NCBI GenBank assembly: GCA_963713955.1
Contig: OY970216.1
Span: 506,252 to 570,251, forward strand
DNA from: an uncultured bacterium
Lineage (GTDB): Bacteria > Patescibacteriota > Minisyncoccia > UBA6257 > GWB1-50-10
Reading direction: 5' to 3'
DNA length: 64,000 nucleotides
This document shows, piece after piece, positions 1 through 64,000 of this stretch. Both the position numbers and the translations under genes were made by a program. How positions within the stretch are numbered: position 1 is the stretch's first letter; each line of letters starts with the position of its first letter. Under the pieces are notes generated by a model. It was not told the origin of the DNA. It made no database searches and was given only the letters and a program-made list of their open reading frames with translations.

Positions 1-1
1 G

Positions 2-181
2 AAACTTCCTCCTGAAGTGACGCTCGGCGGCGGCAAGGGAAACATCGATCATTACGTTGCGGTGGTGAAACCGGGGAGAATATTGTTTGAGGTGGACGGC
101 ATTCCGAAAGAAGCCGCTCACGAAGCTTTGAGAATTGCAGGCCATAAACTGCCGGTAAAAACCAAAATAGTGGAAAAATAA
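2..181 (+). CDS. rplP: 50S ribosomal protein L16, C-terminal part (5' end outside window)
   Basis: Frame-2 translation ...[58 protein letters not shown] matches the conserved L16 C-terminus. It precedes L29 as in the S10/spc operon. Stop is TAA at 179-181. Confidence 0.85.
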
Positions 182-311
182 TCCCTCACCCCTAAAGAAT
201 TTGGGAACCAAGGTAAAAACAATCATGAATCAAAATAATCAACCAGTCAGAAAAGGTCATAAAGATGGAGAATCTCGTTTCGCAGAGAACGTGATTCTTC
301 AAGGGTGAGGG

Positions 312-518
312 ATGGCCAAAAAGAATCCAAAAGATTTCACCAATAAACCCTTGATTGAACTCCAGAAGGAATTGAATGAGGGAAGGCAAAAACTCATCGA
401 TTTGAAATTTAACCTGGCCGCTGGTAAAGTGAAAAACATCAAAGAAGTCAAGAAAGTCAAGAAAACCATAGCGCAGCTTCTGACGGCCGCGAACGCGCAA
501 AAAAAAGAAATCAAATAA
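312..518 (+). CDS. rpmC: 50S ribosomal protein L29
   Basis: 68-aa Lys-rich protein ([30 protein letters not shown]) at the conserved operon position after L16. Confidence 0.9.
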
Positions 519-745
519 TGAGAAAATTAGAAGGAACAATCGTTTCCGATAAAATGCTGAAGACGAGGGTGGTCGAAGTGGAACGGACGAAACGGCATCC
601 TCGCTACCACAAATACTACCGGGTTACCGAGCGTTTCAAGGCACACGACGAGAACAACGAATATAAAGTCGGGGAAAAAGTGATTATCCAAGAAACCAGA
701 CCGTTAAGCAAAGACAAGAGATGGATCATAGTGGGTAAGATTTGA
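518..745 (+). CDS. rpsQ: 30S ribosomal protein S17
   Basis: [31 protein letters not shown]... is the typical S17 OB-fold sequence. Its start overlaps the L29 stop. Confidence 0.9.
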
Positions 746-746
746 C

Positions 747-1118
747 ATGATACAGGAACGTTCCATATTGAAAGTAGCCGATAACTCCGGCGCCAAAATA
801 GTGCGCTGTTTTAGAATTTTGGGCGGCAGTAAAAAAAGATATGCCCGCATTGGAGACGTCGTCATAGCTTCCGTGCAGATCGCGGAACCGAGGAAACAAA
901 TAAAGAAAAAAGACATAGTAAACGTACTAGTAGTGAGGCAAAAAGATCCTCTGAGGAGAAAAGACGGATCGTACATAAGATTCAACGATAATGCGGTCGT
1001 CATCATAGAAAAAGAAAAGAAGGAACCCAAGGCGACGAGGATCTTCGGGCCGATACCGAGGGAAATAAAGGAAAAAGGCTACGATACCATAGCTTCGCTC
1101 GCCGAAGAACTAGTATGA
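747..1118 (+). CDS. rplN: 50S ribosomal protein L14
   Basis: MIQERSILKVADNSGAKIVRCFRILGGSKKRYARIGDVV is a highly conserved L14 N-terminus. Confidence 0.95.
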   Translation: MIQERSILKVADNSGAKIVRCFRILGGSKKRYARIGDVVIASVQIAEPRKQIKKKDIVNVLVVRQKDPLRRKDGSYIRFNDNAVVIIEKEKKEPKATRIFGPIPREIKEKGYDTIASLAEELV

Positions 1119-1420
1119 GGATAAAAAAAGGAGACACGGTAAAAATAATAAGCGGGAAGGATGCCGGTAAGATCGGCAAGGTTGTTACCGTTTATCCCAT
1201 GACAGAAAAGCTGATGGTGGAAGGATTGAATCTTTACAAAAAGCACGCCCGACCCAAGAGACAAAACGAAAAGGGAGAGATCGTCCAAGTGCCGAGACCA
1301 ATCAATGCCTCGAATACCATGGTCCTGTGCCCTTCTTGCCGCAAAGCGGCAAGGGTTGGATACCGGCAGAATGGGAACGAAAAAGAGAGGTATTGCAAGA
1401 AATGCAGGGCCGCTCTATAG
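1115..1420 (+). CDS. rplX: 50S ribosomal protein L24 (KOW domain) with C-terminal CxxC...CxxC motif
   Basis: KKGDTVKIISGKDAGKIGKV KOW motif. C-terminus carries CPSC...CKKC. Confidence 0.85.
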   Translation: MRIKKGDTVKIISGKDAGKIGKVVTVYPMTEKLMVEGLNLYKKHARPKRQNEKGEIVQVPRPINASNTMVLCPSCRKAARVGYRQNGNEKERYCKKCRAAL

Positions 1421-1429
1421 AAAATATCC

Positions 1430-1912
1430 ATGGATAAATCAATGAAACAAATAGAAAAGGTGGTAGTGGCGAGCGGCGTCGGCAGGCGCAGCCAAGAAGA
1501 GCATTTTGAAGACAAAACTCTCCCTGAAATAGAGAATGATCTTTCTCGGATAACTTCGCAGAAACCGTCACGGAGACCGGCGAGACAGTCGATTGCAGGT
1601 TTTAAGATAAGGGCCGGACAGATCGTGGGACTCAAGGTGACGTTGCGGGGCGCTCGCATGGAAGATTTCCTGAAAAAACTCGTGAACGCAGCCCTCCCGC
1701 GCGTAAAAGACTTCAGGGGATTGGAAATAAAAAACGTCGACGAGAGCGGCAATTTGAACATCGGTTTCAAGGATCAAACCGTTTTCCCCGAGATAGAGCT
1801 GGAGAAAACGAGAATAAATTTCGGCATGCAAGTTACCATCGTGCCCAAAACTAAAAATCGGGAGGCGGCGATTGATTTGTACCGGCACCTTGGGATACCA
1901 TTGAAAAAATAA
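1430..1912 (+). CDS. rplE: 50S ribosomal protein L5
   Basis: Conserved L5 motifs ([23 protein letters not shown]). Operon position after L24. Confidence 0.9.
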
Positions 1913-1914
1913 AC

Positions 1915-2100
1915 ATGGCAAAGACGTCGACATTCGAAAGATCCAGAAAGAAACCGAAATTTTCCACGAGGAAGGTCAATCGTTGTTTTCGGTGCGGACG
2001 GAAGAGGGGATATTTGCGGGATTTCAATCTTTGCAGAATTTGCTTCCGCGAACTGGCTAGCCGTGGAGAAATACCGGGAGTAAAAAAAGCCAGCTGGTAA
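1915..2100 (+). CDS. rpsZ: 30S ribosomal protein S14, type Z (zinc-binding, 61 aa)
   Basis: 61-aa protein with [20 protein letters not shown] (C4 zinc motif) typical of short S14. Confidence 0.9.
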
Positions 2101-2101
2101 C

Positions 2102-2473
2102 ATGTACATCGATTTAATCATAAAAATAAAAAACGCGCAGAACGCCCGGAAAGAGACGCTGAAAACATCCTACTCAAAAATGGACAAGGCTGTTCTTGAC
2201 GTCTTGGAAAAGAGGGGGTTCATCAAGAACGTGGAAGTAAAAGGAAAGGGTTATAAAAAATACATAGAAATGAATCTTGAGGGGAAAAGAAAGATAAAAG
2301 GCGTAAAAATTTTAAGCAAGCCATCAGTTAAGACGTACAGCGGTTACAAGAAACTGAAGCCGGTAAAGAGTGGTTTCGGCATGACCATCATCTCGACGCC
2401 GAAAGGCATCATGACCGAGAGCGAGGCCAAAAAATTGGGAATCGGGGGAGAACTGCTGCTCGAGTTATGGTAA
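2102..2473 (+). CDS. rpsH: 30S ribosomal protein S8
   Basis: S8-like sequence ending GMTIISTPKGIMTESEAKKLGIGGELLLELW. Confidence 0.9.
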   Translation: MYIDLIIKIKNAQNARKETLKTSYSKMDKAVLDVLEKRGFIKNVEVKGKGYKKYIEMNLEGKRKIKGVKILSKPSVKTYSGYKKLKPVKSGFGMTIISTPKGIMTESEAKKLGIGGELLLELW

Positions 2474-2487
2474 CAAACTAAATAAAA

Positions 2488-3042
2488 ATGAGTAAAATAG
2501 GCAAACAACCGATCAAGATTCCCGACAACGTGAATGTTTCTTTGGGAGATTCTCGCGTGAGTGTCAAGGGACCAAAGGGAGAATTGAAAATTCCCCTCTT
2601 GAAGGACATCAGCGTGAACCTGGCTGACAAGACGCTGACTTTCTCAATCAACGCGAGAACCAAACAAAATAAGAGTAATTGGGGCACCCAAAGAGCGCTT
2701 ATTCAAAACGCCGTCAAAGGCGTGACCGTCGGATTCGAAAAAACGCTTCTCCTGGAGGGCGTGGGTTATCGGGTGACCAAGGAGGGAGAAAACCTCAATC
2801 TCAATCTCGGTCTTTCTCACCCGGTAAAATACGAAGCACCGGAAGGTATATCCTTCGAAGTCGAAAAAAGCTCAATCTTGAAGATAAAGGGAATAGACAA
2901 ATCCATAGTCGGAAAAGTCGCAGCAGAAATAAGGCAACTGAAAAAACCAGAACCCTATAAAGGGAAAGGGTTCCGGTATAGCGATGAAACCATAAGAAGG
3001 AAAACCGGAAAGAAAGCCGCGACAACTACAACTGCAAGCTAA
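2488..3042 (+). CDS. rplF: 50S ribosomal protein L6
   Basis: [33 protein letters not shown]... two-domain L6 pattern. Confidence 0.9.
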
Positions 3043-3044
3043 GC

Positions 3045-3404
3045 ATGAAAAAAGAAAAACTGACGAACAAAAGGAGATCGAGGCAAGCAACGAGAACAAG
3101 AACCAAGATCAAGACCATCGGAGGCCGATTAAGACTTTCGGTTTTTAGGAGCAACAACGGCATCTACGCCCAAATAATAGACGACGCGACGGGGAAAACG
3201 GTCGTTTCTTCCTCTTCGCTGGAACTCAAGAAAGAAACCGGGCATAATAAGACTGACCTCGCGAAGATGGTAGGCAAGAAACTCGGAGAAAAAGCGATAG
3301 AAGCCGGAATCAAAGAAGTCGTTTTTGACAAGGGCAGATACAAGTACCACGGCCGCGTTAAAGCTTTGGCTCTCGGCGCGCGGGAAGGAGGTTTAATATT
3401 TTAA
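3045..3404 (+). CDS. rplR: 50S ribosomal protein L18
   Basis: [29 protein letters not shown]...[23 protein letters not shown] is a conserved L18 signature. Confidence 0.9.
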
Positions 3405-3406
3405 AT

Positions 3407-3919
3407 ATGAATCCACGCAATCAACGCGGTAACTCCCGCTTCAAGCCCAAAAAAAGCGAGTATCAGGAAAAGGTCCTGGAAATAAAAAGAGTGACCAGGG
3501 TTATGGCCGGCGGCAAAAGAATGAGCTTCAGGGCAATCGTCGTCATCGGCGACAAGAAAGGGAAAGTCGGCCTCGGGATCGGCAAAGGCCTGGATGTAGC
3601 CGCTTCCGTGGAAAAAGCAAAAAAACAAGCGCAGAAAAATCTCATTACGGTCAATATAAAAGACGGCCGCACGATACCCTATGAAATAGACAAGAAATAC
3701 GGAGCGGCGAAAGTCAGGATAAAGCCGGCGAAGGCCAATCACGGCCTTATCGCCGGCGGTTCCATGAGGTCCGTCTTGGAACTGGCAGGAGTGAAAGACG
3801 TATCGGCAAAAATCCTCGGGAGAACGACCAATAAACTCATGAATGCGCTCGCCACGTTGAAGGCCTTGCGCGACTTGGAGAAAATTGAAGAAAAGACGGA
3901 AGACGTCAAAGCAAACTAA
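3407..3919 (+). CDS. rpsE: 30S ribosomal protein S5
   Basis: VTRVMAGGKRMSFRAIVVIGDKKGKVGLGIGKG...GLIAGGSMRSVLELAGVKDV. L15 follows directly with no L30 gene between. Confidence 0.9.
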   Translation: MNPRNQRGNSRFKPKKSEYQEKVLEIKRVTRVMAGGKRMSFRAIVVIGDKKGKVGLGIGKGLDVAASVEKAKKQAQKNLITVNIKDGRTIPYEIDKKYGAAKVRIKPAKANHGLIAGGSMRSVLELAGVKDVSAKILGRTTNKLMNALATLKALRDLEKIEEKTEDVKAN

Positions 3920-3920
3920 A

Positions 3921-4346
3921 ATGCAGATTCATCAATTAAAACCCGAACACACGCCGAAAGAGAAAAAAAGAGTAGGGAGAGGCGGAAAAAGAGGGACCAC
4001 ATCGGGAAAAGGGCAAAAAGGACAAAAATCAAGAGCCGGACACCGGATAAGGCCGGCGGAGAGGGATTTGATACAACGATTACCGAAATTGAAGGGTGCC
4101 AAAAACAATCCGTCGTTCATCAATCCGGATAATTTTCTCATAAAAACCAGCGAGCTCGGCCGGTTTTCCGAAAACCAAAGGATAACGAAGGACATCCTCC
4201 TTAAAAAAGGATTCATAAAAAACAAAAGGCAACCGGTGAAAGTGCTCATGGACAAAGAACCGAATTCACCCTTCATGATCGAAGGTCTCAAACTTTCCCG
4301 CCAGGCGAGAGCCGCTATAGAGAAGGCGGGAGGAAAAATTGAATGA
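3921..4346 (+). CDS. rplO: 50S ribosomal protein L15
   Basis: MQIHQLKPEHTPKEKKRVGRGGKRGTTSGKGQKGQKSRAG is the typical L15 N-terminus. I chose the ATG at 3921, just after the S5 stop, rather than the overlapping upstream ATG at 3885. Confidence 0.85.
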   Translation: MQIHQLKPEHTPKEKKRVGRGGKRGTTSGKGQKGQKSRAGHRIRPAERDLIQRLPKLKGAKNNPSFINPDNFLIKTSELGRFSENQRITKDILLKKGFIKNKRQPVKVLMDKEPNSPFMIEGLKLSRQARAAIEKAGGKIE

Positions 4347-5614
4347 AAAAGTTCCTGCAACTTTTCAAGCTACCTGATTTGAGGAAGAAGGTTTTGAGCG
4401 TTATTTTCCTGCTTTTTGTTTTTAGACTCTTCGCCGCCATACCCATCCCCGGCATCAATCCCGCCGAGCTCCAGCAATTTCTTTCATCCAATCAGCTCTT
4501 CGGATTCTTAAACATCTTCTCCGGCGGAGGGCTCTCTAACCTGTCAATCATGATGCTCGGCGTGAGCCCCTACATAACGGCCACGATCATCATGCAGCTC
4601 CTCACGATAGTTTTTCCTCAACTCAAGAAAATCTACTACGAGGAGGGAGCGCAAGGCCAGGCGAAATTCAACAGGATATCGAGATATATAACGGTACCGC
4701 TCGCAATGCTTCAGGCGTACGGTTTTCTCAATCTCTTGATAGCTCAGAAAGTATTGAGTCATTTGCTTTTCCCCGAACTTATGGCAAACATCCTCGTCGT
4801 AACGGCGGGGAGCGTTTTCCTCATGTGGATAGGCGAATTGATATCCGAATACAAGATAGGCAATGGCGTATCGCTCATCATATTTGCAGGTATCATAAGT
4901 CGCCTTCCCCAAGAGGTGGGAACGATGTTTTTCAATTTCAACCCCGCGATGCTCCCGACATACATCGCGTTCGTGGTTCTCGCCATCATCGTCATCGCCG
5001 GCGTTACATTCATCAATGAAAGCGAAAGGAAAATACCCATTTCCTATGCCAAGCAGGTGAGGGGAATGAAAATGTACGGTGGAGCATCGACATATCTTCC
5101 CCTCAAAGTGAATCAAGCCGGTGTGATACCGATCATATTCGCCATTTCTCTCCTCTTGTTCCCGCAGTTTTTCGCCCAAGCGGCCGCCGTCATCTCGTCA
5201 AATCTATCCCTTACCCTAAACCGCTGGTCGAGTAATTTTTTCAACAACATACCGCTCTACAGCCTGGCTTATTTCGTCCTCGTGGTGCTTTTCACGTATT
5301 TCTACACCGCCATAACGTTCGATCCCGAAGAAATATCGAAAAATCTGCAGCGGAGCGGCGGGTTCATACCCGGTATACGACCGGGCGAAGCGACGACTTC
5401 CACGATCACGAGGATAATTCACCGCATAACCTTGTGGGGAGCTGTTTTTCTGGGGGTTGTGGCCATATTACCGAATATCACCCAGATGGCGACGGGCATA
5501 ACGTCTCTCACGATCGGCGGCACTGCGCTCTTGATCGTCGTCGCCGTCGCGCTTGAGGTGATGAAGGCCGTCGAATCCCAGCTCACCATCAGGGAGTATG
5601 AAGGGATCATGTAA
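4343..5614 (+). CDS. secY: Preprotein translocase subunit SecY
   Basis: 423-aa polytopic membrane protein with conserved SecY segments (LGVSPYITATIIMQLL, GGTALLIVVAVALEVMKAVESQL). Follows L15 as in the spc operon. Confidence 0.95.
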   Translation: MKKFLQLFKLPDLRKKVLSVIFLLFVFRLFAAIPIPGINPAELQQFLSSNQLFGFLNIFSGGGLSNLSIMMLGVSPYITATIIMQLLTIVFPQLKKIYYEEGAQGQAKFNRISRYITVPLAMLQAYGFLNLLIAQKVLSHLLFPELMANILVVTAGSVFLMWIGELISEYKIGNGVSLIIFAGIISRLPQEVGTMFFNFNPAMLPTYIAFVVLAIIVIAGVTFINESERKIPISYAKQVRGMKMYGGASTYLPLKVNQAGVIPIIFAISLLLFPQFFAQAAAVISSNLSLTLNRWSSNFFNNIPLYSLAYFVLVVLFTYFYTAITFDPEEISKNLQRSGGFIPGIRPGEATTSTITRIIHRITLWGAVFLGVVAILPNITQMATGITSLTIGGTALLIVVAVALEVMKAVESQLTIREYEGIM

Positions 5615-5632
5615 CTGCGAAGGAATATAACA

Positions 5633-6319
5633 ATGAATAAAAGTGCTGTCGTCATTTACGGTCCGCCGGGTTCGGGTAAGGGAACTCAAGCCGAACTTTT
5701 GGTGCGACAATACGGTTTTTTCCATTTCGACACCGGCCAATATCTCCGCCGCCTTTTGAACGATCCGCGAAACAAGCACAACAAGGAAATCCAAAAAGAA
5801 AAAAAACTGAATGACGAAGGAACTCTCAATACCCCGGCATTCGTCTTAAAGCGAGTCAAAAAGGAAACGTGCCGGATCGCTCGGATGGATTTGAGCATCG
5901 TCTACAGTGGATCGCCGCGGACGCTTTTCGAGGCTTTCGGCGACACGAAAAATGAAGGCTTGCTCGCCTTGCTGAAAAAAGAATACGGAGCGAAGAACGT
6001 TTTTATCGTCCGGCTTCTTGTGAGCCCCGCCGCTGCCGCCAAACGGAACGCCGGCCGGCTCATGTGCTCGGTTTGCGGCTTACCAATTCTTGCTGCTTCG
6101 CGGGCAAAGAATTGCTCCTTCTGCGGCGCGAGGGCTATGCGGAGGATCGATGACGATCCAAAAGTTTTTGCTCATCGCATCGATCAATATGAGAACCGCA
6201 CGTTTCCTATTTTGGCAAAAGCAGCGAAAGGAGGATACAAAATCAAAAAGGTGAACGGAGAGCCAGCGCCTTATCGCGTTCATAAAACCATAGCCGCGTA
6301 CCTCGAGAAAGCAAGATAA
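5633..6319 (+). CDS. adk: Adenylate kinase with zinc-binding lid
   Basis: P-loop IYGPPGSGKGTQAELL. Lid has CSVCG...CSFCG (C4). Confidence 0.9.
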   Translation: MNKSAVVIYGPPGSGKGTQAELLVRQYGFFHFDTGQYLRRLLNDPRNKHNKEIQKEKKLNDEGTLNTPAFVLKRVKKETCRIARMDLSIVYSGSPRTLFEAFGDTKNEGLLALLKKEYGAKNVFIVRLLVSPAAAAKRNAGRLMCSVCGLPILAASRAKNCSFCGARAMRRIDDDPKVFAHRIDQYENRTFPILAKAAKGGYKIKKVNGEPAPYRVHKTIAAYLEKAR

Positions 6320-7083
6320 TGATTTCTCTCAAAAGCGAGAAAGACATGGACGGCTTGCGCAAGTCGGGAAAAGTTCTCGTCGATATCCTTCTCAATTTGA
6401 AAAAAACCGCCGCAGAAGGAGTGAATCTCTTGAGCTTAGAAAGCAAAGCCCGCGAGATGCTGAAAGAAAGGGGCGCCTCTTCGGCATTCATGAACTACCG
6501 ACCGGAGGGCGCTGGGAAGCTGTATCCGGCTGCTCTCTGCACATCGCTCAATGACCAAATAGTCCACGGGATACCGTCGGATTACGATCTGAAGGAAGGG
6601 GATATTCTGAAGATAGACTTCGGCGTCGTTCTCGGCGGTTACGTGACCGATGCCGCTTTGACCATTGGGATAGGAAACATAAGCGAGAGGGCAAAACTCC
6701 TCATAAAAACGACGGAAGAGGCCTTAAATGAGGGCTTAGCGGCCGCCAGGACCCCGAAAGCAAGGCTGGGGGACGTGGGGTGGGCAATTGAGAACACAGC
6801 CGAGAAAGAAGGCTTCAGCGTCGTTGAGGGACTTACCGGACACGGCGTCGGCTTTAAGCTGCATGAGGACCCGATTGTTTACAACTACGGAAAAAAAGGG
6901 GAGGGGATACTTTTGAAAAAGGGACTGGTTTTGGCTATTGAACCGATGCTCTCCGCCGGCTCACCGCAATCGGTCCAGGCGAAGGACGACAGTTTTTATA
7001 CCAAGGACGGATCGCTCTCGGCTCACTTCGAAAAAACCGTCGCTGTCACGGAAAACGGCATCGAAATCCTGACCACGTTCTAG
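6319..7083 (+). CDS. map: Methionine aminopeptidase type I
   Basis: Pita-bread fold motifs (DILKIDFGVVLGGYVTD, HGVGFKLHEDP, LAIEPMLS). Operon position after adk. Confidence 0.9.
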   Translation: MISLKSEKDMDGLRKSGKVLVDILLNLKKTAAEGVNLLSLESKAREMLKERGASSAFMNYRPEGAGKLYPAALCTSLNDQIVHGIPSDYDLKEGDILKIDFGVVLGGYVTDAALTIGIGNISERAKLLIKTTEEALNEGLAAARTPKARLGDVGWAIENTAEKEGFSVVEGLTGHGVGFKLHEDPIVYNYGKKGEGILLKKGLVLAIEPMLSAGSPQSVQAKDDSFYTKDGSLSAHFEKTVAVTENGIEILTTF

Positions 7084-7290
7084 GAGCAGGTTGGAAGCAA
7101 TTTTCTCACTAAACCACTCAGCTCATAAAATCCTCCTCGCTCTTCGTCGGAATCAAGCCACGAAATATCGAACTCAACCTCGCTCCGCTCGGGATTCAAA
7201 CATCCGATATTTTGTTCATTCCTTCCTCAGGGCTCGGGAATTTTTGGACGAGCTTCATGAATCGTTCGGAAACTGTTTCCAACCTGCACA

Positions 7291-7308
7291 AAAGGGTATA
7301 ATACCTAT
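7291..7308 (+). promoter_or_regulatory. Putative -10 (TATAAT at 7297-7302) giving a leaderless transcript for the Cys-rich gene
   Basis: TATAAT lies 6 nt upstream of the ATG at 7309. There is no SD sequence. Confidence 0.35.
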
Positions 7309-9090
7309 ATGGCCTCAAAAGAGGTGGTTTGCCAGAACTGCAAAAATCAGTTCGCGATCGAGCCGGAGGATTTTACATTTTACGAGAAAATCAAAGTCCC
7401 ACCGCCGACATTTTGTCCAACATGTAGGCTCCAGCGACGAATCGTTTGGAGGAATGAACGGAATCTTTACAGGCGGCCGGATGATATTACCGGCAAGATT
7501 GTTTTTTCTATGTTCTCCGAGGAAAAGAAAGTGAGAGTATGGGACAGGAACGAATGGTGGCAAGATACCTGGAATCCTCTTGATTATGGTCGAGAGTATG
7601 ATTTCAATAAAACCTTCTTCGCTCAATTTTTGTCTCTGTTCCTCAGCGTACCGCTCCCCAGTAGATGGGCGACAGATGTTATAAACAGTGATTATTGCAT
7701 GAATTGTGCCCATCTTAAGAATTGCTATCTGGTGTTTTATTCTAATTACGATGAAAATTGCTGCCATGGCATTGGCTTAAATGATTGCAAGGACTGCCTC
7801 GATAACGCTTATCTCACAAAGGGTGAGTTATGCTATGAAAGCTTTAAACTGGAAAGATGTTCTCGCCTTTTCTTCTCGTCCAATTGCGAAGATTGCGTTG
7901 ATGTTTATCTATCGAAGGATTGTATTGGATGCTCCGATTGTTTTGGTTGTGTGAATCTTAGAAACAAGCAATTTTATATATTCAATCAACCTTATTCCAA
8001 GGAGGACTACCACAGGAAGCTCAAGGAAGTAAATCTAGGATCATACTCTGATCTGAGCGTAACGGCAATAAAGGCGCACGAGTTTTGGCTCAGTTTCCCT
8101 GTTCCGGCGGGATACATACGTCATTCCTCTAATGTAAATGGTAACTATCTCTATAACTCAAGAGACACGTTGAATTCTTTCTTCATCAATGGCGGAGAGA
8201 ATCTAAAGAATTGTGCCTTCTTCCTCAATCCACCAATCAGAGATAGTTATGACTATACGATTTTCGGAAATAATTCGGAGTTGATATATGAGAGTACTGT
8301 CGTGGGAGAAGGATCAAGTAAGTTGAAATTTTGTATGGGATGCTGGCCGAATGCGATTGATTTCGAATACTGTATACAATGCAATTCTTCCTCCCACCTC
8401 TTCGGTTGTGTTGGGTTGCGTAGTAAGGAATACTGTATCCTGAACAAACAATACTCCAAGGAAGAATATGAAAAGCTCATTCCTCGGATCATCCAGCACA
8501 TGAATGATATGCCCTATAGCGATTCCCAAGGAAGGATATACAAGTATGGCGAGTTCTTCCCTCCTGACCTCTCTCCCTTCGCATACAATGAAACCATTGC
8601 CCAAGAATACTTTCCTCTCACGAGGGAAGAAGCAGAAAGGCAGGGATACAAGTGGAGGGAGGCCGAAGAAAAGAACTACCAAATCACCAAGGAATTCAAG
8701 GATTTACCCAATCACATCGGGGATGTTGACGATTCCATCCTCAAGGAAACCATAGCTTGCGCTCATAACCAGGAATGCAATGAACAGTGCACAAAGGCTT
8801 TCAAGATAATCCCTGAAGAATTAGCATTCTACCGACGTATGAATCTTCCCTTACCCAGATTATGTCCTAACTGTCGGCATTATGAGAGGTTGAAACAAAG
8901 GAATCCCCTTAAACTGTGGCATAGGAAATGCATGTGTGGAGGGAAGACGAGCGAGAATGGCGTATATGAAAACACTGTATCTCACAGCCACGGAGAAGGA
9001 AAGTGTCCCAATGAGTTTGAAACAAGCTATTCACCGGAGAGACATGAAATAGTATATTGTGAAAGTTGTTACCAGTCAGAGGTAGTTTGA
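7309..9090 (+). CDS. Cysteine-rich protein of unknown function (593 aa). It has zinc-ribbon-like motifs at both ends and an internally duplicated Cys-repeat core
   Basis: N-term CQNC...CPTCRLQRR and C-term CPNCRHYERLKQRN ribbons. Tandem Cys units (CMNCAHLKNC, CKDC, CEDC...CIGCSDCFGC). The duplicated signature FGCVxLRxKxYxIxNxxYSKE(D/E)Y occurs twice. Terminal cluster CMCGG...CPNE...CESC. Confidence 0.75.
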   Translation: MASKEVVCQNCKNQFAIEPEDFTFYEKIKVPPPTFCPTCRLQRRIVWRNERNLYRRPDDITGKIVFSMFSEEKKVRVWDRNEWWQDTWNPLDYGREYDFNKTFFAQFLSLFLSVPLPSRWATDVINSDYCMNCAHLKNCYLVFYSNYDENCCHGIGLNDCKDCLDNAYLTKGELCYESFKLERCSRLFFSSNCEDCVDVYLSKDCIGCSDCFGCVNLRNKQFYIFNQPYSKEDYHRKLKEVNLGSYSDLSVTAIKAHEFWLSFPVPAGYIRHSSNVNGNYLYNSRDTLNSFFINGGENLKNCAFFLNPPIRDSYDYTIFGNNSELIYESTVVGEGSSKLKFCMGCWPNAIDFEYCIQCNSSSHLFGCVGLRSKEYCILNKQYSKEEYEKLIPRIIQHMNDMPYSDSQGRIYKYGEFFPPDLSPFAYNETIAQEYFPLTREEAERQGYKWREAEEKNYQITKEFKDLPNHIGDVDDSILKETIACAHNQECNEQCTKAFKIIPEELAFYRRMNLPLPRLCPNCRHYERLKQRNPLKLWHRKCMCGGKTSENGVYENTVSHSHGEGKCPNEFETSYSPERHEIVYCESCYQSEVV

Positions 9091-9092
9091 CA

Positions 9093-9118
9093 GGGTGGTC
9101 TAACCGATTAGACCACCC
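9093..9118. terminator. Perfect palindromic hairpin GGGTGGTCTAAccgaTTAGACCACCC between convergent genes. It is one member of a 3-copy palindrome family
   Basis: 11-bp arms with a 4-nt loop, placed 2 nt after the stop of the 7309..9090 gene and downstream of topA on the other strand. Confidence 0.6.
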
Positions 9119-9219
9119 CCAATTTTTCGAGAAGAAGGTTGAAGCACCTCTGAACGATTTACGAAATTCATATAAATAAAGATGGGGGGGCCTGGCGACT
9201 CCGAAATAAAGAAAGTGAG

Positions 9220-9288
9220 GCAGGCACTCCTTCCGAAGGCTAAGACTTGGGCGTCGCCCCGGAGACTGCCTGAGGAAGGAGTGCCTGC
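9220..9288. repeat. REP/MITE-like element copy A. A 40-nt core GAAGGCTAAGACTTGGGCGTCGCCCCGGAGACTGCCTGAG is flanked by 15-bp inverted arms GCAGGCACTCCTTCC / GGAAGGAGTGCCTGC
   Basis: Core is identical (40/40) to 34461-34500. It shares the motif TAAGACTTGGGC..GCCCCGGAG with copies at 12941-13021 and 26082-26153. Confidence 0.7.
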
Positions 9289-9300
9289 GAACAAAAAAGG

Positions 9301-11268
9301 TTAACCTTCTTCCTCTTCGGTCGCGGTGCCGGGTTTTTTCCAGCTTGACCAATCGCAATCCGGATATCGCGAGCAGCCGTAGAAAATCCTACCTTTCTTG
9401 GTTTTCTTCAATCGTATTTCGCCCTCGCCGCATTTCGGGCAAGGACCGAAAACCTCGCTCGGCTTCACGATCGATTTCGTGTTCTTGCATTCCGGAAAGC
9501 CGGAACAAGCGAGGAATTTGCCGAATCGCCCCATCTTGATCACCATCGACTTGCCGCATTTGTCGCACTTCTCGTCCGTCATTTGGGGAGCGAGCGATTC
9601 CTCTTTTTTCACGCTCTCGTATTTTTCTTTCAGCTCCTTGGAAAACGGCTCATAAAAATCGCCCAAAAGCTTCCGCCAGTTTTCTTTTCCCTCCGCTACC
9701 TCGTCCAACTCTTCTTCCATTTTTGCCGTGAACTGGATGTCCACGATTTTCGGGAAATTCTCCACGAGAACCCTATTAACCAATTCGCCGGTCTCAGTCG
9801 GTTCAAATCTCCGATCTTTGTTCTTCACCACGTAATTTCTGGTTTGAATCACAGAGATAATGGGAGCATAGGTCGAGGGTCGTCCGATGCCATAAGCTTC
9901 GAGGGTCTTAATGAGACTCGCTTCATTGTATCTCGCCGGCGGTTCGGTGAAGTGTTCCGTGGGCTCGAGTTTCACTAAGTCAACTTTATCTCCTTCCTTC
10001 AAAAACGGCAGCGTCTTTTCCTCGAACTCCTGCGGCCAAACCTTGAGGAAGCCGTCAAACTTCAGAGAAATGCCATTGGCCTTAAAGAGATATTCTTTGG
10101 CCGCAATTTCGACGCTCTCAGTGTCGAAAACGGCCTGCGGCATCTGGGAAGCGATGAATCTCCTCCAGATCAAATCGTAAAGCTTCCGTTCTTTTTCATC
10201 CTCGACAGATATCTCTTTGGATTGAAGCAGGGGATTGGTTGGCCTTATAGCCTCATGAGCTTCCTGCGCCAGCTTGGATTTGTTCTGAAATCTCCGCGGA
10301 GTTTCAATAAGATACTTTTCGCCAAATTCTTCTTTTATGAACTTCCTGCCTAAAACCAGAGATTCGGACGAAAGATTGACTGAGTCGGTTCTCATATAGG
10401 TTATGAAACCGTTTTCATAGAGACGCTGAGCGAACATCATTGTTTGCCGGGCACTGAATCTCAAACGGCGATTGGCTTCCTGCTGCATAGTACTCGTCGT
10501 AAAAGGCGGCAGGGGATTTCTTTTGTACTCTTTATTTTCGATTGACGCGGTCTTAAATTCCGCGCTTTTTAAGTCAGAGGTGATTTTGTCAACTTCTTCC
10601 TTACTTCTGATCCCCGGTTTTTCTATGGTTTTTCCGTCCACCTTGTAAAGAAATGCCTTGAATTCTTGCTGAGATTTTCTCTCTCGAAGCAGCGCGTCGA
10701 GCGTCCAGTAGGCTTCCGGCTTGAACTTCCTTATTTCTTCTTCACGCTCCGCCACAAGTCGCAGAGCGACGGATTGCACACGGCCTGCCGACAACCCCCG
10801 GAATATCTTTTTCCACAAAAACGGCGACAACTCATAGCCAACCAGTCGATCCAAAATTCTTCTGGCTTGCTGAGCGTCCACGAGGTTCATGTCGATCGTA
10901 CGCGGTTTCTCAAGCGCTTCCGCGAGAGCCCGTTCCGTTATTTCATGGAAAACGATGCGTTCCGCCTTGTCATCCAGTCCCAAAACCTGGGACAAATGCC
11001 AGGCGATGGCTTCTCCTTCGCGATCTTCATCGGATGCGAGGATCACGCTTTCCGATTTGGCGGCCAGTTTCTTCAGGGCCGTTACCAGCTTCTTCGACTT
11101 CATTGGAACTATATAGTGCGGTTCGAACTGATGCTCGAGGTCGATGCCAAGCTTGCTTTTGGGCAAATCTCGCACGTGGCCGAAAGAGGATTCCACGCGG
11201 AAATCCTTTCCCAAGAATTTAGTTATGGTTTTGGCCTTAGTGGGTGATTCCACGATTACCAACTTCAT
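9301..11268 (-). CDS. topA: DNA topoisomerase I with C-terminal zinc ribbons
   Basis: TOPRIM N-terminus MKLVIVESPTKAKTITKFLG...VESSFGHVRDLP. Active-site region MRTDSVNLS. C-terminal CDKCGKSM...CSGFPECKN and CPKCGEG...CSRYPDC. Confidence 0.95.
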   Translation of the reverse strand: MKLVIVESPTKAKTITKFLGKDFRVESSFGHVRDLPKSKLGIDLEHQFEPHYIVPMKSKKLVTALKKLAAKSESVILASDEDREGEAIAWHLSQVLGLDDKAERIVFHEITERALAEALEKPRTIDMNLVDAQQARRILDRLVGYELSPFLWKKIFRGLSAGRVQSVALRLVAEREEEIRKFKPEAYWTLDALLRERKSQQEFKAFLYKVDGKTIEKPGIRSKEEVDKITSDLKSAEFKTASIENKEYKRNPLPPFTTSTMQQEANRRLRFSARQTMMFAQRLYENGFITYMRTDSVNLSSESLVLGRKFIKEEFGEKYLIETPRRFQNKSKLAQEAHEAIRPTNPLLQSKEISVEDEKERKLYDLIWRRFIASQMPQAVFDTESVEIAAKEYLFKANGISLKFDGFLKVWPQEFEEKTLPFLKEGDKVDLVKLEPTEHFTEPPARYNEASLIKTLEAYGIGRPSTYAPIISVIQTRNYVVKNKDRRFEPTETGELVNRVLVENFPKIVDIQFTAKMEEELDEVAEGKENWRKLLGDFYEPFSKELKEKYESVKKEESLAPQMTDEKCDKCGKSMVIKMGRFGKFLACSGFPECKNTKSIVKPSEVFGPCPKCGEGEIRLKKTKKGRIFYGCSRYPDCDWSSWKKPGTATEEEEG

Positions 11269-12158
11269 AGAGTGTTCACTAACTTAAATCTTCCTTCCCT
11301 TTCATCGACTACCCCCGAAAGAATCAGGAATGTCAACTTCCGGCTTATGATATGAGTCTCAAGATGGGTTATTTCCGATAATTTGTCAATGGTGAGAGCG
11401 TCCGCCGAATCTCTGAGGGATGAAACGAGAAGCAATTCGTCCCCGTCGAAAAGCATTTGTCTCTGCCGGTTTTCCAGCAAGAGATAACCGAAGTTGCGGG
11501 CGGTTTCTTTCAGATCTTCCAGTATTTGTTCGATGTCGGAAACCAGTCGGGCTCCATTTCTCAAAAGAAGGTGTGACCCTATATAGTTAAGACTTCTCGC
11601 CGGACCCGGCATTACGAAAACTTCTCTTCCTTCTTCGGCGGCAAGTCTCGCGGTAACCAGTGCTCCCGAACGCTTGGGCGCTTCTATAACGATGGTCGCA
11701 AGGCTGAGACCGCTCACAATTCTATTCCTCTCTAAAAATCTCACCGGATAAGGGGGATCATCGGGAGGGTATTCAGAAATCACACACCCGCCATTTTCCA
11801 GTATTCCGGCTAGAAGTCTCTCATGCGCCCGAGGATAAACCGAGTTGAGTCCGTTCGCGAGAACCGCCACCGTCCTGCCTTTCCGCCGGACGACGCTCGC
11901 CTGAGCTGCTCCGTCTATGCCGAGAGCAAGTCCGCTCACGACTGTTATTCCTTCGCGCGCCAATCCCTCGGCAATTTCCCCGGCTAACATCCTCCCTTCC
12001 TCGGTGGCTTTCCGGGTACCGACAATGGCTACCATTACCTCTCCATCGGATGGCAAAATCCCCCGGTAAAAAAGGTTCGAGGGGGCATTTTTTGTCTCTC
12101 TGAGAAGCCGGGGATAGGACTTGTCTCCCAAAGAGACCGTTTTAATCTTCGCAGGCAT
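11265..12158 (-). CDS. dprA: DNA processing protein DprA (Smf)
   Basis: Rossmann-like motifs VAIVGTRKATEEG, VVSGLALGIDGAAQ, ISEYPPDDPP and RNRIVSGLS, typical of DprA. Confidence 0.9.
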   Translation of the reverse strand: MPAKIKTVSLGDKSYPRLLRETKNAPSNLFYRGILPSDGEVMVAIVGTRKATEEGRMLAGEIAEGLAREGITVVSGLALGIDGAAQASVVRRKGRTVAVLANGLNSVYPRAHERLLAGILENGGCVISEYPPDDPPYPVRFLERNRIVSGLSLATIVIEAPKRSGALVTARLAAEEGREVFVMPGPARSLNYIGSHLLLRNGARLVSDIEQILEDLKETARNFGYLLLENRQRQMLFDGDELLLVSSLRDSADALTIDKLSEITHLETHIISRKLTFLILSGVVDEREGRFKLVNTL

Positions 12159-12193
12159 TAGTGTTATAATAAAACCGACCGATTTACGAGATA

Positions 12194-12718
12194 ATGAACA
12201 ATTTTAAGAAACGTTTGATCAACGAACTGGTTATAACTCTTATCATAATGATAGCACTTATCGGCGGCATTTTGTTTTTTAAGGGGAGTATCGAGACGTA
12301 TGCCGAGAGCATAACGGTCGCGAGAGCCCGGCTGGCGCACCTTTCGAGCGGAGTACTCGAGCTTTCCAATCTTCAATCCCAGTATAGCCAGGTGGCGAAC
12401 TATTTTAACGTCCTGAACGGCATCGTGCCTTCTTACTACGACCTCATAAATCTCAACAAAGACCTCCAATCGCTGGCTGCCGGTCAGAACCTGAGCTATT
12501 CTTTTTCGTTCGCCGGCGAAAATCCAAAGAGCACGAACGGGTTCGGTTCAGTAAACTTCAATCTTTCCGTGAGTTCCGCGAACTTGGATAGCTTGCTTTC
12601 GTTCTTGAACTCGCTCCAACACTTCAAATATCTGAGCGCCGTTGACGGCATTTCATTCAGCCCCCAAGCCGATAACACGGTCACCATGTCAGTGAGAGGC
12701 CGCGTATTCTACAAATAA
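12194..12718 (+). CDS. Membrane-anchored protein, possibly PilO-like pilus assembly component
   Basis: N-terminal TM helix (LVITLIIMIALIGGILFF) followed by a coiled-coil-like region. A pilin-like gene lies nearby at 15917. This is a weak call. Confidence 0.3.
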   Translation: MNNFKKRLINELVITLIIMIALIGGILFFKGSIETYAESITVARARLAHLSSGVLELSNLQSQYSQVANYFNVLNGIVPSYYDLINLNKDLQSLAAGQNLSYSFSFAGENPKSTNGFGSVNFNLSVSSANLDSLLSFLNSLQHFKYLSAVDGISFSPQADNTVTMSVRGRVFYK

Positions 12719-12728
12719 TATCTGGACG

Positions 12729-12938
12729 ATGGAAAAAATAAAAAAGAAAAAATCGCGGAAACAGGAAATATTTTTGCTCATGGCTTTTGTGATGTTCGTC
12801 ATAACGCTCCTTTCCGCAATCTATCTTGTAACGTCTCTCGGGGAAAACATAGGAGAAACGCTGAAGCTTCCGCCGATCAATAATCAGAGTGCGCAATTTG
12901 ACATCCAGGGCTACCAAAAATTAGACTTAACCCAGTAA
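12729..12938 (+). CDS. Small membrane protein, unknown function
   Basis: 69 aa with a single TM segment (IFLLMAFVMFVITLLSAIYLV). Confidence 0.3.
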   Translation: MEKIKKKKSRKQEIFLLMAFVMFVITLLSAIYLVTSLGENIGETLKLPPINNQSAQFDIQGYQKLDLTQ

Positions 12939-12940
12939 CG

Positions 12941-13021
12941 GGGAGCTCGGTAAGCCGAAAAAGTGTGCGCTCCGGGGCGCTAGCCCAAGTCTTACCCACT
13001 TTTTCGCCTTACCGAGCTCCC
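12941..13021. repeat. REP/MITE-like element copy B (81-bp imperfect palindrome GGGAGCTCGGTAAG...CTTACCGAGCTCCC). It is the reverse-orientation homolog of 26082-26153
   Basis: Outer 14-bp and inner CGAAAAAGTG/CACTTTTTCG inverted repeats. The core GCGCTCCGGGGCGCTAGCCCAAGTCTTACCC is the reverse complement of the core in copy C. Confidence 0.7.
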
Positions 13022-13046
13022 TCAGAATAAGTAAAAAGGGAGGTCT

Positions 13047-13064
13047 GCGCATGTAGTTCAGTGG
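13047..13064 (+). other. 5' fragment of a second tRNA-Ile-like sequence (GCGCATGTAGTTCAGTGG, acceptor + D stem/loop start)
   Basis: Its perfect complement CATGCGC lies at 13334-13340 after a T arm. See 13294..13341. Confidence 0.5.
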
Positions 13065-13196
13065 GTTGAAAGCAAATTGCTTTGCTTTCAACGGGCGAAT
13101 ACCTGTGTTAATTTATATATAGTAATTTCGCCCCGGAAGAACGCGTTCCTGATATCTTCGATATAACTGGTTCGCTCGTTCGAAATGAAAAATAAT

Positions 13197-13268
13197 GGGC
13201 ATATAGTTCAGTGGTAGAACGCTGTCCTGATAAGACAGAGGTCCCAGGTTCAATCCCTGGTATGCCCA
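13197..13268 (+). tRNA. tRNA-Ile (anticodon GAU)
   Basis: Manual cloverleaf: GGGCATA/TATGCCC acceptor, GTTC/GAAC D stem, CTGTC-CTGATAA-GACAG anticodon arm, CCAGG-TTCAATC-CCTGG T arm. 72 nt. It is flanked by inverted repeats (..CGAAATGAAAAATAA / TTCTTTTTCATTTCTCG..). Confidence 0.9.
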
Positions 13269-13293
13269 CCCATTCTTTTTCATTTCTCGCTCG

Positions 13294-13341
13294 CTGCCAG
13301 TTATAAGACAGAGGTCGTAGGTTCGATTCCTACCATGCGCA
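13294..13341 (+). other. 3' fragment of the second tRNA-Ile-like sequence (anticodon-loop-like AGTTATAAGACAG, variable AGGTC, T arm GTAGG-TTCGATT-CCTAC, acceptor CATGCGC, A)
   Basis: Pairs perfectly with the 5' fragment at 13047-13053. The middle part (D stem 3' strand and anticodon stem 5' strand) is absent. Confidence 0.5.
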
Positions 13342-13423
13342 CAAGCGAGTGAAATGGAAAAGTATTTTTACATTTCCGAGCGCAGTCGCATGGGAACCGA
13401 AAGGTCACCATACGCACCAATCA

Positions 13424-13495
13424 GGGCCCGTAGTTCAGTGGCAGAACGCCGCTTTTGCAAAGCGGAGGTCAGGAGTCCAATTCTCCTCGGGTCCA
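13424..13495 (+). tRNA. tRNA-Ala (anticodon UGC)
   Basis: GGGCCCG acceptor (with a G3-U70 pair), GTTC/GAAC D stem, CCGCT-TTTGCAA-AGCGG anticodon arm, AGGAG-TCCAATT-CTCCT T arm. 72 nt. Confidence 0.9.
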
Positions 13496-13610
13496 CCTTG
13501 AGTATGTGCTCAACTTGTGTTCGAAAAAGCCTCATGAATACTAGAATTTCTCGGCCAGACCTAGCTTTTCCAAGTTCAAGTCCTCGGGGTATTGATTAAG
13601 AGTAGAAAGT

Positions 13611-14279
13611 ATGGTAACCTTCCACAATATGGGGGGGTTCGAGGAAATCGGGGAAAATCTTGAGGGGCCGACAGCAAAGGAAGAAACAGCGGGTCTCAAC
13701 GAGAATAAAGTGGAGAGCGAAGGCGCAAAGACCCTAGAGGATTATTTGGAACGCTATAAGGAAGTCGTACTTTCGGCTGATTCCGATCCGGAAATGGACC
13801 CCATAAAAAAGATCATGGAGAAAGCGCCGAAAGAATTCCGAGGCAACCTTGCTGGCTGCACGCTCGATCTTAACATCTGGGGCAATCGTGGTCAGGAAAG
13901 GGAGAAGGAAGCAACAATAAGATACATTGATGGAGAGAAGAACATTAAGGAGTGCAGAATTAGGCTCGATGAAATTGAAGAGTACTCTAGAGATAAGGAT
14001 GCCAAGCCGGAGGCATTATGGGAGAGTGTTAGGAAAGAGCTAGAGAGATTGAGATTCTGGGGAGTAACCCACTCTTTTACGAGCAATTACCCTCTCGAGG
14101 GGTTTGGTGGAGTAAACTTCAGTGTGCTCAGGGGGACAGAGAACGAACGAAGGGATAAAAAATTCATGGATTTTCGCAACAAGCTCGACGCAGAGGTCGA
14201 CACCGCTTTAATCAACAAAGGGAAGAGGGTAAGAGAAGAAGCCCAAGAAAAAAGAAGGAAGAAGGAGTTTAGCTTCTGA
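13611..14279 (+). CDS. Hypothetical charged protein (222 aa)
   Basis: Long ORF with acidic/basic low-complexity regions. No motif recognised. Confidence 0.35.
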   Translation: MVTFHNMGGFEEIGENLEGPTAKEETAGLNENKVESEGAKTLEDYLERYKEVVLSADSDPEMDPIKKIMEKAPKEFRGNLAGCTLDLNIWGNRGQEREKEATIRYIDGEKNIKECRIRLDEIEEYSRDKDAKPEALWESVRKELERLRFWGVTHSFTSNYPLEGFGGVNFSVLRGTENERRDKKFMDFRNKLDAEVDTALINKGKRVREEAQEKRRKKEFSF

Positions 14280-14424
14280 AATTGATCCCATCATTTCATT
14301 CTTGGAGAGGTTTTAGCCTGATTCCTCAAACCTAATCAGTCCGTTACTAGGAAGAAGGATGTTTTGCCTTCTTGATAAAATAGGTCCGAACAAATTCTAT
14401 TAGCTTCCACAAATCCGGTTCTCC

Positions 14425-14913
14425 CTACCTCTCCGCTATGTGTCCCGAGAGGGTATCGCCCAAAACGAGGAGCTCCGCTCGGTGTATTCCGAAATTTTTC
14501 GCTCCCGCGACCGTCGGCATCCACACGTCGACAAAATCGGTTTTCCGTTCGCTCATCCGATCCTCGACGGTGAATACTTTATCGCCGAAAAGCCGGGGGA
14601 TCTTGACCTTCGTACCAAAAGGAAGGGAATTAGAAGCCACAAAACCATCCTCGACGTACTTATTGGAGGCGGTTATGAAAGGGGTGTCGTCAGTCTCCCC
14701 CGGAACGCTGGCATACGCAGTAACCCAAACGTCCATGGAGCTAACCACCGGGAAGACAGCTTGCTGAGGTCCCTTATTTTGTGTCTCCACGGCAGCATTT
14801 GCCTTTTCGGCAATGTTGGAAGGCGAAAAGAGAATTTCGTTCATATTCAACATCTTGAGCGGGAGAAGCGTGAATGCCACTACTGCCAAGACTATTATTC
14901 TGCGGTTTTCCAT
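14425..14913 (-). CDS. Secreted 3D-domain / RlpA-like double-psi beta-barrel protein
   Basis: N-terminal signal/TM (IIVLAVVAFTLLPL). C-terminal VTAYASVPGETDDTPFITASN...VASN..PFGTKVKIP resembles the 3D (Asp-Asp-Asp) domain of MltA/YabE/RlpA-like proteins. Confidence 0.5.
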   Translation of the reverse strand: MENRRIIVLAVVAFTLLPLKMLNMNEILFSPSNIAEKANAAVETQNKGPQQAVFPVVSSMDVWVTAYASVPGETDDTPFITASNKYVEDGFVASNSLPFGTKVKIPRLFGDKVFTVEDRMSERKTDFVDVWMPTVAGAKNFGIHRAELLVLGDTLSGHIAER

Positions 14914-14978
14914 AAAAAATGCCCCACTTAAGGGGTATAATGAACTATAAATTCTATCCTATCATAAATCGGAGAAAA

Positions 14979-15052
14979 GTCAACCCTGCTAGTACAAACT
15001 CGATTCCACTCCGTGCGTCAGCAAATCGAGTTTGTACTACGGGGTCAACCCT
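14979..15052. repeat. Mini palindromic element. Perfect 15-bp inverted repeats (AGTACAAACTCGATT / AATCGAGTTTGTACT) with an 18-nt loop, bracketed by a 9-bp direct repeat GTCAACCCT
   Basis: Lies in the divergent region between the 3D-domain gene and the rluA-family gene. Confidence 0.6.
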
Positions 15053-15097
15053 TTGACGCTCCCCAGGATTAGGTAAATAGAGGTATAATTAAATGCA

Positions 15098-15850
15098 ATG
15101 ACGCTTCAAAACATAGATATAATCTACGAAAATAACGATTTCCTGGCTATAAATAAGCCAGCCGGGTGGACAGTCCACAGGCCCCGATCGACTGCCTCGG
15201 TCCGCCCTGACGACCTTTTCATAACCGACTGGCTCCTAGAACGCTACCCGGAGATAGAAGGCGTCGGAGACGATCCAGTCTTGAGGCCAGGAATCGTCCA
15301 CCGGCTCGATAAGAACACCTCCGGGGTACTCCTTATAGCCAAAAACCAGCCGACTTTCGAATATCTGAAGAGCTTATTCCAAGCCAGCCAGATTCAAAAG
15401 ACCTACCTAGCCCTTATTTACGGCAAACTGGTAGGGAAGGGGATCATAAATAAACCGATAGGGATAAAATCAGGAACTGTCAAAAGGAGCACCAATGCCC
15501 AGGATATGAAGATGCTGAAAGACGCCGTGACTGAATACCGGGTTCTTAAAGTACTTCAGGGAGGAAAATACACTCTTCTCGAAATCCACCCTAAAACAGG
15601 TAAGACTCATCAAATACGGGTTCACCTCGCAAGCATAGGCCATCCGGTAGTCGGGGATTCCCTCTACGGCAGAAAGAAGGAGGACATGAACCTATCGAGA
15701 CAGTTCCTCCATGCCCAAAGTCTTGAATTCACCTTCAAAGATGGCAGTCGGATAAAAATAGAAGCTGATCTTCCTTACGATCTTCAAGAGATACTCCAGA
15801 GTTTAGCCATGAGCGAAGAACCCCGGATTGATTCGATCGAATATGACTGA
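15098..15850 (+). CDS. RluA-family 23S rRNA/tRNA pseudouridine synthase (no S4 domain)
   Basis: FLAINKPAGWTVH, HRLDKNTSGVLLIAKN (catalytic Asp), HQIRVHLASIGHPVVGD. Confidence 0.85.
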   Translation: MTLQNIDIIYENNDFLAINKPAGWTVHRPRSTASVRPDDLFITDWLLERYPEIEGVGDDPVLRPGIVHRLDKNTSGVLLIAKNQPTFEYLKSLFQASQIQKTYLALIYGKLVGKGIINKPIGIKSGTVKRSTNAQDMKMLKDAVTEYRVLKVLQGGKYTLLEIHPKTGKTHQIRVHLASIGHPVVGDSLYGRKKEDMNLSRQFLHAQSLEFTFKDGSRIKIEADLPYDLQEILQSLAMSEEPRIDSIEYD

Positions 15851-15861
15851 CCCGAAGCCTC

Positions 15862-15885
15862 CTGAGCACCCGCTTGGCGCTCAGG
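15862..15885 (+). terminator. Hairpin GCCTCCTGAGC..GCTCAGGAGGC after the rluA-family gene
   Basis: 11-bp inverted repeat with no clear U tract. It is followed by TGTGATATAAT (15897-15907), an extended -10 for the pilin-like gene, which has a 9-nt leader. Confidence 0.4.
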
Positions 15886-15916
15886 AGGCTCAGTCTGTGT
15901 GATATAATAAATCAAC

Positions 15917-17119
15917 ATGAGATCCAGCTTCACCTTGATCGAGCTCCTTGTCGTGATAGCCATCTTGGCCGTCCTCGCGACCGCCGTCGTCCTGGTTTTG
16001 AACCCCTCCCAGTTATTGGCTCAAGGAAGAGATTCGACAAGGCTCTCTGATCTTTCCGCTCTGAATAGTGCCCTCTCCTTGTTCCAAGTTGATGCCTATA
16101 CCCAGTCCCTGGGGACTCCGAATACAGTCTATATATCTGTTCCTGACAATGCCTCCTCCTCCTGTGGTTCCTTAGGCCTCCCAACTCCTCCCCCAGGATG
16201 GGCCTATCACTGTGTTCCCGCCTCTTCTTCCACGAAGGTAGACGGAACAGGCTGGATTCCCGTGAATCTTACCCTCCTATCATCAGGATCCCCTTTATCC
16301 AAGCTCCCGATAGACCCTACGAATACCACTAGTTCTGGACTCTACTATACCTACGTATCAGGAGGCTCCTATGCCTTATCCAGTGCCTTGGAATCACAGA
16401 AATACCTTGTATCCACCGCATCCCAAGACCAAGGCTATGATCCTGGGAGGTATGAGATTGGTTCTGACCTTTCCCTTATTGCAAAGTCTGAAGGATTAGT
16501 AGGATGGTGGCCCCTCGATGGGGATGCGAGTGACCGATCAGGGAACAACAACAGTGGGACGTGGTACGGGACGAGTACAACTCGCTATGCTTCAGGCAAA
16601 GTTGGCCAGGCAGGACAATTCAATGGGGTGAGTGATTACATCGATGTGGGGAATGCCGCAAGTGTGAACATTAACGGCCCCTTCACAGTCGGGGCATGGG
16701 TTAACTTTCCAGATTATACTCATGCTGGTGGATTTGTAAGTAAATGCAGTGGGTATGGGACGGCTATGTCCTACACGTTAAGATTAAGCAACGATGCTCA
16801 TGTGTTTTTACAATCGTCGAACGGCACTGTTTTTAGCCCTTATAATACTTATAATGCAAGTGCCAATAACAACAACGCCTGGTTATACTTTGTGGGTGTT
16901 TTCGACGGTACCAAGAGTTATCTTTACCTAAATGGCAGTTTGGTGAATACCCAAACCGGTTTTCCGGTTCCTCAAATTATTTCTGGCGATCTTCTCATTG
17001 GGAGAGTGTACACTGGTGATACCACTTCCTGGTTCAGTGGTATGATCGATGATGCCCGCATCTATAATAGAGCCCTCTCAGCAGCTGAGATCCAAGCGAT
17101 ATATAACGCACAGAAATAA
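15917..17119 (+). CDS. Type IV pilin-like protein (prepilin N-methylation motif) fused to a concanavalin-A-like lectin/LamG domain
   Basis: N-terminus SSFTLIELLVVIAILAVLATAVV is the class III signal / pilin N-methylation motif. C-terminal half (LVGWWPLDGDASDRSGNNNSGTWYG...GPFTVGAWVNF...DDARIYNRALSAAEIQ) is a LamG/ConA-like jelly-roll signature. Confidence 0.75.
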   Translation: MRSSFTLIELLVVIAILAVLATAVVLVLNPSQLLAQGRDSTRLSDLSALNSALSLFQVDAYTQSLGTPNTVYISVPDNASSSCGSLGLPTPPPGWAYHCVPASSSTKVDGTGWIPVNLTLLSSGSPLSKLPIDPTNTTSSGLYYTYVSGGSYALSSALESQKYLVSTASQDQGYDPGRYEIGSDLSLIAKSEGLVGWWPLDGDASDRSGNNNSGTWYGTSTTRYASGKVGQAGQFNGVSDYIDVGNAASVNINGPFTVGAWVNFPDYTHAGGFVSKCSGYGTAMSYTLRLSNDAHVFLQSSNGTVFSPYNTYNASANNNNAWLYFVGVFDGTKSYLYLNGSLVNTQTGFPVPQIISGDLLIGRVYTGDTTSWFSGMIDDARIYNRALSAAEIQAIYNAQK

Positions 17120-17285
17120 AGCTTAATTTCGAATTTTGAGTAAATTACTTAATTCATTAATTCTTGAATTCTCCGCCGATTGGCGGACGAAATTCATAAT
17201 TCTGTAATTCAAAATTCTAGCTACTTGTTACTAGTTACTCATCTTCATTTGACTAGGACAATAGAAAACGATAGTATATATTCCA

Positions 17286-17606
17286 ATGATTAACGAGGAA
17301 GTTCTAAAAAAAATCAAACCCGGCGCCCGCGTGCGGGTCTGGGAGCGGATCAAAGAAGGTGACAAGGAACGACAGTCGTCCTTCGAGGGATTGGTTATCG
17401 CGAGGAAGCATGGCAAGGAAGTCGGCGGTACTTTTACCGTGAGAGCTGTCCTGCACGAGGTGGGAGTAGAAAAGATATATCCCATAAATTCGCCGGCCAT
17501 CGCCAAGATCGAAGTTCTGTCATCGCCGAAGAAAGTACACCGCTCCAAGCTCTACTACGTACGTAATCTCTCGAGCAAACAATTGAAGGAAAAGCTGAAG
17601 ATATAA
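17286..17606 (+). CDS. rplS: 50S ribosomal protein L19
   Basis: KPGARVRVWERIKEGDKERQSSFEGLVIARKHGKEVGGTFTVRAV...IYPINSPAIAKIEVL, a conserved L19 sequence. Confidence 0.9.
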   Translation: MINEEVLKKIKPGARVRVWERIKEGDKERQSSFEGLVIARKHGKEVGGTFTVRAVLHEVGVEKIYPINSPAIAKIEVLSSPKKVHRSKLYYVRNLSSKQLKEKLKI

Positions 17607-17623
17607 AAGAAGTTACCGGAAAA

Positions 17624-17659
17624 CCCCGTCCGTTCGTGGACAGGCGGGGTCTTTGTTTT
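17624..17659 (+). terminator. Rho-independent terminator after rplS
   Basis: CCCCGTCCG..CAGGCGGGG hairpin followed by TCTTTGTTTT. Confidence 0.7.
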
Positions 17660-17703
17660 ACCCTCATCGGTATACGCTCCCACCTTGAGGTATAATAATA
17701 ACA

Positions 17704-18375
17704 ATGGGGAGGGGGATAAAACCGCAGGGGAAAGTTAAAATTAAATGGTCTCCTGCATTTGCCTACGTGATCGGGGTTATTACAACCGATGGCAACCTTT
17801 CTATTGATAAAAGACATATCAATATAACATCAAAGGATGAGGAGATGGTTAAAACGGTTGCGAAGTGCATTGATATCAAAAACAAGATTGGTCGTAAAGC
17901 AAGAGGCGGCGAGAAAGAAAAGAAATATTTCGTACTCCAATTCGGCGATGTTTTATTTTATAACTTTCTCCTCTCGATCGGCCTCACGCCGCATAAATCA
18001 AAGACGCTCCGTTCTATCGCCGTGCCTGATAAATACTTCTTCGATTTCTTGCGCGGGCATTTTGACGGTGACGGAACTTTTTATTCCTACTGGGATCTGC
18101 GCTGGAAATCAAGTTTTATGTTCTATACGGAATTTATTTCGGCCAGCAAGGCTCATATTGAATGGTTGCGGGAGAGAATATGCAACATCCTGAAAATACA
18201 CGGCCACATTACAAGAAGTGGGAATAACTCCGTGTATCAATTGAAATATGCCAAGGGGGAGTCATTGAAATTACTGGCTAAAATGTACTACAATAAGGAC
18301 GTAATTTGTTTAAGGAGGAAGAAAGATAAGGTAGAGAAAGCCCTAAAAACAGATTCAAACGCGCGGGTGTCGTAA
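17704..18375 (+). CDS. LAGLIDADG-family homing endonuclease (two-motif, single-chain type)
   Basis: Motif 1 AYVIGVITTDGNLSI and motif 2 FLRGHFDGDGTFYSY. The 3' end (stop 18373-18375) overlaps the first 15 nt of tRNA-Leu. Confidence 0.8.
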   Translation: MGRGIKPQGKVKIKWSPAFAYVIGVITTDGNLSIDKRHINITSKDEEMVKTVAKCIDIKNKIGRKARGGEKEKKYFVLQFGDVLFYNFLLSIGLTPHKSKTLRSIAVPDKYFFDFLRGHFDGDGTFYSYWDLRWKSSFMFYTEFISASKAHIEWLRERICNILKIHGHITRSGNNSVYQLKYAKGESLKLLAKMYYNKDVICLRRKKDKVEKALKTDSNARVS

Positions 18376-18447
18376 CTGGTAGCCGAGCATCCTTGAGGTG
18401 GATGTGCCCGTAAGGGCGTGGAGGTTCGAGTCCTCTCCCGCGCACCA
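18361..18447 (+). tRNA. tRNA-Leu (anticodon GAG), class II with long variable arm, CCA encoded
   Basis: GCGCGGG/CCCGCGC acceptor, 3-bp D stem TCG/CGA, CATCC-TTGAGGT-GGATG anticodon arm, 15-nt variable stem-loop, GGAGG-TTCGAGT-CCTCT T arm, ACCA. Confidence 0.85.
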
Positions 18448-18470
18448 GAATGCCGTGTTAATATATAAAC

Positions 18471-19013
18471 ATGGCCTATGAAATAGAAACGAAGGTTCTG
18501 GACATTGACGCCGAGAAGGTAAAGGAAAGATTAGTCTCATTAGGCGCTCAGAAAACACAGGAAACGATTTTACGGGTAGACTGGTATCGACCGAGGGGAG
18601 TGAAAGAAGGGGAAGATTCATGGTTTTTGCGTATCCGATCCAACAGCGAGGGGAAACACGAGGTCACATGGAAAGCGAAATCAGATATACTGGGCACTAC
18701 CAGAAAAAACAAAGAGATCAATTTTATGATTTCGGAACCGGAAAAGTTGGTCGATCTTTTTGAGGAACTTGGTCTTGAAAGGTACGCGCATCAAGATAAA
18801 GAGCGAACATCGTTTATCCTGAAGAATTGGCTATCTGAGATAGACCGCTACCCTAAAATGCCGACGTACCTCGAAATTGAAGGAGGGAGTGAAGAGCATG
18901 TGAAGGAAGCAATAACATTACTCGGCTTAGAAAAGGACCGGACGTGGGCTGAGGGTGAGCGGATTCTCATTCAAGACGTCTATGGACTGAACTGGTACGA
19001 TATGAGGTTCTAA
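18471..19013 (+). CDS. CYTH-domain protein (triphosphate tunnel metalloenzyme / CyaB-like)
   Basis: Starts MAYEIETKVLDIDAEKVKERL..., the EXEXK beta-strand motif of CYTH. A paralog lies at 47562..48137. Confidence 0.6.
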   Translation: MAYEIETKVLDIDAEKVKERLVSLGAQKTQETILRVDWYRPRGVKEGEDSWFLRIRSNSEGKHEVTWKAKSDILGTTRKNKEINFMISEPEKLVDLFEELGLERYAHQDKERTSFILKNWLSEIDRYPKMPTYLEIEGGSEEHVKEAITLLGLEKDRTWAEGERILIQDVYGLNWYDMRF

Positions 19014-19071
19014 TTTCCACTACTACAAATCGTTTGAACGTCATCCAGTTCTGTACACCAAAGTTATATAA

Positions 19072-19530
19072 TTGACTTATATGTCCGAAGAAAAAAAGAG
19101 GGTGGGTGCAGGATTTGGCGTGATTCTGGAACGTGACGGGAAAATTCTCCTCGGGATGCGCCATCCTGATCCCGATAAAGCCGACTCGGCATTCCGGAGC
19201 GCCGGGGAGTGGTCATTGCCGGGAGGGAAACTTGAGTGGGGAGAAACTCTGGAGGAGGGCGCGATCCGCGAGGTCAAAGAAGAAACCGGAATCACCATCA
19301 TCAATCCTCAGGTGATATCGGTGCACAATTGCAAAAATGAATATGCTCATTTCATGACGGTAGGACTTCTCACCCACAAGTGGGAAGGTGAAGCGAATGT
19401 TATGGAACCGGATGAGATAATAAAGTGGCAGTGGTTCGATCTTAATGATCTGCCATATCCTCGCTATTTTCCCAGCTTTGAAGTCATTGAAAATTACTTG
19501 AAAGGCAAGTTTTACATAAAACGGCTTTAG
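19072..19530 (+). CDS. NUDIX hydrolase
   Basis: Nudix box GGKLEWGETLEEGAIREVKEETGI. Confidence 0.8.
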   Translation: MTYMSEEKKRVGAGFGVILERDGKILLGMRHPDPDKADSAFRSAGEWSLPGGKLEWGETLEEGAIREVKEETGITIINPQVISVHNCKNEYAHFMTVGLLTHKWEGEANVMEPDEIIKWQWFDLNDLPYPRYFPSFEVIENYLKGKFYIKRL

Positions 19531-19539
19531 GGAAAACAG

Positions 19540-20520
19540 ATGAAAACCGTCACTCTCCACAACAAAAAAGAATTTCTCCTCCGTCCAACCAAGCCCTTCC
19601 ATTTCGATTCTACCTTTTACAAACCAGGCCATTTTACAAGCAGCGACACGAAATGGGAGCCGGGGAGAAGATGGCAGACCATGTTGTGGCAAGGAGAAAG
19701 GCTTGGCTTGATTTACGAGGACGCTGGAACCAAATCAAAGCCCAAGGTCAGAGTCAAAGTGTTTTCCAAAAAGAAATTATCTCGGGAATTTATCGAGGGG
19801 CTTAAAAAAGAAATAATCTGGAGATTCAATCTGGATTTAGATTTAACCGGTTTCTACAAGGATGTTGGCAAAGATCCTATCCTGAAACCTGCCATCAAGA
19901 GATTCTACGGTCTTCGTCCGATGTCCTATTCCTCGCTTTACGAATATCTGATCATTGATATTGTGCTCCAAAATACCGTTGTCCGGCGAAGTATCAGCAT
20001 GCTCCAATCTCTTTTTGAAAACTATGGTGTCCTCCTTGAATATGATCATCAGAAATTCTGGGGCTACTGGGAACCGAAAGCCCTCGCGATGACGAAAGAG
20101 CAAGAACTGCGGGATCTGAAAGTGGGGTACCGGGCCAAGTCCTTTATCAGAGTTTCAAAGTCGTTCGCGAAGGGCGATATCGACGAGCTCGACTTGAGAA
20201 AAAAGAGCCCGGAAGGGCAGGAGAAAATCTTGCTCTCGCTCTACGGCATCGGGCCGGCGTCGGTGGGCTATCTCATGTTCGACTGCCTTCACCACTGGGA
20301 CTACCTGAAAAACATCTCGCCGTGGGAGCAGAAAATCTATACCCACATCTTTTTCAATAAAGACCACGAAAAGCACCTCGTACCGATCGAAAAGATGCTC
20401 AAAAGATTCGAGAGATGGGGCAAGTGGAAGGGGCTCGCCGTGAACTATGTTTGGGAGGAGATATGGTGGAAGCGGAGGAACGAGCACATCCCGTGGCTCG
20501 AGAAAGAAATAAGGCTATAA
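19540..20520 (+). CDS. HhH-GPD superfamily DNA glycosylase (AlkA-like 3-methyladenine glycosylase II)
   Basis: Helix-hairpin-helix LLSLYGIGPASVGYLMF followed by an Asp-containing loop. Size and N-terminal domain fit AlkA. Confidence 0.5.
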   Translation: MKTVTLHNKKEFLLRPTKPFHFDSTFYKPGHFTSSDTKWEPGRRWQTMLWQGERLGLIYEDAGTKSKPKVRVKVFSKKKLSREFIEGLKKEIIWRFNLDLDLTGFYKDVGKDPILKPAIKRFYGLRPMSYSSLYEYLIIDIVLQNTVVRRSISMLQSLFENYGVLLEYDHQKFWGYWEPKALAMTKEQELRDLKVGYRAKSFIRVSKSFAKGDIDELDLRKKSPEGQEKILLSLYGIGPASVGYLMFDCLHHWDYLKNISPWEQKIYTHIFFNKDHEKHLVPIEKMLKRFERWGKWKGLAVNYVWEEIWWKRRNEHIPWLEKEIRL

Positions 20521-20522
20521 CC

Positions 20523-21005
20523 ATGATGATCCCACAGGACGAGTACTATAAAAACATACCGAAGAAAAGAATGGGCGCCGGAGTTCTCATCGCCGACGGG
20601 AACGACAGATTTTTATTCGTAAAACTGGCCTACAAAAATAACTGGTCAATACCGGGTGGAGTAATCGAAACCAACGAATCACCGAGGACAGCCGCGATAA
20701 GAGAAACAAAAGAAGAAGTACATATTGATCTCCAAGAGTGCATTTTCCTATGCCTCGATTACAAATCGGGTACGAGCGAAAACGGGGAGAGTCTGCAATT
20801 TATATTCTCCGGTGGTATTTTGAATGATAAGACGAAGGCCGATATAAAAGTTGACGGGGAGGAGATAGTGGAATGCAAATTTATGAAACTGGAAAAGGCC
20901 CTACCACTCCTTAGCGAAGGATTGAGGAAACGGTTGCCGAAATGCTTCGAGTCACTGAAAAGCCATAAAGTGATTTATCTAGAGGACGGCGAAGCTGTTC
21001 AATAA
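20523..21005 (+). CDS. NUDIX hydrolase
   Basis: Nudix box GGVIETNESPRTAAIRETKEEVHI. The start is taken at the ATG immediately after the upstream stop. Confidence 0.75.
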   Translation: MMIPQDEYYKNIPKKRMGAGVLIADGNDRFLFVKLAYKNNWSIPGGVIETNESPRTAAIRETKEEVHIDLQECIFLCLDYKSGTSENGESLQFIFSGGILNDKTKADIKVDGEEIVECKFMKLEKALPLLSEGLRKRLPKCFESLKSHKVIYLEDGEAVQ

Positions 21006-21007
21006 AA

Positions 21008-21859
21008 TCACCTCAATTTGAACTTCGTCGCACTCTGGAGAACCCTCGTCAAAAGATAGAGAAGAAAAACGGCGGTCGCGATGAAAAAGCTCACCGGGTA
21101 TGGTTCGTAGAAGGAAACGAAGAGACCAAACCAGGTGACCATGAGTGCGATCACAACCGAGGTCATCATGCCCCGGAACGGCCGCTTCGTGAGCCGAGTC
21201 GCAATCGCCGCCGGCGTCACCATGAGCGCGAAGATCAAAAGAACGCCGACCACCTGGACGGCAATGGATGTCGCGACCGCGACGAGGAGCATGAAAACGA
21301 CGCTGATGCCAGTTATGGAGAGTCCTTTTGCTTCCGCCACGTCCTCGTCGAGCGAAGAAAAGAGGAGTGGATGATATACTAGGGAAACGGCAAGGAGAAT
21401 CACGAAGCCGGCGACGAGCGTGATCGCGACGTTCGCGGCGCTGATTCCCAGGATCTCACCAAACAAAAGGGAATATGCTTCCGTCGCGTAGCCGCTGTAG
21501 AGACTAATGAAGAGAACGCCGAGGCCGAGCATGAACACGAGCACCGTGCCGATCTCGACATCCCGGCTTGCGGCTTTTCGGCCGAGGAGAGCCATAATGA
21601 CACCACCACCGCTCGTGAAAAGGAGAAGTCCAAAAACGGGATTGAGTCCCACGAGGACCGCGCCGGCCGCGCCGGCGAAGCCGATATGCGAGAGCGCGTG
21701 CGCCGCGAAGGATGATCTACGGAGAACCACGAAATAGCCGACGATGCCGGCTATGATCGCGACCACTGTGCCGGCCTCGAATGCATGGAGCATGAAATCA
21801 TACCCCAGCATCACTTTGAGGTCCTGAATGATATTGAAACTGAAAGCGACGGGGTTCAT
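21008..21859 (-). CDS. znuB: ABC transporter permease, ZnuB/MntB (metal ion) family
   Basis: Polytopic membrane protein of the ABC-3 family (FGEILGIS, VLLIFALMVTPAAIA). Confidence 0.8.
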   Translation of the reverse strand: MNPVAFSFNIIQDLKVMLGYDFMLHAFEAGTVVAIIAGIVGYFVVLRRSSFAAHALSHIGFAGAAGAVLVGLNPVFGLLLFTSGGGVIMALLGRKAASRDVEIGTVLVFMLGLGVLFISLYSGYATEAYSLLFGEILGISAANVAITLVAGFVILLAVSLVYHPLLFSSLDEDVAEAKGLSITGISVVFMLLVAVATSIAVQVVGVLLIFALMVTPAAIATRLTKRPFRGMMTSVVIALMVTWFGLFVSFYEPYPVSFFIATAVFLLYLLTRVLQSATKFKLR

Positions 21860-22662
21860 AGTTCGTGAGTGTGATTGTGCCCGATTTCCTCGACCCCCAG
21901 AACCGCGACCCGGCCCTCGGGATTTTTCAAAACTTCGACAGGTGCTCCGTAAAGAGAAGTAAGAAAACTGGACGTCAAAATCTCATCGGGTTTCCCGATC
22001 GCCATCTTTTCATTGGCAACGTATATGATCTTGTCCAAGACGGTCAAAAGGGGATTGATATCATGAGCGATGAGGAGCGCGGTAATATTCCGGGACCTCG
22101 TGACATTACCGATAAGCTGTGTAAGTTCACCTTGTCGGCGTATGTCCAAACTCGCCATCGGTTCGTCGAGGAGAAGCAGATCGGGGTTGCCGACCAAAGC
22201 TTCGGCGAGGAAAACACGCTGCAACTCTCCACCCGAGAGGGATCCCAGCGGTTTATGCGATAACTCTTCTCCCCCCACGGCCTTCATGGCTTCGCGGGCT
22301 TTCTGGTATTCCCCCGGGGACGATGCGTGCGGACCCCACTTGTCGCCGCTCAAACCCAATCGGACCAGCTCTATCGCTTCGATATTCATTTCATTGTCGA
22401 TAGGGTGTTTTTGGGGGATATAACCAATGCGGGGATTGCCACACTTCGGTTTCTCACCCAAAATGGTGAGACTTCCGGATACCGGGCGCTTCAAACCCAA
22501 AAGCAACCGGAAAAGGGTTGTTTTCCCGGAGCCGTTGGGACCCACAACCGCCACGAATTCTCCCTGGCCGATCGAAAAATTGGCATTCTTCCAGACCGTT
22601 TTTCCATCGTATGCAGCCACAAGATCCATGGCTGTTATGACATTTCCCAATACCTTAATCAT
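21856..22662 (-). CDS. znuC: ABC transporter ATP-binding protein, ZnuC family
   Basis: Walker A GPNGSGKTTL, signature LSGGELQRV, Walker B LLLLDEP. Confidence 0.85.
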   Translation of the reverse strand: MIKVLGNVITAMDLVAAYDGKTVWKNANFSIGQGEFVAVVGPNGSGKTTLFRLLLGLKRPVSGSLTILGEKPKCGNPRIGYIPQKHPIDNEMNIEAIELVRLGLSGDKWGPHASSPGEYQKAREAMKAVGGEELSHKPLGSLSGGELQRVFLAEALVGNPDLLLLDEPMASLDIRRQGELTQLIGNVTRSRNITALLIAHDINPLLTVLDKIIYVANEKMAIGKPDEILTSSFLTSLYGAPVEVLKNPEGRVAVLGVEEIGHNHTHEL

Positions 22663-23603
22663 TTTGAAGATAGGGCACCTTCAATCGATGTAACTTCGGC
22701 ATTCATCCAATCCTCAAAGGAGAGGGTCGGCGGCTGTATCGTCTCAGTGATGCCAACGACAGGGATGCCTTTCGTGGCCGCAAGCTTCCTCACGTTATCT
22801 GTAAGCGGGGTAACCGTCTGTTCATTATAAACCAAAACACGCACGTTGCCGCTCGTGAGCTGGTTTTCAAATTTAACGATGCTCATGGGCGATGGATTAT
22901 TGCCTTCGGCAATCGCCTGGATGAAATCAAGAGGGGAAACTAAGTTGAGTCCAGATGCAGCGGCAAGATACGAAAATATGTCTTCAGTTGCGGCGACTTC
23001 CGTCCCGCCGAACCGGTTTTTGATCTCGGCAATCTTATTCTGGTAGGTCGCGAGCGACGATGTCAATTTCGCATATTGCGCGGCGTAATAGGCAGCATTT
23101 GCGGGATCAAGCTTCAAAAGATCGGCTTCCATTCGTTTCACTGTTTCGTTCACATAATCCGGATCGTACCAGAAGTGCGGATTGTCGCCCGGCTTTTTAC
23201 CCAAAAGATCAGCGACGTTCAAAATGAGACGTCGAGGGCTCGATTCGGCGCCGAGGAGTTTGTCCATCCAGCTGTCATAGCCGGCGCCGTTTTCTATGAC
23301 ATAGTCGGCCGTCGCGATGGCCCGGGCATTCGAAGCGTTGCTCTCATATTCGTGGGGGTCCGCATTTGGATTCGCCACAATACTCAAAACCTCGACATGC
23401 GAACCGCCGATCTCAGAAACCAAGCTGCCCCAGAAGTTTTCAGCCGCGACAACTTGGAGAACGCCGCTTTGACGAGCGGGTTCGGAAGAAACGGGATGCC
23501 TCACGGCAAGAACATAAGCGATAACGGCGATTATCACTACTCCAATCACCGGATAAAGTACTTTGAAAAGATTTTTCATGTCTGCTTCCATGCTACCCAT
23601 CAC
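22659..23603 (-). CDS. znuA: Metal (Zn/Mn) ABC transporter substrate-binding protein, ZnuA/TroA family
   Basis: TroA-like periplasmic binding protein with metal-liganding His residues (NPNADPHEYE, DNPHFWYDP). The true start is probably the downstream Met (MKNLFK, 23579), which gives a signal peptide. Confidence 0.8.
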   Translation of the reverse strand: MMGSMEADMKNLFKVLYPVIGVVIIAVIAYVLAVRHPVSSEPARQSGVLQVVAAENFWGSLVSEIGGSHVEVLSIVANPNADPHEYESNASNARAIATADYVIENGAGYDSWMDKLLGAESSPRRLILNVADLLGKKPGDNPHFWYDPDYVNETVKRMEADLLKLDPANAAYYAAQYAKLTSSLATYQNKIAEIKNRFGGTEVAATEDIFSYLAAASGLNLVSPLDFIQAIAEGNNPSPMSIVKFENQLTSGNVRVLVYNEQTVTPLTDNVRKLAATKGIPVVGITETIQPPTLSFEDWMNAEVTSIEGALSSK

Positions 23604-23617
23604 TCAACCGAACGTCA

Positions 23618-23653
23618 AGTTATTTGCAAATAACTCAATCACATTATAATGTG
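23618..23653. promoter_or_regulatory. Two adjacent perfect palindromes, AGTTATTTGCAAATAACT (18 bp, 23618-23635) and CACATTATAATGTG (14 bp, 23640-23653, containing TATAAT). Candidate metalloregulator operator / promoter
   Basis: Located in the 55-bp divergent region between znuA and the 23659 membrane-protein gene. The second palindrome places a -10 hexamer 8 nt before the ATG at 23659. Confidence 0.5.
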
Positions 23654-23658
23654 ATGCC

Positions 23659-24561
23659 ATGTGGATACTTTTTGCGCTGGGCTCGCTCGTGTTTCAAGGA
23701 TTCGAGACGGTCATCGACAAAATCGCCATCGTCAAAGATAAGAACATCGACTCCCTCGCGGCATCGTTTTGGAGAGTGCTTATGTTTCTTCTCTGGTTCG
23801 TAGTCTTGGGATTGACCGGCTTCTTGGGTGTACTGAGAATAATTCTGCCCTGGCCCGTTGTCGTCTTCGCTCTGCTTTGGATAGGCGGTGCTCTTTTCTA
23901 CACATATCTTCTCAAAAACATCGAAGTGACCGGATCTTCGGCCTTGTCATACGCGTCGCCTTTCGTGTATCTCGTTATCGACACCTTCCTTTTCAAGGTG
24001 AACATGACCCCGTTCCAGATCCTCGGCATCATACTCTTGGCCGCTGGCGGGATGGCTTTCGTTCTCGAGCCTGGCAAATTGAAAATCCGTAGGGAATTTA
24101 CCTCAAAAATCTGGGGTATATTCCTGTATAATTTGGTTCTGGGAGTCGCGGAGTATTACGGTTTCAAGTACTTTCTCAATCACGCGTCTATGAACGAGGT
24201 CAGCTTCTTCGCGAGCACCTGGCTCTTAGTAACCGCCGGTTTCATGATTATCATTTCGGTGCGAAAGAAATGGGGGATCACGATGGAAACAGCACAAAAG
24301 AATCGATTCCTTGGTAAAGTAACCATTAGCAAAGGTTTGGATGCCGCCTGCTCTTGGCTGTGGCTCCACGCCATTTCAATGACGGCTGTTTCGAGAGTGG
24401 ATGCCGTGGGATCGCTCTATCCTCTCATACTCATCGGCGCGGTCTATCTCATACAGAACGTATTCGGTCTTAAAGCCGAAGAGGAATTTTCGAAGGGTTA
24501 TCTGGCATTGAAACTGATCGGCATCGCCCTCCTCTCGGTGGGAGGATTCTTAGCAGGATAG
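23659..24561 (+). CDS. Polytopic membrane protein, DMT/EamA-like transporter (tentative)
   Basis: About 10 predicted TM helices in a duplicated 5+5 arrangement. Confidence 0.4.
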   Translation: MWILFALGSLVFQGFETVIDKIAIVKDKNIDSLAASFWRVLMFLLWFVVLGLTGFLGVLRIILPWPVVVFALLWIGGALFYTYLLKNIEVTGSSALSYASPFVYLVIDTFLFKVNMTPFQILGIILLAAGGMAFVLEPGKLKIRREFTSKIWGIFLYNLVLGVAEYYGFKYFLNHASMNEVSFFASTWLLVTAGFMIIISVRKKWGITMETAQKNRFLGKVTISKGLDAACSWLWLHAISMTAVSRVDAVGSLYPLILIGAVYLIQNVFGLKAEEEFSKGYLALKLIGIALLSVGGFLAG

Positions 24562-24634
24562 ATGCTATACTGAAACTATGCTTCATAACCACAAAATAAA
24601 AACCTGGTCCGGATTCGTGAGGAAGGTTGTATCT

Positions 24635-24701
24635 CCCGGAGGATAGAGCGGAGGTTTTTAGTAGTCGCAACGTTCCGCTCTTCCGGGCGTTTTTTGTTTT
24701 T
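24635..24701 (+). terminator. Long hairpin (CCCGGAGGATAGAGCGG...CCGCTCTTCCGGG) + CGTTTTTTGTTTTT. This is either an intrinsic terminator or a riboswitch-type attenuator directly upstream of yhhQ
   Basis: The U tract ends 11 nt before the yhhQ ATG. The hairpin is about 75 nt downstream of the preceding gene's stop. Confidence 0.55.
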
Positions 24702-24712
24702 CCCACAAACCG

Positions 24713-25372
24713 ATGCAACAAACATTTCATCTGACCGAACGGTCACTCAAAAAACTCATCGTAGCACTTTCCCTATATCTTACGTCACTCTTCGCCGCCG
24801 ATACCCTGGGACTCAAAGTGATGCCATTTCTCTTTGGATCACATTTGTCGGTAGGCGTATTTTCCTTCCCCGTAGTATTCCTCATGACCGACGTCGTGGG
24901 AGAAGTTTACGGAAAAAGAGTTGCGAGGCTTTTCGTCTTCGCCGGCATTGTCGCGACGGCCCTTTTCATCGCATATTCCCTTCTTTCTCTCGCCCTGCCG
25001 TGGTCGGCCGACGGCGTGTGGGTGAAAAGCGGATACAACGACGTTTTCGGAATCTCGACGCGCATCGCCGTCGCGTCTCTCGCAGCATTCGCGATCGGTG
25101 AATATCAAGATGTCTTTTCTTTTTTCTTCCTGCGCAAGAGATGGAACGCGAAATTTTTCTGGCTCCGGTCGTTTCTCTCCGGTCTCTGGTCGCAGTTCCT
25201 TGACACAGTCATCTTCATGACCATCGCCTTCCTGGGTGTCTACTCGACGCCGCTTCTCATAAGCCTCATAATCTCCTGGTGGCTCTACAAAGTCGCGATG
25301 GGAACTCTCTATACACCGCTCCTCTACGCGGGCGTAAGACTCCTCAGAGAAAATGATAATAACACCCGTTAA
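24713..25372 (+). CDS. yhhQ: Queuosine-precursor transporter, YhhQ/DUF165 family
   Basis: Conserved FSFPVVFLMTDVVGEVYGKR and multi-TM topology typical of YhhQ (QPT) proteins. Confidence 0.7.
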   Translation: MQQTFHLTERSLKKLIVALSLYLTSLFAADTLGLKVMPFLFGSHLSVGVFSFPVVFLMTDVVGEVYGKRVARLFVFAGIVATALFIAYSLLSLALPWSADGVWVKSGYNDVFGISTRIAVASLAAFAIGEYQDVFSFFFLRKRWNAKFFWLRSFLSGLWSQFLDTVIFMTIAFLGVYSTPLLISLIISWWLYKVAMGTLYTPLLYAGVRLLRENDNNTR

Positions 25373-26105
25373 AACGCGCATATTCAGAGAAGGCGAGGAT
25401 CTCATGTCTTTTATCGTGGATCACGTCAAAAAAGTTCCGGAACGATCAATAATAGTCGTGACGTCAAAAATCGTGGCGCTCTCGGAAAAAAGAACCGCGG
25501 TAAAAGAAAATCCGAAAACCAAAGAGAAGCTCATCCGTGAAGAAAGCGACTTGGCCATCCCGACGAAATACGTCTGGCTTACTCTCAAGAACGGCATGCT
25601 TATGGCTTCGGCCGGCATCGACGAATCGAACGCCGATGGGAAATTGATACTCCTCCCGCGGGACAGCTTTAAGTCCGCCCGGATTCTCCGGAAAGCTTTG
25701 CAACAAAAATACAGAGTGAAACGCCTCGGCATTTTAATCACCGACAGCAGAACAACGCCGCTCCGGGCCGGCGTTGGCGGCACGGCACTCGGCTACGCCG
25801 GTTTCGGTGGTATACGAGACTACCAGGGTAAACCAGATCTCTTCGGCCGGAAATTCAGGTTTTCGCGCACGAATCTGGCAGACGGCCTCGCCACGGCTGC
25901 AGTCCTTGAAATGGGAGAGGGAAAGGAACGGCAACCGCTCGCCGTCATAGAAAGGGCGCCGGTCGAATTCCACGAACGGACAAACCGCAAGGAACTTTCC
26001 ATAGATGTCCGGGACGACATGTATGCCCCGTTTTTCAAAAACGGAGAAAGTCCAATTACGAAACTCGCTCTCAAACGAGGGTCGGTAAGACGAAAAAGTG
26101 GGTAA
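25353..26105 (+). CDS. CofE-like (F420-0:gamma-glutamyl ligase family) protein
   Basis: VVTSKIVALSE, SAGIDESNADG, LLPRDSFKSAR, ILITDSRTTPLRAGVGGTALG, all characteristic CofE/FbiB N-domain motifs. Confidence 0.5.
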   Translation: MIITPVKTRIFREGEDLMSFIVDHVKKVPERSIIVVTSKIVALSEKRTAVKENPKTKEKLIREESDLAIPTKYVWLTLKNGMLMASAGIDESNADGKLILLPRDSFKSARILRKALQQKYRVKRLGILITDSRTTPLRAGVGGTALGYAGFGGIRDYQGKPDLFGRKFRFSRTNLADGLATAAVLEMGEGKERQPLAVIERAPVEFHERTNRKELSIDVRDDMYAPFFKNGESPITKLALKRGSVRRKSG

Positions 26106-26153
26106 GACTTGGGCTAGCGCCCCGGAGCGCACACTTTTTCGGCTTGCCGAGCC
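26082..26153. repeat. REP/MITE-like element copy C (homologous to the reverse complement of 12941-13021). Overlaps the 3' end of the CofE-like gene
   Basis: TCGGTAAGACGAAAAAGTGGGTAAGACTTGGGCTAGCGCCCCGGAGCGCACACTTTTTCGGCTTGCCGAGCC aligns nearly full-length to the reverse complement of copy B. Confidence 0.7.
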
Positions 26154-26174
26154 TCGTCGTGGTATAATGACTGC

Positions 26175-26648
26175 ATGAAACACTTAATACCCTTGATCAC
26201 CGCCGAGGCCCACTGCGACGTGCCTTGCGGAATTTATGATCCAACGCCGGCGAAAATTGCCGCAAAAACCGTCGCGCGCATGGTCGATCAAATCGAGGAT
26301 ACGCACCCGCCGAAAGACTGGAATGATGCCGTTGCGGTTTCGCTCTACATCCAGAGCATTTCCCGCCGGGTCGCCGTGAAGGAAGAGCACGCGGGAATTT
26401 GCAAGAAAGAGCTCTATACCCTCTGGTCCGACTTCTTCAAACCGGAACACCTTGCGAAATATCCAAACCTTCACGACATGTTCTGGAAAGCGACCAAGCT
26501 CTGCTCGAAAGACAAACAGAACATCAGTAAAGAAGATGCCACAGCGCTTGTCTCGGCCGTCGACGAAATTGCCAAGGTCTTCTACGAAATAAAAGGCAAT
26601 CCCGAACGGTACGATTCATATAAGGACGTGACGGACAAGTTGTACTAA
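26175..26648 (+). CDS. sodN: Nickel superoxide dismutase precursor (NiSOD)
   Basis: 12-aa leader then the Ni-hook HCDVPCGIYDPTPA (consensus HCDLPCGVYDPA). Size and 4-helix composition fit SodN. Confidence 0.85.
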   Translation: MKHLIPLITAEAHCDVPCGIYDPTPAKIAAKTVARMVDQIEDTHPPKDWNDAVAVSLYIQSISRRVAVKEEHAGICKKELYTLWSDFFKPEHLAKYPNLHDMFWKATKLCSKDKQNISKEDATALVSAVDEIAKVFYEIKGNPERYDSYKDVTDKLY

Positions 26649-26914
26649 TGTTTTTGTTTCGCGTTAAAGTGGAAGGTGAAAGTCTCTGGCCGGAATTAAT
26701 ACCCGGCAGGATCTACTGGGCTTCCGCTCTCCTGAAACCCCGAGTGGGGGACTATGTCGTCTTCAGAAATCCCCGAAACCAGGATCGGAACGTAGTCAAA
26801 AGAGTTGAAAAAATAGACGGCGACGCCTTGAAAGTCGGGGGGACCATAGAAAGATCGGCAAACTACGAAATAACCTCTAAAAACGTAATAGGGAAGCTGA
26901 TTTTTGGACCCTAA
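26648..26914 (+). CDS. sodX: NiSOD maturation peptidase SodX (S26 signal-peptidase-like)
   Basis: 88 aa with the GESLWPEL catalytic-Ser motif (compare GDSMxP of S26) and a Lys-containing C-terminal region. Adjacent to sodN with overlapping stop/start. Confidence 0.7.
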   Translation: MFLFRVKVEGESLWPELIPGRIYWASALLKPRVGDYVVFRNPRNQDRNVVKRVEKIDGDALKVGGTIERSANYEITSKNVIGKLIFGP

Positions 26915-26993
26915 AAAGGTTTGTATAAACGAGGTTCTTGTGGTAAAATGAAGGTATTATAAAGAGGCCACGAGCTTATTTTTTGTTGACCAA

Positions 26994-29900
26994 ATGGTAA
27001 AGATACAAATAAACAAAGGATCAAAAGAGCCCAAAAAAGAACCCAAGAAGAAACCGAAGGAGGAGCCAAGGAAAGAAGAAAAGCCGAAGGAAAAGGAGGT
27101 ATCGTACAGTGCCAAGAACATCTACGTTCTGGAGGGCCTCGAACCGGTCAGAAAACGTCCGGGCATGTACATCGGCTCCACCGGAGTCGACGGTCTCCAT
27201 CATTTGGTCTGGGAAGTGGTGGACAATTCCATCGACGAGGCGATGGGGGGATACGCCAAAAACATCACTATCGAACTCCTAAAAAACAACCGGGTTGCCG
27301 TAACCGATGATGGGCGTGGCATCCCCGTCGACATCCATTCTCAAACCAAGAAATCGGCCCTCGAAACTGTTATGACGACACTCCACGCCGGCGGAAAATT
27401 CGGCGGAGAATCATACAAAGTTTCCGGCGGTCTCCACGGCGTCGGCGTCTCAGTCGTAAACGCTCTCTCGACGTGGCTCCGCGTTGAGGTCTACCGCGAC
27501 AATGCTGTTTATTTCCAGGAATACAAACGGGGGAAACCGGAATTCTCCATGAAGAAAAACGGCAAATCAGCCCACACGGGCACAAAAGTCATCTTCGATG
27601 CCGATCCGGAAATTTTCCAAAAGATAGAGTACGACCGGAAAAGAATCATCGACCACTTGCGGCAACAGGCATACCTCACGAAAGGCGTGAGGATAAACAT
27701 AATCGACACGAGAGAAGATGAGCCGTTCAATTACAGTTTTTACTTCGACGGAGGATTGAAATCCTTTCTCGGTTATTTGGTCGACGGAGAAACGCCGATA
27801 CAGGACGAATTCTTTTACGTGCATAAAACTTACCAGGATATAGAGATTGAAGTTGCCATCACTTACATAAACGACCAGGAAGCCAAGGAGTTGAGCTTCG
27901 CCAACAATATTTATACCTCGGACGGCGGAATGCACCTGACCGGCCTCCGCAGCGCCATGACAAGGAGCTTGAATGACTACGCGAGGAAAGAAGAATACGT
28001 GAAGGAGGCGGACGAGAATCTGACGGGCGACGATATCAGGGAAGGTATAGTCTCGATAATATCCATAAAAATACACGAACCCCAGTTCGAAGGACAAACC
28101 AAAGCCCGGCTTGGAAACCCGGAAGCCAGGACCGCCGTTGAGTACGTAGTGAACGAAGCGCTCAAGGAATTCCTGGAGAAGCATCCGCAGGATGCCAAGA
28201 AAATAATCGAGAAAAACCTGATAGCCGCCAAGGCCCGGAAAGCCGCCAAAGCCGCGAAGGACACGGTCCTCCGGAAAGGCGCACTGGAGGGATTGACTTT
28301 ACCCGGCAAACTCGCCGATTGTTCTTCCCGCAAAGCCGAGGAGTCGGAGCTTTTCATAGTCGAAGGCGATTCGGCCGGTGGATGTTTCGACGGAAACACT
28401 AAGGTTGCTTTAACCGACGGACGAAATCTTAGTTTTAAAGAATTGATAAAGGAAGATAAACAAGGAAAGAAGAACTTCTGTTATACGATACAGAACGATG
28501 GCCATGTCGGCATCGCTCCGATATTGAATCCGAGAATCACCAAGAAAAATGCGAAAGTCATTAAAATCGTTCTGGATAGTAACGAGGAATTGACATGCAC
28601 GCCAGATCATAAATTCATGCTGGCCGACGGCACTTTTAAAGCAGCTCAAGAATTAAAGAAGACTGATTCGCTCATGCCGCTTTACCGGCAATATTCAAAA
28701 TTAGGGAAGAGAATCACGATCGAAGGATATGAGATGATTTTTGATCCATCGGAAAAACGATGGGTTTTCACTCATCTTCTTTCAGATCAATACAATCTGA
28801 AAAAAGATGTTTATAATCCGAGCGAAAGACCATATCGACACCACAAAGATTTTAATAAGCTGAATAATAATCCAGAAAACATTATCCGTATGTCAAAAGA
28901 AGAACATCTTGCCGTCCACAGGGAAATGGCGCATCTTACGCTTCAGCGACCCGATGTGCGGGAAAAACTAAAAGCATTGCACCGGAAACCTGAATTCAGG
29001 GAAAAGATTAGCCGAGCGATGATGAAAAAACACGAGGAGCTATCCGAGAGAGCCAGTAAGCAATGGGAATCGCCGGAATATCGTTCCTTCATGGCGAAAA
29101 AATTCATGGATTTCTATGAAAACAACGAAAATTACAGAATCAAAAACCGCGAATCACTTACGCAAGCCCAACGAAAATACTGGAGCAGCGAAGAAAACAG
29201 GAAATCGCAGGCTGAACGGGTAAAAATCTTCTTTGCGGAACATCCAGAAAGAATTCGGGAACTTTCATTGAGTGCCAGAAAACAGTGGAACAATGAAACG
29301 CTTCGGGAATGGAGAAAGGAAAAAACCAAAACACAGTGGACGAATGAATTCAGGGAAAAACGAAAAAGATCGTATGACGAAACGTATCTTGCAAAAGCAA
29401 TGCGAGCATTGCGCAATTTCTACGAACGTACCGGCACAGTTTCCGTTGAGGAATACGATTCGTTGCGCCAAAAGACCAACGATAAATCTCTATTGCGATT
29501 CGACACTCTTGTTGATAGGTTTTTCAACGGCAAAAAGGAACGTCTCATTGATGCCGTAATCCACTACAACCATAAGATAATTCGCATAGAACCGTTATCA
29601 AGGAAAATCGATGTTTATGACCTGGAGGTTCCTGAAACTCATAACTTCGCGCTCGCGGGCGGCATATTCGTGCATAACAGCGCCAAGCAGGGACGCGACC
29701 GGAGATTCCAGGCGATCCTTCCGCTCCGCGGCAAGATCATGAACGTGGAGAAATCGAGAATCGACAAGATGCTCGTGAATAAAGAGATCCGGTCGCTCGT
29801 GATCGCCCTCGGAACCGCCATATCGGAAAACTTCGACATCTCGAAACTCCGCTACCACAAGATCGTCATCATGACCGATGCCGACGTCGATGGCGCACAC

Positions 29901-30290
29901 ATCCGAACGCTCCTCCTCACTCTCTTCTACCGATATTTCCCGAAGATCATGGAAGGCGGTTACATCTACATCGCCCAGCCGCCACTCTATCGCGTCCAAA
30001 AGGGAAAAGAATTCCAATACGCCTACAGTGACGACGAGCGCGACAAACTGATAAAGAAGATGGGCGGCGAAGGAGTGAATATCCAGCGATACAAGGGCTT
30101 GGGAGAAATGAACCCCGAGCAACTGTGGGAAACCACCATGAACCCGGCGAGCCGTCTCATGAAACGGATAAACATCGAGGATGCGATCGAAGCGAACCGG
30201 ATGTTCGATATCCTGATGGGCGAGCTTGTGGAACCACGGAAGAATTTCATCCAGGCGAACGCCGTCTACGCGAAGAACATCGACATTTAA
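26994..30290 (+). CDS. gyrB: DNA gyrase subunit B carrying an in-frame intein. N-terminal Lys/Glu-rich extension
   Basis: ATPase (GLHHLVWEVVDNSIDEAMGG), transducer and TOPRIM motifs. EGDSAGG is interrupted by CFDGNTKVAL... and resumes ...VHN|SAKQGRDRRFQAILPLRGKIMNVE. Flanking exteins total about 666 aa. Confidence 0.9.
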   Translation: MVKIQINKGSKEPKKEPKKKPKEEPRKEEKPKEKEVSYSAKNIYVLEGLEPVRKRPGMYIGSTGVDGLHHLVWEVVDNSIDEAMGGYAKNITIELLKNNRVAVTDDGRGIPVDIHSQTKKSALETVMTTLHAGGKFGGESYKVSGGLHGVGVSVVNALSTWLRVEVYRDNAVYFQEYKRGKPEFSMKKNGKSAHTGTKVIFDADPEIFQKIEYDRKRIIDHLRQQAYLTKGVRINIIDTREDEPFNYSFYFDGGLKSFLGYLVDGETPIQDEFFYVHKTYQDIEIEVAITYINDQEAKELSFANNIYTSDGGMHLTGLRSAMTRSLNDYARKEEYVKEADENLTGDDIREGIVSIISIKIHEPQFEGQTKARLGNPEARTAVEYVVNEALKEFLEKHPQDAKKIIEKNLIAAKARKAAKAAKDTVLRKGALEGLTLPGKLADCSSRKAEESELFIVEGDSAGGCFDGNTKVALTDGRNLSFKELIKEDKQGKKNFCYTIQNDGHVGIAPILNPRITKKNAKVIKIVLDSNEELTCTPDHKFMLADGTFKAAQELKKTDSLMPLYRQYSKLGKRITIEGYEMIFDPSEKRWVFTHLLSDQYNLKKDVYNPSERPYRHHKDFNKLNNNPENIIRMSKEEHLAVHREMAHLTLQRPDVREKLKALHRKPEFREKISRAMMKKHEELSERASKQWESPEYRSFMAKKFMDFYENNENYRIKNRESLTQAQRKYWSSEENRKSQAERVKIFFAEHPERIRELSLSARKQWNNETLREWRKEKTKTQWTNEFREKRKRSYDETYLAKAMRALRNFYERTGTVSVEEYDSLRQKTNDKSLLRFDTLVDRFFNGKKERLIDAVIHYNHKIIRIEPLSRKIDVYDLEVPETHNFALAGGIFVHNSAKQGRDRRFQAILPLRGKIMNVEKSRIDKMLVNKEIRSLVIALGTAISENFDISKLRYHKIVIMTDADVDGAHIRTLLLTLFYRYFPKIMEGGYIYIAQPPLYRVQKGKEFQYAYSDDERDKLIKKMGGEGVNIQRYKGLGEMNPEQLWETTMNPASRLMKRINIEDAIEANRMFDILMGELVEPRKNFIQANAVYAKNIDI
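28383..29678 (+). mobile_element. GyrB intein (432 aa, Cys1...His-Asn) with an HNH endonuclease motif and a repeated helical segment
   Basis: Block A CFDGNTKVALTDG, C-terminal ...IFVHN followed by Ser+1. Internal HHKDFNKLNNNPENIIRMSKEEHLAVH matches the HNH (HH..N..N...H) pattern. About 5 repeats end in KQW/KYW/TQW. Confidence 0.8.
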
Positions 30291-30304
30291 ACACCTCTCA
30301 AAGT

Positions 30305-30340
30305 GACCCCCGGCTCTCGGAGAGAACCGGGGGTCTTTTG
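30305..30340 (+). terminator. Rho-independent terminator after gyrB
   Basis: GACCCCCGGCTCTC..GAGAACCGGGGGTC hairpin + TTTTG. Confidence 0.7.
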
Positions 30341-30341
30341 A

Positions 30342-30494
30342 TTGACAGGAAAGGAAATGCTTGATACTATGGGAACGTTCCGTAGATAGCAGGCATCCGC
30401 CGAAGAGGCGGAAGTAAGACCTGCCGAGGAAGAAGCTTCGCTGAAGTCGGGTCGATTCTTCTTAACGTCTGCGGCAACGCAGATTTTTTGCTGT
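30342..30494 (+). promoter_or_regulatory. rplJ promoter (TTGACA-17-TACTAT) and a structured L10 leader ending in an attenuator hairpin TCTGCGGCAACGCAGA + TTTTTTG
   Basis: -35 at 30342-30347, -10 at 30365-30370. A leader of about 125 nt has a hairpin with U tract immediately before the rplJ ATG, consistent with L10(L12)4 autoregulatory leaders. Confidence 0.55.
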
Positions 30495-30992
30495 ATGAAA
30501 ACGAAAGCGCAAAAAAAGGAACAGATAGAAACGGGAACGAAAGAGCTTGAAAAAAGCGAAACCGTCGTCTTCACGGACTTTACCGGACTCACGGCCAATG
30601 ACTTGAACGGTTTCAGGCGATTGGTGAGAGAGATCGGCGGCGTCATGATCGTCATGAAGAAGCGACTTCTCACGTTGGCTCTGAAAGAAAAGGGGATAGA
30701 CTTCGATGCCAAAAAATTGAATGGGCAGGTCGGCGTCGTATTTTCGCCCAAGGATTCCGTCGAAACGGCCAACACCGTCTATAAGTTCGGCAAACCCTTC
30801 AAGACCAAAAAAATCTTCAATATTCTGGGAGGGTTCGATTTGAAAGACAAGAGATTCATGGAAAGCGCGGAAGTCGAGACGCTGGGGCAACTGCCTTCGC
30901 GGGAAGCGCTCCTCGGGCAACTGGCGTTCATGCTCACCGTCCCAATCAAGAAAGTCCTGTTCGTTTTGAACGAAAAAGCGAAACGAGGATGA
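30495..30992 (+). CDS. rplJ: 50S ribosomal protein L10
   Basis: [40 protein letters not shown], an L10 signature. Confidence 0.9.
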
Positions 30993-31015
30993 GGTCGTAC
31001 CATAAACCAAAAAAC

Positions 31016-31387
31016 ATGGAAAAATTCAACGATATCATAGAAAAAATAGAGGAGCTCTCGGTCGCGGAACTTTCCGAGCTCGTCAAAGCGCTCGAAGAGA
31101 AATTCGGCGTATCGGCGGCGGCAATGGCCGTTGCGGGACCGGGAAACGGCGGAAACGGAGCGGCAGCCGAGGAAAAGACATCCTGGGGCGTGATGCTCAA
31201 GACCACCGGTGATCAGAAAATCAATGTCATCAAGATCCTGCGAGAGGCGACCGGATTGGGGCTCAAAGAAGCCAAGGATATGGCCGACGCAGCTCCGAAA
31301 CTGGTCAAGGAAGGATTAAAGAAAGAGGAAGCCGAGGAACTCAAGAAAAAACTCGAGGAAGTCGGCGCCGTTGCGGAATTGCAATAG
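31016..31387 (+). CDS. rplL: 50S ribosomal protein L7/L12
   Basis: N-terminal dimerisation helix ([26 protein letters not shown]), Ala/Gly hinge, C-terminal domain [24 protein letters not shown]. The ATG at 31016 was chosen. Confidence 0.9.
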
Positions 31388-31400
31388 AACAGACACAGAA

Positions 31401-31432
31401 ACAGCGCCTTGAAAAAAGCGCTGTTTTGTTTT
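31401..31432 (+). terminator. Rho-independent terminator after rplL
   Basis: ACAGCGC..GCGCTGT hairpin + TTTGTTTT. Confidence 0.7.
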
Positions 31433-31446
31433 AATTTAAGGATACC

Positions 31447-31518
31447 GGACAGTTAGCTCAGCGGTAGAGCACTGCATTCACATTGCAGGGGTCACAGGTT
31501 CGAACCCTGTACTGTCCA
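31447..31518 (+). tRNA. tRNA-Val (anticodon CAC)
   Basis: GGACAGT/ACTGTCC acceptor, GCTC/GAGC D stem, CTGCA-TTCACAT-TGCAG anticodon arm, ACAGG-TTCGAAC-CCTGT T arm. 72 nt. Confidence 0.85.
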
Positions 31519-31522
31519 CTAT

Positions 31523-32578
31523 ATGTGGTTCAATAAACCAAAATTTGAAAGACCAGAACCGACGGTAATCGGGCCGGCTTCTGATGAGACAAAAGAGAGT
31601 GTAAAAAGACTTATTCTCGAAAGATTCGGGGAAAAGCATCTCGAACAACTATCGGAGGAAGACCGCGAAAAACTGGAATCCTCAGAGTTAAAAAAGGAGC
31701 CATACGAGAAATTGGTCATAGAGAGAGCCAATAAGATCACCAACGAACTTTTGCGGGATGCTGGCCAAAGTCCGTTTGAGATACCGGAAAGAAACATACA
31801 CGATATACCAAATCGATTATTCGAAAAACTAGAAGATGACGGTGATACGAGGGCGGTAACTTACTCTGACCAGCAATCTATTTTCATAAATTCTGATAAG
31901 ATCAGGAATCCAATCGATAGATCGGCAACAATACTACACGAAATGACCCATCTGAAAAGTTTTCTATCATTGGAAGTCCATGAAGACGACCTTTTCATCC
32001 ATCGAGCCGGACTCAAGGTTGCTCCGACAAGAAAAAAGAGGGAGGATTTGGGATACTATAATTCCTTTACCGGTTTAAACGAGGCTGTAGTAACAGAAAT
32101 GGAAAAAACATACCTAACCCAGTTGTTGGAATTCAATAAATTTATACGCAATGAGAAAGAATGGGAATCGTCAGAAGAAGCACTAAAGACAAAAGGAGAT
32201 ATAGCGAAGGAAAAAAACATGGATCCAGAAGAGATAATATGCCTGACTAAAATCGAGGGTGGTTATGAATATAAAATATTCCCTTATCCCGCCCAACGGA
32301 AAGTGCTACACCACACCGTGAATAAGATCTTCGAGGACAACCGCAAAAAATTTAAGTCTGAAAATGAAGTGATGAAACTCTTCTTTAACGCTCATTTCAA
32401 CGGACAATTGATAGAAATAGGAAGATTGATAGAAAAATCTTTCGGCGAAGGATCATTCAGAATAGTAGGGATGATGGATGACGACAGCAAATCGGCTAAC
32501 AGAGTAATGGACTATCTCAAGAAATATAAAAAGAAAAACCAAACTAACGCCGAGGAGTTAAAGGAGATAGGAAAGTAA
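31523..32578 (+). CDS. Hypothetical protein with HEXXH zinc-metallopeptidase-like motif
   Basis: 351 aa. TILHEMTHLKSF contains HEMTH. No other family assignment is possible by eye. Confidence 0.4.
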   Translation: MWFNKPKFERPEPTVIGPASDETKESVKRLILERFGEKHLEQLSEEDREKLESSELKKEPYEKLVIERANKITNELLRDAGQSPFEIPERNIHDIPNRLFEKLEDDGDTRAVTYSDQQSIFINSDKIRNPIDRSATILHEMTHLKSFLSLEVHEDDLFIHRAGLKVAPTRKKREDLGYYNSFTGLNEAVVTEMEKTYLTQLLEFNKFIRNEKEWESSEEALKTKGDIAKEKNMDPEEIICLTKIEGGYEYKIFPYPAQRKVLHHTVNKIFEDNRKKFKSENEVMKLFFNAHFNGQLIEIGRLIEKSFGEGSFRIVGMMDDDSKSANRVMDYLKKYKKKNQTNAEELKEIGK

Positions 32579-32597
32579 ACAATTTTCGGGCAACTCA

Positions 32598-33041
32598 ATG
32601 AGAGAGAAAACAAGACTTATAGCGTGGGCGGGCATTATAGCCGGCATCATAATAATATTGCTCTTGGCCGGGGTGCTAATATTCGTCCCTCAAAACAATA
32701 AAACCAAGACTACGGCGCAAACGGGCACGGCTACAACATCGACCATACCGGATGTTAACATGATATATCCCACAGGCAGCGAGATGTGGACAATCGGGCA
32801 AACGTATACCATGAAGTGGAGCGGGGGAGCGCCGACCGTAAGTATCTTCCTTATTAACAAATGGGCGGAACAATTCGGAGCGTCCGTCAGCAGTTTTGAT
32901 AGGATCTACAACATTCCAAACAGGGGAATATATGATTACACCGTCCCTGCACACATCAATACCACTCACAACGAATATCAAATCTGCATAGAAGATGGAC
33001 CGAGATCCGCTTGCAGCGGCTATTTCTCAATCTCGAAATAG
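32598..33041 (+). CDS. Membrane-anchored secreted hypothetical protein
   Basis: N-terminal TM/signal (LIAWAGIIAGIIIILLLAGVLIF), a Thr-rich linker, two Cys near the C-terminus. Confidence 0.35.
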   Translation: MREKTRLIAWAGIIAGIIIILLLAGVLIFVPQNNKTKTTAQTGTATTSTIPDVNMIYPTGSEMWTIGQTYTMKWSGGAPTVSIFLINKWAEQFGASVSSFDRIYNIPNRGIYDYTVPAHINTTHNEYQICIEDGPRSACSGYFSISK

Positions 33042-33067
33042 AACAATTCCAGAGTTATAATCAACTT

Positions 33068-33646
33068 ATGCAAAAAAGAGTGATTATCGTCCACGGCTGG
33101 GACGGAACCCCCGAAAAAGCCTGGTTCCCGTGGCTCAAGAAAGAACTGGAAGCGAAGGGATTTGAGGTCATCGTTCCCCAACTTCCCGATACCGGAAGGC
33201 CAAGGATATACAATTGGGTCCCGAAACTCGCAGAAGTCGCCGGCACGCCGAACGAAAATACGTATTTCGTCGGCCACAGTATGGGTAACCAGACGATAGC
33301 GCGGTACCTCGAATCGCTGCCGGAAGGAATCAAAGTCGGTGGAGCGGTATTTGTCGCCGGATTTTTCAAGCATATCACGAACGCCGACAACAACCAGGAT
33401 GAAACAGAAACAAGAAAACATTGGCTCGAAGCACCATTGGATTTGAACAAAGTGAGATCGCGTCTTTCAAAGAGCGTCGCCATATTCTCGGACGACGATC
33501 CGTACGTGCCGCTCGACAACCAAGACGATTTCAGGGATAGGCTGAATTCGAAGATCGTCATCGAACATGCGAAGGGACACTTCAGGAACAGCGACAAATG
33601 TCTCGAACTCCCGTCAGCTCTCGAAGCAGTAATGAGCTTGCAATGA
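33068..33646 (+). CDS. Alpha/beta-hydrolase fold serine hydrolase (RBBP9/YdeN-like)
   Basis: VIIVHGWDG, nucleophile elbow GHSMG, C-terminal His region. The ATG at 33068 was chosen to avoid overlap with the upstream gene. Confidence 0.6.
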   Translation: MQKRVIIVHGWDGTPEKAWFPWLKKELEAKGFEVIVPQLPDTGRPRIYNWVPKLAEVAGTPNENTYFVGHSMGNQTIARYLESLPEGIKVGGAVFVAGFFKHITNADNNQDETETRKHWLEAPLDLNKVRSRLSKSVAIFSDDDPYVPLDNQDDFRDRLNSKIVIEHAKGHFRNSDKCLELPSALEAVMSLQ

Positions 33647-34407
33647 TCAAAGCGATTATCTTCGATCTCGACGGCACGGCAATCCCGATGCAGGAAAATG
33701 CCTTGCCGTCCAAACGACTCACATCGGATATCGCAAAAATAAACGATAGATTCATCGTCTCCGCGGCAACAGGGCGGTCAATACCAAAAGCAAGACCCAT
33801 CTTGAAAAATCTGAATCTCAAAGACCCTTGCATCATATACGGCGGCGCTCAAATCATAAATCCTCAAAGCGAGGAGGTTCTCTGGGAAAAAAGAATGTCG
33901 GAGAAGCAAGTCCAAGGCATCATCAATGCCTGCAAACCGTATTCTTACGAAATACTATTCAGTGATGAATCCCTTGGGGAAGGGGCGCCGGCAAGTCATA
34001 AAACCGCCGCCGGTCCCGAGTTGATCGTTTACATTATGACTATGCAAAAGGAGGATAGCGAAGTTGTTGCATCGGAATTGAAAAAAATAGATGACCTGGC
34101 GGTCCATGGAGCCGGATCCTGGACCGAAGGCCGCATAGATCTTCACATAACACATCGCGAAGCGAACAAAAAACACGCCATCAAGGAATGGCTGGAAATC
34201 ATAGGAGCAAAAAAAGAAGAGGTTGTCGGCGTGGGGGATAATGATAATGACTTACCGCTCCTCGAGATGGTAGGCTACAAGGTTGCCATGGGAAATGCCA
34301 CCGACGAACTGAAATCGATCGCCGACTATGTCGCTCCTTCCATTGAAGAAGACGGTCTCGCTCAAGCGATCGAAAAATTATTTCCAATCCCCAATAAAAT
34401 AACATAA
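33643..34407 (+). CDS. HAD-superfamily hydrolase, Cof-like (subfamily IIB) phosphatase
   Basis: Motif I IIFDLDGT, motif III/IV VGVGDNDNDLPLLEMVGYKVAMGNATDELK. ATGA overlap with the upstream gene. Confidence 0.75.
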   Translation: MIKAIIFDLDGTAIPMQENALPSKRLTSDIAKINDRFIVSAATGRSIPKARPILKNLNLKDPCIIYGGAQIINPQSEEVLWEKRMSEKQVQGIINACKPYSYEILFSDESLGEGAPASHKTAAGPELIVYIMTMQKEDSEVVASELKKIDDLAVHGAGSWTEGRIDLHITHREANKKHAIKEWLEIIGAKKEEVVGVGDNDNDLPLLEMVGYKVAMGNATDELKSIADYVAPSIEEDGLAQAIEKLFPIPNKIT

Positions 34408-34438
34408 ATCCACTTGAGAGAGGATTTGGTTTTTTCCT

Positions 34439-34522
34439 GAGCGAGCCAAGCATTTCTCGCGAAGGCTAAGACTTGGGCGTCGCCCCGGAGACTGCCTGAG
34501 CGGGGAATGCTTGGCGAGCGCG
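34439..34522. repeat. REP/MITE-like element copy D. The same 40-nt core as copy A (34461-34500, 40/40 identical), flanked by different inverted arms (GCGAGCCAAGCATT... / ...AATGCTTGGCGAGCGC)
   Basis: Core identical to 9235-9274. The arms are copy-specific but again form an inverted repeat. Confidence 0.7.
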
Positions 34523-34620
34523 AATCCAAACCGAAAGTGGGAAAAGGCTAAAAGTCAACCTGTTGATAACTTCCACTGCAAACCTCAGATAAAACCTATC
34601 AAATCCGCCCCAGGGGCGGT

Positions 34621-34690
34621 TTTTTAATGTTGGGAGTGGTGGTATAATGGTACATAAGAGTGGTGAGAAGTGGACAAGTCTGTGGATAAG
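34621..34690 (+). promoter_or_regulatory. mraZ promoter (extended -10 TGGTATAAT at 34640-34648) followed by three direct GTGG(T/A) repeats (34660, 34670, 34682). Candidate MraZ operator
   Basis: MraZ autoregulates through GTGGG-type direct repeats with about 10-bp spacing in other bacteria. Here the repeats sit between -10 and the mraZ ATG (34724). Confidence 0.45.
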
Positions 34691-34723
34691 GCATCAATCT
34701 GGGGATAACTAAGGTTTTTTACT

Positions 34724-35155
34724 ATGATACTGGGAGAATTCAAACATAGCTTGGATATCAAAGGTCGCGTGGCTGTACCGGCCAAATTCAGGGAAAAAAT
34801 AGAGACCGGAGCCATCATTACGAGAGGCCTGGACAAATGCTTGTTCATGTTTGGGGCAAAGGAATGGGAAACGCTCGTACAAAAATTGACGTCGCTGCCA
34901 TTGGCTCAATCGAACTCTCGGGCGTTCGTGCGGTTGATGCTCGCCGGAGCATCGGACGTGACCTTCGACAATCAGGGAAGAATCTTGATCCCCGAATATC
35001 TGAGAAAATACGCCGGACTCAAAAAACAAGTCATTTTGACCGGCCTCTTTAATAGGATAGAAATCTGGGATTCGGAAAATTGGGAAACGTACAAGGCCAA
35101 GACCGAATCCTCGTCGGATGAGATAGCCGAAAAGTTAGGCGAGCTGGGGATATAA
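34724..35155 (+). CDS. mraZ: Transcriptional regulator MraZ
   Basis: Duplicated SpoVT/AbrB-like halves (LDIKGRVAVPAKFR...; TFDNQGRILIPEYLR). Heads the dcw cluster. Confidence 0.9.
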   Translation: MILGEFKHSLDIKGRVAVPAKFREKIETGAIITRGLDKCLFMFGAKEWETLVQKLTSLPLAQSNSRAFVRLMLAGASDVTFDNQGRILIPEYLRKYAGLKKQVILTGLFNRIEIWDSENWETYKAKTESSSDEIAEKLGELGI

Positions 35156-35157
35156 CC

Positions 35158-36054
35158 ATGTCCCACGTTCCGGTTCTTTTAAAAGAAGCAATAGAAATTC
35201 TAAATCCGCAAAAAGGAGAGTTCTTTATCGACGGAACCTTGGGAGTCGGCGGACATGCGGAAGAAATATTGAAACGGATATCTCCCGGCGGAACGCTTCT
35301 CGCACTCGACTGGGATCCGGAGATGGTCGATGAAACCAAGAAGAGATTCGAGGGATTGGACTTGGGATCCCGGAAAATATTCGCGGAAGGGAATTATGCC
35401 GATCTGCCGAAGATACTCCTGCGAAACCATTTGCCAAAAGCCGACGGGCTGATTCTGGACTTGGGTTTCTCCTCGTGGCACTTGGAACGGTCAGGGAGAG
35501 GATTCAGCTTCGGTGCCGACGAGCCGCTTATCATGAAATACAACCCCCAGAGCGAATGGCTCACCGCTTCTGAAGCGGTAAACGGGCTCGACGAAAAAAG
35601 TCTGGCCAACGTAATTTACGAATACGGAGAAGAAAGAAACTCAAGGCGGATCGCCAAAGCGATCGTCGCGGCGAGGAAGAAAAAGAAAATCAGAACAGCC
35701 AGGGAACTTGCCGGGATCGTGAATTCCGCCTTCGGCGGAAAGAGAGGAAGGATAAACAACGCGACGAGAACTTTCCAGGCCCTCCGCATATACGTGAACG
35801 AGGAGCTGACCAATCTCGCAAAAGTCCTCGGCGAGACGGGAGAAATCCTGAGGCCGGGCGGACGAATGGGCGTCATAACCTTCCATTCGCTGGAGGATAA
35901 AACAGTAAAGGACGCTTTTAAATTGCTTCATCGAGAGGGAAAAACAGAGTTTTTAAACAAAAAAGTCATTAAACCGGGACGAGAAGAAGTGACAAGAAAT
36001 CCCAAGAGTCGCTCGGCGAAACTCCGGGCCGTAAAAATAAATAAAAATCCATGA
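35158..36054 (+). CDS. rsmH: 16S rRNA (cytosine1402-N4)-methyltransferase RsmH (MraW)
   Basis: HVPVLLKEAIE, DGTLGVGGHAEEIL, DLGFSSWHLE, typical RsmH motifs. Confidence 0.9.
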   Translation: MSHVPVLLKEAIEILNPQKGEFFIDGTLGVGGHAEEILKRISPGGTLLALDWDPEMVDETKKRFEGLDLGSRKIFAEGNYADLPKILLRNHLPKADGLILDLGFSSWHLERSGRGFSFGADEPLIMKYNPQSEWLTASEAVNGLDEKSLANVIYEYGEERNSRRIAKAIVAARKKKKIRTARELAGIVNSAFGGKRGRINNATRTFQALRIYVNEELTNLAKVLGETGEILRPGGRMGVITFHSLEDKTVKDAFKLLHREGKTEFLNKKVIKPGREEVTRNPKSRSAKLRAVKINKNP

Positions 36055-36362
36055 GTATCATTAAGCCATCAATTTATGCACAGAACGCACGCTTCATAAT
36101 GTTCCTGCTTTCCTTTATACTTATGGCAGGTATTTCGTACATCCTGATGTACAATTCGCTGGTTAACGCGAGATACCAAGTAACGAACTTGAAAAGCCAG
36201 ATCACGGAAGCGGTGAATGTCAACAACAATCTCAAAAGCGAGGTGTTCAACATAACGTCCCCCCAATCGCTTAACTCGCTGGCCGTCAAATACAATCTGG
36301 TTCTCGATACCAAACCGGAATACTTGAGCGAAAAGCAATGGGTGTCAGATTCATCGTTTTAA
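36051..36362 (+). CDS. ftsL: Cell division protein FtsL-like (single TM + coiled coil)
   Basis: 103 aa, one TM helix then a heptad-like region. Positioned between rsmH and the PBP gene as in dcw clusters. Confidence 0.5.
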   Translation: MSIIKPSIYAQNARFIMFLLSFILMAGISYILMYNSLVNARYQVTNLKSQITEAVNVNNNLKSEVFNITSPQSLNSLAVKYNLVLDTKPEYLSEKQWVSDSSF

Positions 36363-37942
36363 CATGCATATTCGGAATACTCTTCGGCCTTTTGGGGTTC
36401 AACTTATATAAACTGCAGATAGACAAAGGGGCTTATTATCTCGAAAAAGTTCAGGCGAGAAGTGAAAACCTGGCTGAGCTTCAGCTTCGGAGAGGAGAAA
36501 TCCTCTTCACCGACAAATACGGCAATTCAATACCGGTGGCCATCAACAAGGATTACCCGGTCATCTATGCCGTTCCCAAAGAAATAAAGGATCCGAGCGA
36601 GGAGGCAAATACTTTGGCGCCCCTCATCGGTGCGAGTTCGACGGTTCTCGCCAAAATCCTCGACAATCCCGCGAGCCTTTTCCGAATGCTCGTTGAAAAA
36701 GCAAGCAGTACCGAGGTCAGCGCCGTCGAGGCCGCTAATCTGGAGGGCATCTATACCGACACGAAGCAGTACCGGTATTATCCCTTCGGAAGCTTGGCTG
36801 CTGAGGCCATAGGCTTCGTGGGGGTTAATCAGAGTACCACCGATCCCGTCGGTCTCTATGGCATCGAGCGGTATTACAATGCGACGCTCGATGCCGGCGA
36901 GAACGTGGAACTCACCATAGATCGGAATCTTCAGGCGCAGTCGGAGGATCTCATTCAAAACCTGGTTGCTGCGCAGAGCGCGGAGAGCGGAGCAGTGATC
37001 ATCGAAGACCCGAGAACCGGCGCGATACTCACCATGGCTCAATACCCGGCATTCGATCCCAACGATTACTCGAGTTCTAGCATCGCGAACTTTCTGAATT
37101 CCAACGTCCAGGCGACGTATGAACCCGGCTCCGTTTTCAAGCCAGTCACTATGTCTGTCGGCATCGAAAATCACGACTTCACCCCTGATTCCACGTATGA
37201 CGACAAGGGGTACGTGATTTTGAACGGCCACAAGATATTGAACTGGAATCTCAAGGCCTATGGACCGGGGACCACGATGACCATGGTCATCGAAAACTCG
37301 ATAAACACCGGGTCGGTCTGGGCGGAACAGCATATCGGAAGAAAGACCTTTTACGAGGGGGTTAAGAAATTCGGCTTCGGCGATCTCACGGGGATTGACC
37401 TGCCGAACGAAGTAAGCGGAAGTTTGGCCAACCTGGAAAACAAAAATGCCGAAGATGTCGATTACGCAACGGCTGCTTTCGGGCAGGGCGTGTCGGTAAC
37501 GCCGCTCCAGATGATAAATGCTTTTTCGGCAATCGCGAACGGCGGACTTTTCATGCGACCTTACGTCAATGCAAGCCTCAAACCGGAGGTTATGGGAAGA
37601 GTCATCAGCGAAGGTACGTCAAAGCAAGTGATCGGGATGATGCTCTCGGCCGTCAACGGCGCTAAGGTCGCAACCATACCACAATTCAACGTCGCCGGAA
37701 AAACCGGGACCGCGCAGATACCAGATCTCGTGCACGGCGGGTATCTATCGAATGAATACATTCATACTTTCATCGGTATGGTACCGGCTTCAAATCCCCA
37801 ATACGTCATCCTGATCAAGCTCGTGAAACCGAAATCGGAACTGGCTGCCGTCTCCGTCGTGCCAGCCTTCAAGCAACTGGCAACGTTCGTCCTGAACTAC
37901 GAAAATGTCCCGCCGGACAATTCTTTCTCTCCGAACAAATGA
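36338..37942 (+). CDS. ftsI: Penicillin-binding protein 2 / FtsI-type peptidoglycan transpeptidase
   Basis: N-terminal TM, dimerisation domain, transpeptidase motifs (SxxK region YEPGSVFKPVTMS, SIN, KTGTAQ). Confidence 0.85.
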   Translation: MGVRFIVLTCIFGILFGLLGFNLYKLQIDKGAYYLEKVQARSENLAELQLRRGEILFTDKYGNSIPVAINKDYPVIYAVPKEIKDPSEEANTLAPLIGASSTVLAKILDNPASLFRMLVEKASSTEVSAVEAANLEGIYTDTKQYRYYPFGSLAAEAIGFVGVNQSTTDPVGLYGIERYYNATLDAGENVELTIDRNLQAQSEDLIQNLVAAQSAESGAVIIEDPRTGAILTMAQYPAFDPNDYSSSSIANFLNSNVQATYEPGSVFKPVTMSVGIENHDFTPDSTYDDKGYVILNGHKILNWNLKAYGPGTTMTMVIENSINTGSVWAEQHIGRKTFYEGVKKFGFGDLTGIDLPNEVSGSLANLENKNAEDVDYATAAFGQGVSVTPLQMINAFSAIANGGLFMRPYVNASLKPEVMGRVISEGTSKQVIGMMLSAVNGAKVATIPQFNVAGKTGTAQIPDLVHGGYLSNEYIHTFIGMVPASNPQYVILIKLVKPKSELAAVSVVPAFKQLATFVLNYENVPPDNSFSPNK

Positions 37943-39246
37943 AGGACGCCATGCTTAAAATTCTGGCTTTTATCCTTAAAAAAGAAGCCAAACTCATAAT
38001 CCTAAAATATAAGCCAACGATAGTCGGTGTAACCGGCAGCGTCGGAAAAACTTCAACTAAAACCGCGGTTGCCTCTGTTCTCAAGGGGGAGCGGAACGTA
38101 AGAACGGCTTCCAAAAATTTCAACAATGAATTCGGCCTTCCGGTCACCATTATCGGCGACTTTGACGACGTCGAAGGAGGTTCTTTTTGGATCAAAGTTC
38201 TCCTAAGGGGAGTTTCCCAGCTTATCATGAAAAAAACCGACTATCCGGAGATACTTGTTCTTGAATACGGCATAGACAGGCCCGGTGACATGGACTATCT
38301 TCTCGACGTCGCGAGGCCGGATGTCGGCATCATAACGGCCATCGGGGAAGTTCCCGTCCACGTCGAATTCTTCGAGGGGCCGCACGGCGTCGTCAAGGAA
38401 AAGAGCAAACTCATAGCCCGGTTGCCGTCGACTGGCTTCGCGATACTGAACTCCGACGACTCAAATTTTCCATTTCTCCGAGAGCAAACAAGAGGGCACG
38501 TCATAACCTACGGCTTCGGCGAAAATGCCGACGTGAGGATCACCAACTTTTCGACGCCGGTTGATGCGGAAAACGGTGAAAGCTCCGTCTCTTTCAAAAT
38601 AAACTACGGAGGAAGTGTCGTGCCGGTCAAAATGCAAAACATTGTCGGCAAGTCCGCTGCCTATGCCGGCGCCGCGGCAGCCGCTTCCGGACTCATATTC
38701 GGGATGAATCTCTCGAAAATCGCCGAAACTCTGGACAAATATCAAAACCCCAGTGGCCGTGAAAGAGTCATAAAAGGAATGGAAAACACGACCATCATAG
38801 ACGACTCGTACAATGCCTCGCCCAAGGCCATGGAAGAAGCGCTCGGGACGCTCAGAGTAATCAAGGCAAAAAGAAAGATAGCGGTCTTGGGGGACATGCT
38901 GGAACTCGGCAAGTATACCAAGGAAGCTCACGAGAAAATAGGAGACCTCGTGCCGAAATCAGCCGACGTGCTCGTAACCGTCGGATCGAGAGCGGAATTC
39001 ATATCCGAGGAAGCGGTCAGAAAGGGAATGCCTCCGAAATCGGTTTTTCACTTCGACAACATCGGCGACGCGGTAAGAGAGCTGAAAAATTTCGTCAAGA
39101 AAGGCGATCTTATACTCGTGAAAGGATCCCAATCCGTCAGGATGGAAAAGATAACTAAAGAATTAATGGCTGAACCCCTGAAAGCTAAAGACCTTTTGGT
39201 TAGGCAATCGGATGTCTGGCTTGCGAAACCAGGGATGTACGAATAA
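37939..39246 (+). CDS. murF: UDP-N-acetylmuramoyl-tripeptide--D-alanyl-D-alanine ligase MurF
   Basis: P-loop GVTGSVGKTSTK, NFNNEFGLPVTI (MurF NxNNxIG.P signature), C-terminal Mur ligase domain. Confidence 0.8.
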   Translation: MKDAMLKILAFILKKEAKLIILKYKPTIVGVTGSVGKTSTKTAVASVLKGERNVRTASKNFNNEFGLPVTIIGDFDDVEGGSFWIKVLLRGVSQLIMKKTDYPEILVLEYGIDRPGDMDYLLDVARPDVGIITAIGEVPVHVEFFEGPHGVVKEKSKLIARLPSTGFAILNSDDSNFPFLREQTRGHVITYGFGENADVRITNFSTPVDAENGESSVSFKINYGGSVVPVKMQNIVGKSAAYAGAAAAASGLIFGMNLSKIAETLDKYQNPSGRERVIKGMENTTIIDDSYNASPKAMEEALGTLRVIKAKRKIAVLGDMLELGKYTKEAHEKIGDLVPKSADVLVTVGSRAEFISEEAVRKGMPPKSVFHFDNIGDAVRELKNFVKKGDLILVKGSQSVRMEKITKELMAEPLKAKDLLVRQSDVWLAKPGMYE

Positions 39247-39296
39247 ACTAGGGACTAGGGTGCAGGGGATAGGGTATAGGGGAAAAGCGAGAGAAT
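39247..39296 (+). repeat. G-rich TAGGG-type repeats (CTAGGGACTAGGGTGCAGGGGATAGGGTATAGGGG) upstream of tRNA-Glu
   Basis: Five GGG(G) runs in 40 nt. Potential G-quadruplex-forming tract. Confidence 0.4.
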
Positions 39297-39371
39297 GGCC
39301 TCGTCGTCTAGTCCGGTCTAGGACACATGGTTCTCATCCATGTAACATGGGTTCGAATCCCGTCGAGGCTA
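39297..39371 (+). tRNA. tRNA-Glu (anticodon CUC)
   Basis: GGCCTCG acceptor (G1-U72 wobble), 11-nt D loop, CATGG-TTCTCAT-CCATG anticodon arm, ATGGG-TTCGAAT-CCCGT T arm. 75 nt. Confidence 0.8.
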
Positions 39372-39387
39372 CTGATATAATGAAGTT

Positions 39388-39717
39388 ATGTTCAGAAAGA
39401 AATCGGCACTCATACTCATAGGCATAAACATCCTCTTTCTCGCCGTAAGCTTGGCCCTCGCGATTTCGGGAGCGGGGAAATTGACATATCCTTCGATCAT
39501 ACATTTCGACAAATGGAATGGCGTGAACTTCCTGGGAGACGAGAGCGATTTCTGGGGAATTTTCCTCACCGGCGTTGCTTTCACGCTCATGAATGCATTC
39601 CTGGCTCTCAAACTGTTTTATAAGGAAAGGGTGACGGCTTATCTCTTTCTCGCGGCCAACATTCTCATATCCATACTCCTCTTGATATTCTCGGCAACCG
39701 TGATCGGAAACAATTAA
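39388..39717 (+). CDS. Small polytopic membrane protein, unknown function
   Basis: 109 aa, 3 predicted TM helices. Confidence 0.35.
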   Translation: MFRKKSALILIGINILFLAVSLALAISGAGKLTYPSIIHFDKWNGVNFLGDESDFWGIFLTGVAFTLMNAFLALKLFYKERVTAYLFLAANILISILLLIFSATVIGNN

Positions 39718-39718
39718 C

Positions 39719-40756
39719 ATGACAACCATCTTGCTTATAGTTCTTATTATCTTGACGCTCGGCCTTCTGATAGCCATCTTTTCCCTGATGCGCAACTTGA
39801 AGAAGCCGAAAGAGAACGGCGAAGGACTGACGCTCCTCCAAAACCAAATGAACGAGATAACGAGGACTTTGGACAATAAACTTTCAGAATCAAACAGAGT
39901 TTTGCAAAGCCAGTTCGGCGAAAGCGCGAAAATCATCAGAGACGTGACTGAGCGTCTCACGAAGCTTGACGAGACCAATAAGCAGGTTATAAATTTCGCC
40001 GACCAGCTCCAATCTCTCCAGGATATCCTGAAAAATCCGAAACAACGGGGGATTTTAGGAGAATACTATTTGGAAACCCTTCTCAAGAACGTCCTGCCTC
40101 CGGGAAGCTACCAAATGCAATATCCGTTCAAGGACGGCACCATCGTCGACGCGGTCGTTTTTGTCAAAGACAAGATCATCTGCATCGACTCCAAATTTTC
40201 GCTCGAAAACTACAACCGCCTCATCGACGAAAAAGATCCTGCCGAACGGGAACGGCTGGAAAAATCGTTCAAAACCGACCTCAAAAACCGCATCGACGAG
40301 ACAAGCAAGTACGTCAAGCCGGACGAAGGGACCATGGACTTTGCGTTCATGTTTATACCCCACGAAGCGATTTACTATGATCTCCTTATCGCGCAAGTCG
40401 GCGCCGTCAAGGTGAATACACGCGACCTCATCGAATACGCCTTCAAGGACAAGCACGTCATCATCGTTTCGCCGACGTCGTTCCTCGCATATCTCCAAAC
40501 CGTTCTCCAAGGCTTGAAAGCGCTTCAGATAGAAGAGTCGGCGAAAGAAATACGCAAAAATGTGGAAACGTTGAGCCGGCACCTTCTTTCCTACGACGAA
40601 TTCGTCAAAAGATTGGGAGGAAGTCTCGAAACAACCGTCAAAACATACAACAACGCCTATAAGGAACTCGGAAAAATAAACAAAGACATGCTGCGCATCA
40701 CGGGAGAAGACGCAGGGATAGAACCTTTGGCCGTGGAACCCCCCGCGGAAGAATGA
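39719..40756 (+). CDS. rmuC: DNA recombination protein RmuC
   Basis: N-terminal TM, long coiled coil, C-terminal RmuC nuclease-like domain (GILGEYYLETLLKNVLP...FMFIPHEAIYYDLL). Confidence 0.8.
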   Translation: MTTILLIVLIILTLGLLIAIFSLMRNLKKPKENGEGLTLLQNQMNEITRTLDNKLSESNRVLQSQFGESAKIIRDVTERLTKLDETNKQVINFADQLQSLQDILKNPKQRGILGEYYLETLLKNVLPPGSYQMQYPFKDGTIVDAVVFVKDKIICIDSKFSLENYNRLIDEKDPAERERLEKSFKTDLKNRIDETSKYVKPDEGTMDFAFMFIPHEAIYYDLLIAQVGAVKVNTRDLIEYAFKDKHVIIVSPTSFLAYLQTVLQGLKALQIEESAKEIRKNVETLSRHLLSYDEFVKRLGGSLETTVKTYNNAYKELGKINKDMLRITGEDAGIEPLAVEPPAEE

Positions 40757-41400
40757 CGATGGATCAAAAACTCCTCCTCGATCAGAAATGGAAGAAGCTC
40801 ATGAAACTCGCGGGCTATTTCAGATTCGTGCCGTTCCTCGACTTTGCCGTCGCGACCGGCTCGATGGCCGTGGGGAACGTGAAAGAGAGCTCCGATTTCG
40901 ACGCTTTAATCTCCGTGGAGAAGGGGAGAATATTCACCGTACGGTACATTATCAATTTCGTCTTCTCGCTCTTGGGGAAAAGGCGATTGGACGATCTGGA
41001 GGATTCAAGTCCGGACAAGCTCTGCTTCAATCATTTCGTGACCGAGGAAACCTGGAGGATAAAACCCATAAATTCCTTGAGTGTGACTATTTCCAGGAAT
41101 TGGGTGCCGCTCTGGGGAAACAAGGAAAAAATTAAAAAATTCTTAAAAATCAATTCCACCACTGAAGAAAACTTGGAGGGAAATCTCCTTGATCTCCGCT
41201 TCAGCGAAAAGCCGAAAAGCGTGGCGGCGAAGATAGCCGAAAAGGCGCTCGGGGGGAGGGGAGGCGACTTCCTGGAAAATAAAGTCATCGGTGTCATATC
41301 CAGAAAACGTCTCGGAAAATACCTGGCGGGCAAACCGAGAGGCGAGCGCGTAATCGTGAGCGAGAAAGAAATGGAATTCCATTTCAATCCAAAATTCTGA
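40753..41400 (+). CDS. Hypothetical protein with Pol-beta-superfamily nucleotidyltransferase-like motif
   Basis: GSMAVGNVKESSDFDALI resembles the GS...DxD minimal NTase motif. The rest is uncharacterised. Confidence 0.35.
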   Translation: MTMDQKLLLDQKWKKLMKLAGYFRFVPFLDFAVATGSMAVGNVKESSDFDALISVEKGRIFTVRYIINFVFSLLGKRRLDDLEDSSPDKLCFNHFVTEETWRIKPINSLSVTISRNWVPLWGNKEKIKKFLKINSTTEENLEGNLLDLRFSEKPKSVAAKIAEKALGGRGGDFLENKVIGVISRKRLGKYLAGKPRGERVIVSEKEMEFHFNPKF

Positions 41401-41410
41401 ACAAGACAAC

Positions 41411-42016
41411 ATGTTTGCGCTCATATCAAATCTGGTCATTGAGATAATCAAGTACTTAGGCTATCCCGGCATCTTCCTTTTGATGACCTTGGAGAGCGTG
41501 AATATTCCCATCCCCTCTGAAATCATCATGCCTTTTTCCGGATTCCTGGCCCTCCAAGGCAACTTGAATTTTTGGCTTGTCGCACTCATGGGAACCTTGG
41601 GAAATATGGCTGGTGCGTTCCTATCGTATTTCCTCGCCGAATGGATATTGGAGATCAGGGGGAAATACAAGATACTTCAGGTCATCCTTTCCCACCGGCA
41701 CCTTGAAAAAACCGACGCGTGGTTCAAAAAATACGGCTCATACTCCATATTCTTCGGAAGGATCATTCCGATGGTCCGAACGTTCATATCCCTCCCGGCC
41801 GGCATCGCGAAGATGAATGCAATTAAGTTTACGTACCTCACGTTTCTCGGCTCTTTCCTCTGGTCGGCGTTTTTGACCTACATTGGATTTTTCCTCGGAA
41901 ACAACTGGACGATAATCCAAGAATATTTCAAAGAACTGGATTACGTGATACTCGTCGTCATCGCCGCCGCCCTGCTCTACTGGCTTATCGCAAGGAGAAA
42001 GAGAAAACGAACTTAA
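41411..42016 (+). CDS. dedA: DedA/VTT-domain (SNARE-associated) membrane protein
   Basis: YLGYPGIFLLMTLESVNIPIPSEII..., FFGRIIPMVRTFISLPAGIAKMN, typical DedA motifs. Confidence 0.75.
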   Translation: MFALISNLVIEIIKYLGYPGIFLLMTLESVNIPIPSEIIMPFSGFLALQGNLNFWLVALMGTLGNMAGAFLSYFLAEWILEIRGKYKILQVILSHRHLEKTDAWFKKYGSYSIFFGRIIPMVRTFISLPAGIAKMNAIKFTYLTFLGSFLWSAFLTYIGFFLGNNWTIIQEYFKELDYVILVVIAAALLYWLIARRKRKRT

Positions 42017-42149
42017 TTTGTACGAACGCCACCATATTCCGAAGAAGGCTTTTTTAGTGAGGAGGATTTATTCGAAAGAAAAACTCGCCGATGAGGGATA
42101 TGGCGGCGGGAGAACCCCTTGCGTTTTTTCCCGAAGTATGCTATCATAA

Positions 42150-42258
42150 GTCGTGTGTGAGTGTTAGGCTTTCCCTGTTCTCAAGAGGCGACTCGCGAGG
42201 AAATCCAAGGAAAGCCCTCAATAGTTTCCAAGAGCCCCGCAAGGGGCTCTGGTTTTTT
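42150..42258 (+). ncRNA. Candidate small RNA. A 5' single-stranded GUGUGUGAGUG, a 53-nt hairpin (GGCUUUCC...GGAAAGCC) and an intrinsic terminator GAGCCCCGCAAGGGGCUC + UUUUUU
   Basis: Stand-alone hairpin + terminator architecture 134 nt after the dedA stop. No credible ORF. Its 5' segment is complementary to the loop of the secA-leader hairpin (42330-42338). Confidence 0.4.
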
Positions 42259-42310
42259 ATGGAAATGGCGTTATTCTTAATATGCAGCGGAAAAACCGGA
42301 GTCGGACTTT

Positions 42311-42376
42311 CTCTGCGGCCACGGTTGAGCACTCACACAACAAAAAACTAAGGAGGTCACCACCGCGGCCGCAGAG
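42311..42376 (+). promoter_or_regulatory. Strong 14-15-bp hairpin in the secA 5' region (CTCTGCGGCCACGGT ... ACCGCGGCCGCAGAG). Its 36-nt loop contains CACUCACACAAC and AAGGAGG
   Basis: Located 62 nt upstream of the secA ATG. The loop sequence is complementary to 42153-42163. Confidence 0.5.
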
Positions 42377-42438
42377 GCGGCCCGACCGGATATTGGAACA
42401 CCTCACGGCGTCCCGACATCCTAAGCGTTGACTAAAAA

Positions 42439-44946
42439 ATGGAAATCCTCACCAAGCTTTTCAAAGACAACAATCTCAAAAGATACGAGCGCACCGCCGA
42501 GAAAATCAATTCGCTTGAACCGGAAATTGAACGCCTGAACGCGGAAGAACTCAAGGAAGAAATGCTGAAGCTGAAAGAAGAGTTGAGAAACGGGAAAAAA
42601 CCGGATGACATCCTGCCGCGCTCTTTCGCCCTTACGAGGGAAGCGGCAAAAAGAACCCTGAAGCAGAGGCATTTCGACGTTCAGATGGTGGGCGGCATGG
42701 CTCTCCACGAGGGAAAAATCGCCGAAATGAGGACCGGCGAAGGCAAAACGCTTGCGGCGACGCTCCCCACGGCCCTCAACGCCGCGACGGGGAGGGGTGC
42801 CCACGTGATAACCGTGAACGATTACCTTGCCAAGAGAGACACGGTCTGGATGGGGCAGATATACTACGCGTTGGGCTTCACGATCGCGTGCTTAGTCCAC
42901 GACGCGGCCTACGTCTACGACCCGTCGTTCGTGGGAGAAGAAAACCTGGACAAGGAACGGGACGCCATCGGCGGCTTCAAGGTCGTCGAAAAGTTTCTCC
43001 GGCCCGTCTCCCGAAAAGAAGCTTACGCTTCGGACATCACCTACGGCACCAACCACGAATTCGGCTTTGACTACCTGCGGGACAATCTGGCCGTCCGACT
43101 CGAAGACAAGGTACAAAGGGATTTTCATTACGCGATCATAGACGAAGTGGACAGCATCTTGATAGACGAGGCGAGAACGCCTCTGATCATCGCCGGCCCC
43201 GACCAAGAGTCGAGCGAATACTACCGGGTTTTCGCCCGCATTGTCTCAAACCTCGAGGAAGAAACCGATTACACCGTCGACGAGAAATTGAGGGCCGTGT
43301 CGATAACCGAACCCGGCATAGAAAAGACGGAAAAACTGGCCAACGTCCAAAACATCTACGCGCCGGAGAATCTGCGTCTTGTCCATTTTCTCCAGGAAAG
43401 CCTCAAAGCCAAAGCGCTCTTCAAGCGGGACAAGGATTACATCGTCAAAAACGGGGAAGTCGTGATCGTCGACGAATTCACCGGCCGGATGCTCATGGGG
43501 AGGAGGTATTCCGGGGGGCTCCACCAAGCCATAGAGGCCAAAGAAGGAGTGAATGTGCGGCAAGAAGACCGAACATACGCCCAGATCACCATCCAGAACT
43601 ATTTCCGCCTTTATGAAAAAATAGCGGGCATGACCGGGACGGCCGAGACTTCCGCCGAAGAATTCAACAAAGTTTACAACCTGGACGTCGTGACGATCCC
43701 CACCAACAAAAAGATGATACGGGAAGATCTGCCTGATGCAATCTATAAAACAAAAAAAGCGAAATATGAAGCGATCGTCAGAGAGATAAAGGAACAAAAA
43801 GAAAAAGGCAGGCCGATTCTCGTCGGAACGACGTCAATAGCCAACAATGAGATCATTTCTTCTTATCTCGCGAAAGCCGGGATACCACACGAGGTCCTGA
43901 ACGCCAAAAACCACGAACGCGAGGGAATGATCATTGCGCAGGCGGGGCGCGCGGGCGCCGTGACCGTCGCGACCAACATGGCCGGCCGCGGCGTCGACAT
44001 CGTCCTCGGAGGCAATCCGCCCGACCCCGATGAAGCGGAAAGAATAAAAGCAGCCGGCGGGCTCCTCGTCGTCGGAACCGAACGGCACGAGGCGAGGAGG
44101 ATTGACAACCAACTTCGCGGGCGCGCCGGGAGGCAGGGAGATCCCGGCTCGACGGAATTTTTCCTCTCCCTCGAAGACGATCTCATGCGCATCTTCGGAG
44201 GCGACCGGATCAAGCACCTCATGGAAACTCTGAACTTCCCGGAAGACGTTCCCATCCAATCCAAAACGGTCATGAGGGCGATCAACCAAGCTCAGGTCAA
44301 AGTCGAGGGAGCAAACTTCGACATCCGGAAGCATCTCCTAGATTTCGACGATGTATTGAACAAACAGAGAGCGGCAATTTACAACAAAAGGACCAAAATA
44401 CTGGAAGCGGGGGACAAGAATGAAATATTGTCAATTGTGAGGGAAATGATCGGTAATTTTGTTTCCGAAAACGTGGCCGCTCTGAAAAACAAATTGGAAT
44501 TGAATCCGGAGGAAAAAGAACAAACCGAAAAACAGATAAGCGAGTTGGAGAACAAAGCGTCAAAAATCCCGGAAAGCATCGACCAACTCAAATCCACGGT
44601 GATAGCCCAGCAAATCGTGAGGATGATGGATGCGCTCTGGATCGATCACTTGGAAAACCTCGAAGGATTGAGGGAGTCGGTGAACATCCGCGCTTACGGA
44701 CAGCACGATCCGCTCATCGAGTACCGTCGGGAAGCCTACCTCCAGTTCCAAGAGTTCAACAAGGCTCTCGAATCATTGGTGTATGGCACGGTATTCCAGA
44801 TTTTCGACATGGACCTCGGCAAAATGTTCGTGCCCCAAAACGCCGCGCCGCGCGAGACTCCGCCGCCGGAATTCAAGAACATCGGCAGGAATGACCCCTG
44901 CTGGTGCGGGAGCGGTTTGAAATACAAAAAATGCCACGGAAAATAA
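42439..44946 (+). CDS. secA: Preprotein translocase ATPase SecA
   Basis: DEAD-like motor motifs (MRTGEGKTLAATLP, DEVDSILIDEARTPLIIAG), C-terminal zinc motif CWCGSGLKYKKCHG. Confidence 0.95.
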   Translation: MEILTKLFKDNNLKRYERTAEKINSLEPEIERLNAEELKEEMLKLKEELRNGKKPDDILPRSFALTREAAKRTLKQRHFDVQMVGGMALHEGKIAEMRTGEGKTLAATLPTALNAATGRGAHVITVNDYLAKRDTVWMGQIYYALGFTIACLVHDAAYVYDPSFVGEENLDKERDAIGGFKVVEKFLRPVSRKEAYASDITYGTNHEFGFDYLRDNLAVRLEDKVQRDFHYAIIDEVDSILIDEARTPLIIAGPDQESSEYYRVFARIVSNLEEETDYTVDEKLRAVSITEPGIEKTEKLANVQNIYAPENLRLVHFLQESLKAKALFKRDKDYIVKNGEVVIVDEFTGRMLMGRRYSGGLHQAIEAKEGVNVRQEDRTYAQITIQNYFRLYEKIAGMTGTAETSAEEFNKVYNLDVVTIPTNKKMIREDLPDAIYKTKKAKYEAIVREIKEQKEKGRPILVGTTSIANNEIISSYLAKAGIPHEVLNAKNHEREGMIIAQAGRAGAVTVATNMAGRGVDIVLGGNPPDPDEAERIKAAGGLLVVGTERHEARRIDNQLRGRAGRQGDPGSTEFFLSLEDDLMRIFGGDRIKHLMETLNFPEDVPIQSKTVMRAINQAQVKVEGANFDIRKHLLDFDDVLNKQRAAIYNKRTKILEAGDKNEILSIVREMIGNFVSENVAALKNKLELNPEEKEQTEKQISELENKASKIPESIDQLKSTVIAQQIVRMMDALWIDHLENLEGLRESVNIRAYGQHDPLIEYRREAYLQFQEFNKALESLVYGTVFQIFDMDLGKMFVPQNAAPRETPPPEFKNIGRNDPCWCGSGLKYKKCHGK

Positions 44947-45584
44947 GCGAACTATACGATAAATACAAAATACCGACGTCACTCCGGACGCACATGATAA
45001 GAGTCGCCGGCGTCGCTTCGATCATCTGCCGGAACTTCAAAGGACCCATCGAAACGGACGAGATCATATCAGCGTGCCTTTTGCACGACATGGGAAACAT
45101 CATCAAATTCAACTTGGACGCCCTTCCAGAACTTCTGGAACCAGAAGGGAAGGGTTACTGGTCCCTCATCCAGAAGGACTTTATAGCCCGGTACGGTAAC
45201 GACGAACACAAGGCGACTCTCGCGATCGCGAAGGAAGCGGAGATCTCCGACCGGGTGTACAATTTGATAAAATCTTTCGGGTTCGGAAAAGCGTGCGAAC
45301 GGGCCGAGGACGACGACTTCCCGAAGAAAATATGCAATTATTCCGACCAACGAGTCGGGCCGTTCGGCGTTTTATCACTCAAAGAAAGGATACGGGAAGG
45401 AAGCAACCGATTCATTGCGTCAGGCAGAAAGCCGCCCGAAGACGAAAGGTCGTTCGAAGAATCGGTATCCTGCTTGGGAAATCTCGAGAAACAGGTTTTT
45501 GACCGATGTTCCCTGAAACCCGAGGATATCACCGACTCATTGGTGGAAACCGAGACAAAAAACATCCAAGCATTCTGGATGTAA
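44931..45584 (+). CDS. HD-domain phosphohydrolase
   Basis: H...HD motif (THMIRVAGVAS...ACLLHDMGNI). Start taken at the in-frame ATG at 44931 (alternative 44904). Confidence 0.6.
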   Translation: MPRKISELYDKYKIPTSLRTHMIRVAGVASIICRNFKGPIETDEIISACLLHDMGNIIKFNLDALPELLEPEGKGYWSLIQKDFIARYGNDEHKATLAIAKEAEISDRVYNLIKSFGFGKACERAEDDDFPKKICNYSDQRVGPFGVLSLKERIREGSNRFIASGRKPPEDERSFEESVSCLGNLEKQVFDRCSLKPEDITDSLVETETKNIQAFWM

Positions 45585-45648
45585 AAACAATGACAAGAAT
45601 TCTGCCCCTGGTGGGGCAACTTGAATAAGCACAAAAAGCGGAGGTAAG

Positions 45649-46110
45649 ATGAAAAACGTGGACACAGACAAAAAATATCCAAGGGTCGGCGCGGGAGCGA
45701 TGATTTTGAAAGACGGGAAGGTGCTCCTCGGAAAAAGACACGACGACCCCGAAAAGGCATCGAGCGCTCTCCACGGGGAAGGTACGTGGACGATGCCCGG
45801 CGGGAAAATCGATTTTCAGGAAAAAATCGACGATGGCATCCTCCGCGAGGTGTTCGAAGAAACCGGTGTCAGGATAAAAAAAGAAGATTTGAAACTCTTA
45901 AGCGTCACGAACGACATCGTCAAAGACGCTCATTTCGTGACGATCGGGTTTCTCTGCGAGAAATTCGAAGGAGAACCCCGCGCGATGGAACCCGATGAAA
46001 TCGTCGAATGGCGATGGTTTCCGATAAACGGCCTTCCCGCGCCGATGTACCCCACGAGCAAAAAAATGATCGAACATTACCTTGCAAAGAAGATTTACAT
46101 AACATCATGA
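45649..46110 (+). CDS. NUDIX hydrolase
   Basis: Nudix box GGKIDFQEKIDDGILREVFEETGV. Confidence 0.8.
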   Translation: MKNVDTDKKYPRVGAGAMILKDGKVLLGKRHDDPEKASSALHGEGTWTMPGGKIDFQEKIDDGILREVFEETGVRIKKEDLKLLSVTNDIVKDAHFVTIGFLCEKFEGEPRAMEPDEIVEWRWFPINGLPAPMYPTSKKMIEHYLAKKIYITS

Positions 46111-46586
46111 GCCCTCCGCGCATGAAAAAACTGCTCACCCTTTGCATAATATACGAACACCCCCGGATACTCCTTGGCATGAAAAAACGGGGGTTCGGCA
46201 AGGGGAGGTGGAATGGCTTCGGCGGGAAGGTGGAAAAGGGAGAAACAATAGAAGAAGCGGCAAAACGAGAACTAACCGAGGAAGTTGGCGTTATGCCCCA
46301 TTCTCTCGAGAAGCGCGGCATCATCGAATTCGAATTCAAGGACAATCCCGAGATTCTAGAGATGCATATTTTCTGCGTAAACGGTTTCGCCGGGACGCCG
46401 AAAGAAAGCGACGAGATGAAACCCCAGTGGTTTGACGTAAGCGAGATTCCCTTCGATTCAATGTGGTCGGATGACAAATATTGGCTGCCATCGTTTCTGA
46501 ACGACAAAAAATTCAAAGGTAAATTTTTCTTCGACGTCTCCGAAAATGTCATCGACAAAGAATTTGACGAAGTCGAGAATTTATGA
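46107..46586 (+). CDS. NUDIX hydrolase, MTH1/NUDT1-like (8-oxo-dGTP diphosphatase-type signature)
   Basis: GFGKGRWNGFGGKVEKGETIEEAAKRELTEEVGV closely matches the NUDT1 signature. ATGA overlap with the upstream gene. Confidence 0.75.
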   Translation: MSPPRMKKLLTLCIIYEHPRILLGMKKRGFGKGRWNGFGGKVEKGETIEEAAKRELTEEVGVMPHSLEKRGIIEFEFKDNPEILEMHIFCVNGFAGTPKESDEMKPQWFDVSEIPFDSMWSDDKYWLPSFLNDKKFKGKFFFDVSENVIDKEFDEVENL

Positions 46587-47044
46587 AACCCAAGAGATTC
46601 AAACCCAAACGAGGACAAGTTGACTATCGCCACATCCACTGGGCGCCAGTCATAAACTGTGTATTGAAATGCGGCGACAAGATTCTCTTGGTCCACCGGA
46701 ACAAGAACATGAACTTGTACCCCGGATACTGGAGCGGCATCTCGGGATTTCTCGACGACGACAAAAGCCTCGAAGAGAAAGTCGCCGAGGAAGTAAAGGA
46801 GGAATTGGGCATCGACAAGAAAAAGATAGTGAAAATAAAACTGGGAGAAATATTCGACCAGGAAGACCCCGCAAACAAAAAGACCTGGATTGTCCATCCC
46901 GTATTTGTGGAAATCAAGCCGGGTGAGATAAAATTGAATTGGGAAGCCGAAGGTTATCGATGGATCAAGCCAAGAGAAGCACAAAAACTGAAACTGATAC
47001 CGAATTTCGACAAAGTTCTCGAAAAACTATCACAATGGCTGTGA
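46583..47044 (+). CDS. NUDIX hydrolase
   Basis: Nudix box SGFLDDDKSLEEKVAEEVKEELGI. Confidence 0.7.
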   Translation: MKPKRFKPKRGQVDYRHIHWAPVINCVLKCGDKILLVHRNKNMNLYPGYWSGISGFLDDDKSLEEKVAEEVKEELGIDKKKIVKIKLGEIFDQEDPANKKTWIVHPVFVEIKPGEIKLNWEAEGYRWIKPREAQKLKLIPNFDKVLEKLSQWL

Positions 47045-47580
47045 AAAAAAGAAAATCAAAGAAAAAGAAGCTGGTCGTCGTCGCCGTGAGCGGTGGCTTC
47101 GACCCGCTCCACATCGGTCATACCCGACTTTTCCGCCACGCGCGAACGTTAGGCGACAAGCTAGTCGTTATTCTCAACAATGACCACTGGCTCCGTAAGA
47201 AGAGAGGATTTGTGTTCATGTCGGAGCATGAAAGAAAGGAAGTCATTGAGGCGCTCCGCGATGTTGATCGTGTTATCCTCACGAAACACCCAAGGAACCC
47301 GAAAGGTCCCGAAGATATGAGCGTTAGTCGCGAACTTCGGAAACTCATGCCGGACATCTTCGTAAACGGCGGAGACCGGAACGAAAAAGACGCAGCAAAC
47401 CCCGCCTCATCGCTTTACCACGACGTCAATACCTGCAGGGCGCTCGGAATCAAAATGATATTCAATGTCGGCCACGGGGGCAAGATACAATCAAGCTCGT
47501 GGCTCCTCGCCGAATACGCGGATAACCTGCACCGCCAATCAAAGGCTGAACGGAGAAAAAAATGGAAGAAAAAGAAGTAA
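47035..47580 (+). CDS. Cytidylyltransferase-like nucleotidyltransferase (HxGH class. CTP:glycerol-3-P cytidylyltransferase / HldE domain II-like)
   Basis: VVAVSGGFDPLHIGHTRLFRHAR (HIGH motif), ...ILTKHP. Lys-rich N- and C-termini. Confidence 0.65.
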   Translation: MAVKKRKSKKKKLVVVAVSGGFDPLHIGHTRLFRHARTLGDKLVVILNNDHWLRKKRGFVFMSEHERKEVIEALRDVDRVILTKHPRNPKGPEDMSVSRELRKLMPDIFVNGGDRNEKDAANPASSLYHDVNTCRALGIKMIFNVGHGGKIQSSSWLLAEYADNLHRQSKAERRKKWKKKK

Positions 47581-48137
47581 AGTTCCTCAACATTGACAAG
47601 GAGGAGTTGGAGAAAAAGCTTGAGGAAATCGGCGCTCGAAAAGCAGGGGATTATTTTTACAAGAGGATAGTTTTCGATTACCCCGATTTCCGCTTGAACA
47701 AAAGCGGTGCATGGATCCGTCTCCGCGACGAGGGGGACAGAATAACGTTGTCGTTCAAGCAGAGACTCGGCATAAAATCGGATAAGGGCGACGACGAGGG
47801 GATGAAAGAGATCGAGGTCGTCGTCGACGACTTCGACAAAACCGCTACGCTTCTTTCCGAGCTTGGATTCATCGAAAAGCACTATGCCGAGAACAAGAGA
47901 ACCCGCTGGGAGAAGGACGGCGTGGAATTCGACATTGACACCTGGCCGGCTCTGGAACCCTACCTTGAAATAGAATCATCGACATGGGAAAAAGTGGAGG
48001 AAGCGATCAGTTGGTTGGGGTTGAATCCCGCGGACAAAAGAATATTCTCCGCGAACCAAATTTACAAAATGAAGGGTATTAACGTGATCGACTATGTCCA
48101 CTTCGGCTTCGATAAACTTGTAAAAAGAGAGAAATGA
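47562..48137 (+). CDS. CYTH-domain protein (paralog of 18471..19013)
   Basis: MEEKEVKFLNIDKEELEKKLEEIGAR... has the same architecture and motifs as the first CYTH protein. Confidence 0.6.
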   Translation: MEEKEVKFLNIDKEELEKKLEEIGARKAGDYFYKRIVFDYPDFRLNKSGAWIRLRDEGDRITLSFKQRLGIKSDKGDDEGMKEIEVVVDDFDKTATLLSELGFIEKHYAENKRTRWEKDGVEFDIDTWPALEPYLEIESSTWEKVEEAISWLGLNPADKRIFSANQIYKMKGINVIDYVHFGFDKLVKREK

Positions 48138-48385
48138 TTGGAGAAGCAAAAAATTTGAAAACCGGGAGATACAAACACTACAAAGGCGACATCGTTGAGG
48201 TCACCGGAATCTCACTTCACAGTGAAACATTGGAAGAATTCGTGACTTACAAACACATCACCGGCAAACGAGCAGGCGAACCGCACTTCTGGGTCCGCCC
48301 GCTCAAAATGTTCCTGGAAAGCGTAAAAATCAACGGAGAAACAATTCCGCGCTTCAAATACCTCGGCAAACTCATCAGCAAATAG
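48134..48385 (+). CDS. DUF1653-family small protein
   Basis: GRYKHYKGDIVEVTGISLHSETLEEFVTYKHITGKRAGEPHFWVRPLKMF matches the DUF1653 (YKHYKG..Y...HSET.E..V.Y) pattern. Confidence 0.55.
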   Translation: MIGEAKNLKTGRYKHYKGDIVEVTGISLHSETLEEFVTYKHITGKRAGEPHFWVRPLKMFLESVKINGETIPRFKYLGKLISK

Positions 48386-48391
48386 CGCTGA

Positions 48392-48423
48392 GGAGGGTGG
48401 TCTAACGCATTAGACCACCCTCC
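48392..48423. terminator. Perfect palindrome GGAGGGTGGTCTAAcgcaTTAGACCACCCTCC between convergent genes (family member 2)
   Basis: 14-bp arms with a 4-nt loop. Same GGGTGGTCTAA arm as 9093-9118. Confidence 0.6.
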
Positions 48424-48535
48424 CATAAATCCCGTTAGAAGCTCACAGGGGGTATTCAACTCCGTGTTCACTATGGAGACTAAGCATTCATCCCCGCGGC
48501 TTGCCGCGGGGTTTTCTGCTTCTAACGGGATAAAA

Positions 48536-48910
48536 CTACCCATTTAAGAAATCCCACCGATGACTTCCATAACCGGGAAGTCTTCTTTTTTGGGGCGCTC
48601 TATCGGGATAATGTTGAGGATAATGCTGGACAGGAACGTTGCTTTTCTTCAGGCCGCGCTTGACGAAAACAACAGTCATTTTAGAGACGTCGGCTTTTTT
48701 GCTTGTTTCTCTCAAACTTTCCCCTTTCCTCAGGAAGTAAATGGTGGCCAATCTTTTTTCAAGAAGATTAATCTCGTTTTCCGTTAAAAATCTCCGAAGC
48801 AAATCAGCCGGTTCATCATACTCATTGATTTTCTTAACTTCACGCCGAAAAACATCCCAAATGTCTTCTTTCAGTTTTTGATCCAGATGTTTTTTACTGC
48901 TTCTCGGCAT
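48536..48910 (-). CDS. TrpR/YerC-family helix-turn-helix DNA-binding protein
   Basis: LLRRFLTENEINLLEKRLATIYFLRKGESLRETSKKADVSKMTVVFVKRGLK resembles YerC/YecD (Trp-repressor-like). Start chosen at Met-36 of the longest ORF so that the upstream palindrome is non-coding. Confidence 0.45.
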   Translation of the reverse strand: MPRSSKKHLDQKLKEDIWDVFRREVKKINEYDEPADLLRRFLTENEINLLEKRLATIYFLRKGESLRETSKKADVSKMTVVFVKRGLKKSNVPVQHYPQHYPDRAPQKRRLPGYGSHRWDFLNG

Positions 48911-48914
48911 ATAC

Positions 48915-48943
48915 AAGGGTGGTCTAACACATTGTACCACCTT
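48915..48943. repeat. Imperfect member of the GGGTGGTCTAAC palindrome family (AAGGGTGGTCTAACACATTGTACCACCTT). It lies 5 nt upstream of the 48910 start codon, in a divergent promoter region
   Basis: Same left arm as the other two copies. The right arm is degenerate. Confidence 0.5.
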
Positions 48944-48984
48944 TGATAACCTCCCGAAAGCGACATATAATTTATGATACTTGA

Positions 48985-49953
48985 ATGAAAAAATCACTGG
49001 TAATCGCTCTGCCATTAATCTTTATTTTGGGGATAAGTTATTACTTCTTTCTTGCCGCACCGCAAGCGAACGAGGCGCCTGAAAGATTCGTCGTTTCGCT
49101 GGGAGAGAGTAAATCCCAAGCGGTACGGGATTTGTCCAATCAAGGATTCGTGAAAAGTGAGATGGGGATCGGCCTGGCATTGCTTCTCGAGGGAAACTCG
49201 GCCATAAATCCCGGCGGATACAAGATTTCGAAGAGTACGAACGCTTTCCAAGTAGCCTCGGTCTTGAGCCAGCCGCCGTACATGGAATGGGTGGCAGTCC
49301 CGGAAGGATTAAGAAAGGAAGAGATCGCTGATCTTTTGGAGAATTCGCTCGGCTGGAATGATGACACCAAAAACCAGTTCCTGAATGCCTACCAAACGCT
49401 CGGCGGAAAGGACTACCAAGAGGGAGTCTACTTCCCGAGCACTTATCTTTTACCGATTGATGAAAACGGAGAGCAAATCGCCGAGCGTTTCATAACTCAG
49501 TTCAACGAAAGCTTCGCGCCGTTCGCCTCGGAAGCGGCTGCTCAAAACGTAAAATGGACCACGGCCCTCAAGATTGCTTCCATAATACAAAGGGAAGCGG
49601 CTGGAACAAGCGATATGGCGCTCATATCCGGAATAATCTGGAACCGCTTACTCAAGAATATGCCGCTCGACATAGACGCGACAGTCGAATACGCGAGAGG
49701 GAACGCCGGGAACGGCTACTGGGCGCCGCTTTCTGTTTCAGATCTCAAAATCGACTCGCCGTATAACACGTACCTCCACGCCGGACTTCCGCCGACGCCG
49801 ATCGCAAATCCGGGGATCGCCGCCATAAGCGCGGCACTCCATCCCGCGACGACCCCCTGCCTCTACTACCTCCACGATCCAAGCAAGATCATTCACTGCG
49901 CCAACACGTACGCGGAGCAGGAATTGAACGTCCAAAAATACCTGAAGCAATGA
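48985..49953 (+). CDS. mltG: Endolytic murein transglycosylase MltG (YceG family)
   Basis: N-terminal TM, catalytic region ...IASIIQREAAGTSDMALISGIIWNRL...SPYNTYLHAGLPPTPIANPG. Confidence 0.85.
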   Translation: MKKSLVIALPLIFILGISYYFFLAAPQANEAPERFVVSLGESKSQAVRDLSNQGFVKSEMGIGLALLLEGNSAINPGGYKISKSTNAFQVASVLSQPPYMEWVAVPEGLRKEEIADLLENSLGWNDDTKNQFLNAYQTLGGKDYQEGVYFPSTYLLPIDENGEQIAERFITQFNESFAPFASEAAAQNVKWTTALKIASIIQREAAGTSDMALISGIIWNRLLKNMPLDIDATVEYARGNAGNGYWAPLSVSDLKIDSPYNTYLHAGLPPTPIANPGIAAISAALHPATTPCLYYLHDPSKIIHCANTYAEQELNVQKYLKQ

Positions 49954-50903
49954 ACCGCGATCGAGAAATAATAAAACACATCTTTGGAAAAGGTACCCAC
50001 GTCACAAGCATAAAGACGATCCGACATCACGGTTCGAGCAGGATAGCTGTCGCGCGAATAACCCACCCGACCGCGACGCTCGTTCTCAAATCCTACGCAG
50101 AAAGCAAGATCACTCATCGTGAATTCGGGAATCTCCTGAACGCGAATTCGATCCCCGGCGTAAAAACGCCAAAGTGTTTCGGATATCACCAAGATACCAT
50201 CGTAGAAGAGTACCTAAGAGGAAAGATTTTCCAGAACATCATCAACGCGAATCCTCGTAAACACTTGGATGATTTGTTTGTTCGATCCATTGAGAATCTT
50301 GCGGAAATACACTCTTCGTTCTCGAAGATCAAAGACAAGAAAGCCGTGAGGAACATATTCGACAGAAAACGCGCCGAAGAGCGCATCGAGGAATCCTTGC
50401 GAATGATCCGGGAGGAAGGATTCGAATCCTACGAAAAACTGGTCGGTATTATCAACCCCTCGTGGCAAAAAGCGCTCGCCGCCGTGGATGTGGAAAAGTT
50501 AGTCAAGAATCTCGGTGTGACGTCGAGGAATTTTGTCTTGGGTCACGGCGACTATAAGCCGAACAACCTGATTTTCACAAAAGATGGGTTGATCTACACG
50601 CTGGATTGGCTCAATATGTCAAAATCGCAACCCTGGTACGATCTGGCATATCTCCTTGTAAGCGTCCCGTGGAAGCGGAAGGAAATCTTCGTCGATGCCT
50701 ACCTGAAAAACATGAAGAAAAGGGGATTCCTGAAAAACGTAAGAGGCAAGGAGGCATACATTCTCTTCAAGAGCGGAGCCATTTTTCAAGAAATCATACG
50801 AGCAAGATCCAATTCCCACCGAATGGAATCAGTGAAAAACCGGCACAACATAAGCCAATTCAAAGCCGCCATGGACGGTCTTTGTGAAATTTTACTGGAT
50901 TAA
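49950..50903 (+). CDS. Phosphotransferase-family kinase (APH/choline-kinase-like fold)
   Basis: Brenner motif VLGHGDYKPNNLIF and DW (TLDWLN) of the APH/ChoK family. Confidence 0.55.
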   Translation: MNRDREIIKHIFGKGTHVTSIKTIRHHGSSRIAVARITHPTATLVLKSYAESKITHREFGNLLNANSIPGVKTPKCFGYHQDTIVEEYLRGKIFQNIINANPRKHLDDLFVRSIENLAEIHSSFSKIKDKKAVRNIFDRKRAEERIEESLRMIREEGFESYEKLVGIINPSWQKALAAVDVEKLVKNLGVTSRNFVLGHGDYKPNNLIFTKDGLIYTLDWLNMSKSQPWYDLAYLLVSVPWKRKEIFVDAYLKNMKKRGFLKNVRGKEAYILFKSGAIFQEIIRARSNSHRMESVKNRHNISQFKAAMDGLCEILLD

Positions 50904-51017
50904 GCATGAAAAATCGTGCTAAAATAGGCGGAAGACCGGGTAATCCGGCATATCGAACTCAAGCAACATTCCGATACCGCCAGTATTTGAAAGTTAAAAA
51001 GATCAAAGCAAAAAATC

Positions 51018-51692
51018 ATGAACGGTAAATTGTATGTCGTGGGAACCCCCATCGGCAATCTCAAGGATATAACGGAGAGAGGAATCGAGACGCTCCAAGG
51101 CGCCGATTTGATATTGGCGGAAGATACGCGCGTCACCGGGAGACTTTTAAACCATCTCGGCCTCAAAAAACCGGTGTGGCGGTACGACGAGTACGCGGAC
51201 AACCGCCTCTACGAAAGAATCCTGGAATTTCTGGGATCGGGAAAGAATATAGCCGTCGTGACCGATGCCGGCACGCCGAGCATCGCCGATCCCGGCTCGA
51301 AACTCGTCGCATTCGTAAGAGAGAGGCTCCCGGACATAAAAATAGTGCCGATCCCGGGACCCTCGGCCATCATAGCGGCCCTCTCCGTTTCCGGCTTGAA
51401 TGCCGACCGATTCACGTTCGCAGGATATCCCCCGCACAAAAAAGGCAGACAAACATTTTTCAAGGAAATCAAAGAGATGAAGACAAGACCTGTCGTGATA
51501 TATGAGTCGCCGCACCGGTTGCAAAAAACGCTGGGCGATCTCAAAAAAATATGCGAGTGCGGCGATTCAATAACCATAGCCAAGGAGCTCACGAAAATCC
51601 ACGAAGAAATTTGGAACGGCACTGCTGAAGAGGCACAAAGACATTTTGAAAAAAAGAGAGGTAAGGGAGAGTTCGTGATCATCATACCGTAA
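51018..51692 (+). CDS. rsmI: 16S rRNA (cytidine1402-2'-O)-methyltransferase RsmI (tetrapyrrole methylase fold)
   Basis: GKLYVVGTPIGNLKDIT, ILAEDTR, IAVVTDAGTPSIADPG. Confidence 0.85.
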   Translation: MNGKLYVVGTPIGNLKDITERGIETLQGADLILAEDTRVTGRLLNHLGLKKPVWRYDEYADNRLYERILEFLGSGKNIAVVTDAGTPSIADPGSKLVAFVRERLPDIKIVPIPGPSAIIAALSVSGLNADRFTFAGYPPHKKGRQTFFKEIKEMKTRPVVIYESPHRLQKTLGDLKKICECGDSITIAKELTKIHEEIWNGTAEEAQRHFEKKRGKGEFVIIIP

Positions 51693-52291
51693 TGGCTTAC
51701 CGGGGGAAAAGAATATTGGATCTCGTCGTGGCAATTCCAACGTCAATCCTGACGGCTCTCTTGACTCCCTTCGTAGGGCTCGCAATAACGCTGGAAGACG
51801 GCTTCCCGATATTCATGAGACTAGACAGAATAAGCGAAGGGAAAGTGATAAAGGTCTGGAAATTCCGATCCATGGTCAAAGGCGCTCCCGATATGAAGAA
51901 GGAGCTGGAAAAACTCAACGAAAGAAAAGACGGACCTCTCTTCAAGATAAAAAACGATCCGAGATTGACGGAAACGGGCAAGATCTTGAGAAAATTCAGA
52001 ATCGATGAGTTTCCCCAGGCGTGGAACGTCCTCTCGGGCGAGATTTCTCTCGTGGGGCCGCGGCCGCACGAACCGAAAGAAATAACGGCATACCCGCCCG
52101 AATTCAAGAAGCTCTCGACGGCAAAGGCAGGCCTCACGGGACTGTCACAGGTAAGCGGCGCCTCAAAGCTGCCGTTCCGGGAGGAGGTGTCGCTTGATCT
52201 CTATTACGTAGAAAACGAATCCTTCCCAATGGACCTCAAAATACTCTGGAAAACGATCGTGATTTTTCTCTCCGATCCGACCGGAGTCTAG
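51692..52291 (+). CDS. Undecaprenyl-phosphate sugar phosphotransferase (bacterial sugar transferase, WbaP/PglC-like, short form)
   Basis: FPIFMRLDRIS..G..I.VWKFRSM, GPLFKIKNDPRLT, EFPQAWNVLSGEISLVGPRP. Confidence 0.8.
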   Translation: MAYRGKRILDLVVAIPTSILTALLTPFVGLAITLEDGFPIFMRLDRISEGKVIKVWKFRSMVKGAPDMKKELEKLNERKDGPLFKIKNDPRLTETGKILRKFRIDEFPQAWNVLSGEISLVGPRPHEPKEITAYPPEFKKLSTAKAGLTGLSQVSGASKLPFREEVSLDLYYVENESFPMDLKILWKTIVIFLSDPTGV

Positions 52292-52339
52292 TTACCAGTT
52301 ACTTGTTACTGATTGCTGTTCCGCTGTAGAATTGAACTA

Positions 52340-53437
52340 ATGAAAGTGGCGATTTTGCACGATTATTTGAACCAATTCGGGGGGGCGGAGAGGGTCGTAA
52401 AGGTATTCCTCGAAATGTTTCCCGACGCCGACCTTTATACGCTCCTCTACGACGAGAAGAAAACCAGCGGCCTTTTTTCCAAAAACATAAAGAAAACGAG
52501 TTTCCTGGACAACGCCTTCGTGAGAAAACATCACCGGATGTTTATCCCGCTTATGCCTTTGGCAAGCCGTCTTTTGACTTCCCGGGAAGAGTACGATCTC
52601 ATCATTTCCTCTTCCGCCGGCTACGGAAAGGGGATCAACGTCCGCGGGCAATATCACATCGACTACTGCCACACGCCCTTGCGGTACGCGTGGGAGATAG
52701 ATTACCTCAAAAACTTATCCATATCCCCCAAAAGACTCTCCAACGTAGTAGCGTATCCCATAGCGGAGTGGCTTCGGAATTGGGACAAGAAAGCCTCCTC
52801 CCGGGTGAATCTTTTCATAGCCAACTCGAACTTCATAGCCGAAAAGATAAGATCGTACTACGAGCGGGACGCCGTGGTCGTAAATCCGCCGGTAAATCTC
52901 AAAACCTTCTTTCCCGAAAACGTCCCGACTAAAAAGGACTACTATCTCATGGTCGGCAGGCTTCTTTACTACAAGGGATTCGACATAGGCATAACGGCCT
53001 TTAACCATCTCCGGAAATCGCTCAAAATCGTCGGCCGCGGTCCGGAACTCAAAAAGCTACAAAAAATGGTTCGATCTCCTTCCATCGAATTCGTAACCGG
53101 TGCGAGCGACAGCGATCTCCGAGCACTCTACTCGGGGGCAAGAGCTCTCATATTCCCGCAGATAGAAGACTTCGGCCTGGTCGCGGCGGAGGCCCAAGCC
53201 TGCGGCACGCCCGTCATCGCCTATGACAAAGGGGGAATCCGGGACATCGTCACAAACAAAAAAACCGGACTGTTTTTTGAAGAGCAAACTCCCGAGGCTA
53301 TCCGGGAAGCGATCAGAGATTTTGAAAACATGCATTTTTCAAGACAACTCATAGCAAAATCAGCCGAAAGATTCTCGAGGGAAAATTTCATAAAAAACTT
53401 CCTCAGCGTTCTCAACGAGTATGGAATAAAGTTTTAG
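52340..53437 (+). CDS. Glycosyltransferase family 4 (GT-B)
   Basis: MKVAILHDY... C-terminal EDFGLVAAEAQACGTPVIAYDKGG (E-x7-E region). Confidence 0.75.
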   Translation: MKVAILHDYLNQFGGAERVVKVFLEMFPDADLYTLLYDEKKTSGLFSKNIKKTSFLDNAFVRKHHRMFIPLMPLASRLLTSREEYDLIISSSAGYGKGINVRGQYHIDYCHTPLRYAWEIDYLKNLSISPKRLSNVVAYPIAEWLRNWDKKASSRVNLFIANSNFIAEKIRSYYERDAVVVNPPVNLKTFFPENVPTKKDYYLMVGRLLYYKGFDIGITAFNHLRKSLKIVGRGPELKKLQKMVRSPSIEFVTGASDSDLRALYSGARALIFPQIEDFGLVAAEAQACGTPVIAYDKGGIRDIVTNKKTGLFFEEQTPEAIREAIRDFENMHFSRQLIAKSAERFSRENFIKNFLSVLNEYGIKF

Positions 53438-53441
53438 CTTC

Positions 53442-54584
53442 ATGAGGATATTCGTGGACATCCGCCCCCTCTCCGCAAAAATCATTTCCGGCATCCCGGA
53501 ATACACCAGATTTTTGGTGAAGGGCCTCACGGAAAATTATCCGAACGAAGAATATTTGTTCTTTGCGAACAAATTCGGCAAGCAAACGGATCCCTTCCTT
53601 CCGGACAAAAGCCCGTCGGGGAGAATCGTAGATTACGGGATACCCAACAAGATATGGGACGCAACCAATCGTTTCTTGAATCTGCCGAAGATAGACAAGC
53701 TTGTCAAGGCCGATGTGTACCTCAGTTCCCACATAGACATCTTATCGTTCAAGAACCCCCAAAAGCACGTCATGACCATCCACGATCTCTCCTTCGTTTT
53801 CTACAAAGAACTCTTCACCTGGGAAAAAAACTTCTGGCACTGGCGGCAGAACTACGAAAAGCAAATCAGGGAAGCGGGCCGGATCGTGGCCGTGTCGGAA
53901 TTCACGCGACAAACTATCATGGACCACTTCCGCGTCGACGGAAGAAAGGTTATCCGCATCTACCCGGGCGTGAATCCATTCTACCAAAGGCTCGCACGGA
54001 ACGACGAAAATCTCGCGAAGTTTCGGAAAGACAAAAACCTCGATCGTCCTTTCATTCTCCACGTGGGAACGCTCGAACCGCGCAAGAACGCCATCGGGGT
54101 TATCAGAGCCTTCAACCTCATCAAGGAGAAAAAGCAATTCAGCGAATTGAAATTGGTGCTCGTAGGCGCCCGAGGGTGGCTCTTCGAGAAGGTGCTCTCC
54201 GAAGCCGAACGCTCGCCCGTAAGAGAAGACATTTTGTTTTGGGGGAGAGCCACGGAACAAGAACTCCTCTCTCTTTACAACCTCGCATCCGCGTTCGTTT
54301 ACCCGTCTTTCTTCGAGGGTTTCGCTTTTCCCTGCCTCGAAGCCCAAACTTGCGGCACGCCCGTCGTCGCTTCCGACCGGGGACCCCTGCCCGAAGTTCT
54401 CGGGAAAAGCGCCATCACCGTAAACCCGTGGAAAGTCCACGAGATTAAGATGGCAATGGAAACCGTTTTATCGCACAATAAGAAAAGGGAAGAGCTCTCG
54501 GAAGCCGGTCTCAAAAACGCGAAAAGATTCAGCTGGACCGAGACGGTCCGAAAAATCATGGAAACCCTTAAAGAAACGCTCTGA
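53442..54584 (+). CDS. Glycosyltransferase family 4 (GT-B)
   Basis: LHVGTLEPRKN, FEGFAFPCLEAQTCGTPVVASDRGPLPEV. Confidence 0.8.
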   Translation: MRIFVDIRPLSAKIISGIPEYTRFLVKGLTENYPNEEYLFFANKFGKQTDPFLPDKSPSGRIVDYGIPNKIWDATNRFLNLPKIDKLVKADVYLSSHIDILSFKNPQKHVMTIHDLSFVFYKELFTWEKNFWHWRQNYEKQIREAGRIVAVSEFTRQTIMDHFRVDGRKVIRIYPGVNPFYQRLARNDENLAKFRKDKNLDRPFILHVGTLEPRKNAIGVIRAFNLIKEKKQFSELKLVLVGARGWLFEKVLSEAERSPVREDILFWGRATEQELLSLYNLASAFVYPSFFEGFAFPCLEAQTCGTPVVASDRGPLPEVLGKSAITVNPWKVHEIKMAMETVLSHNKKREELSEAGLKNAKRFSWTETVRKIMETLKETL

Positions 54585-54587
54585 TTT

Positions 54588-56696
54588 ATGTCCAAAAAAA
54601 CGGTTCCCAAAAACAACATAGACCCGATCATCGTTGACATCAAAAAACCCAATTTCAACTACGAGCATCTCCGCAAATTCGAGACGGTAAACCTGACCAA
54701 GATTCCCCAAAAAAACGGGAGCCCGATCGCGATCGTAAGGAAGGTGCTCTTGTGGACGTTCCTCGTCGGCATGGCGGGAATCTTGTCTCTCGCGGCGGTA
54801 ACCTTTGCAAACATACGACAGATGAAATCGACTATCTCCCAGAGCGGATCTGAGATAGCCCAGAATTTCAATTCTTCCGTCGGCGCCCTCAAGAATTTAG
54901 AGCCGGCAGCGGCCGCGTCGTACCTGGAACAAAACTCGAAATCGCTCGCTAACATCAACGACCTGGTCCAAAAAAGTTTCGGGCAAACGCTCCTCGACAC
55001 CGTGAGCAACGTCGTGCCGATATTCAAACAATCATTCGGGTTGATAGGCCAGGTGTCGGATCTGAATCTCAAATTCCTGGAACTCACGAATACGCTGAGT
55101 GACCTGCAGAAAAACGGCTTCGCATACTTCACGAGCAACGGACCGGCGCTCATCACTTCACTTCAAAAAATCCATACTACCGTCCAAGACCTCAACGCCG
55201 ACGCCGAAAGCATAAAAAACGCGACGTCGTATCTCAAAAACATGTCTAGCTTTTTCAGCAATCTGGACCAGGGCGTGGGTAATCAGTATCTCAAATACAG
55301 TTCCGAACTCTACGGCTGGGATAACGTGCTCGTGAGTCTCACGGATTTCTTGAATTCGCCGACGCCGCGACACCTCATCGTAACGTTCCAGAATCCCTCC
55401 GAAATAAGGCCCGGCGGCGGGTTCATCGGGAGCTACGCGGACATTTCCATTCAAAACGGGCAGATGCAAAACATGGACGTCCGGGACATCTACGATCCGG
55501 ACGGGCAGCTCACTCTCAAAATAGTGCCGCCGGAAGAGCTGCAGGCCACGACGCCGAACTGGGGTGCCAGGGACTCAAACTGGTTCTTTGATTTTCCGAC
55601 GTCGGCCAAGACAACCCTTAACTTCTTGAACGCCTCGAAGATGTACTCGGAGAAGGGCATAACGTTCGACGCTCTCATAGCCATAAACGTGAACGTGGTG
55701 AACTCTCTTCTTGATGCGACGGGGCCGATAAATGTACCGGGATACGGGATCGTAAATTCCTCCAATCTCCTGGAAGAAGTCCAAAAAGAAACCGAAACCG
55801 GCGCAGATAAGGCAGCCGGCCAACCCAAAAAGATATTGCAGGTATTGGCCCCCCTTCTCGAGGAAAAGCTCAAGAACCTCACCCCGGAAGGAAGCAACAC
55901 TCTCATAAACGCAATGGAGAGCCGTCTGAACGACAAGGATATCATGATGTATGCAACCGATCCGGTCATAGAAAGTTTTCTTGACTCCAACGACCTCGAT
56001 GGATCGGTGTACCAGTTGCCCGAAGGTTTCTGGGGGAATTACCTCGCTGTCGTGAACGCCAACGTCGCCGGAGGGAAAAGCGACGCCTTCATCGACGAAT
56101 CGGTGAACGCCAAAATAGACATGGACACGAACGGCAATACGTTTTCGGACGTGACCGTTACGAGAACCCATAACGGTAACACGCAACAGGATCCCTGGTG
56201 GAAGGCTAAGAACAATGATTTCCTTCAAGTATTCACGGAACCGAATTCCAGCCTCGTCGACGTCGCGGGAAACGACGTAAGACCGAAGTACAATACGCTC
56301 GACTATGCAAATTCCAATTACGCCATCAACCCCGATCTCGCCGCAATCGAGGACGGGGAGGTATTCCTTTCCAACTTCAACGCTTGGCAGAGGGAAGAAT
56401 TCGGTAAAAACGTTTTCGGAACATGGCTCGTCACCAATGCCGGGGAAAGCAAGACGCTTACGATAAGATACCAATCCCATTACAACAGCGTGAAAGCGCT
56501 GCTTCCGGGACAAACTTACACCTTCGTTTTCGAAAGGCAGTCCGGCGTTCAAAACTCGCTTGATTTGACCATAAACGCACCCTTCAAATATTATTGGGTG
56601 GAATCCAACTCGCCGGTATTCACGTATCACACCGACGATCCGGACAAAAGAATAACCATAACCCTGACGCTGGGGTATGAGAATACAAACCAATAA
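54588..56696 (+). CDS. DUF4012-domain membrane-anchored protein (polysaccharide-cluster associated)
   Basis: N-terminal TM (LLWTFLVGMAGILSLAAV). Hallmark NPSEIRPGGGFIGSYA. 702 aa. Confidence 0.65.
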   Translation: MSKKTVPKNNIDPIIVDIKKPNFNYEHLRKFETVNLTKIPQKNGSPIAIVRKVLLWTFLVGMAGILSLAAVTFANIRQMKSTISQSGSEIAQNFNSSVGALKNLEPAAAASYLEQNSKSLANINDLVQKSFGQTLLDTVSNVVPIFKQSFGLIGQVSDLNLKFLELTNTLSDLQKNGFAYFTSNGPALITSLQKIHTTVQDLNADAESIKNATSYLKNMSSFFSNLDQGVGNQYLKYSSELYGWDNVLVSLTDFLNSPTPRHLIVTFQNPSEIRPGGGFIGSYADISIQNGQMQNMDVRDIYDPDGQLTLKIVPPEELQATTPNWGARDSNWFFDFPTSAKTTLNFLNASKMYSEKGITFDALIAINVNVVNSLLDATGPINVPGYGIVNSSNLLEEVQKETETGADKAAGQPKKILQVLAPLLEEKLKNLTPEGSNTLINAMESRLNDKDIMMYATDPVIESFLDSNDLDGSVYQLPEGFWGNYLAVVNANVAGGKSDAFIDESVNAKIDMDTNGNTFSDVTVTRTHNGNTQQDPWWKAKNNDFLQVFTEPNSSLVDVAGNDVRPKYNTLDYANSNYAINPDLAAIEDGEVFLSNFNAWQREEFGKNVFGTWLVTNAGESKTLTIRYQSHYNSVKALLPGQTYTFVFERQSGVQNSLDLTINAPFKYYWVESNSPVFTYHTDDPDKRITITLTLGYENTNQ

Positions 56697-56785
56697 TGAA
56701 CCAAAAAGACATAAGAAATTTTTGCATTATCGCCCAAATCGACGTCGCGACTCGCTATACAGCAAGTCGCTCCCACGAATTATAA
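56696..56785 (+). other. 29-codon ORF / partial duplicate of the lepA 5' end (MNQKDIRNFCIIAQIDV... compared with LepA MDIKNIRNFCIIAHIDH)
   Basis: About 33 nt are 80% identical to lepA positions 56804-56840. It overlaps the DUF4012 stop (TAATG). Confidence 0.4.
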
Positions 56786-56797
56786 CTTTAATCAAAT

Positions 56798-58726
56798 ATG
56801 GATATAAAAAATATCAGGAATTTTTGCATTATCGCGCACATTGACCACGGGAAAAGCACGCTCGCCGATCGTTTCTTGGAAATTACCGGAACGGTGGACG
56901 CACGACACATGCACGCCCAGTACCTCGACCAGCTTGAGCTTGAAAGGGAAAGAGGAATAACCATAAAAATGGCCCCCGTTCGCATGTCTTATACCCTAAA
57001 CGCTACTCCCTATACCCTCAACCTGATTGACACGCCGGGTCACTCCGACTTTTCATACGAGGTTTCCCGCGCTCTCCAAGCCGTCGAGGGGGGCATCCTT
57101 CTCGTTGACGCGACGCAAGGTATCCAAGCCCAGACGTTATCGAACTTCCGATCGGCCAAAAACGCCGGCCTCACCTTGATCGGCGCCATAAACAAAATCG
57201 ACGTTTTCAAGGATAAAAACGATCCTATCCTCGTCGAATTGAAAAAAGAAACAGCAAATCTCATCGGAACCGACGAAAAAGAAATATTCATGGTGTCGGC
57301 GAAAACCGGCGAAGGCGTCAAAGAGCTTCTCGACGCAGTTATCTCCCATATACCATCACCTAAAGGCACACGCCATTTGTTTGAGAGAAGTGTCTCGGAG
57401 GCCGAGCGGGCACGGTTGCCCGGAGGGCAGAGCGAGGCCGAGAGTCAAGCGGGTGAGCGAGACGCTGGCGAGCGAAACCCCGTCTTCTCGAAAACAAATG
57501 ACGTGGGACGCGCTCTCATTTTCGATTCCTTCTACGACGACCACAAGGGTATCGTGACTTCCGTTCGAGTATTCGATGGAAAATTCCAGAGAGAAGACGC
57601 AGTCGTCCTGGCAGTCAATAACACCGACTTCAAGATAAAAGAAGTTGGATATTTCACGCCCCAGATCAAACCGGGAGAAAGTATCGGAGCCGGCGAGATC
57701 GGGTATATCGCGACGGGCATCAAAGACACGAGCAAAGTGAAAATCGGCGATACTATCATTAATTCGAAATTTGAAATTCGAAATTTGAAATTACTGGCAT
57801 TGCCAGGATATAGGGAGCCGAATCCCGTGGTCTTCGTTTCCTTCTACCCCGAAGACGCGAACGACCACGACAGCCTCAAAAAGGGATTAGAGAGACTCCA
57901 CCTGAACGACTCGTCCCTGAAAATCGAGCTGGACCAAAACGAAATACTGGGGCGCGGTTTCAAAGTCGGATTTCTCGGGAAACTCCACTTCGAGATAACG
58001 GCAGAGCGTCTGGAACGGGAATTCAACGTGAGAGTCGTAAGCACGTTCCCTTCGGTCATCTACAAAATCAAATCAAAGGGACATATGAGTTTCATAACCA
58101 AACCCGAAGATCTGCCGGAAGGAGTGGAGGAAATATGGGAACCAACGGTTAACATCAATATTCTTACTCCTCCCGACTACTTGCGAAACATCTTGCCGTT
58201 CCAGAGAACCTTTCGCATGGAGGGTCTCACGACGAAAACGGTCGGCACGGCGATCGAAATCGACGCCGTAATGCCGCTTTCGGAATTGATAAGCGACTTC
58301 GACGATCAGCTGAAATCGGCGACGTCGGGCTACGCTTCATTCAGTTACGAGTTTAAAGATTACGAGAAGGCAGACATCGTGAAAGTCGACAGTTTCGTCG
58401 CGGGAGAGATCGTGCCCGGTCTCTCCCGGTTCTTCCCGCGGGAGACAGTCGAGCGGGAGGCGCGGAAGATGGTCGAGAAACTGAAAATCACCCTTCCCAA
58501 GCAGCAATTTGCCCAAGCGATACAAGCAAAAATAAGCGGTAAGGTTATAGCGAGGGAAGACGTCCCCGCTTTGCGGAAAGAGCTCGGCAACTTCGGGAAA
58601 AACGGCGGCGACCGGACGAGAAAAATGAAACTCTGGGCTAAGCAGAAAAGGGGAAAGGAAAAACTGAAGGAGATGGGGAGGGTCAGAATCGCACCGGAGA
58701 TTTTCAAGGAACTCATCAAGAAATAG
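56798..58726 (+). CDS. lepA: Translation elongation factor 4 (LepA) with a ~40-aa low-complexity insertion
   Basis: G-domain AHIDHGKSTLADR, DTPGH, NKID. LepA-specific C-terminal domain. The insertion ERSVSEAERARLPGGQSEAESQAGERDAGERNPVFSKTND comes after the G domain. Confidence 0.9.
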   Translation: MDIKNIRNFCIIAHIDHGKSTLADRFLEITGTVDARHMHAQYLDQLELERERGITIKMAPVRMSYTLNATPYTLNLIDTPGHSDFSYEVSRALQAVEGGILLVDATQGIQAQTLSNFRSAKNAGLTLIGAINKIDVFKDKNDPILVELKKETANLIGTDEKEIFMVSAKTGEGVKELLDAVISHIPSPKGTRHLFERSVSEAERARLPGGQSEAESQAGERDAGERNPVFSKTNDVGRALIFDSFYDDHKGIVTSVRVFDGKFQREDAVVLAVNNTDFKIKEVGYFTPQIKPGESIGAGEIGYIATGIKDTSKVKIGDTIINSKFEIRNLKLLALPGYREPNPVVFVSFYPEDANDHDSLKKGLERLHLNDSSLKIELDQNEILGRGFKVGFLGKLHFEITAERLEREFNVRVVSTFPSVIYKIKSKGHMSFITKPEDLPEGVEEIWEPTVNINILTPPDYLRNILPFQRTFRMEGLTTKTVGTAIEIDAVMPLSELISDFDDQLKSATSGYASFSYEFKDYEKADIVKVDSFVAGEIVPGLSRFFPRETVEREARKMVEKLKITLPKQQFAQAIQAKISGKVIAREDVPALRKELGNFGKNGGDRTRKMKLWAKQKRGKEKLKEMGRVRIAPEIFKELIKK

Positions 58727-58967
58727 GCCAAGGCGAGAGTTACCTTTTGAGAAGCAAAAATGCCCTTGAACGATTTGCCCGAGGTTGTTTCAAAATCCCT
58801 GAGCTCTGAGAAAGGAATGAGCAAAATATCGCTGTTTGAGTCCCTTCAGGTCGAGTTCGATATTTTGCGGCTTGATTCCAACGAAGAGTGAGGAGGATTT
58901 TGATAACCGAGGGTTTTAGTGAGAGGGCACTTTTACTTCTCAAATAAAAAAGATAGAATAGGGGGTA

Positions 58968-59270
58968 ATGAAGTACTGGAAGGGAATCGTCTTTTTGGTA
59001 GTCTTCGGCGTCGTCGGCTGGGGGCTCGTAAGTTTGTATAGTTCCAGAAACGAAGCGGTCCAGAAAGCGGCGACGCTGAAGGGTAATCTCGATAAGGTTC
59101 AATCGGAGAACCAAGCTTTGGCATCGCAGCTCGAATACTTCCAAAAACCGGAAAATCTTCTCAAGGAACTGAAGGAGCAGACAACCTATAAAAACCCCGG
59201 GGAAAAAGTTATAATAGTCGTGCCCGGCGTAACAAGCACAACGAGCACGACATCCGCCAAAAGCCCATAA
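58968..59270 (+). CDS. Septum-formation initiator (FtsB/DivIC-like): TM + coiled coil + Thr/Ser-rich tail
   Basis: MKYWKGIVFLVVFGVVGWGLVSLY followed by a leucine-zipper-like region (LKGNLDKVQSENQALASQLEYF). Confidence 0.45.
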   Translation: MKYWKGIVFLVVFGVVGWGLVSLYSSRNEAVQKAATLKGNLDKVQSENQALASQLEYFQKPENLLKELKEQTTYKNPGEKVIIVVPGVTSTTSTTSAKSP

Positions 59271-59327
59271 GGGCATTTAGGCGGACCCGCCACAATGCGA
59301 AGCTTTGGGCGGGACAAGCGCACCAAA

Positions 59328-59606
59328 ATGTTCTATACCTATATCCTTCTGTGTTCAAGTAGTAAGACACCGAGAAAAATATTCTACGTCGGATCATCCG
59401 ATGACCTGAAAAGAAGATTCGACGAGCATAGAAGAGGTAAGGTGAAAACTACGAAAATATTTGATAAGATATTTTTGGTGTATTACGAAGCTTGCAGGAA
59501 TAAGACCGATGCCAGAAAAAGAGAGTTGCAGCTAAAAACCGGGTTCGGCAGAGGATACATCAACAAAAGGATAGCGACAGATCTAAGTAGGGCGGGATTC
59601 GTATAG
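59328..59606 (+). CDS. GIY-YIG nuclease-family small protein (UPF0213/YhbQ-like)
   Basis: FYTYILLC...YVGSSDDLKRRFDEHRRG is the GIY-YIG motif pair. The stop lies within the 5' acceptor region of the outer tRNA-Gly. Confidence 0.65.
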   Translation: MFYTYILLCSSSKTPRKIFYVGSSDDLKRRFDEHRRGKVKTTKIFDKIFLVYYEACRNKTDARKRELQLKTGFGRGYINKRIATDLSRAGFV

Positions 59607-59630
59607 TGGCAGTACGCTTGCTTCCCAAGC
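59592..59630 (+). tRNA. tRNA-Gly (anticodon CCC) 5' portion of a split gene (positions 1-40)
   Basis: Acceptor GCGGGAT, D stem GTAT/GTAC with loop AGTGGCA, anticodon stem CTTGC, loop TTCCCAA, then GC. The remainder is found at 59774-59805 after a 138-bp insertion. Confidence 0.6.
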
Positions 59631-59768
59631 CCCGTACAATAACAACGATCAAAGTTACTTGCGAGCATGGTTTAGTGGCAGAATGCGACCTTCCCAAGGT
59701 TGAGACGGGGGTTCGATTCCCCCTACTCGCACAAATTATCACAAGCAATCGTTGTTATTGTAACAGGG
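59631..59768 (+). mobile_element. 138-bp MITE-like insertion carrying a complete tRNA-Gly(CCC). Terminal inverted repeats CCCGTACAATAACAACGAT / ATCGTTGTTATTGTAACAGGG. A 5-bp direct repeat CAAGC flanks it (59626-59630 and 59769-59773)
   Basis: The TIRs abut the direct repeats exactly. Removing the element and one CAAGC copy restores a canonical tRNA-Gly cloverleaf. Confidence 0.55.
59661..59731 (+). tRNA. tRNA-Gly (anticodon CCC), inner copy carried by the insertion
   Basis: GCGAGCA/TACTCGC acceptor (one C-A mismatch), GTTT/GAAT D stem (wobbles), CGACC-TTCCCAA-GGTTG anticodon arm, GGGGG-TTCGATT-CCCCC T arm. 71 nt. Its sequence is unrelated to the outer copy outside conserved positions. Confidence 0.65.
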
Positions 59769-59773
59769 CAAGC

Positions 59774-59805
59774 AAGACGCACCGGTTCGATCCCGGTATC
59801 CCGCA
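59774..59805 (+). tRNA. tRNA-Gly (CCC) 3' portion of the split gene (AAG completing the anticodon stem, variable ACGC, T arm ACCGG-TTCGATC-CCGGT, acceptor ATCCCGC, discriminator A)
   Basis: All four stems of the joined outer tRNA are perfectly Watson-Crick or G-U paired. Confidence 0.6.
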
Positions 59806-59830
59806 TCAAAGTTGACTAATTAGTACGATC

Positions 59831-60316
59831 ATGAACGATCTAGATTTACTGAAGCGAGATTTACTATTGGAAACACAAAGGTGTATAGATCTTTTTAATT
59901 CCCAAGTTTTCACTAACCATCAAATTTTCACCCAATCCGCTTTTATCGAAATTTTGATCCGTTTAAATGACATCCTCCAAGTGTTAAGCGAAAAGAGTAG
60001 CAGGATAATCTGGCGAGACGATGTCCAAATTAACGACCGCATCAAGGATATCACAGACTTGGTAAATAATTTACGTAACGCTGCTTGTCACATTGATAGT
60101 CCAGAAAACTACATAAGCAATTCTAAGGTGAAGTTTGTTTTCAATACTTTTACTGGAAAATGCCCAAACGCATTTGAGATTGGAGAGAATATTTCGTTAG
60201 GCAACGAATACGAAGATGATGCAGCTTTTTATTATGGAGATAAAAGGATTTATCTAAGCAGACATATTAAACGACTCTTAGAGGAATTACCCGACAAAAT
60301 TAAAAATCTAGGATAA
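59831..60316 (+). CDS. AT-rich hypothetical protein with HEPN-like Rx4H motif (possible Abi/toxin-type RNase)
   Basis: 161 aa. LRNAACHIDSPEN contains R-x4-H. Strongly AT-rich relative to its surroundings. Adjacent to an XRE regulator and an IS element. Confidence 0.35.
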   Translation: MNDLDLLKRDLLLETQRCIDLFNSQVFTNHQIFTQSAFIEILIRLNDILQVLSEKSSRIIWRDDVQINDRIKDITDLVNNLRNAACHIDSPENYISNSKVKFVFNTFTGKCPNAFEIGENISLGNEYEDDAAFYYGDKRIYLSRHIKRLLEELPDKIKNLG

Positions 60317-60498
60317 GTTTCCTTCTTCCACCGTTCCTTATTTTATCAACTTGCTCTTGAAAAAAGTTCTAACGTCATTCACTAGGGTTGTTGACTATAT
60401 AGTCCACCTCTGAAAAGAGGTGATATTTCTTATTCAAAACTAGTATTAGGCTAGTAATCCCTGTCTAAATTGCTTCTCCCGTCAACTTTACCCTCCTT

Positions 60499-60783
60499 AT
60501 GGACATGCCTCATGGTCCGTACCATGATCGTATGGACTATCAAAGATATAGGAGCATACCCAACAAGCTCAGAGATTACCGTAAAGCCAGGAATCTAACT
60601 CAGGAACAGGTAGCCTCAGCCCTCAACCTCAAGAACAAAACCCTCATAGCGAGATGGGAGAGACAAAGGTCTATACCAAATCTCATTACTGCCTTCCGGC
60701 TTTCTGCTCTGTATCAGGTTTCGGTGGATGAACTGTTCCATGAAACAGCAGACAAAGTCAGGGAGGAGATAAAAAGGGGATAA
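60499..60783 (+). CDS. XRE-family helix-turn-helix transcriptional regulator
   Basis: LRDYRKARNLTQEQVASALNLKNKTLIARWERQRSIPNLITAFRLSALYQVSVDELF, the HTH_3/Cro-C1 pattern. Confidence 0.6.
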   Translation: MDMPHGPYHDRMDYQRYRSIPNKLRDYRKARNLTQEQVASALNLKNKTLIARWERQRSIPNLITAFRLSALYQVSVDELFHETADKVREEIKRG

Positions 60784-60873
60784 GCGCCTCCAACCTTTCA
60801 GATCATGCCGTAGCCGATTGGCCTGACCCCCATATATTAGACACAAAGGTCGAAGTCAATATACCCTTGTGTC

Positions 60874-61131
60874 ATGAAGAAAACATATCGCACCGCTCCC
60901 GAGGTGAAGGAGCAGATATTGAAGAGAATCAAGGAGGAAGGGATCCCGGTCGTCCAGGCCGCCAAGGAACACGGTCTGAATCCCGCCACCATATACAACT
61001 GGCTGGGAAGGGGCGTGAAAGGCACCCCCACGATCGGTGAACTCGTCCGCCTCAAGCGCCAGAACGAAGAGCTCCTCGCCCTCGTGGGCGAGCTCACCCT
61101 GGCCTCCTCACGCACTCAAAAAAAGCGTTGA
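60874..61131 (+). CDS. IS3-family transposase OrfA (HTH)
   Basis: YRTAPEVKEQILKRIKEEGIPVVQAAKEHGLNPATIYNWL, leucine-zipper-like C-terminus. Confidence 0.75.
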   Translation: MKKTYRTAPEVKEQILKRIKEEGIPVVQAAKEHGLNPATIYNWLGRGVKGTPTIGELVRLKRQNEELLALVGELTLASSRTQKKR

Positions 61132-61937
61132 TCAAAAAGCAGAAGAAGACGAAGTGGGAACTTGCCCGTGAACTCGGCCTCTCCCGCGCCTCCCTCTACT
61201 ATGTCTCGAAACAATCGCCCAAGGATTGGTCGCTCAAGGAAAGGATCATATCAGTCTTGAGAGACCATCCTTCATACGGCTTCAGAAGAGTGGCTTTGGA
61301 GCTCAAGATCAACAAAAAAAGAGCCCAACGGGTGATGAGGCTCTTCGGGATGAAGGCATATCGGAGAAGGGGCAGAAGGCCAAGGAAAACGGGCTTCTCG
61401 AGTATCCTGTATCCCAATCTCCTTCAGAAGAACTTCCCCAAAGGATTGAACGATATCTGGGTGGCGGACTTCACGTACATCCCGTACCAAGGGAAGTTCC
61501 TGTATCTCGCCACCGTGATGGATTTGTTTGCGAGGGAGATCGTGGGCTGGGCCGTGATGAATACCCACTCGGTGCCTCTGGTCCTCCAGGCACTCTTCTC
61601 CGCGGCGGAACATCATCCGAGACCCAACATCTTCCACTCGGACAACGGAAGGGAGTATGGCTCAAGGATCTTCACCGGAGCTCTTTTGAACCTCGGCGTC
61701 AGGATATCGAGATCGAGGAAGTCATCGCCATGGGAGAACGGCTACCAGGAGTCCTTCTACTCCCAGTTCAAGGTGGATCTGGGCGATCCGGAGAGGTTCA
61801 AATCGCTGGGAGAGCTGGTCTACGAGATCCATCGCCTGGTCTGGGACTACAACCACCGGAGAATCCACTCCGCCCTCAGGATGCCGCCTGCACTGTTCTC
61901 GAATCGCTACCAGAAACTTGTCGAAAAAGTGTCTTAA
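61128..61937 (+). CDS. IS3-family transposase OrfB (DDE integrase core), expressed as an OrfAB fusion by -1 frameshift
   Basis: DIWVADFTYIP (D), HSDNGREY (D), SSPWENGYQESFYSQFK (E), the rve integrase core. It is in the -1 frame relative to orfA. Confidence 0.8.
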   Translation: MIKKQKKTKWELARELGLSRASLYYVSKQSPKDWSLKERIISVLRDHPSYGFRRVALELKINKKRAQRVMRLFGMKAYRRRGRRPRKTGFSSILYPNLLQKNFPKGLNDIWVADFTYIPYQGKFLYLATVMDLFAREIVGWAVMNTHSVPLVLQALFSAAEHHPRPNIFHSDNGREYGSRIFTGALLNLGVRISRSRKSSPWENGYQESFYSQFKVDLGDPERFKSLGELVYEIHRLVWDYNHRRIHSALRMPPALFSNRYQKLVEKVS

Positions 61938-62042
61938 CTTTGGGGGTCTTTACAATGGGGCGATGAAGCGATTTCGATCAATGTTGGTTTTGACGAAAAC
62001 GGAAAACCGATATTCCTCTCCGAAGAGATAGGAGGAGGCGCA

Positions 62043-62441
62043 TTGAGAGTGATAGACAAGAACCTCGATGGTGCACCCGAAAGAATAATAATTAATAGTG
62101 ACGAGGCGTCTCTAAACCGCTCTTTCGAAAACAGCAGTCTTACCCTCAACCCGATGGAGGAGATAGTCGAACAAAATGAACTCACGCCTAATGAAGCGAG
62201 GGAAAACATCAAGGTATTCGACATAATGAGGGGGCAAGACCTCGAAACTCTCCTAAAAGGCAAAGATATTACAGCTCTACTGAGGGGCTTCGATCTAAGA
62301 ACCGGGATCAAAAAAGAAATCGCCGAAGATCCTAATGATGGAAAATCGGTTGATTTGGTGGGGGGTTTTACTTCCTATTACCAAAGAATCTTGACTGCAG
62401 GCTTAAGCACTCTGGAAAAAGAGGCAGAAGCAGATAAATAA
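62043..62441 (+). CDS. Hypothetical protein (non-ATG start possible)
   Basis: ORF of 132 aa downstream of the IS. No motif recognised. Start codon uncertain. Confidence 0.25.
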   Translation: MRVIDKNLDGAPERIIINSDEASLNRSFENSSLTLNPMEEIVEQNELTPNEARENIKVFDIMRGQDLETLLKGKDITALLRGFDLRTGIKKEIAEDPNDGKSVDLVGGFTSYYQRILTAGLSTLEKEAEADK

Positions 62442-62486
62442 TCCCGATTTGCACCCGAATTAATAAAAGGGTACGCTAAACGCGTA

Positions 62487-64000
62487 ATGTTCCAGTTGAT
62501 TTCTAAAAATAAACCTGCCGGTGATCAGCCGCAGGCGATTGAAAAACTGGTTTCCGGTCTCAAGAAGGGATACGAGAACCAGACGCTTTTGGGGGTTACG
62601 GGATCCGGGAAAACCTTTTCGATTGCCTGCGTAATCCAGGAAATTCAAAAGCCAACGCTCGTCATAGCGCATAACAAAACCCTGGCCGCCCAGCTCACGA
62701 ACGAACTCCGGGAACTTTTCCCGCATAATTCCGTGAATTATTTCGTTTCCTATTACGATTACTACCAGCCGGAAGCGTATATCCCGACAACTGACACATA
62801 CATTGGTAAGGAAGCGATGATCAACGACGAAATCGATAAGCTGCGCCACGCCGCGACGGCGGCGCTTTTGACCCGGAAGGATGTGATCGTGGTAGCTTCA
62901 GTCTCCTGCATCTACGGTCTCGGGACACCCGAAGTCTATGCCGAAAACATCATGAAACTCGAGCCGGGAACGAGGATCAATCGTCACGAACTCATCAAAA
63001 AACTCGTGGAATTGCAGTTCTCGAGAACTACCGCAGATCTCAAACGAGGCACGTTCCGCGTGAGAGGCGACAACTGGGAGATCATGCCGCCGGGCATCGA
63101 GAATATCTACAACCTCGAACTCAAAAATGGGATCATTGAGAAAATCTACGAAGTGAATCCCGTAGAGGGTTTCAAGCCGGGATCGACGCCGACTGTCCCG
63201 AAGGTCTACATCGCGCCGGCAAAACATTTTATCACTCCGCCCGAGGACCGCGACCGGGCGCTCAAAGCCATCGAGATTGAACTCAAGGAGCAACTCAAAA
63301 GATTCGAGAAAGAAAATAAACCGCTCGAGGCCGAGCGGCTTGAAAGAAGAACCAAAGCCGACATGGCGATGATCCGGGAAGTCGGTTACTGCAACGGCAT
63401 AGAAAACTATTCGCGGCACCTCTCGGGAAGAAAAGCTGGGGAGCCGCCAGACACCCTCCTCGATTATTTCCCTTCCGATTTCCTCACCGTCATCGACGAA
63501 TCGCACGTGACGATCCCGCAACTCGAGGGGATGTACCACGGCGATGCCTCACGCAAGCGAACGCTTATCGAATACGGTTTCCGCTTGCCGTCGGCCGCTG
63601 ACAACCGACCCTTGCGATTTGAGGAATTCAAAAAAAAGATTCACCAATCCATTTTCATGTCCGCGACGCCGGGACTCTACGAAATCAAAATGTCCGCCGA
63701 AAGCGCCAGACATTTTGCGCGGACTAACGCGGACAAAACGCAGACCGGCGCGGAAAAAGGTGTCCGCGACCTTCAGCGTAAGATCGGCGACTATCTGCGA
63801 CTACCCGGGGTAGTAGAGCAGATCATTCGGCCGACCGGCCTTGTGGATCCTAAAATCACCATCCGGCCGGTCAGGGGACAGATCCAGGACCTGATACCGA
63901 GGATAGAAGACAGAGTCGCCAAAAAGGAACGGGTCTTGGTTACGACATTGACCAAGCGGATGGCCGAGGATTTGAGTGCATACCTCGAAGAAAGGAAGAC
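62487..64000 (+). CDS. uvrB: Excinuclease ABC subunit B, N-terminal ~500 aa (3' end outside window)
   Basis: QPQAIEKLVSGL, Walker A GVTGSGKTF, beta-hairpin region YYDYYQPEAYIP, DESHVTIPQ (DExH). Not in the ORF track because no stop occurs inside the window. Confidence 0.9.
   Translation, partial: MFQLISKNKPAGDQPQAIEKLVSGLKKGYENQTLLGVTGSGKTFSIACVIQEIQKPTLVIAHNKTLAAQLTNELRELFPHNSVNYFVSYYDYYQPEAYIPTTDTYIGKEAMINDEIDKLRHAATAALLTRKDVIVVASVSCIYGLGTPEVYAENIMKLEPGTRINRHELIKKLVELQFSRTTADLKRGTFRVRGDNWEIMPPGIENIYNLELKNGIIEKIYEVNPVEGFKPGSTPTVPKVYIAPAKHFITPPEDRDRALKAIEIELKEQLKRFEKENKPLEAERLERRTKADMAMIREVGYCNGIENYSRHLSGRKAGEPPDTLLDYFPSDFLTVIDESHVTIPQLEGMYHGDASRKRTLIEYGFRLPSAADNRPLRFEEFKKKIHQSIFMSATPGLYEIKMSAESARHFARTNADKTQTGAEKGVRDLQRKIGDYLRLPGVVEQIIRPTGLVDPKITIRPVRGQIQDLIPRIEDRVAKKERVLVTTLTKRMAEDLSAYLEERK

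Follow-up and report, generated by a model that had tools for sequence, protein, structure and literature searches.

Does the DNA upstream of secA encode a small RNA (sRNA) that acts on the secA leader, and what would such an RNA control? We studied this in the window, the whole 64,000-nucleotide stretch of DNA that was analysed. A preliminary description of the window had proposed an sRNA that has a terminator of its own and a 5' end complementary to the loop of a large hairpin in the secA leader. It offered two readings, one long structured leader or an sRNA that makes a kissing contact with the loop to control secA. Bacteria of the candidate phyla radiation (Patescibacteria) have very small genomes and cannot be grown alone, and to our knowledge almost nothing is known about their RNA-based regulation. 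No earlier description of such an sRNA-leader pair was found in the literature and, as far as we found, it would be the first conserved sRNA-target pair described for these bacteria.

A predicted sRNA gene upstream of secA

The putative sRNA lies on the + strand at 42153-42258 and is about 105 nt long. The promoter predicted for it (42119-42147, + strand) consists of a -35 element TTGCGT (42119-42124), a 17-nt spacer, an extended -10 TG (42139-42140) and a -10 box TATCAT (42142-42147). This TTGCnT-N17-TGnTAnnAT layout aligned in 32 loci, as well as in the close relatives L003 and L001. The sRNA thus appears to have its own promoter, as expected of a trans-encoded base-pairing sRNA, and its transcription would start 6-8 nt 3' of the -10 box. 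At the other end, 42231-42258 (+ strand) has the GC-rich hairpin and U-run of a predicted intrinsic terminator, comprising an 8-bp stem with a GCAA loop (AGAGCCCC-GCAA-GGGGCUCU, 42231-42250), then GG and U6 (42253-42258). L001 has a different terminator stem sequence in the same place, also followed by a U-run, and the stem covaries across the sRNA family.

Between these signals, all on the + strand, are a 5' seed (site A', UGUGUGAGUGUU, 42154-42165, of which 42154-42163 is UGUGUGAGUG), an internal hairpin (42167-42216) and, between this hairpin and the terminator, a linker (site B', CCUC-AA-UAGUUU, 42216-42227). The hairpin had been described as 53 nt long; it is present but measures 50 nt. 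The predicted fold of the sRNA has an energy of -43 kcal/mol (z = -3.4). In the family alignment, compensatory changes were found in 16 of the 21 predicted pairs of hairpin and terminator taken together, and the consensus fold leaves both seed and linker single-stranded. Among relatives, all five elements from promoter to terminator are conserved, with the apical half of the hairpin differing between clades. The sRNA contains no conserved ORF, in agreement with the preliminary description. The proposed terminator held up, being kept through compensatory changes, and like the predicted promoter it is conserved.

The hairpin P1 of the leader

The stem first noted at 42311-42376 was recovered as a 15-bp core (42311-42325 with 42362-42376) with one A.C mismatch. 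It extends outward to 42299-42387 (z = -4.0), giving a hairpin, P1, of about 25 bp in the window. The 5' arm of P1 covers 42299-42325, with an outer extension at 42299-42309, and the 3' arm covers 42362-42387, both on the + strand. The folding energy of the leader in the window is -59 kcal/mol. The arms enclose a 36-nt loop (42326-42361, + strand; 33-38 nt among relatives) which contains GAGCAC (42327-42332), site A (42328-42339), an A-rich tract, site B (42345-42356) and GGAGGUCACC (42352-42361). Across 77 aligned instances of the motif, GAGCAC and GGAGGUCACC are invariant or nearly so.

The check for covariation in related genomes that had been proposed bore P1 out. In 47 sequences 95% of cells were paired and compensatory changes were found at 11 of 11 pairs, with a covariation score of 1.025 compared with 0.25 for shuffled and 0.07-0.23 for slid alignments. 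The covariance model matched the window at 42314-42373 (48.4 bits, E = 2.6e-8). Alignment with this model recovered P1, whereas MAFFT with RNAalifold misaligned the arms of the 77 instances and missed it.

Candidate -10 boxes for the leader transcript lie at 42272-42283 on the + strand (TATTCT at 42272-42277 and TAATAT at 42278-42283), and TAyyCT-TAA is conserved in L003 and L001. A -10-like box was found 3-14 nt 5' of P1 at 46 of 125 loci, compared with 10 of 118 control positions. In the window this box is weak, and is the weakest part of the arrangement. Promoter and terminator sequences together suggest that sRNA and leader are two separate RNAs, and the transcript ends given here are likewise those predicted from these signals.

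Two helices join the sRNA to the leader loop

The complementarity between the sRNA 5' end and the loop is present, and its size had been understated (9 bp exact, 11 with a G.U). Helix A has 10 exact pairs (42154-42163 with 42330-42339), and 12 pairs when one A-U and one G.U are included (42154-42165 with 42328-42339; -19.0 kcal/mol in RNAduplex). A second helix, helix B, joins the linker to GAGG (42353-42356) and AAACUA (42345-42350) in the loop (-10.6 kcal/mol).

Taken alone, an inverted match of one 10-mer is no rarity in 64 kb, and it might arise by chance from an ordinary intergenic region that bears a terminator and a hairpin unrelated to it. The pairing is more than chance because it is kept via compensatory changes in relatives, and the second pairing (42216-42227 with 42345-42356) behaves likewise. 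In a genome set of 31 pairs, helix A had an energy of -15.65 kcal/mol in cognate and -12.82 kcal/mol in non-cognate combinations, and helix B -12.13 and -9.40 kcal/mol, respectively. An independent metagenome set of 61 pairs gave -15.54 compared with -12.89 kcal/mol for helix A and -13.05 compared with -10.20 kcal/mol for helix B. None of 10,000 permutations in one set and none of 20,000 in the other matched the observed cognate energies. In a fixed-register test, helix A was 78% paired, compared with 26-43% when slid. One position of helix A was AU in 36 cases, GC in 21 and GU in 7, another GC in 36, UA in 7, AU in 4 and GU in 4, and the variable positions of both helices show several pair types each. 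The register of helix B is shifted by bulges and differences in loop length, and its support is the cognate versus non-cognate test. The G.U pairs are consistent with RNA pairing on the + strand. Chance complementarity, refuted by covariation and by the cognate tests in two independent data sets, is an explanation we give almost no credence.

The complementary segments are thus conserved in relatives, and the proposed pairing of the sRNA 5' end with the downstream loop covaries. Target pairing by both seed and linker appears to have been kept in evolution, as expected of a base-pairing sRNA. On these comparative grounds we regard the sRNA, the leader, P1, helix A and helix B as established. 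The interaction is best described as a two-site clamp, in which the linker and the A-rich/GGAGG half of the loop would also pair, rather than as the simple kissing contact suggested earlier.

Two helices of about 10 bp each on an already closed loop present a topological problem, and would need binding during transcription or opening of P1.

Distribution and gene context of the module

Over 100 related genomes and metagenome contigs carry the module, and the contig names include the Hainich groundwater wells H41, H43 and H51. The covariance model found the hairpin motif in 47 of 81 secA loci, with one match each and all on the + strand, and in about 95 metagenome contigs. With a regular expression the motif was found at 40 of 80 secA loci, in every case on the same strand as the gene. 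The search pattern also matched a few true tRNAs elsewhere that contain GAGCA...GAGGUCACC, a coincidence of sequence. A second GAGGTCACC in the window, at 48197, lies inside a small ORF and was rejected as a chance match. An exact-sequence look-up of the window's SecA returned no contig.

Four gene contexts were seen. The motif lies before murB-hpf-secA, hpf-secA or secA, or between rpsJ and rplC. The first of these is found in most relatives, and one clade carries the module in the S10 operon. The module is not secA-specific, contrary to the earlier proposal of secA as its target. P1 ends within about 25 nt of the murB, hpf or secA start codon at about 50 loci. In some loci, extra copies of site B occur in an accessory element X.

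A family HMM located the sRNA upstream of the leader motif on the same strand in 95 of the 128 motif loci, and sRNA and P1 always have the same strand and order. The gap between them has a median of 44 nt, being a few nt at the shortest and over 1 kb at the longest. The short median gap and the constant order would suit a single leader of about 290 nt, in which the sRNA terminator is leaky or attenuating and both pairings are intramolecular long-range pseudoknots. The good folding of 42150-42460 (z = -4.2) and the weak -10 box before P1 in the window also fit such a leader. It is harder to reconcile with a strong terminator that is kept by compensatory changes, with gaps of several hundred nt (more than 1 kb in L089 and L145) and with the enrichment of -10-like boxes just before P1. 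We therefore consider the single leader, one of the two readings offered at the outset, improbable.

In 15 loci, belonging to four unrelated families of P1-arm sequence, the 3' arm of P1 is also part of a stronger downstream hairpin. In these loci the alternative hairpin has a predicted energy of -27 to -40 kcal/mol, compared with -17 to -28 kcal/mol for P1, and is followed by a U-rich tract directly 5' of murB or hpf. The predicted structures demonstrate competition between P1 and a terminator in this subset of relatives, where P1 would be the antiterminator. No terminator was found after P1 in the window, L003 or L001.

These observations bear on a further explanation, in which sRNA and leader RNA together make up a free-standing bimolecular non-coding RNA that acts in trans, for example as a ribonucleoprotein scaffold or a ribosome partner, and the downstream genes are merely read through in a compact genome. 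Promoter-like elements are found at both genes, the gene context takes four forms and, in the S10-operon clade, a canonical promoter of the next unit lies 3' of the motif, which there resembles a free-standing RNA gene. Conserved unpaired GAG and UCACC and the apical CGAY-GAY-RUCG of the sRNA hairpin flank the junction, as in structured RNAs and not as in plain sRNA-mRNA pairs. The hpf, secA and ribosomal-protein neighbourhood also recalls the raiA motif RNA (PMC10861870). By contrast, building the 3' arm of the motif into a stronger terminator directly before a gene, as in the 15 loci, is a typical switch design and works against an RNA that needs P1. Five of these 15 loci were inspected and no clear promoter was found in the gap. 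The variability of the apical half of the sRNA hairpin between clades, and the lack of any protein partner linked to the module, also count against a free-standing RNA. We regard this explanation as rather unlikely, and prefer a regulatory role on the downstream genes.

Translation signals of secA

In the window the downstream gene is secA (42439-44946, + strand; Pfam SecA_DEAD, SecA_PP_bind, SecA_SW and SEC-C). The rest of its leader (42388-42438, + strand) has a local hairpin (42388-42421) followed by an A-rich GACUAAAAA before the ATG. This segment is outside the conserved module, since it is missing from L003 and L001, and 42388-42438 contains neither a Shine-Dalgarno sequence nor a -10 box. 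A Shine-Dalgarno-like sequence was found in only 11 of the 55 long ORFs of the window, and TATAAT stands 6-8 nt 5' of the ATG in several. The genome thus appears to be mostly leaderless. secA has no Shine-Dalgarno-like sequence and no TATAAT near its ATG, and therefore appears dependent on the module leader.

AAGGAGG (42350-42356) had been placed 60 nt from the secA ATG (42439); the actual distance is 82 nt. We rejected it as the secA Shine-Dalgarno sequence given this distance, its pairing with the sRNA, the lack of GGAGGT enrichment in the window and the lack of Shine-Dalgarno-like sequences in most genes. Two upstream ORFs, of 49 aa (42282-42431) and 86 aa (42091-42351), were also rejected. 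Neither has a Pfam match, and L003 and L001 lack the stretch that contains the 3' third of the 49-aa ORF. There is thus no support for a SecM-like arrest peptide.

The loop does resemble an ideal ribosome-binding region, with an A-rich tract and then GGAGGU. The leader might on that account be a decoy, or sponge, that titrates an sRNA whose real targets are elsewhere in the genome, and the extra copies of site B in element X would agree with this. However, the complement of the seed 10-mer has no other site anywhere in the window, not even when one mismatch is permitted, and most genes of the window offer no Shine-Dalgarno region as a target. Both helices also co-evolve freely with the leader at their variable positions, which is hard to square with constraint from other targets. 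A sponge is thus very improbable.

Proposed mechanism and significance

The explanation that we find best, and hold with modest confidence, is a two-part RNA regulatory module of Parcubacteria in which the sRNA acts as a two-site clamp on the leader loop and so sets the leader fold. The module probably controls whether the downstream growth-related genes are expressed. In this scheme, a strongly promoted sRNA of about 105 nt would be transcribed immediately 5' of a second transcript from the same strand that starts with the long GC-rich P1. The 5' seed of the sRNA would pair with the 5' half of the loop and the linker with the 3' half, forming helices A and B of about 10 bp each. The result would be a composite junction with the sRNA hairpin at one end and P1 at the other. 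Binding would most likely occur on the nascent leader, before the 3' arm of P1 is transcribed, and the adjacency of the two genes would favour capture. Once bound, the sRNA would fix the leader fold. In terminator-bearing loci it may lock P1 and so allow read-through into murB or hpf, a logic that would be T-box-like with a dedicated sRNA replacing the tRNA.

The secA 5' leader of the window should take part in the same complex, which may regulate translation, processing or stability of the secA mRNA. P1 of the window, in a leader of -59 kcal/mol, is stable enough to form unaided and no terminator follows it, so that the antitermination logic is not directly transferable to secA. Binding may stabilise or strain P1, so the sign of regulation could be opposite, and the read-through suggested for other loci gives only a presumed direction of effect.

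More tentatively, and with rather less confidence than we place in the module itself, we suggest a new class of RNA-sensing leader, the 'sRNA-box'. Here an adjacent dedicated sRNA would be caught during transcription in the leader loop by two co-evolving helices. The interlocked two-RNA junction would determine read-through or expression for operons related to growth (murB-hpf-secA, perhaps also the rplC operon). Such leaders would be widespread in the Parcubacteria class that includes this genome, where most mRNAs appear leaderless.

Knowing the partner from the outset is rare for a bacterial sRNA, and here the comparative support is comparable to that of an accepted riboswitch stem. The core growth genes that follow the module serve cell-wall synthesis, ribosome hibernation and protein secretion or encode ribosomal proteins. 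The module also prompts the question of how the few leadered genes are expressed in a genome that apparently uses leaderless mRNAs. Its architecture, with two helices in one hairpin loop and a competing terminator in some lineages, is open to experiments with RNA made from sequence alone.

Comparison with known RNA families and systems

The Rfam scan suggested in the preliminary description matched neither element to a family of Rfam 15, whether run at E <= 10 on this region of the window, at gathering thresholds on the window as a whole, or at E <= 5 or E <= 1 on 16 related loci. Matches to mir-622, mir-BART10 and mir-942 were rejected as generic long hairpins. PreQ1-I (RF00522) scored 14.5 bits at 42321-42357, against a gathering threshold of 39 (E = 4), and was treated as a chance match; it shares the A-rich tail followed by a Shine-Dalgarno-like sequence but differs in P1 and loop architecture. 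ARAGORN found no tRNA or tmRNA at 42100-42440, and there was no Rfam tRNA or tmRNA match there. SRP RNA, RNase P RNA, 6S RNA and small self-cleaving ribozymes, whose motifs were compared by eye, gave only short coincidences (e.g. AGGUCA) and had no Rfam support. Phage origin was also rejected, as a viral scan gave only a coding-region match and a tRNA.

The raiA motif RNA (RF03072) is a structured trans-acting RNA of unknown function found in Bacillota, usually beside raiA/hpf and with secA as a common neighbour (PMC10861870). It differs from the module in being a single RNA with P1-P6, two pseudoknots and 51 conserved positions, and is reported only in Bacillota and Actinomycetota. Its Rfam model matched none of the 17 sources scanned, which are from other taxa, and the likeness is one of gene neighbourhood only.

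OxyS-fhlA and CopA-CopT form complexes between the loops of two hairpins. The module resembles them in its predicted pairing at two sites, one of which covers a Shine-Dalgarno-like sequence, and in a composite junction with helices from both partners. It differs in that the single-stranded flanks of the sRNA hairpin would pair with two halves of one large loop, and in that no start codon follows its GGAGG.

The plasmid antisense RNAs of pT181 (RNAI/II), pIP501 (RNAIII) and pAMbeta1 are cis-antisense, fully complementary to their targets and induce termination. As proposed for the module, a small terminated RNA binds a loop in the leader while this is being transcribed, and thereby selects either a terminator or another fold. 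However, the module is chromosomal and tied to housekeeping genes, and its sRNA is not cis-antisense but is encoded upstream on the same strand wherever it was found (95/95), with two short covarying sites.

The T-box (RF00230) had no Rfam match in the window region (E <= 10) or in the 16 related loci (E <= 5 or E <= 1), and the module has no Stem I, specifier loop or T-box sequence. Each of its two contacts is a helix of 9-12 bp within a single hairpin loop. Antiterminator and terminator folds that exclude each other, as in the T-box, are predicted in the 15 related loci and are absent from the window, L003 and L001. The likeness is that a second RNA is recognised by a 5' leader through two contacts set apart from each other and that, in the terminator-bearing loci, a helix whose 3' strand is common to a more stable terminator would be an antiterminator needing stabilisation. 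Where the T-box binds tRNA, the ligand of the module would be a dedicated sRNA encoded next door.

A small RNA gene and a structured leader lie upstream of secA

A DedA/VTT-domain gene (41411-42016; Pfam) and secA (42439-44946; Pfam) are separated by 422 nt, and this interval contains every feature set out in the preliminary description, which had proposed a small RNA (sRNA) with its own terminator and a 5' end complementary to the loop of a secA leader hairpin. By its SecA, the window belongs to the Parcubacteria (Paceibacteria), within the Patescibacteria, near genomes labelled Jorgensenbacteria; the protein is 89% identical to that of the related locus L003 and 79% identical to that of L001. 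All parts of the sRNA gene described are present. A near-consensus promoter (TTGCGT, 17-nt spacer, TG, TATCAT; 42119-42147), from which transcription would start at approximately 42153, is followed by an unpaired 5' seed (UGUGUGAGUG; 42154-42163), a 50-nt hairpin (42167-42216), a 14-nt linker and a textbook intrinsic terminator (stem 42231-42250, U6 42253-42258). The coordinates and sequences first described were correct to within a few nucleotides, but AAGGAGG lies 82 nt from the secA ATG, not 60. In the free sRNA, seed UGAG (42158-42161) is predicted to pair with linker CUCA (42217-42220) at the hairpin base, and the consensus sRNA has a comparable GUGUG opposite CACAC. Leader binding would thus need to break this closing stem apart. 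The -35 box of the sRNA promoter is overlapped by a weak terminator-like hairpin that has a T-run (GCGGGAGAACCCCTTGC GTTTTTT; 42106-42122) and could terminate the dedA transcript.

The GC-rich leader stem, P1, pairs 42311-42325 with 42362-42376 and extends outward to 42299-42387, reaching about 25 bp. Its loop segment CACUCACACA (42330-42339) is indeed the exact complement of UGUGUGAGUG, with no other copy of the 10-mer in the 64-kb window. Neither a terminator nor a U-tract follows P1 in the window, and the 50 nt from P1 to the secA ATG lack conservation even in L003 and L001. A local hairpin in this interval (42388-42421; GGAUAUUGG..GACAUCC) is missing from both relatives. Because it repeats GGCGNCCCGAC, a sequence of the outer 3' arm of P1, it could conceivably pair instead with the outer 5' arm.

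Both RNAs are conserved

SecA relatives were retrieved from 80 species-level genomes and their upstream regions searched. The hairpin loop was the most conserved stretch of the intergenic region, giving a motif of variable P1 and the loop NN-GAGCACUCAyyyAAC-(A-rich)-uuGGAGGUCACC(R). A regular expression found this motif in 40 of the 80 loci, invariably on the secA strand, whilst a covariance model built from 16 instances gave a single match per source in 47 of 81 sources, all on the + strand (window match 42314-42373, 48.4 bits, E = 2.6e-8). Covariation analysis in relatives, a check suggested at the outset, showed 95% of P1 cells paired in the model alignment, compensatory changes at 11 of 11 pairs and a covariation score of 1.025, compared with 0.25 when shuffled and 0.07-0.23 in slid registers. 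Metagenome contigs scanned by pattern, without secA anchoring, yielded 120 stretches, of which about 95 were true instances and the remainder chance matches including three tRNAs. The search pattern also matched genuine tRNA genes (L129, L161, L174 and L202:4040-4110) in the order D-stem GAGCA, anticodon stem, variable loop GAGGUC and T-stem ACC. The two conserved boxes of the motif thus resemble a tRNA core in sequence and order, which was treated as coincidence because no tRNA model matched the motif.

The promoter, seed and hairpin of the sRNA are kept in L003 and L001, and the L001 terminator has a different stem sequence at the same position. By eye and then by alignment, the sRNA architecture was found far outside the close relatives: a TTGCnT-N17-TGnTATAAT promoter whose -10 box is followed after 5-18 nt by a seed, then a hairpin, a linker and a GC-rich terminator. 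A family HMM detected the sRNA at 95 of 128 motif loci, each time upstream of the motif and on its strand; several of the remaining loci have too little upstream sequence. RNAalifold on 35 members predicted the hairpin and terminator, with seed and linker unpaired, and compensatory changes occurred at 16 of 21 pairs, among them a change from C-G to U-A in the apical CGAY-GAY-RUCG stem. The gap from sRNA to P1 is variable (median 44 nt; 10th-90th percentile 4-275 nt). A -10-like box is enriched 3-14 nt upstream of P1 (46 of 125 loci; 10 of 118 control positions), and where it is present P1 would form the mRNA 5' end. A single long leader with intramolecular pseudoknots is possible but unlikely, given that the sRNA terminator is conserved through compensatory changes, that the spacing varies and that -10 boxes are enriched.

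Two helices link the sRNA and the leader loop

In helix A the sRNA seed pairs with the 5' half of the loop, (G)CACUCAyyyAAC. Invariant CACUC lies opposite GAGUG and the variable yyy positions co-vary with the seed (loop/sRNA: window CACUCACACA/UGUGUGAGUG; L006 CUCAUUCAAC/GUUGAAUGAG; L025 CACUCACUAA/UUAGUGAGUG; L005 UCACCAA/UUGGUGA). Helix B, unseen in the preliminary description, joins the sRNA linker (42216-42227) to the A-rich/GGAGG half of the loop (42345-42356), with AAACUA..GAGG pairing with CCUC..UAGUUU in the window, AAUUUGGA/UCCAAAUU in L001, CAAACAGAAUU/AAUUCUGUUUG in L046 and CAAAUAGAAC/GUUCUAUUUG in L030. Window duplex energies were -19.0 (helix A) and -10.6 kcal/mol (helix B).

Every loop segment was compared with every whole sRNA using RNAduplex, with no register fitted to the cognate partner. 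Among 31 genome pairs, cognate partners averaged -15.65 versus -12.82 kcal/mol for non-cognate ones in helix A and -12.13 versus -9.40 kcal/mol in helix B, and 0 of 10,000 permutations reached the observed mean. The 61 non-redundant metagenome pairs gave -15.54 versus -12.89 and -13.05 versus -10.20 kcal/mol, respectively (0 of 20,000 permutations). Both helices co-evolve, and chance complementarity is effectively excluded. In a stricter test of helix A, with the register anchored on sequence alone, 78% of cells were paired versus 26-43% when slid, and the covariation score was 0.203 versus 0.137 shuffled (0 of 500 as high) and 0.03-0.08 slid. Single positions showed AU 36, GC 21 and GU 7, or GC 36, UA 7, AU 4 and GU 4; G.U pairs were frequent, consistent with pairing between + strand RNAs.

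The two sites are 1-6 nt apart on the loop strand, whilst on the sRNA the hairpin lies between them, so the sRNA hairpin and P1 would both bridge the outer ends of the A+B duplex. Conserved unpaired nucleotides (leader GAG and UCACC(R); sRNA yGAGU and CCC(ACAC)) would cluster at this junction. Two helices of about one turn within an already closed loop would be topologically awkward, as the sRNA hairpin or terminator must thread the loop. Were the sRNA to bind the leader during its transcription, ahead of synthesis of the P1 3' arm, the complex would form much more easily, which would also explain the persistent adjacency of both genes.

Gene context and accessory elements

The module is not restricted to secA. 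The majority order is sRNA, motif, murB, hpf (S30AE family) and secA (Pfam; tblastn), some loci have the motif immediately before hpf-secA, and in the window's clade (window, L001, L003-L005, L008-L011) it immediately precedes secA. One genome has a 92-aa GIY-YIG nuclease ORF inserted between motif and secA (L006:2193-2471). The module is not phage-borne.

A further clade carries the module in the S10 operon, ordered tuf, rpsJ, sRNA, motif, a third small structured RNA, rplC, rplD, rplW and rplB (Pfam), with a canonical promoter after the motif. The third RNA (L100 ~3440-3700, L109 ~1700-1840, L120, L159, L177, L085) has its own canonical promoter (TTGACN-17-TGnTAnnAT), conserved UUCGG and GAUUUAGC, and a terminator CAGCCGGCUAAGUCYGGCUG followed by a U-run. 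It had no Rfam match and may be a ribosomal-protein leader or attenuator.

An accessory element was seen downstream of the motif (L002:907-1066, L052:1944-2107, L097 ~2737-2905, L118 ~5353-5445, L127, L128) or upstream of it (L110, L114, L171), positions in L118, L128 and L171 being motif-oriented. It comprises a site B copy (..AAUUG), a 60-150-nt multi-hairpin insert (UCCCGC..GAUCCCG..CGGGAUC..GCGGGA) and GAGAGGUCACC, followed in most cases by a P1 3' arm copy, and is sometimes in tandem repeats. The element, which had no Rfam match, resembles an additional 3' half of the motif, one that might bind either the sRNA linker or, in competition, the P1 5' arm.

The sRNA probably sets the fold of the leader

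At 15 loci the P1 3' arm doubles as the 5' arm of a longer hairpin with a U-rich tract, directly before murB or hpf. These loci represent four unrelated P1-arm sequence families (..AGCCGCUCCRCCCAG, CGCCACCCCACGC, CUACCACUCAYC and CCCGUCACCGCUCAAA), and no clear promoter was found in the gap at the five checked. In all 15, P1 (-17 to -28 kcal/mol) is weaker than the alternative hairpin (-27 to -40 kcal/mol), and the largest family has a mismatch in P1 and none in the terminator. Such an arrangement typifies an antiterminator in need of assistance, as found in T-box and 'on' riboswitches. At about 50 other loci the murB, hpf or secA start codon is at most ~25 nt from the P1 end.

The evidence, computational and drawn from metagenome-assembled sequences, on balance favours a general mechanism in which a dedicated sRNA, by clamping the loop of the leader, determines how the leader folds; in lineages with a terminator this would give read-through. 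The strongest rival is a free-standing two-RNA complex acting in trans. The S10-operon context and the conserved junction nucleotides would suit such a complex, but terminators built on the shared P1 arm would not, and we regard it as possible though rather unlikely. That the leader is a decoy is very unlikely.

The sRNA-leader complex should form in the window, whose genome appears largely leaderless, with genes mostly lacking a Shine-Dalgarno (SD) sequence (for example, those with ATGs at 7309, 15917, 17704 and 26175). An SD-like sequence within 20 nt was seen for only 11 of the 55 long ORFs, and the window shows no enrichment of GGAGGT. Several ORFs have TATAAT 6-8 nt upstream of the ATG. 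The secA gene lacks both an SD-like sequence and a -10 box of its own, and thus appears to belong to a small set of genes expressed through a long structured leader. Control could act on translation of an mRNA with a leader but no SD sequence, on processing that yields a leaderless mRNA, or on the stability of the mRNA; both the sign of the effect and the output for secA are inferred.

Other features of the window

Adjacent tRNA-Ile(GAT) and tRNA-Ala(TGC) genes (13196-13497) are arranged as in an rRNA operon spacer. No rRNA was detected in the whole 64 kb at Rfam gathering thresholds, and the pair seems unlinked from rRNA genes. Two strong inverted repeats (GAGGAGGGTGGTCTAACGCATTAGACCACCCTCCC and CCCCGCGGCTTGCCGCGGGGTTTTCT; 48388-48520) follow a small ORF (48136-48386) and look like back-to-back terminators between convergent genes.

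Comparison with known RNAs

An Rfam scan had also been suggested in the preliminary description. Neither the sRNA nor the leader hairpin was matched in Rfam 15, whether in the window region (E <= 10), the whole window (gathering thresholds) or 16 related loci (permissive thresholds). The sole named weak match, PreQ1-I (14.5 bits against a threshold of 39), was rejected, its score deriving from the A-rich tract and GGAGG. ARAGORN found no tRNA or tmRNA at the locus, and no account of an RNA of this kind in Patescibacteria emerged from a full-text literature search. A dedicated chromosomal sRNA encoded next to its partner on the same strand, a clamp of two helices in one hairpin loop, conserved junction nucleotides and wide distribution in an uncultivated bacterial class form a combination that matches none of the families tested, and we know of no family with all these features. 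The broader concept, in which a small RNA determines how a leader folds, is already known.

Follow-up and report, generated by a model that had tools for sequence, protein, structure and literature searches.

The window analysed here, a stretch of 64,000 nt from the uncultured bacterium GWB1-50-10 (Patescibacteriota; GCA_963713955.1, OY970216.1, 506,252-570,251, forward strand), carries seven small genes directly downstream of secA, in the order HD, NUDIX, MTH1-type NUDIX, NUDIX, CTPt, CYTH and DUF1653. Do these genes belong together, and do their products clean up nucleotides, serve sugar metabolism, or make and degrade a signal? With moderate confidence, the region is read as the tail of a secA-led operon, in which a conserved MTH1-type core is accompanied by variable, mostly house-cleaning cassettes. 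Most of the seven genes probably encode clean-up enzymes for damaged nucleotides rather than signalling enzymes, with all functions and substrates predicted from homology.

Gene order and probable transcription unit

The unit and its boundaries comprise the following features:

42231..42250, + strand: terminator-like hairpin 5' of secA, with an 8-bp stem (6 G-C pairs), then GGTTTTTTAT
42439..44946, + strand: secA, 835 aa (ORF; orthologs 5' of the MTH1-type gene carry SecA Pfam domains)
44931..45584, + strand: HD-superfamily phosphohydrolase, 217 aa (Pfam HD, 24.5 bits against a cut-off of 22, covering the N-terminal part only)
45649..46110, + strand: NUD1, NUDIX hydrolase, 153 aa (Pfam NUDIX, 79.4 bits; canonical NUDIX box)
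46122..46586, + strand: MTH1/NUDT1-type NUDIX hydrolase, 154 aa (Pfam NUDIX, 61.0 bits; 46107 as an alternative start)
46583..47044, + strand: NUD3, NUDIX hydrolase, 153 aa (Pfam NUDIX, 50.6 bits)
47035..47580, + strand: CTPt, HxGH nucleotidyltransferase, 181 aa (Pfam CTP_transf_like, 49.1 bits)
47562..48137, + strand: CYTH/triphosphate-tunnel metalloenzyme, 191 aa (Pfam CYTH, 54.4 bits)
48134..48385, + strand: DUF1653 protein, 83 aa (Pfam, 76.3 bits)
48392..48531, no strand: strongly structured spacer flanked by the DUF1653 gene and a convergent Trp-repressor-like gene (folding energy -79.2 kcal/mol, z = -9.0)

Read from the ORFs and their junctions, the seven genes following secA are indeed all on the + strand and tightly packed, most of them with overlapping stops and starts as described in the first-pass annotation. 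The HD start codon (ATG, 44931) lies inside the end of secA (stop 44944-44946), giving a 16-nt overlap; ATGGCTGTGA (47035-47044) forms a 10-nt overlap at the NUD3/CTPt junction, and the CTPt and CYTH genes share 19 nt. ATGA overlaps join the MTH1-type gene to NUD3 (46583-46586) and the CYTH gene to the DUF1653 gene (48134-48137). A further ATGA lies at the end of NUD1 (46107-46110), but the MTH1-type start conserved in homologs is the ATG at 46122, 11 nt past the NUD1 stop.

The upstream hairpin probably closes off the preceding DedA-like gene and delimits the secA unit on its 5' side. The spacer consists of a 14-bp hairpin (48392-48423), followed by a multi-branch domain that is closed by a 14-bp stem and holds a G-C hairpin (48492-48511) with a T-run; it has no Rfam or tRNA match and no second copy within the window, and constitutes a probable bidirectional terminator and downstream boundary. 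Overlapping or close genes, together with hairpins at both ends, point to one probable transcription unit from secA through DUF1653, with secA as the probable lead of eight genes that would be co-transcribed. Small genes in tiny, gene-dense genomes pack together without a functional link, which counts against the favoured reading.

Predicted activities of the gene products

All seven ORF products pass their Pfam cut-offs, in agreement with the domains initially assigned. The middle NUDIX protein had been credited with a eukaryotic NUDT1/MTH1 signature, and this is borne out: in a PDB search, it matches mammalian MTH1 at E = 2e-54 (E. coli MutT is a weaker match, at 6.5e-07), and 82 of 152 residues (54%, over the full length) are identical to dog MTH1, and the two NUDIX boxes agree. 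Asn33, Phe72, Trp117, Asp119 and Asp120 of MTH1, with described roles in base recognition (PMC11532495), have counterparts that are invariant or nearly so in 26 orthologs. Database relatives of the protein number 5438, a part of which bear the annotation 8-oxo-dGTP diphosphatase, and its gene is widespread in Patescibacteria (at least 454 species-level genomes). It is most likely an 8-oxo-dGTP/2-OH-dATP diphosphatase, although, unlike mammalian MTH1, it is bacterial, Patescibacteria-wide and operon-embedded, with an activity predicted from homology.

A related cluster lies upstream in the window:

18471..21005, + strand: related first cluster (CYTH, NUDIX, glycosylase, NUDIX)
18471-19013, + strand: CYTH paralog (Pfam CYTH, 36.4 bits)
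19081-19530, + strand: NUDIX paralog of NUD1 (Pfam NUDIX, 83.7 bits)
19540-20520, + strand: Ogg-type HhH-GPD DNA glycosylase (Pfam HhH-GPD, 21 bits, below cut-off)
20523-21005, + strand: fifth NUDIX (Pfam NUDIX, 63.0 bits)

The reported totals of five NUDIX genes in 64 kb (starts 45649, 46122, 46583, 19081 and 20523) and two CYTH genes are thus correct. In this cluster, two NUDIX genes flank the Ogg-type 8-oxoguanine glycosylase, whose PDB matches include 4ejy (2.5e-16) and the 8-oxoguanine DNA glycosylase 3f10 (3.4e-05). NUD1, 47% identical to its paralog at 19081-19530, resembles AtNUDX1 and NUDT15, with PDB matches to 4dyw (6.9e-22), AtNUDX1 (about 2e-18) and NUDT15 (3.7e-09). The NUD3 box, GFLDDDKSLEEKVAEEVKEELG, recurs in seven orthologs in a charge-swapped form, GX5[K/R]X7[E/D]EUXEEXG: the first box Glu is replaced by K/R (one His), and the box Arg by E/D (one Ala). 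This charge swap characterises the subfamily to which NUD3 belongs, and is a new point. Neither NUD1 nor NUD3 matches an NCBIfam equivalog model above cut-off.

The CYTH protein (47562..48137) scores 51.8 against TIGR00318 (cyaB), below the cut-off of 57.95, and carries the motifs E3xE5xK7, W51-I-R-L-R and L-E-I-E. Criteria based on ExE, xRxR and HF separate triphosphatases from class IV cyclases (PMC8233210); in both window paralogs, ExE and xRxR are present and HF is missing. The missing HF, the retained gate-keeper Arg and the retained second Glu of ExE all speak against a class IV adenylate cyclase identity for both proteins. The best PDB sequence match is the archaeal SaTTM (Saci_0718), which, like thiamine triphosphatases, shares the ExExK, xRxR and ExE motifs, and the same published criteria predict triphosphatase chemistry. 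At the position marking ThTPases, one window paralog has Trp and the other Phe, whereas SaTTM has Ala; the protein at 47562..48137 is a predicted triphosphatase that carries an aromatic residue as in ThTPases.

For the HD gene, the public gene call (start 44994, 196 aa) cuts off the first conserved histidine. Alignments with 562 homologs (42-60% identity) begin at residue 1 of the query and support the start at 44931 that was taken at first pass. H21, H52-D53 and D139 are invariant. The AF2 model (pLDDT 94) reaches TM 0.39-0.44 at best with known HD structures, its nearest, weak neighbours being the c-di-AMP phosphodiesterase PgpH and the Ap4A hydrolase YqeK; the protein belongs to an uncharacterised subfamily found throughout Patescibacteria.

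CTPt had been described as a HIGH-motif cytidylyltransferase of nucleotide metabolism. The domain assignment holds (49.1 bits against TIGR00125, above cut-off), but the nucleotide-pool role does not, as the family is typical of mannose, nucleotide-sugar and envelope-glycan operons. Its best NCBIfam and PDB matches are RfaE/HldE domain II (heptose-1-phosphate adenylyltransferase) and TagD (glycerol-3-phosphate cytidylyltransferase), which share the HxGH fold and the glycan or sugar-phosphate context, CTPt homologs (65-74% identical) being located in glycan clusters and in CTPt-PMM-like HAD-MPI-GH130 operons. Nevertheless, CTPt falls far under the equivalog cut-offs (62 bits vs 181.5 for TIGR02199), and constitutes a Patescibacteria family of its own, strongly conserved and marked by the C-terminal motifs NGGDRN and GGKxQSSSWL. 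Its translational coupling to a NUDIX gene recalls NadM-Nudix and other nucleotidyltransferase and NUDIX pairings, but CTPt and NUD3 are separate proteins, and NMN adenylyltransferase models give weak matches (E 0.004-0.01). CTPt is probably a sugar-1-phosphate (or polyol-phosphate) nucleotidyltransferase, and probably a sugar-metabolism passenger rather than a nucleotide-pool enzyme.

By its AF2 model (pLDDT 92; TM 0.80 with PDB 3be3), the DUF1653 protein is a small SH3/Tudor-like beta-barrel. Elsewhere, DUF1653 is fused to NUDIX (four), P-loop kinase-like and MazG-like domains, as well as to GrpE, GNAT and DUF456. One of the NUDIX fusions involves a NUD3 ortholog (P0363), and, in L175, a NUD1 ortholog adjoins the NUD3-ortholog::DUF1653 fusion. 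A role as an accessory protein to NUDIX and MazG-type enzymes is proposed for DUF1653, and a partnership with NUD3 is probable.

A conserved secA-MTH1 backbone with variable cassettes

Synteny was surveyed in 80 other species, at loci anchored on the MTH1-type gene, 65 of which had enough upstream sequence. Of these 65, 49 have secA upstream and in the same orientation, directly adjacent in 15. The closest relatives have the order secA-aminotransferase-MTH1-CYTH-DUF1653, the MTH1-CYTH-DUF1653 order occurs at two surveyed loci (L007, L008), and, in 13 of 80 species, the MTH1-type gene has DUF1653 no more than 2 kb away. The idea of the seven genes as a conserved module did not survive this comparison: conservation is limited to secA with the MTH1-type NUDIX downstream of it, the rest of the set varies, and the window's HD type occurs at none of the 80 loci.

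The interval between secA and the MTH1-type gene is, nevertheless, not random in content. Across the 80 related loci, NUDIX proteins account for 11 of 116 interval ORFs, compared with 7 of the 755 ORFs that lie outside the interval at these loci (odds ratio 11, Fisher p = 2e-6), a clustering that exceeds chance. A Pfam census of 101 interval ORFs counted NUDIX (16), ASCH (6), DUF3850 (4), NTPase_I-T (4), HD (3, of which 2 HD_3/YfbR-like) and Nuc_deoxyrib_tr (2); ITPase-like, YfbR-like HD, deoxyribosyltransferase, MazG-like and PRA-PH-like proteins are all represented. Together, the NUDIX enrichment and the other sanitising families around the conserved backbone support the house-cleaning battery suggested at first pass, and the cluster at 18471..21005, with its glycosylase between NUDIX genes, points the same way.

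In E. coli K-12, the gene order is secM-secA-mutT, with the gene of the 8-oxo-dGTP diphosphatase MutT downstream of secA on the same strand, the place held here by a NUDIX gene of predicted 8-oxo-dGTP-removing function. Unlike MutT, the window protein is of the MTH1/NUDT1 type, and cassettes lie between secA and its gene, with more after it. The Patescibacteria pair would be the CPR counterpart of secA-mutT with a different NUDIX subfamily, although the parallel could be a coincidence, because the survey covers Patescibacteria only.

Weighing the readings

Simple packing, in which unrelated small housekeeping genes fill an insertion-tolerant zone behind secA in a compact genome and the nucleotide theme follows merely from the abundance of NUDIX and HD domains, is unlikely. 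From species to species, the interval carries very different genes, among them glyoxalase, GNAT, aminotransferase and toxin-antitoxin-like ones, homologs of the HD protein occur in unrelated gene contexts, and the transferase is normally a sugar-operon gene. The 11-fold NUDIX enrichment and the recurrence of several independent house-cleaning families speak against it, and the DUF1653-NUDIX fusions and the L175 cluster show that at least three genes are truly linked. The transferase also inspires a nucleotide-sugar reading, in which CTPt makes an NDP-sugar for downstream envelope glycan genes and at least one adjacent NUDIX enzyme hydrolyses NDP-sugars, keeping their pool in check. The family adjoins flippase, Bac_transf, epimerase and glycosyltransferase genes or sits in PMM-MPI-GH130 operons; CTPt overlaps NUD3, NUDIX-transferase adjacency is found again at three loci (L009, L010, L042), and Bac_transf and GT4 genes lie a few kb downstream in the window, from 51692. 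This reading is, nonetheless, improbable: NUDIX is absent from the 25 commonest CTPt neighbours (80 metagenome loci), the conserved gene is MTH1-type with oxidised-purine recognition residues, and the genes linked to NUD3 are DUF1653 and NUD1, not the transferase.

A second-messenger module, also raised at first pass, would have a signal nucleotide made by CTPt, or by the CYTH protein acting as a class IV cyclase, and degraded by the HD and NUDIX enzymes. The near-threshold cyaB score, the PgpH and YqeK neighbours and a transferase fused to a weak DAC-like domain at one locus (L047; 22 bits, below cut-off) hint at it, but the triphosphatase-type CYTH motifs, the RfaE-II-like, sugar-operon character of CTPt, the low TM values of the HD model, the lack of a receptor or effector gene at the locus and the dispersal of the gene set across species make it very improbable. 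Equally far-fetched is anti-phage defence, with NUDIX, HD and CYTH effectors depleting nucleotides or degrading a signal: the NUDIX proteins match the PADLOC generic candidate model PDC-S07 (E 1e-13 to 3e-8) and the HD protein has a very weak dGTPase match (E 0.004), but the PADLOC matches are domain-level only, no defence-system model fits, and the CTPt, CYTH and DUF1653 proteins have no PADLOC match. Moreover, the housekeeping position behind secA is conserved in many species, unlike a variable defence island marked by mobile elements.

In the favoured house-cleaning operon, (d)NTPs with oxidised purines (8-oxo-dGTP, 2-OH-dATP) would be hydrolysed by the MTH1-type enzyme to monophosphates and PPi, and would thereby be kept out of DNA or RNA. 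Lineages would have gathered different small genes around the secA-MTH1-type core, most of them hydrolases for nucleotide house-cleaning; those gathered here are the HD phosphohydrolase, the NUDX1/NUDT15-like NUD1, the charge-swapped NUD3 and the CYTH triphosphatase. The enzymes would act independently of each other on soluble substrates, with constitutive expression ensured by co-transcription with the essential gene secA. CTPt, probably displaced from a mannose/glycan operon, may either ride along or pair with the overlapping NUD3, one synthesizing and the other hydrolysing. NUD3 itself probably works with the DUF1653 beta-barrel protein, and this link between the uncharacterised DUF1653 and clean-up enzymes would be a new point in an otherwise largely ordinary locus.

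Layout and boundaries of the gene cluster

In this gene-dense window from a Patescibacteria (CPR) genome, secA is followed by seven genes on the same strand, which are bracketed together with it by two structured elements.

Genes and flanking elements of the cluster (window coordinates; Pfam scores in bits)
42231-42250: terminator-like hairpin, 5' of secA
42439-44946, + strand: secA
44931-45584, + strand: HD protein, 217 aa; Pfam 24.5, barely above the cut-off
45649-46110, + strand: NUD1, the first NUDIX protein, 153 aa; Pfam 79.4
46122-46586, + strand: MTH1-type NUDIX protein, 154 aa; Pfam 61.0
46583-47044, + strand: NUD3, the third NUDIX protein, 153 aa; Pfam 50.6
47035-47580, + strand: CTPt, a CTP_transf_like protein (the transferase), 181 aa; Pfam 49.1
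47562-48137, + strand: CYTH protein, 191 aa; Pfam 54.4
48134-48385, + strand: DUF1653 protein, 83 aa; Pfam 76.3
48392-48531 (in the 150-nt interval 48386-48535): unusually stable structured spacer, 3' of DUF1653; -79 kcal/mol, z = -9

The HD start overlaps the secA stop, ATGA junctions lie at 46583 and 48134 and a ATGGCTGTGA junction at 47035, and the transferase and CYTH genes overlap by 19 nt. The seven co-directional genes with overlapping stops and starts described in the first-pass annotation are thus found on reading the sequence, and its counts of five NUDIX and two CYTH genes in the window are also correct.

Two gene starts and one competing reading frame require comment. The public call of the HD gene (window 44904-45584) starts at 44994 and yields 196 aa, which loses the first metal-binding histidine; homologs support the longer form, and 44931 is the correct start, overlapping the secA stop by 16 nt. 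For the MTH1-type gene, the conserved start is 46122, and the ATG at 46107, which would create an ATGA overlap, is rejected because the ortholog consensus opens with MKKLL. The longest ORF of the region, a TTG-initiated antisense frame of 354 aa (45920-46984, - strand) opposite the three NUDIX genes, is considered a shadow ORF, since the three sense genes that it overlaps have strong Pfam matches; it arises from the purine-rich coding strand (AT skew about +0.25).

The spacer separates the convergent DUF1653 and Trp-repressor-like genes and folds into a 14-bp hairpin and a multi-branch domain with a closing stem of 14 bp. Neither an Rfam nor a tRNA match was obtained for it, and no copy recurs elsewhere in the window; the same searches matched no RNA gene between 41900 and 49100. 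It is probably a bidirectional terminator, or less probably a structured RNA. As the hairpin and the spacer bracket the genes, with no strong + strand terminator between them, a single eight-gene transcription unit from secA to DUF1653 is plausible.

The MTH1-type hydrolase and its linkage to secA

The middle NUDIX protein matches dog and human MTH1 (E = 2e-54, residues 7-158), is 54% identical to mammalian MTH1 and carries the canonical NUDIX box GX5EX7REUXEEXGU (GKVEKGETIEEAAKRELTEEVG), in agreement with the MTH1-like signature noticed earlier. In MTH1, the oxidised purine is recognised by Asn33, Phe72, Trp117, Asp119, and Asp120 (PMC11532495); the equivalent residues here, N31, F70, W115, D117, and D118, are shared by all, or at least 90%, of 26 orthologs. 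The protein is, therefore, best regarded as a predicted 8-oxo-dGTP/2-OH-dATP hydrolase of the MTH1/NUDT1 family, which would release a monophosphate product. It scores below the MutT equivalog cut-offs (TIGR00586, 45.7 vs 97.9; NF008044, 47.4 vs 148). Its close homologs all belong to Patescibacteria or Paceibacterota MAGs. Since the family occurs in at least 454 species-level genomes of Patescibacteria, and some public records already bear the name 8-oxo-dGTP diphosphatase, it is neither eukaryote-specific nor new. Eight contigs whose titles name Spirochaetia, Alpha- or Gammaproteobacteria, or Woesearchaeota MAGs (loci L015, L039, L040, L044, L066, L067, L017, and L081) also carry the Patescibacteria-type gene, with secA upstream as well in L015, L040, and L067, which suggests mis-binning or mislabelling.

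The linkage to secA, conserved in Patescibacteria, is one new point of this analysis. Loci anchored on the MTH1-type gene were sampled from 80 different species, and 65 of them extend 3 kb or more upstream. In 49 of these 65, a same-strand secA precedes the MTH1-type gene, directly abutting it in 15 and separated from it by genes spanning 0.3-7.4 kb in the others. The gene order of E. coli K-12 is secM-secA-mutT, so a like functional pairing with secA recurs, although Patescibacteria use a different NUDIX subfamily, the MTH1 type.

The genes accompanying this pair vary. The closest relatives (L007 and L008) show the order secA-aminotransferase-MTH1-CYTH-DUF1653-YceG-RsmI-Bac_transf, and another relative (L010) the order secA-glyoxalase-deoxyribosyltransferase-lipase-DUF1653-MazG-like-double NUDIX-CTPt-NUDIX-MTH1; with such different gene sets in relatives, the idea of the seven genes as a conserved module does not hold. 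A Pfam census of the 101 ORFs separating secA from the MTH1-type gene counted NUDIX (16), ASCH (6), DUF3850, NTPase_I-T, and glyoxalase (4 each), GNAT, CTP_transf_like, and HD (3 each, two of the HD proteins being YfbR-like), and Nuc_deoxyrib_tr (2); MazG and PRA-PH-like proteins are also present. In these intervals (L007-L086), ASCH and DUF3850 together account for 10 of the 101 ORFs and the ITPase/XTPase-like NTPase_I-T for four, beside glyoxalase and GNAT genes. In the interval, NUDIX proteins account for 9.5% of the ORFs, compared with 0.9% in other parts of these loci (odds ratio 11, p = 2e-6); over the 3 kb downstream, their share is 3.8%. The most fitting description of the locus is a secA-MTH1 backbone that is conserved, accompanied by cassettes that differ between lineages, with a bias towards enzymes of nucleotide sanitation. 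The house-cleaning battery initially proposed for the seven genes is thus retained, on the NUDIX enrichment and the cassette census, in a modified form and not as a fixed module.

A further group of genes in the same window points the same way.

18471-21005: first cluster, comprising a CYTH paralog, a NUD1 paralog, an Ogg-type HhH-GPD glycosylase, and the fifth NUDIX

The glycosylase (326 aa) matches PDB 4ejy (2.5e-16) and 8-oxoguanine glycosylase (3.4e-05), and the NUD1 paralog of this cluster is 47% identical to NUD1; the cluster resembles a GO system for oxidised guanine, in agreement with the nucleotide-sanitation theme of the secA-MTH1 locus. NUD1 itself is similar to AtNUDX1, NUDT15, and a Burkholderia NUDIX protein, and scores below the MutT equivalog cut-offs (TIGR00586, 31.9 vs 97.9; NF008044, 42.5 vs 148).

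The accompanying HD, CYTH, transferase, and DUF1653 genes

The HD protein, a member of the HD-domain metal-dependent phosphohydrolase superfamily by its motif and by PF01966 (24.5 vs a cut-off of 22), belongs to a family of about 215 aa that is found throughout Patescibacteria; H...HD...D is invariant there (H21, H52-D53, and D139 in all 43 sequences). The sequence search of the PDB returned no match, and Foldseek comparison of its model (pLDDT 94) gave only distant matches to PgpH, YqeK-like, HDOD, and YfbR proteins (TM at most 0.44); these sequence and fold searches matched no characterised HD subfamily. Homologs occur in varied housekeeping contexts, once more with secA upstream and once with ileS directly upstream, the family standing directly after isoleucyl-tRNA synthetase in L173:1448-5648. 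In three database proteins (P0284, P0314, and P0325), the HD domain is fused to tRNA-synthetase Anticodon_1 and DUF5915 segments, which may reflect genuine fusions or errors of gene calling.

The CYTH protein shows the motifs E3xE5xK7, W51IRLR, and E136xE138, and its paralog EIETK, FLRIR, and EIE. Class IV adenylate cyclases are distinguished from triphosphatases by HF, xRxR, and ExE criteria (Vogt et al. 2021, PMC8233210). The HF motif expected four residues ahead of ExExK in CyaB is absent from both paralogs, and indeed impossible, as ExExK begins at residue 3 or 4, depending on the paralog. The cyclase-type changes, a small residue for the first Arg of xRxR and Ala for the second Glu of ExE, are likewise absent, both paralogs keeping WIRLR/FLRIR and LEIE, and the CYTH protein scores 51.8 bits against TIGR00318, under its cut-off of 57.95. 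With an aromatic-xRxR motif, an intact ExE, and no HF, both are predicted to act as triphosphatases carrying a ThTPase-like aromatic residue rather than as class IV adenylate cyclases, and an adenylate cyclase annotation is unwarranted for these genes and, by extension, their orthologs.

The transferase CTPt contains an HxGH motif and is RfaE-II/TagD-like, yet it falls far under the equivalog cut-offs (62.2 bits vs 181.5 for TIGR02199, RfaE domain II) and passes superfamily-level models only (TIGR00125, 49.1 vs 27.7; PF01467, 49.1 vs 21). Its family, 65-74% identical across Patescibacteria, lies between a flippase and epimerase, Bac_transf, and GT2 genes in four long contigs. The 106 immediate neighbours recorded in 80 metagenome loci are most often a PMM-like HAD, GDP-mannose dehydratase/epimerase, GH130 mannoside phosphorylase, and mannose-6-phosphate isomerase. 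These glycan and mannose neighbourhoods make a sugar-1-phosphate nucleotidyltransferase the most likely identity; the label 'heptose adenylyltransferase' is unsupported for the family, a mannose or nucleotide-sugar role being likelier. A recurrent Patescibacteria operon combines CTPt, the PMM-like HAD, a cupin-type mannose-6-phosphate isomerase, and one or two GH130 genes (L097:7965-12698; L098, L125, and L152), which suggests a route from mannosides to NDP-mannose via the CTPt nucleotidyltransferase. In L047:4625-5674, a CTPt homolog is fused to a weak C-terminal match to the DisA-type DAC (diadenylate cyclase) domain (22.1 bits vs a cut-off of 27). Bac_transf and GT4 genes lie 4 kb downstream of CTPt in the window, and its position in the secA cluster looks secondary.

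NUD3 represents a subfamily with a charge-swapped NUDIX box, GFLDDx[K/R]...[E/D]EUXEEXG. Across seven orthologs, the first Glu is replaced by Lys or Arg (one His) and the Arg by Glu or Asp (one Ala), while the metal-binding EUXEE stretch is retained; the canonical Glu and Arg look charge-exchanged in 46583-47044 and in L035, L041, L042, L069, L070, and L073.

The DUF1653 protein is a member of PF07866 (76.3 bits), and its model matches PDB 3be3 (TM 0.80, E = 7e-6) as a predicted small beta-barrel; other SH3/Tudor-like barrels match weakly. The structure of this domain has been solved, but to our knowledge its function is not known. Fifteen of the 80 MTH1-anchored loci contain the gene, which in 13 cases is no more than 2 kb away from the MTH1-type gene and often directly adjoins it. 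The best 150 matches of an exhaustive search include 17 longer proteins, which were scanned for fusions; the partners comprise NUDIX (four, with either domain first), a P-loop NMP-kinase-like domain, a weak MazG-like/dATP-dGTP pyrophosphohydrolase, an IMPDH/GMP-reductase fragment, histidine phosphatase, GNAT, GrpE, and DUF456. In P0363, a NUD3 ortholog with the same charge-swapped box is fused to a DUF1653 ortholog (59% identity), and the fusion gene adjoins a NUD1 ortholog; this is Rosetta-stone evidence for a functional partnership of at least NUD1, NUD3, and DUF1653. Phage copies found by tblastn (SPbeta-like, PM1, and Vibrio phages) sit amid small hypothetical genes. In Bacillus phage phi3Ts (L176) and Vibrio phage Va2 (L177), DUF1653 lies a few kb (1.5-3 kb) from NrdI/NrdE or dUTPase, a nucleotide link that is only suggestive. 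Literature searches on MTH1/NUDT1 in Patescibacteria/Parcubacteria, DUF1653, CPR Nudix, and house-cleaning neighbourhoods returned nothing on this locus.

Alternative readings and significance

The alternative offered at first, a module for the synthesis and degradation of a nucleotide second messenger, is disfavoured and can be set aside: the CYTH motifs speak for triphosphatases, the genomic context of CTPt is that of sugar operons, and the seven-gene set is not conserved. An anti-phage defence system is disfavoured as well, as PADLOC matches only the generic NUDIX model PDC-S07, leaving the transferase, CYTH, and DUF1653 unmatched, and the locus occupies a conserved housekeeping position. 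Nucleotide-sugar homeostasis may account for the transferase and perhaps NUD3, but not for the conserved core. Chance packing may account for the HD and transferase genes, whereas the enrichment statistics and the fusions contradict it for the NUDIX genes and DUF1653.

The sanitation reading of the backbone and its cassettes is preferred, and the concentration of such genes noted in the first-pass annotation is confirmed as an observation. The components are known kinds of enzyme, whose substrates we infer throughout, and the biology is largely ordinary. It is possible, if somewhat short of probable, that nucleotide house-cleaning enzymes have in DUF1653 an accessory domain of their own, serving in substrate binding, regulation, or targeting, and that in this cluster it forms a two-component enzyme with NUD3; the secA-MTH1 zone would then be a conserved Patescibacteria 'nucleotide sanitation island', perhaps of common descent with the proteobacterial secA-mutT arrangement.

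The analysis adds the secA-MTH1 linkage, the picture of a cassette zone, three annotation corrections (CYTH, transferase, and HD start), and the DUF1653 lead, which gives this family a testable functional context in a NUDIX or MazG-type partnership. Being highly similar to human MTH1, these bacterial proteins can also serve as simple models of a medically relevant enzyme. Patescibacteria have tiny genomes and are generally held to rely on scavenged nucleotides. If constitutively expressed and tied to an essential gene, a nucleotide-sanitising set would help to explain how they replicate accurately with few repair genes.

Follow-up and report, generated by a model that had tools for sequence, protein, structure and literature searches.

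Bacterial rRNA intervening sequences are hairpin insertions that are removed by RNase III without ligation, and the sub-sites preferred by tRNA-targeting integrases are reportedly the anticodon loop and the T loop. In the Patescibacteria, group I introns are carried by genes for tRNA-Asn and for tRNA-Asp (PMC13011429), and short, ORF-less, non-intron insertions have been reported in the rRNA genes of the CPR (PMC11270868). The rolling-circle elements of the IS91 family (HUH transposase) generate no true target duplication; their target, 5'-CTTG or 5'-GTTC, lies beside one end, and the opposite end terminates in a tetranucleotide of the element's own (PMC13181058). Searches of the accessible papers for tRNA genes of these bacteria that are nested, interrupted or mobile gave group I intron papers and work on rRNA insertions only and no account of the arrangement presented below, of which the original prediction, too, knew no description for bacteria.

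The locus characterized here lies in a 64-kb stretch of DNA from an uncultured member of the Patescibacteriota (hereafter the window) and consists of one tRNA-Gly(CCC) gene nested within another. We assign a probability of roughly 0.6 to the reading that the inner gene belongs to a non-autonomous, hairpin-armed tRNA cassette that enters, in a site-specific manner, the anticodon loop of a gene for the same isoacceptor and takes over its function, the outer gene being left as a recent relic. The positions at which the original prediction had placed the split tRNA, the arms, the inner tRNA and the flanking repeat all proved correct (Table 1), and its proposal that the outer pieces form a single tRNA is borne out: the halves at 59592-59630 and 59774-59805, once joined, are called by ARAGORN as a 71-nt tRNA-Gly(ccc) with 21 of 21 stem pairs and a cloverleaf as the minimum-energy fold. 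When ARAGORN was run in intron mode on the sequence in place, the outer gene was not called. The intervening stretch (59631-59768) measures 138 bp and is bounded by inverted arms of 19 nt (59631-59649) and 21 nt (59748-59768), the perfect core of which occurs twice in the window against 0.05 occurrences expected from shuffles.

Table 1. Features of the nested tRNA-Gly(CCC) locus, numbered by position in the 64-kb window.
Feature	Position	Strand	Description
GIY-YIG ORF	59295..59606	+	103 aa; between divIC and the tRNA; Pfam PF01541, 3.8e-13
Outer tRNA-Gly(CCC), 5' part	59592..59629	+	acceptor GCGGGAT, D arm, anticodon stem CTTGC, loop TTCCCAA, G39
Outer anticodon	59624-59626		CCC
Direct repeat CAAG(C), left copy	59626..59630	+	CAAG is tRNA positions 36-39; final C also opens the CCCC arm end typical of the family
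Left arm	59630..59649	+	CCCCGTACAATAACAACGAT, 20 nt; pairs with right arm through 19 Watson-Crick pairs, with one C.A mismatch and one bulged A
Perfect arm core	59635-59649 / 59748-59762		15 nt
5' linker (leader) of inner tRNA	59650..59660	+	CAAAGTTACTT, unpaired
Inner tRNA-Gly(CCC)	59661..59731	+	acceptor GCGAGCA/TACTCGC, C6.A67 mismatch, discriminator A73
3' linker (trailer)	59732..59747	+	CAAATTATCACAAGCA, unpaired
Right arm	59748..59768	+	ATCGTTGTTATTGTAACAGGG; extra A near outer end, typical of the window's sub-family
Direct repeat CAAG(C), right copy	59769..59773	+	gives outer tRNA positions 36-40
Outer tRNA, 3' remainder	59774..59805	+	AAG, variable ACGC, T arm ACCGG-TTCGATC-CCGGT, acceptor ATCCCGC, A73

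The inner tRNA-Gly(ccc) is likewise found by ARAGORN and matches Rfam RF00005 with 60.9 bits, the threshold being 29; it is probably the working gene. The two tRNAs of the window are both intact and differ at 25 of 71 positions, and since the other 46 are identical, the earlier description of their stems as unrelated does not hold. In the fold of the whole 214 nt (-79.8 kcal/mol, z = -5.4), the outer acceptor, D and T arms are retained together with the long helix formed by the two arms. The cassette itself (139 bp when counted from the first arm C at 59630) contains no ORF, and a scan for promoters and terminators around the locus gave no signal above chance. An independent ENA contig (ERZ25039477 contig_142200) is 100% identical to the window locus over 1201 nt; the nest is therefore not an assembly artefact.

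The nest occupies the native lepA-divIC-tRNA-Gly(CCC) locus, the state of which was compared in nine relatives sampled through LepA, that is, independently of tRNA state. Five of the nine (L005, L069, L070, L073 and L074) possess an uninterrupted tRNA-Gly(CCC), that of L073 being of the window's outer type and that of L005 a mosaic in which the window's outer acceptor stem is joined to inner-type arms. In three others (L003, L071 and L072) an intact tRNA is followed by an orphan 3' half, and a right arm ending in GGGG is still present in L003 and L072. The ninth, L008, also has a nest, in which the two tRNA types have exchanged places and the outer copy has decayed. The empty sites implied by the original prediction thus exist at this locus, and the comparative data agree with its view of an inserted cassette whose inverted arms enclose a tRNA cargo that replaces the interrupted gene; at the population level, no filled/empty polymorphism was seen. 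A closely similar cassette was found in L058, a host more distant (LepA 64%) than the relatives in which the cassette is missing: the two cassettes are identical at 121 of 140 positions and their inner tRNAs at 67 of 72, and the outer genes of the window and L058 differ right at the junction (CTTGC vs CGACC).

A pattern scan of species-representative genomes returned 57 matches, at least 40 of them from named Patescibacteria and every copy at the tRNA locus; some of the nested types are labelled 'Candidatus Saccharibacteria' in public records. Paired arms are present in about 25 elements, 23 of 25 inner tRNAs retain all 21 stem pairs, and in 13 species ARAGORN still calls a tRNA once the outer halves are joined. 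Nests reach up to three or four levels, as exemplified by L010, in which each of three levels yields a valid tRNA after in-silico excision, and serial 5' halves occur in L012 and L051. Family-wide, the junctions are constant (TTCCCAAG/CCCC...GGGG/CAAG, the slash marking the junction): TTCCCAAG/CCCC is unchanged in 19 members, and CAAG stands at both junctions in at least 17 family-A members, though the right-hand CAAG could be the element's own. Arm positions 1-4 are invariant C:G, while each of positions 5-20 is occupied by two to four different Watson-Crick pair types, such that the arm interiors vary in sequence yet remain complementary (401 of 422 pairs are Watson-Crick overall). Directly before the right arm, an AAGCA motif is common to the window, L058, L059, L011 and L015, and in related genomes palindromes made up of the arms only sit at tRNA loop positions. 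The 5-bp repeat CAAGC of the original prediction is present in the window, but the family junction (TTCCCAAG/CCCC...GGG/CAAG) reduces it to 4 nt, the fifth base matching by chance. Further copies, which the original prediction had proposed to look for, exist as the L058 cassette and as the shared architecture of many genomes, but not within the window, where a second cassette copy was not found and no additional match to either the arms or the CCTGCCTGCC palindrome was convincing. A metagenome scan for window-type arms gave one match only, apparently the known L059 contig to judge from its sample name and length.

These comparisons bear upon the suggestion that an error of replication or repair placed a duplicate of the tRNA gene within that gene's anticodon loop, the copies diverging thereafter. 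Local rearrangement of this kind would account for the finding that inner and outer tRNAs are always of the same isoacceptor, including in the tRNA-Thr(CGT) nest of L036, and for the almost identical successive units of L051. We nevertheless regard it as very improbable, because the intact tRNAs of the window are so dissimilar, the arms are not derived from tRNA and their ends are conserved across many classes, the same arms enclose different cargo (L019 vs L046, as well as the two levels of L010), and the same cargo resides in different outer genes (window vs L058). The L058, arm-end and L019/L046 evidence is already hard to reconcile with it.

For the insertion of a cassette, which we infer to be the direction of events, the following sequence is proposed. 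A cassette spanning 59630-59768, made up of a complete tRNA-Gly(CCC), short linkers and two complementary arms (20 and 21 nt), would have entered the anticodon-loop CAAG (positions 36-39) of the resident tRNA-Gly(CCC) downstream of lepA-divIC, and members of the family would target the identical site in the identical isoacceptor gene throughout the Patescibacteria. Because the cassette carries its own copy of the gene, decoding would be preserved; the inner tRNA would become the working gene and then the next target, which would explain nests of two to four levels, while the outer halves would be left as a relic, decaying at first and eventually lost by deletion. The perfect state of the window's outer gene makes a recent insertion probable there. 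Within the transcript, the arms would be expected to pair into a stem of ~20 bp that ties the outer halves together, leaving the inner pre-tRNA on single-stranded linkers, within reach of RNase P and of 3' processing, perhaps once the stem has been cut by RNase III. Candidate movers include an enzyme acting on folded single-stranded DNA (of the HUH or tyrosine type) and recombination following DNA uptake. As every copy lies at the tRNA locus, transposition from a distant donor has never been directly observed.

Spread might also have dispensed with any enzyme, imported DNA recombining through the conserved tRNA halves in a manner resembling homing-like gene conversion, with the nest having arisen once or a few times. 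Such a history would suit the invariably single copy of the cassette at its native locus with no transposase linked, the tRNA mosaics found there (L005, as well as L059, whose outer halves are of different origin), and the reported natural competence of Saccharibacteria (PMC10187176). It is unlikely all the same: where the near-identical cassettes of the window and L058 are concerned, the outer genes diverge at the junction and the shared homology amounts to an 8-nt loop only; absent a nuclease cutting uninterrupted alleles, there would be no drive; and the invariant CCCC/GGGG arm ends and the arm-only palindromes at tRNA loop positions would go unexplained.

Among known mobile DNA, an inserted cassette most readily invites comparison with miniature inverted-repeat elements (MITEs), with which it shares small size, a non-coding sequence, terminal inverted repeats whose tips are conserved (in the window, 19 Watson-Crick pairs between arms of 20 and 21 nt) and, in the window's sub-family, a short direct repeat. 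It differs from MITEs in that its cargo is a complete tRNA gene; in that the sole target seen is a gene for the same isoacceptor, with one copy per genome as opposed to the many dispersed copies of MITEs; in nesting recursively within its own cargo; in having arm interiors that are free in sequence as long as complementarity is kept; and in having no known autonomous parent and a sister sub-family without the flanking repeat. Neither dispersed copies nor an autonomous relative was found in the 64-kb window or at the 57 tRNA loci. The original prediction of cut-and-paste movement with a target-site duplication therefore goes beyond the evidence, given the repeat-less T-loop sub-family, the lack of a linked transposase and the single copy in the window. 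The repeated CAAG is not necessarily a duplicated target: the T-loop sub-family does without it, and the flanking repeat of the L036 nest is at most 2 nt.

The resemblance to IS91 lies in the junctions, which are CTTG/CCCC in the anticodon-loop family when read on the antisense strand, CTTG/CCCC in the threonine nest of L036 and GTTC/CCTGCC in the T-loop family. The likeness amounts to no more than that: a transposase was not found, the cassette ends pair together instead of forming separate subterminal hairpins, and the cassettes are far smaller, set against the ~80-90 bp ends of mini-IS91 constructs. With homing introns, inteins and tRNA-integrating elements, the cassette shares the character of selfish DNA that occupies a conserved site in a conserved gene and leaves the host unharmed. 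Where those elements rely upon splicing or partial duplication of the target, the cassette brings a whole second gene, and at 139 bp it has no endonuclease or integrase; the absence of an ORF and a repeat of just 4-5 nt likewise set it apart from tRNA-targeting integrative elements.

The outer copies are in varied condition. In family A, 9 of 18 retain 21 of 21 stem pairs and the others as few as 9 of 21; decayed, truncated or mixed-half copies occur in L013, L020, L045, L049, L059 and L008, the two halves in L059 coming from different tRNAs. That half of the copies are pristine counts against insertion, as do the little-changed outer halves of L023 and L046 described below. It has been proposed instead that the insert is an intervening sequence, the original prediction having envisaged RNase P/Z cleavage of the inner tRNA that could leave a helix-tethered split tRNA. 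In this reading the whole unit would be transcribed, RNase P together with a 3' nuclease would excise the inner tRNA, and the outer halves would be either ligated or left tethered by the helix, such that one locus would give rise to two functional glycine tRNAs or tRNA-like RNAs. Consistent with this proposal are the flawless outer genes of the window and of half of family A; the comparison of L023 with L046, in which the outer halves differ at 3 of 71 positions despite flanks just 71% identical and the terminal arm pair has changed from C:G to T:A on both sides; the outer acceptor stems of four family-B species, each of which pairs with its own 3' strand; and the richness of Patescibacteria in tRNA introns (PMC13011429). 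We consider it unlikely, as decay, truncation or a hybrid make-up marks the remaining half of the outer copies, orphan 3' halves alone are left in relatives, family-B outer copies have no 5' strand of the anticodon stem, and the levels of a multi-level nest cannot all function. Mismatches in the arms show no excess of G.U (G.T) over A.C (6 vs 11) and hence, within such small numbers, no RNA signature. Furthermore, by established ribosome geometry a tRNA bearing a 20-bp helix on its anticodon loop is unable to decode.

Known routes of intron removal fit the locus poorly. Self-splicing group I introns are well above 138-143 nt in size; the insert of that length in the window is mostly tRNA, and Rfam searches at E up to 10 find tRNA only, with no sign of a group I or other ribozyme. 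At the junction, the minimum-energy fold contains a single 5-nt CCCAA bulge on the 5' strand and no 3-nt/4-bp/3-nt motif of the archaeal type. A bulge-helix-bulge drawn by hand comes out partial for GCAC-type arms, and neither the window nor CCCCCACACC-type arms allow one, since the CCCC/GGGG helix would have to be broken. The locus is similar to disrupted archaeal tRNAs in that its halves are split by a sequence whose ends pair beside the anticodon stem, the canonical 37/38 position being one possible junction; it differs from them in being bacterial, in having no bulge-helix-bulge, in containing a complete tRNA of the same identity and in the frequent decay of its outer copies. The likeness to rRNA intervening sequences is that of a hairpin inserted in the loop of a structured RNA, with a stem long enough for RNase III (the ~20-bp arm helix in the anticodon loop makes about two turns), and of a patchy distribution that suggests horizontal spread. 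The difference is that excision would cut the anticodon loop and disable the host tRNA, function of a tRNA so cut being implausible; a host tRNA made unusable by simple excision would explain why the cassette carries a replacement gene.

Family B presents a separate case. In four diverged species the outer acceptor and T stems differ with pairing intact: the acceptors GCGGAAT, GCGAGTA, GCGGTCG and GCGAGCG all retain G1-C72, C2-G71 and G3-C70, and the 5' strand of the anticodon stem is replaced by a conserved 12-bp hairpin with a CCC loop. As read from sequence, selection acting on the outer parts would account for this covariation no less well than insertions repeated in recent times. It is conceivable, albeit improbable, that in some lineages the nested unit is a precursor whose outer halves, kept together by the acceptor stem and the arm helix once the inner tRNA is released, are joined by a protein-based bacterial splicing pathway or form a two-piece, glycine-accepting, non-decoding tRNA-like RNA. 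Were the outer halves functional, the compensatory changes seen in their acceptor and T stems and in the extra hairpin, across species with flanks just 65-72% identical, would find an explanation.

Should the insertion of cassettes be confirmed, minimal genomes would harbor an unrecognised lifestyle of selfish DNA, which strikes a conserved tRNA site and supplies a spare gene; the rapid turnover and mosaicism of Patescibacteria tRNA-Gly(CCC) genes would be explained; and a sequence marker for horizontal exchange among uncultured Patescibacteria would become available. Interrupted genes and leftover halves are currently missed by tRNA annotation. The conserved CCCC/GGGG tips, the arm-only palindromes and the nesting point to a putative site-specific activity that could serve as a tool, because its target site is short and universal. 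Natural competence (PMC10187176) and genetic tractability have been reported for Saccharibacteria, and since nests are found under that label, the idea may be open to experiment.

The commonest neighbours of nested tRNAs are DivIC (22 loci) and LepA (20 loci). Clustering of 627 ORFs from the loci recovered only DivIC, LepA and ABC/FtsX-like groups, with no recurrent recombinase or transposase beside the nests, and viral contigs searched for phage carriers gave no match; that no mobilising gene was found among the neighbours counts against insertion. The 161-aa ORF downstream, which had been labelled HEPN-like, has neither a HEPN nor any other match in Pfam, NCBIfam and PADLOC, and the downstream IS3 element is separate from the cassette. 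As for the GIY-YIG ORF, the link originally drawn to it is not upheld elsewhere: tblastn homologues occur in 3 of 57 nested loci, kilobases from the tRNA, and the ORF is missing at the corresponding position in the relatives' loci, such that it was rejected as a homing enzyme. It is probably a neighbour and not part of the cassette, and its stop codon falls in the D arm of the outer tRNA.

Direct reading of the window bore out the original prediction that a tRNA-Gly(CCC) gene is split by an armed element carrying a second tRNA-Gly(CCC). In place, ARAGORN and Rfam detect a single tRNA-Gly(CCC), the inner copy (20/21 stem pairs); when the outer halves are joined, ARAGORN accepts a second tRNA-Gly(CCC), in which 21/21 stem pairs are formed and the minimum-energy fold is the cloverleaf. 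The 138 bp between the CAAGC copies carries complementary arms at both ends, as had been proposed, and the perfect 15-nt core of these arms occurs twice in the window versus 0.05 expected. The entire 214 nt folds much more stably than shuffled sequence (z = -5.4); acceptor, D and T arms of the outer gene are retained, with a long helix in place of the anticodon loop. Mis-assembly does not account for the nested tRNA, since a separately deposited 12.5-kb contig is 100% identical over 1201 nt of the locus. The feature in the window is real, and it belongs to a widespread and apparently undescribed family. Our reading, which we hold at a probability of roughly 0.6, is that a hairpin-armed tRNA cassette targets its own isoacceptor gene, at the anticodon loop, and takes that gene's place.

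Upstream of the window tRNA lie genes for LepA, DivIC and a DUF4012 protein, and LepA finds its best matches (70-78% identity) in Patescibacteria labelled Minisyncoccia, Jorgensenbacteria and Paceibacterota. Relatives have in common the gene order glycosyltransferases, DUF4012, LepA, DivIC, tRNA-Gly(CCC). Nine of them were picked through LepA alone, so that the sample is blind to tRNA state (L numbers here denote loci from other genomes used for comparison). Five of the nine (L005, L069, L070, L073, L074) have an uninterrupted single tRNA-Gly(CCC), that of L073 being of the window's outer type and identical to the inner tRNA of L008. In three others an orphan 3' half comes after an intact tRNA; in L003 and L072 a right arm that ends in GGGG, with CAAG or CAAAG behind it, leads into this half. 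None of the three retains the matching 5' half, which suggests that the upstream remnant is lost first. The ninth, L008, is nested in reverse: its outer gene is of the common resident type and has decayed, and the intact gene inside it, flanked by different arms (CCGGGTAGTG...), is of the window's outer type. Close relatives thus include empty, filled and leftover states alike, and the history of the window would most simply be a series of replacements.

The prediction that the locus is an insertion hotspot is upheld by the downstream block with IS3, which relatives lack. The GIY-YIG gene is an addition in the window lineage and a separate insertion, because in relatives the tRNA directly follows divIC; its match to group I intron endonucleases is weak (TIGR01453, E 2.7e-4, below cut-off), and a tie to nested tRNAs is not supported, its homologues not being associated with nests elsewhere. 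Nor is the downstream 161-aa ORF demonstrably HEPN, as had been proposed, since it has no match in Pfam, NCBIfam or PADLOC; the HTH_3 protein has weak RmrA and control-protein matches in PADLOC.

One genome per species was scanned for a tRNA-Gly(CCC) anticodon loop followed within 12-40 nt by a tRNA-Gly-like gene start, a gap mostly smaller than ordinary tandem genes would leave; by our own arithmetic, a few matches are expected by chance. The scan yielded 57 stretches, of which 40 belong to named Patescibacteria spanning many classes, seven to bacteria without a name and 10 to records labelled otherwise; this last group mostly resembles chance matches or tandem remnants. Three families are distinguished (Table). 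In family B, the arms directly extend the inner acceptor stem, and a conserved 12-bp hairpin with a loop of mostly T-CCC-A stands immediately 5' of TTCCCAAG, in place of the 5' strand of the outer anticodon stem; this hairpin covaries between species (GCAT/ATGC, GTAT/ATAC, GCAC/GTGC), as do the outer acceptor and T stems. The T-loop family has junctions GGTTC/CCTGCCCG...GGCAGGCGGG/GATTC without a flanking repeat, and one member, L050, carries at this site a 20-nt palindrome alone, without cargo. In 13 species the outer halves can still be joined into an ARAGORN tRNA. Nesting may also be repeated: L010 has CCCCGCACCAAA...TTTGGTGCGGGG arms and CAAG repeats at each level, and all its tRNAs are valid after in-silico excision. 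Around one intact tRNA, L054 has repeated 3' halves and L038 an array of halves; together with those of L012 and L051, these arrays resemble nests that have partly collapsed or been duplicated. The near identity of the L051 units suggests that this cassette re-invaded its own cargo.

Table. Positions and distribution of the features discussed.
Feature	Locus	Position	Description
Outer tRNA-Gly(CCC)	Window	59592-59630 and 59774-59805	
Inner tRNA-Gly(CCC)	Window	59661-59731	
GIY-YIG gene, 103 aa	Window	59295-59606	Between divIC and tRNA; stop codon within outer D arm
Downstream block	Window	59831-61937	161-aa ORF, HTH protein, IS3 element (orfA and orfB); absent from relatives
IS3 orfA	Window	60874-61131	
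IS3 orfB	Window	61128-61937	
tRNA-Ile(GAT) and tRNA-Ala(TGC)	Window	13196-13497	150 nt apart
tRNA-Leu(GAG)	Window	18361-18447	
Orphan 3' half	L003	7374-7448	Just downstream of intact gene
Orphan 3' half	L071	about 5192-5255	Just downstream of intact gene
Orphan 3' half	L072	4793-4865	Just downstream of intact gene
Triple nest	L010 (Candidatus Falkowbacteria VMTK01000019.1)	7383-7860, minus strand	Three tRNA-Gly(CCC), Russian-doll style
Half array	L012	about 5960-6530 (locus coordinates), minus strand	Four successive 5' halves around one intact tRNA
Serial units	L051	18-130	Near-identical
tRNA-Thr(CGT) nest	L036	4690-4960, minus strand	Within D loop (after CTTG) of another tRNA-Thr(CGT)
Family A	About 20 species including window		Junctions TTCCCAAG/CCCC...GGGG/CAAG; arms 13-22 bp
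Family B	8 species: L025, L027, L041, L056, L038, L054, L066, L012		Arms 11-14 nt
T-loop family	L035, L037, L047, L057 (also L053, L050)		tRNA-Gly(CCC) cassette between positions 56 and 57
CCTGCCTGCCGGCAGGCAGG-type palindromes	L008/L014, L018, L021, L028, L033, L039, L043, L063, L064; also L021, L040	L021: 80 and 1611; L040: 4586	

Pair statistics by position in 22 family-A helices show that arm positions 1-4 are C:G and position 5 is G:C or C:G, while positions 6-20 each use two to four types of Watson-Crick pair and are very rarely mismatched. Summed over 25 elements of families A and B, the arms contain 401 Watson-Crick pairs, 6 G.T, 11 A.C and 4 other mismatches, with no G.U excess of the kind that an RNA-only constraint would produce, and extra bases number 13 in right arms and 2 in left. 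The arms conserve complementarity and an asymmetric bulge, not interior sequence. Something maintains them, since pairing persists even inside heavily decayed outer genes (L013, L044, L049); upkeep could be through a contribution to inner tRNA maturation or through a mechanism acting on folded DNA.

Bearing on mobility, the cassettes of the window and L058 are identical at 121/140 positions and their inner tRNAs at 67/72, with a C6.A67 mismatch common to both; the outer genes differ immediately at the junction, and the L058 host (LepA 64%) is more distant from the window than relatives without the cassette. Identical 20-nt arms with different cargo and different outer genes occur in L019 versus L046 and L023, and L010 has similar arms on two cassettes with different tRNAs. 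Recombination between similar arms of successive levels would collapse a nest, which would explain these combinations as well as L059, whose two outer halves derive from different tRNAs. Among the loci from the scan, no mobilising enzyme gene is a recurrent neighbour of nested tRNAs.

Inner tRNAs are intact in 25/25 cases (21/21 pairs in 23, 20/21 in the window and L058). In family A, outer copies range from 21/21 pairs, in nine cases, down to 9/21, their defects including T-loop mutations, a change of G1 to T, missing 5' halves and inserted hairpins. Such variable decay, with the orphan halves of relatives, fits a cycle of insertion, outer gene decay, deletion and re-invasion. Well-preserved outer copies would reflect either selection on the outer parts in some lineages or frequent recent insertions. 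Against their being pure relics, L023 and L046 have flanks 71% identical and outer halves that differ at only 3/71 positions, and the change in their terminal arm pair is compensated; similarly, four species of family B, whose flanks are 65-72% identical, have acceptor and T stems in the outer copy that differ yet still pair. A possible function of the outer halves is a question of interest.

Nesting is not confined to glycine, as L036 demonstrates: its inner tRNA-Thr(CGT) has arms CCCCGCCAAATTTT/AAAATTTGGCGGGG of the CCCC...GGGG type, and the outer gene, which carries an extra 74-nt composite palindrome between D stem and anticodon stem, is a valid tRNA after removal of the two inserts. The identities found nested, Gly CCC and Thr CGT, are both C34 isoacceptors; under general decoding rules, their codons can also be read by the U34 isoacceptor. 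Additionally, the GC-rich, arm-only palindrome CCTGCCTGCCGGCAGGCAGG and its variants occur in outer tRNA copies (between positions 31 and 32, within the D loop or on the acceptor strand) and at a few non-tRNA places, and may constitute a small Patescibacteria hairpin element.

Among known systems, a group I intron was ruled out, the Rfam search finding tRNA only, and a bulge-helix-bulge intron by hand-drawn structures; an integrase-type island and a link between the cassette and the IS3 element were likewise rejected. The CAAG repeat could represent target duplication of 4 bp, or else its right copy may be part of the element. IS91-family elements make no duplication, have a CTTG or GTTC target beside one end and carry a terminal tetranucleotide of their own (PMC13181058). 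The junction tetranucleotides of the cassette families, CTTG and GTTC, fit this target pattern, which is a resemblance, not membership. Group I introns of Patescibacteria have been described at position 35/36 of tRNA-Asn and tRNA-Asp, with no mention of Gly or nesting (PMC13011429), and CPR rRNA insertions include short, ORF-less, non-intron ones, possibly RNase III intervening sequences (PMC11270868). The literature searched for tRNA genes that are nested, interrupted or mobile in this group gave no tRNA-in-tRNA description, an absence of evidence given its incomplete coverage.

Elsewhere, Rfam found no rRNA anywhere in the 64-kb window; tRNA-Leu(GAG) is an ARAGORN call below the Rfam gathering score, and tRNA-Ile(GAT) and tRNA-Ala(TGC) stand in an rRNA-spacer-like arrangement.
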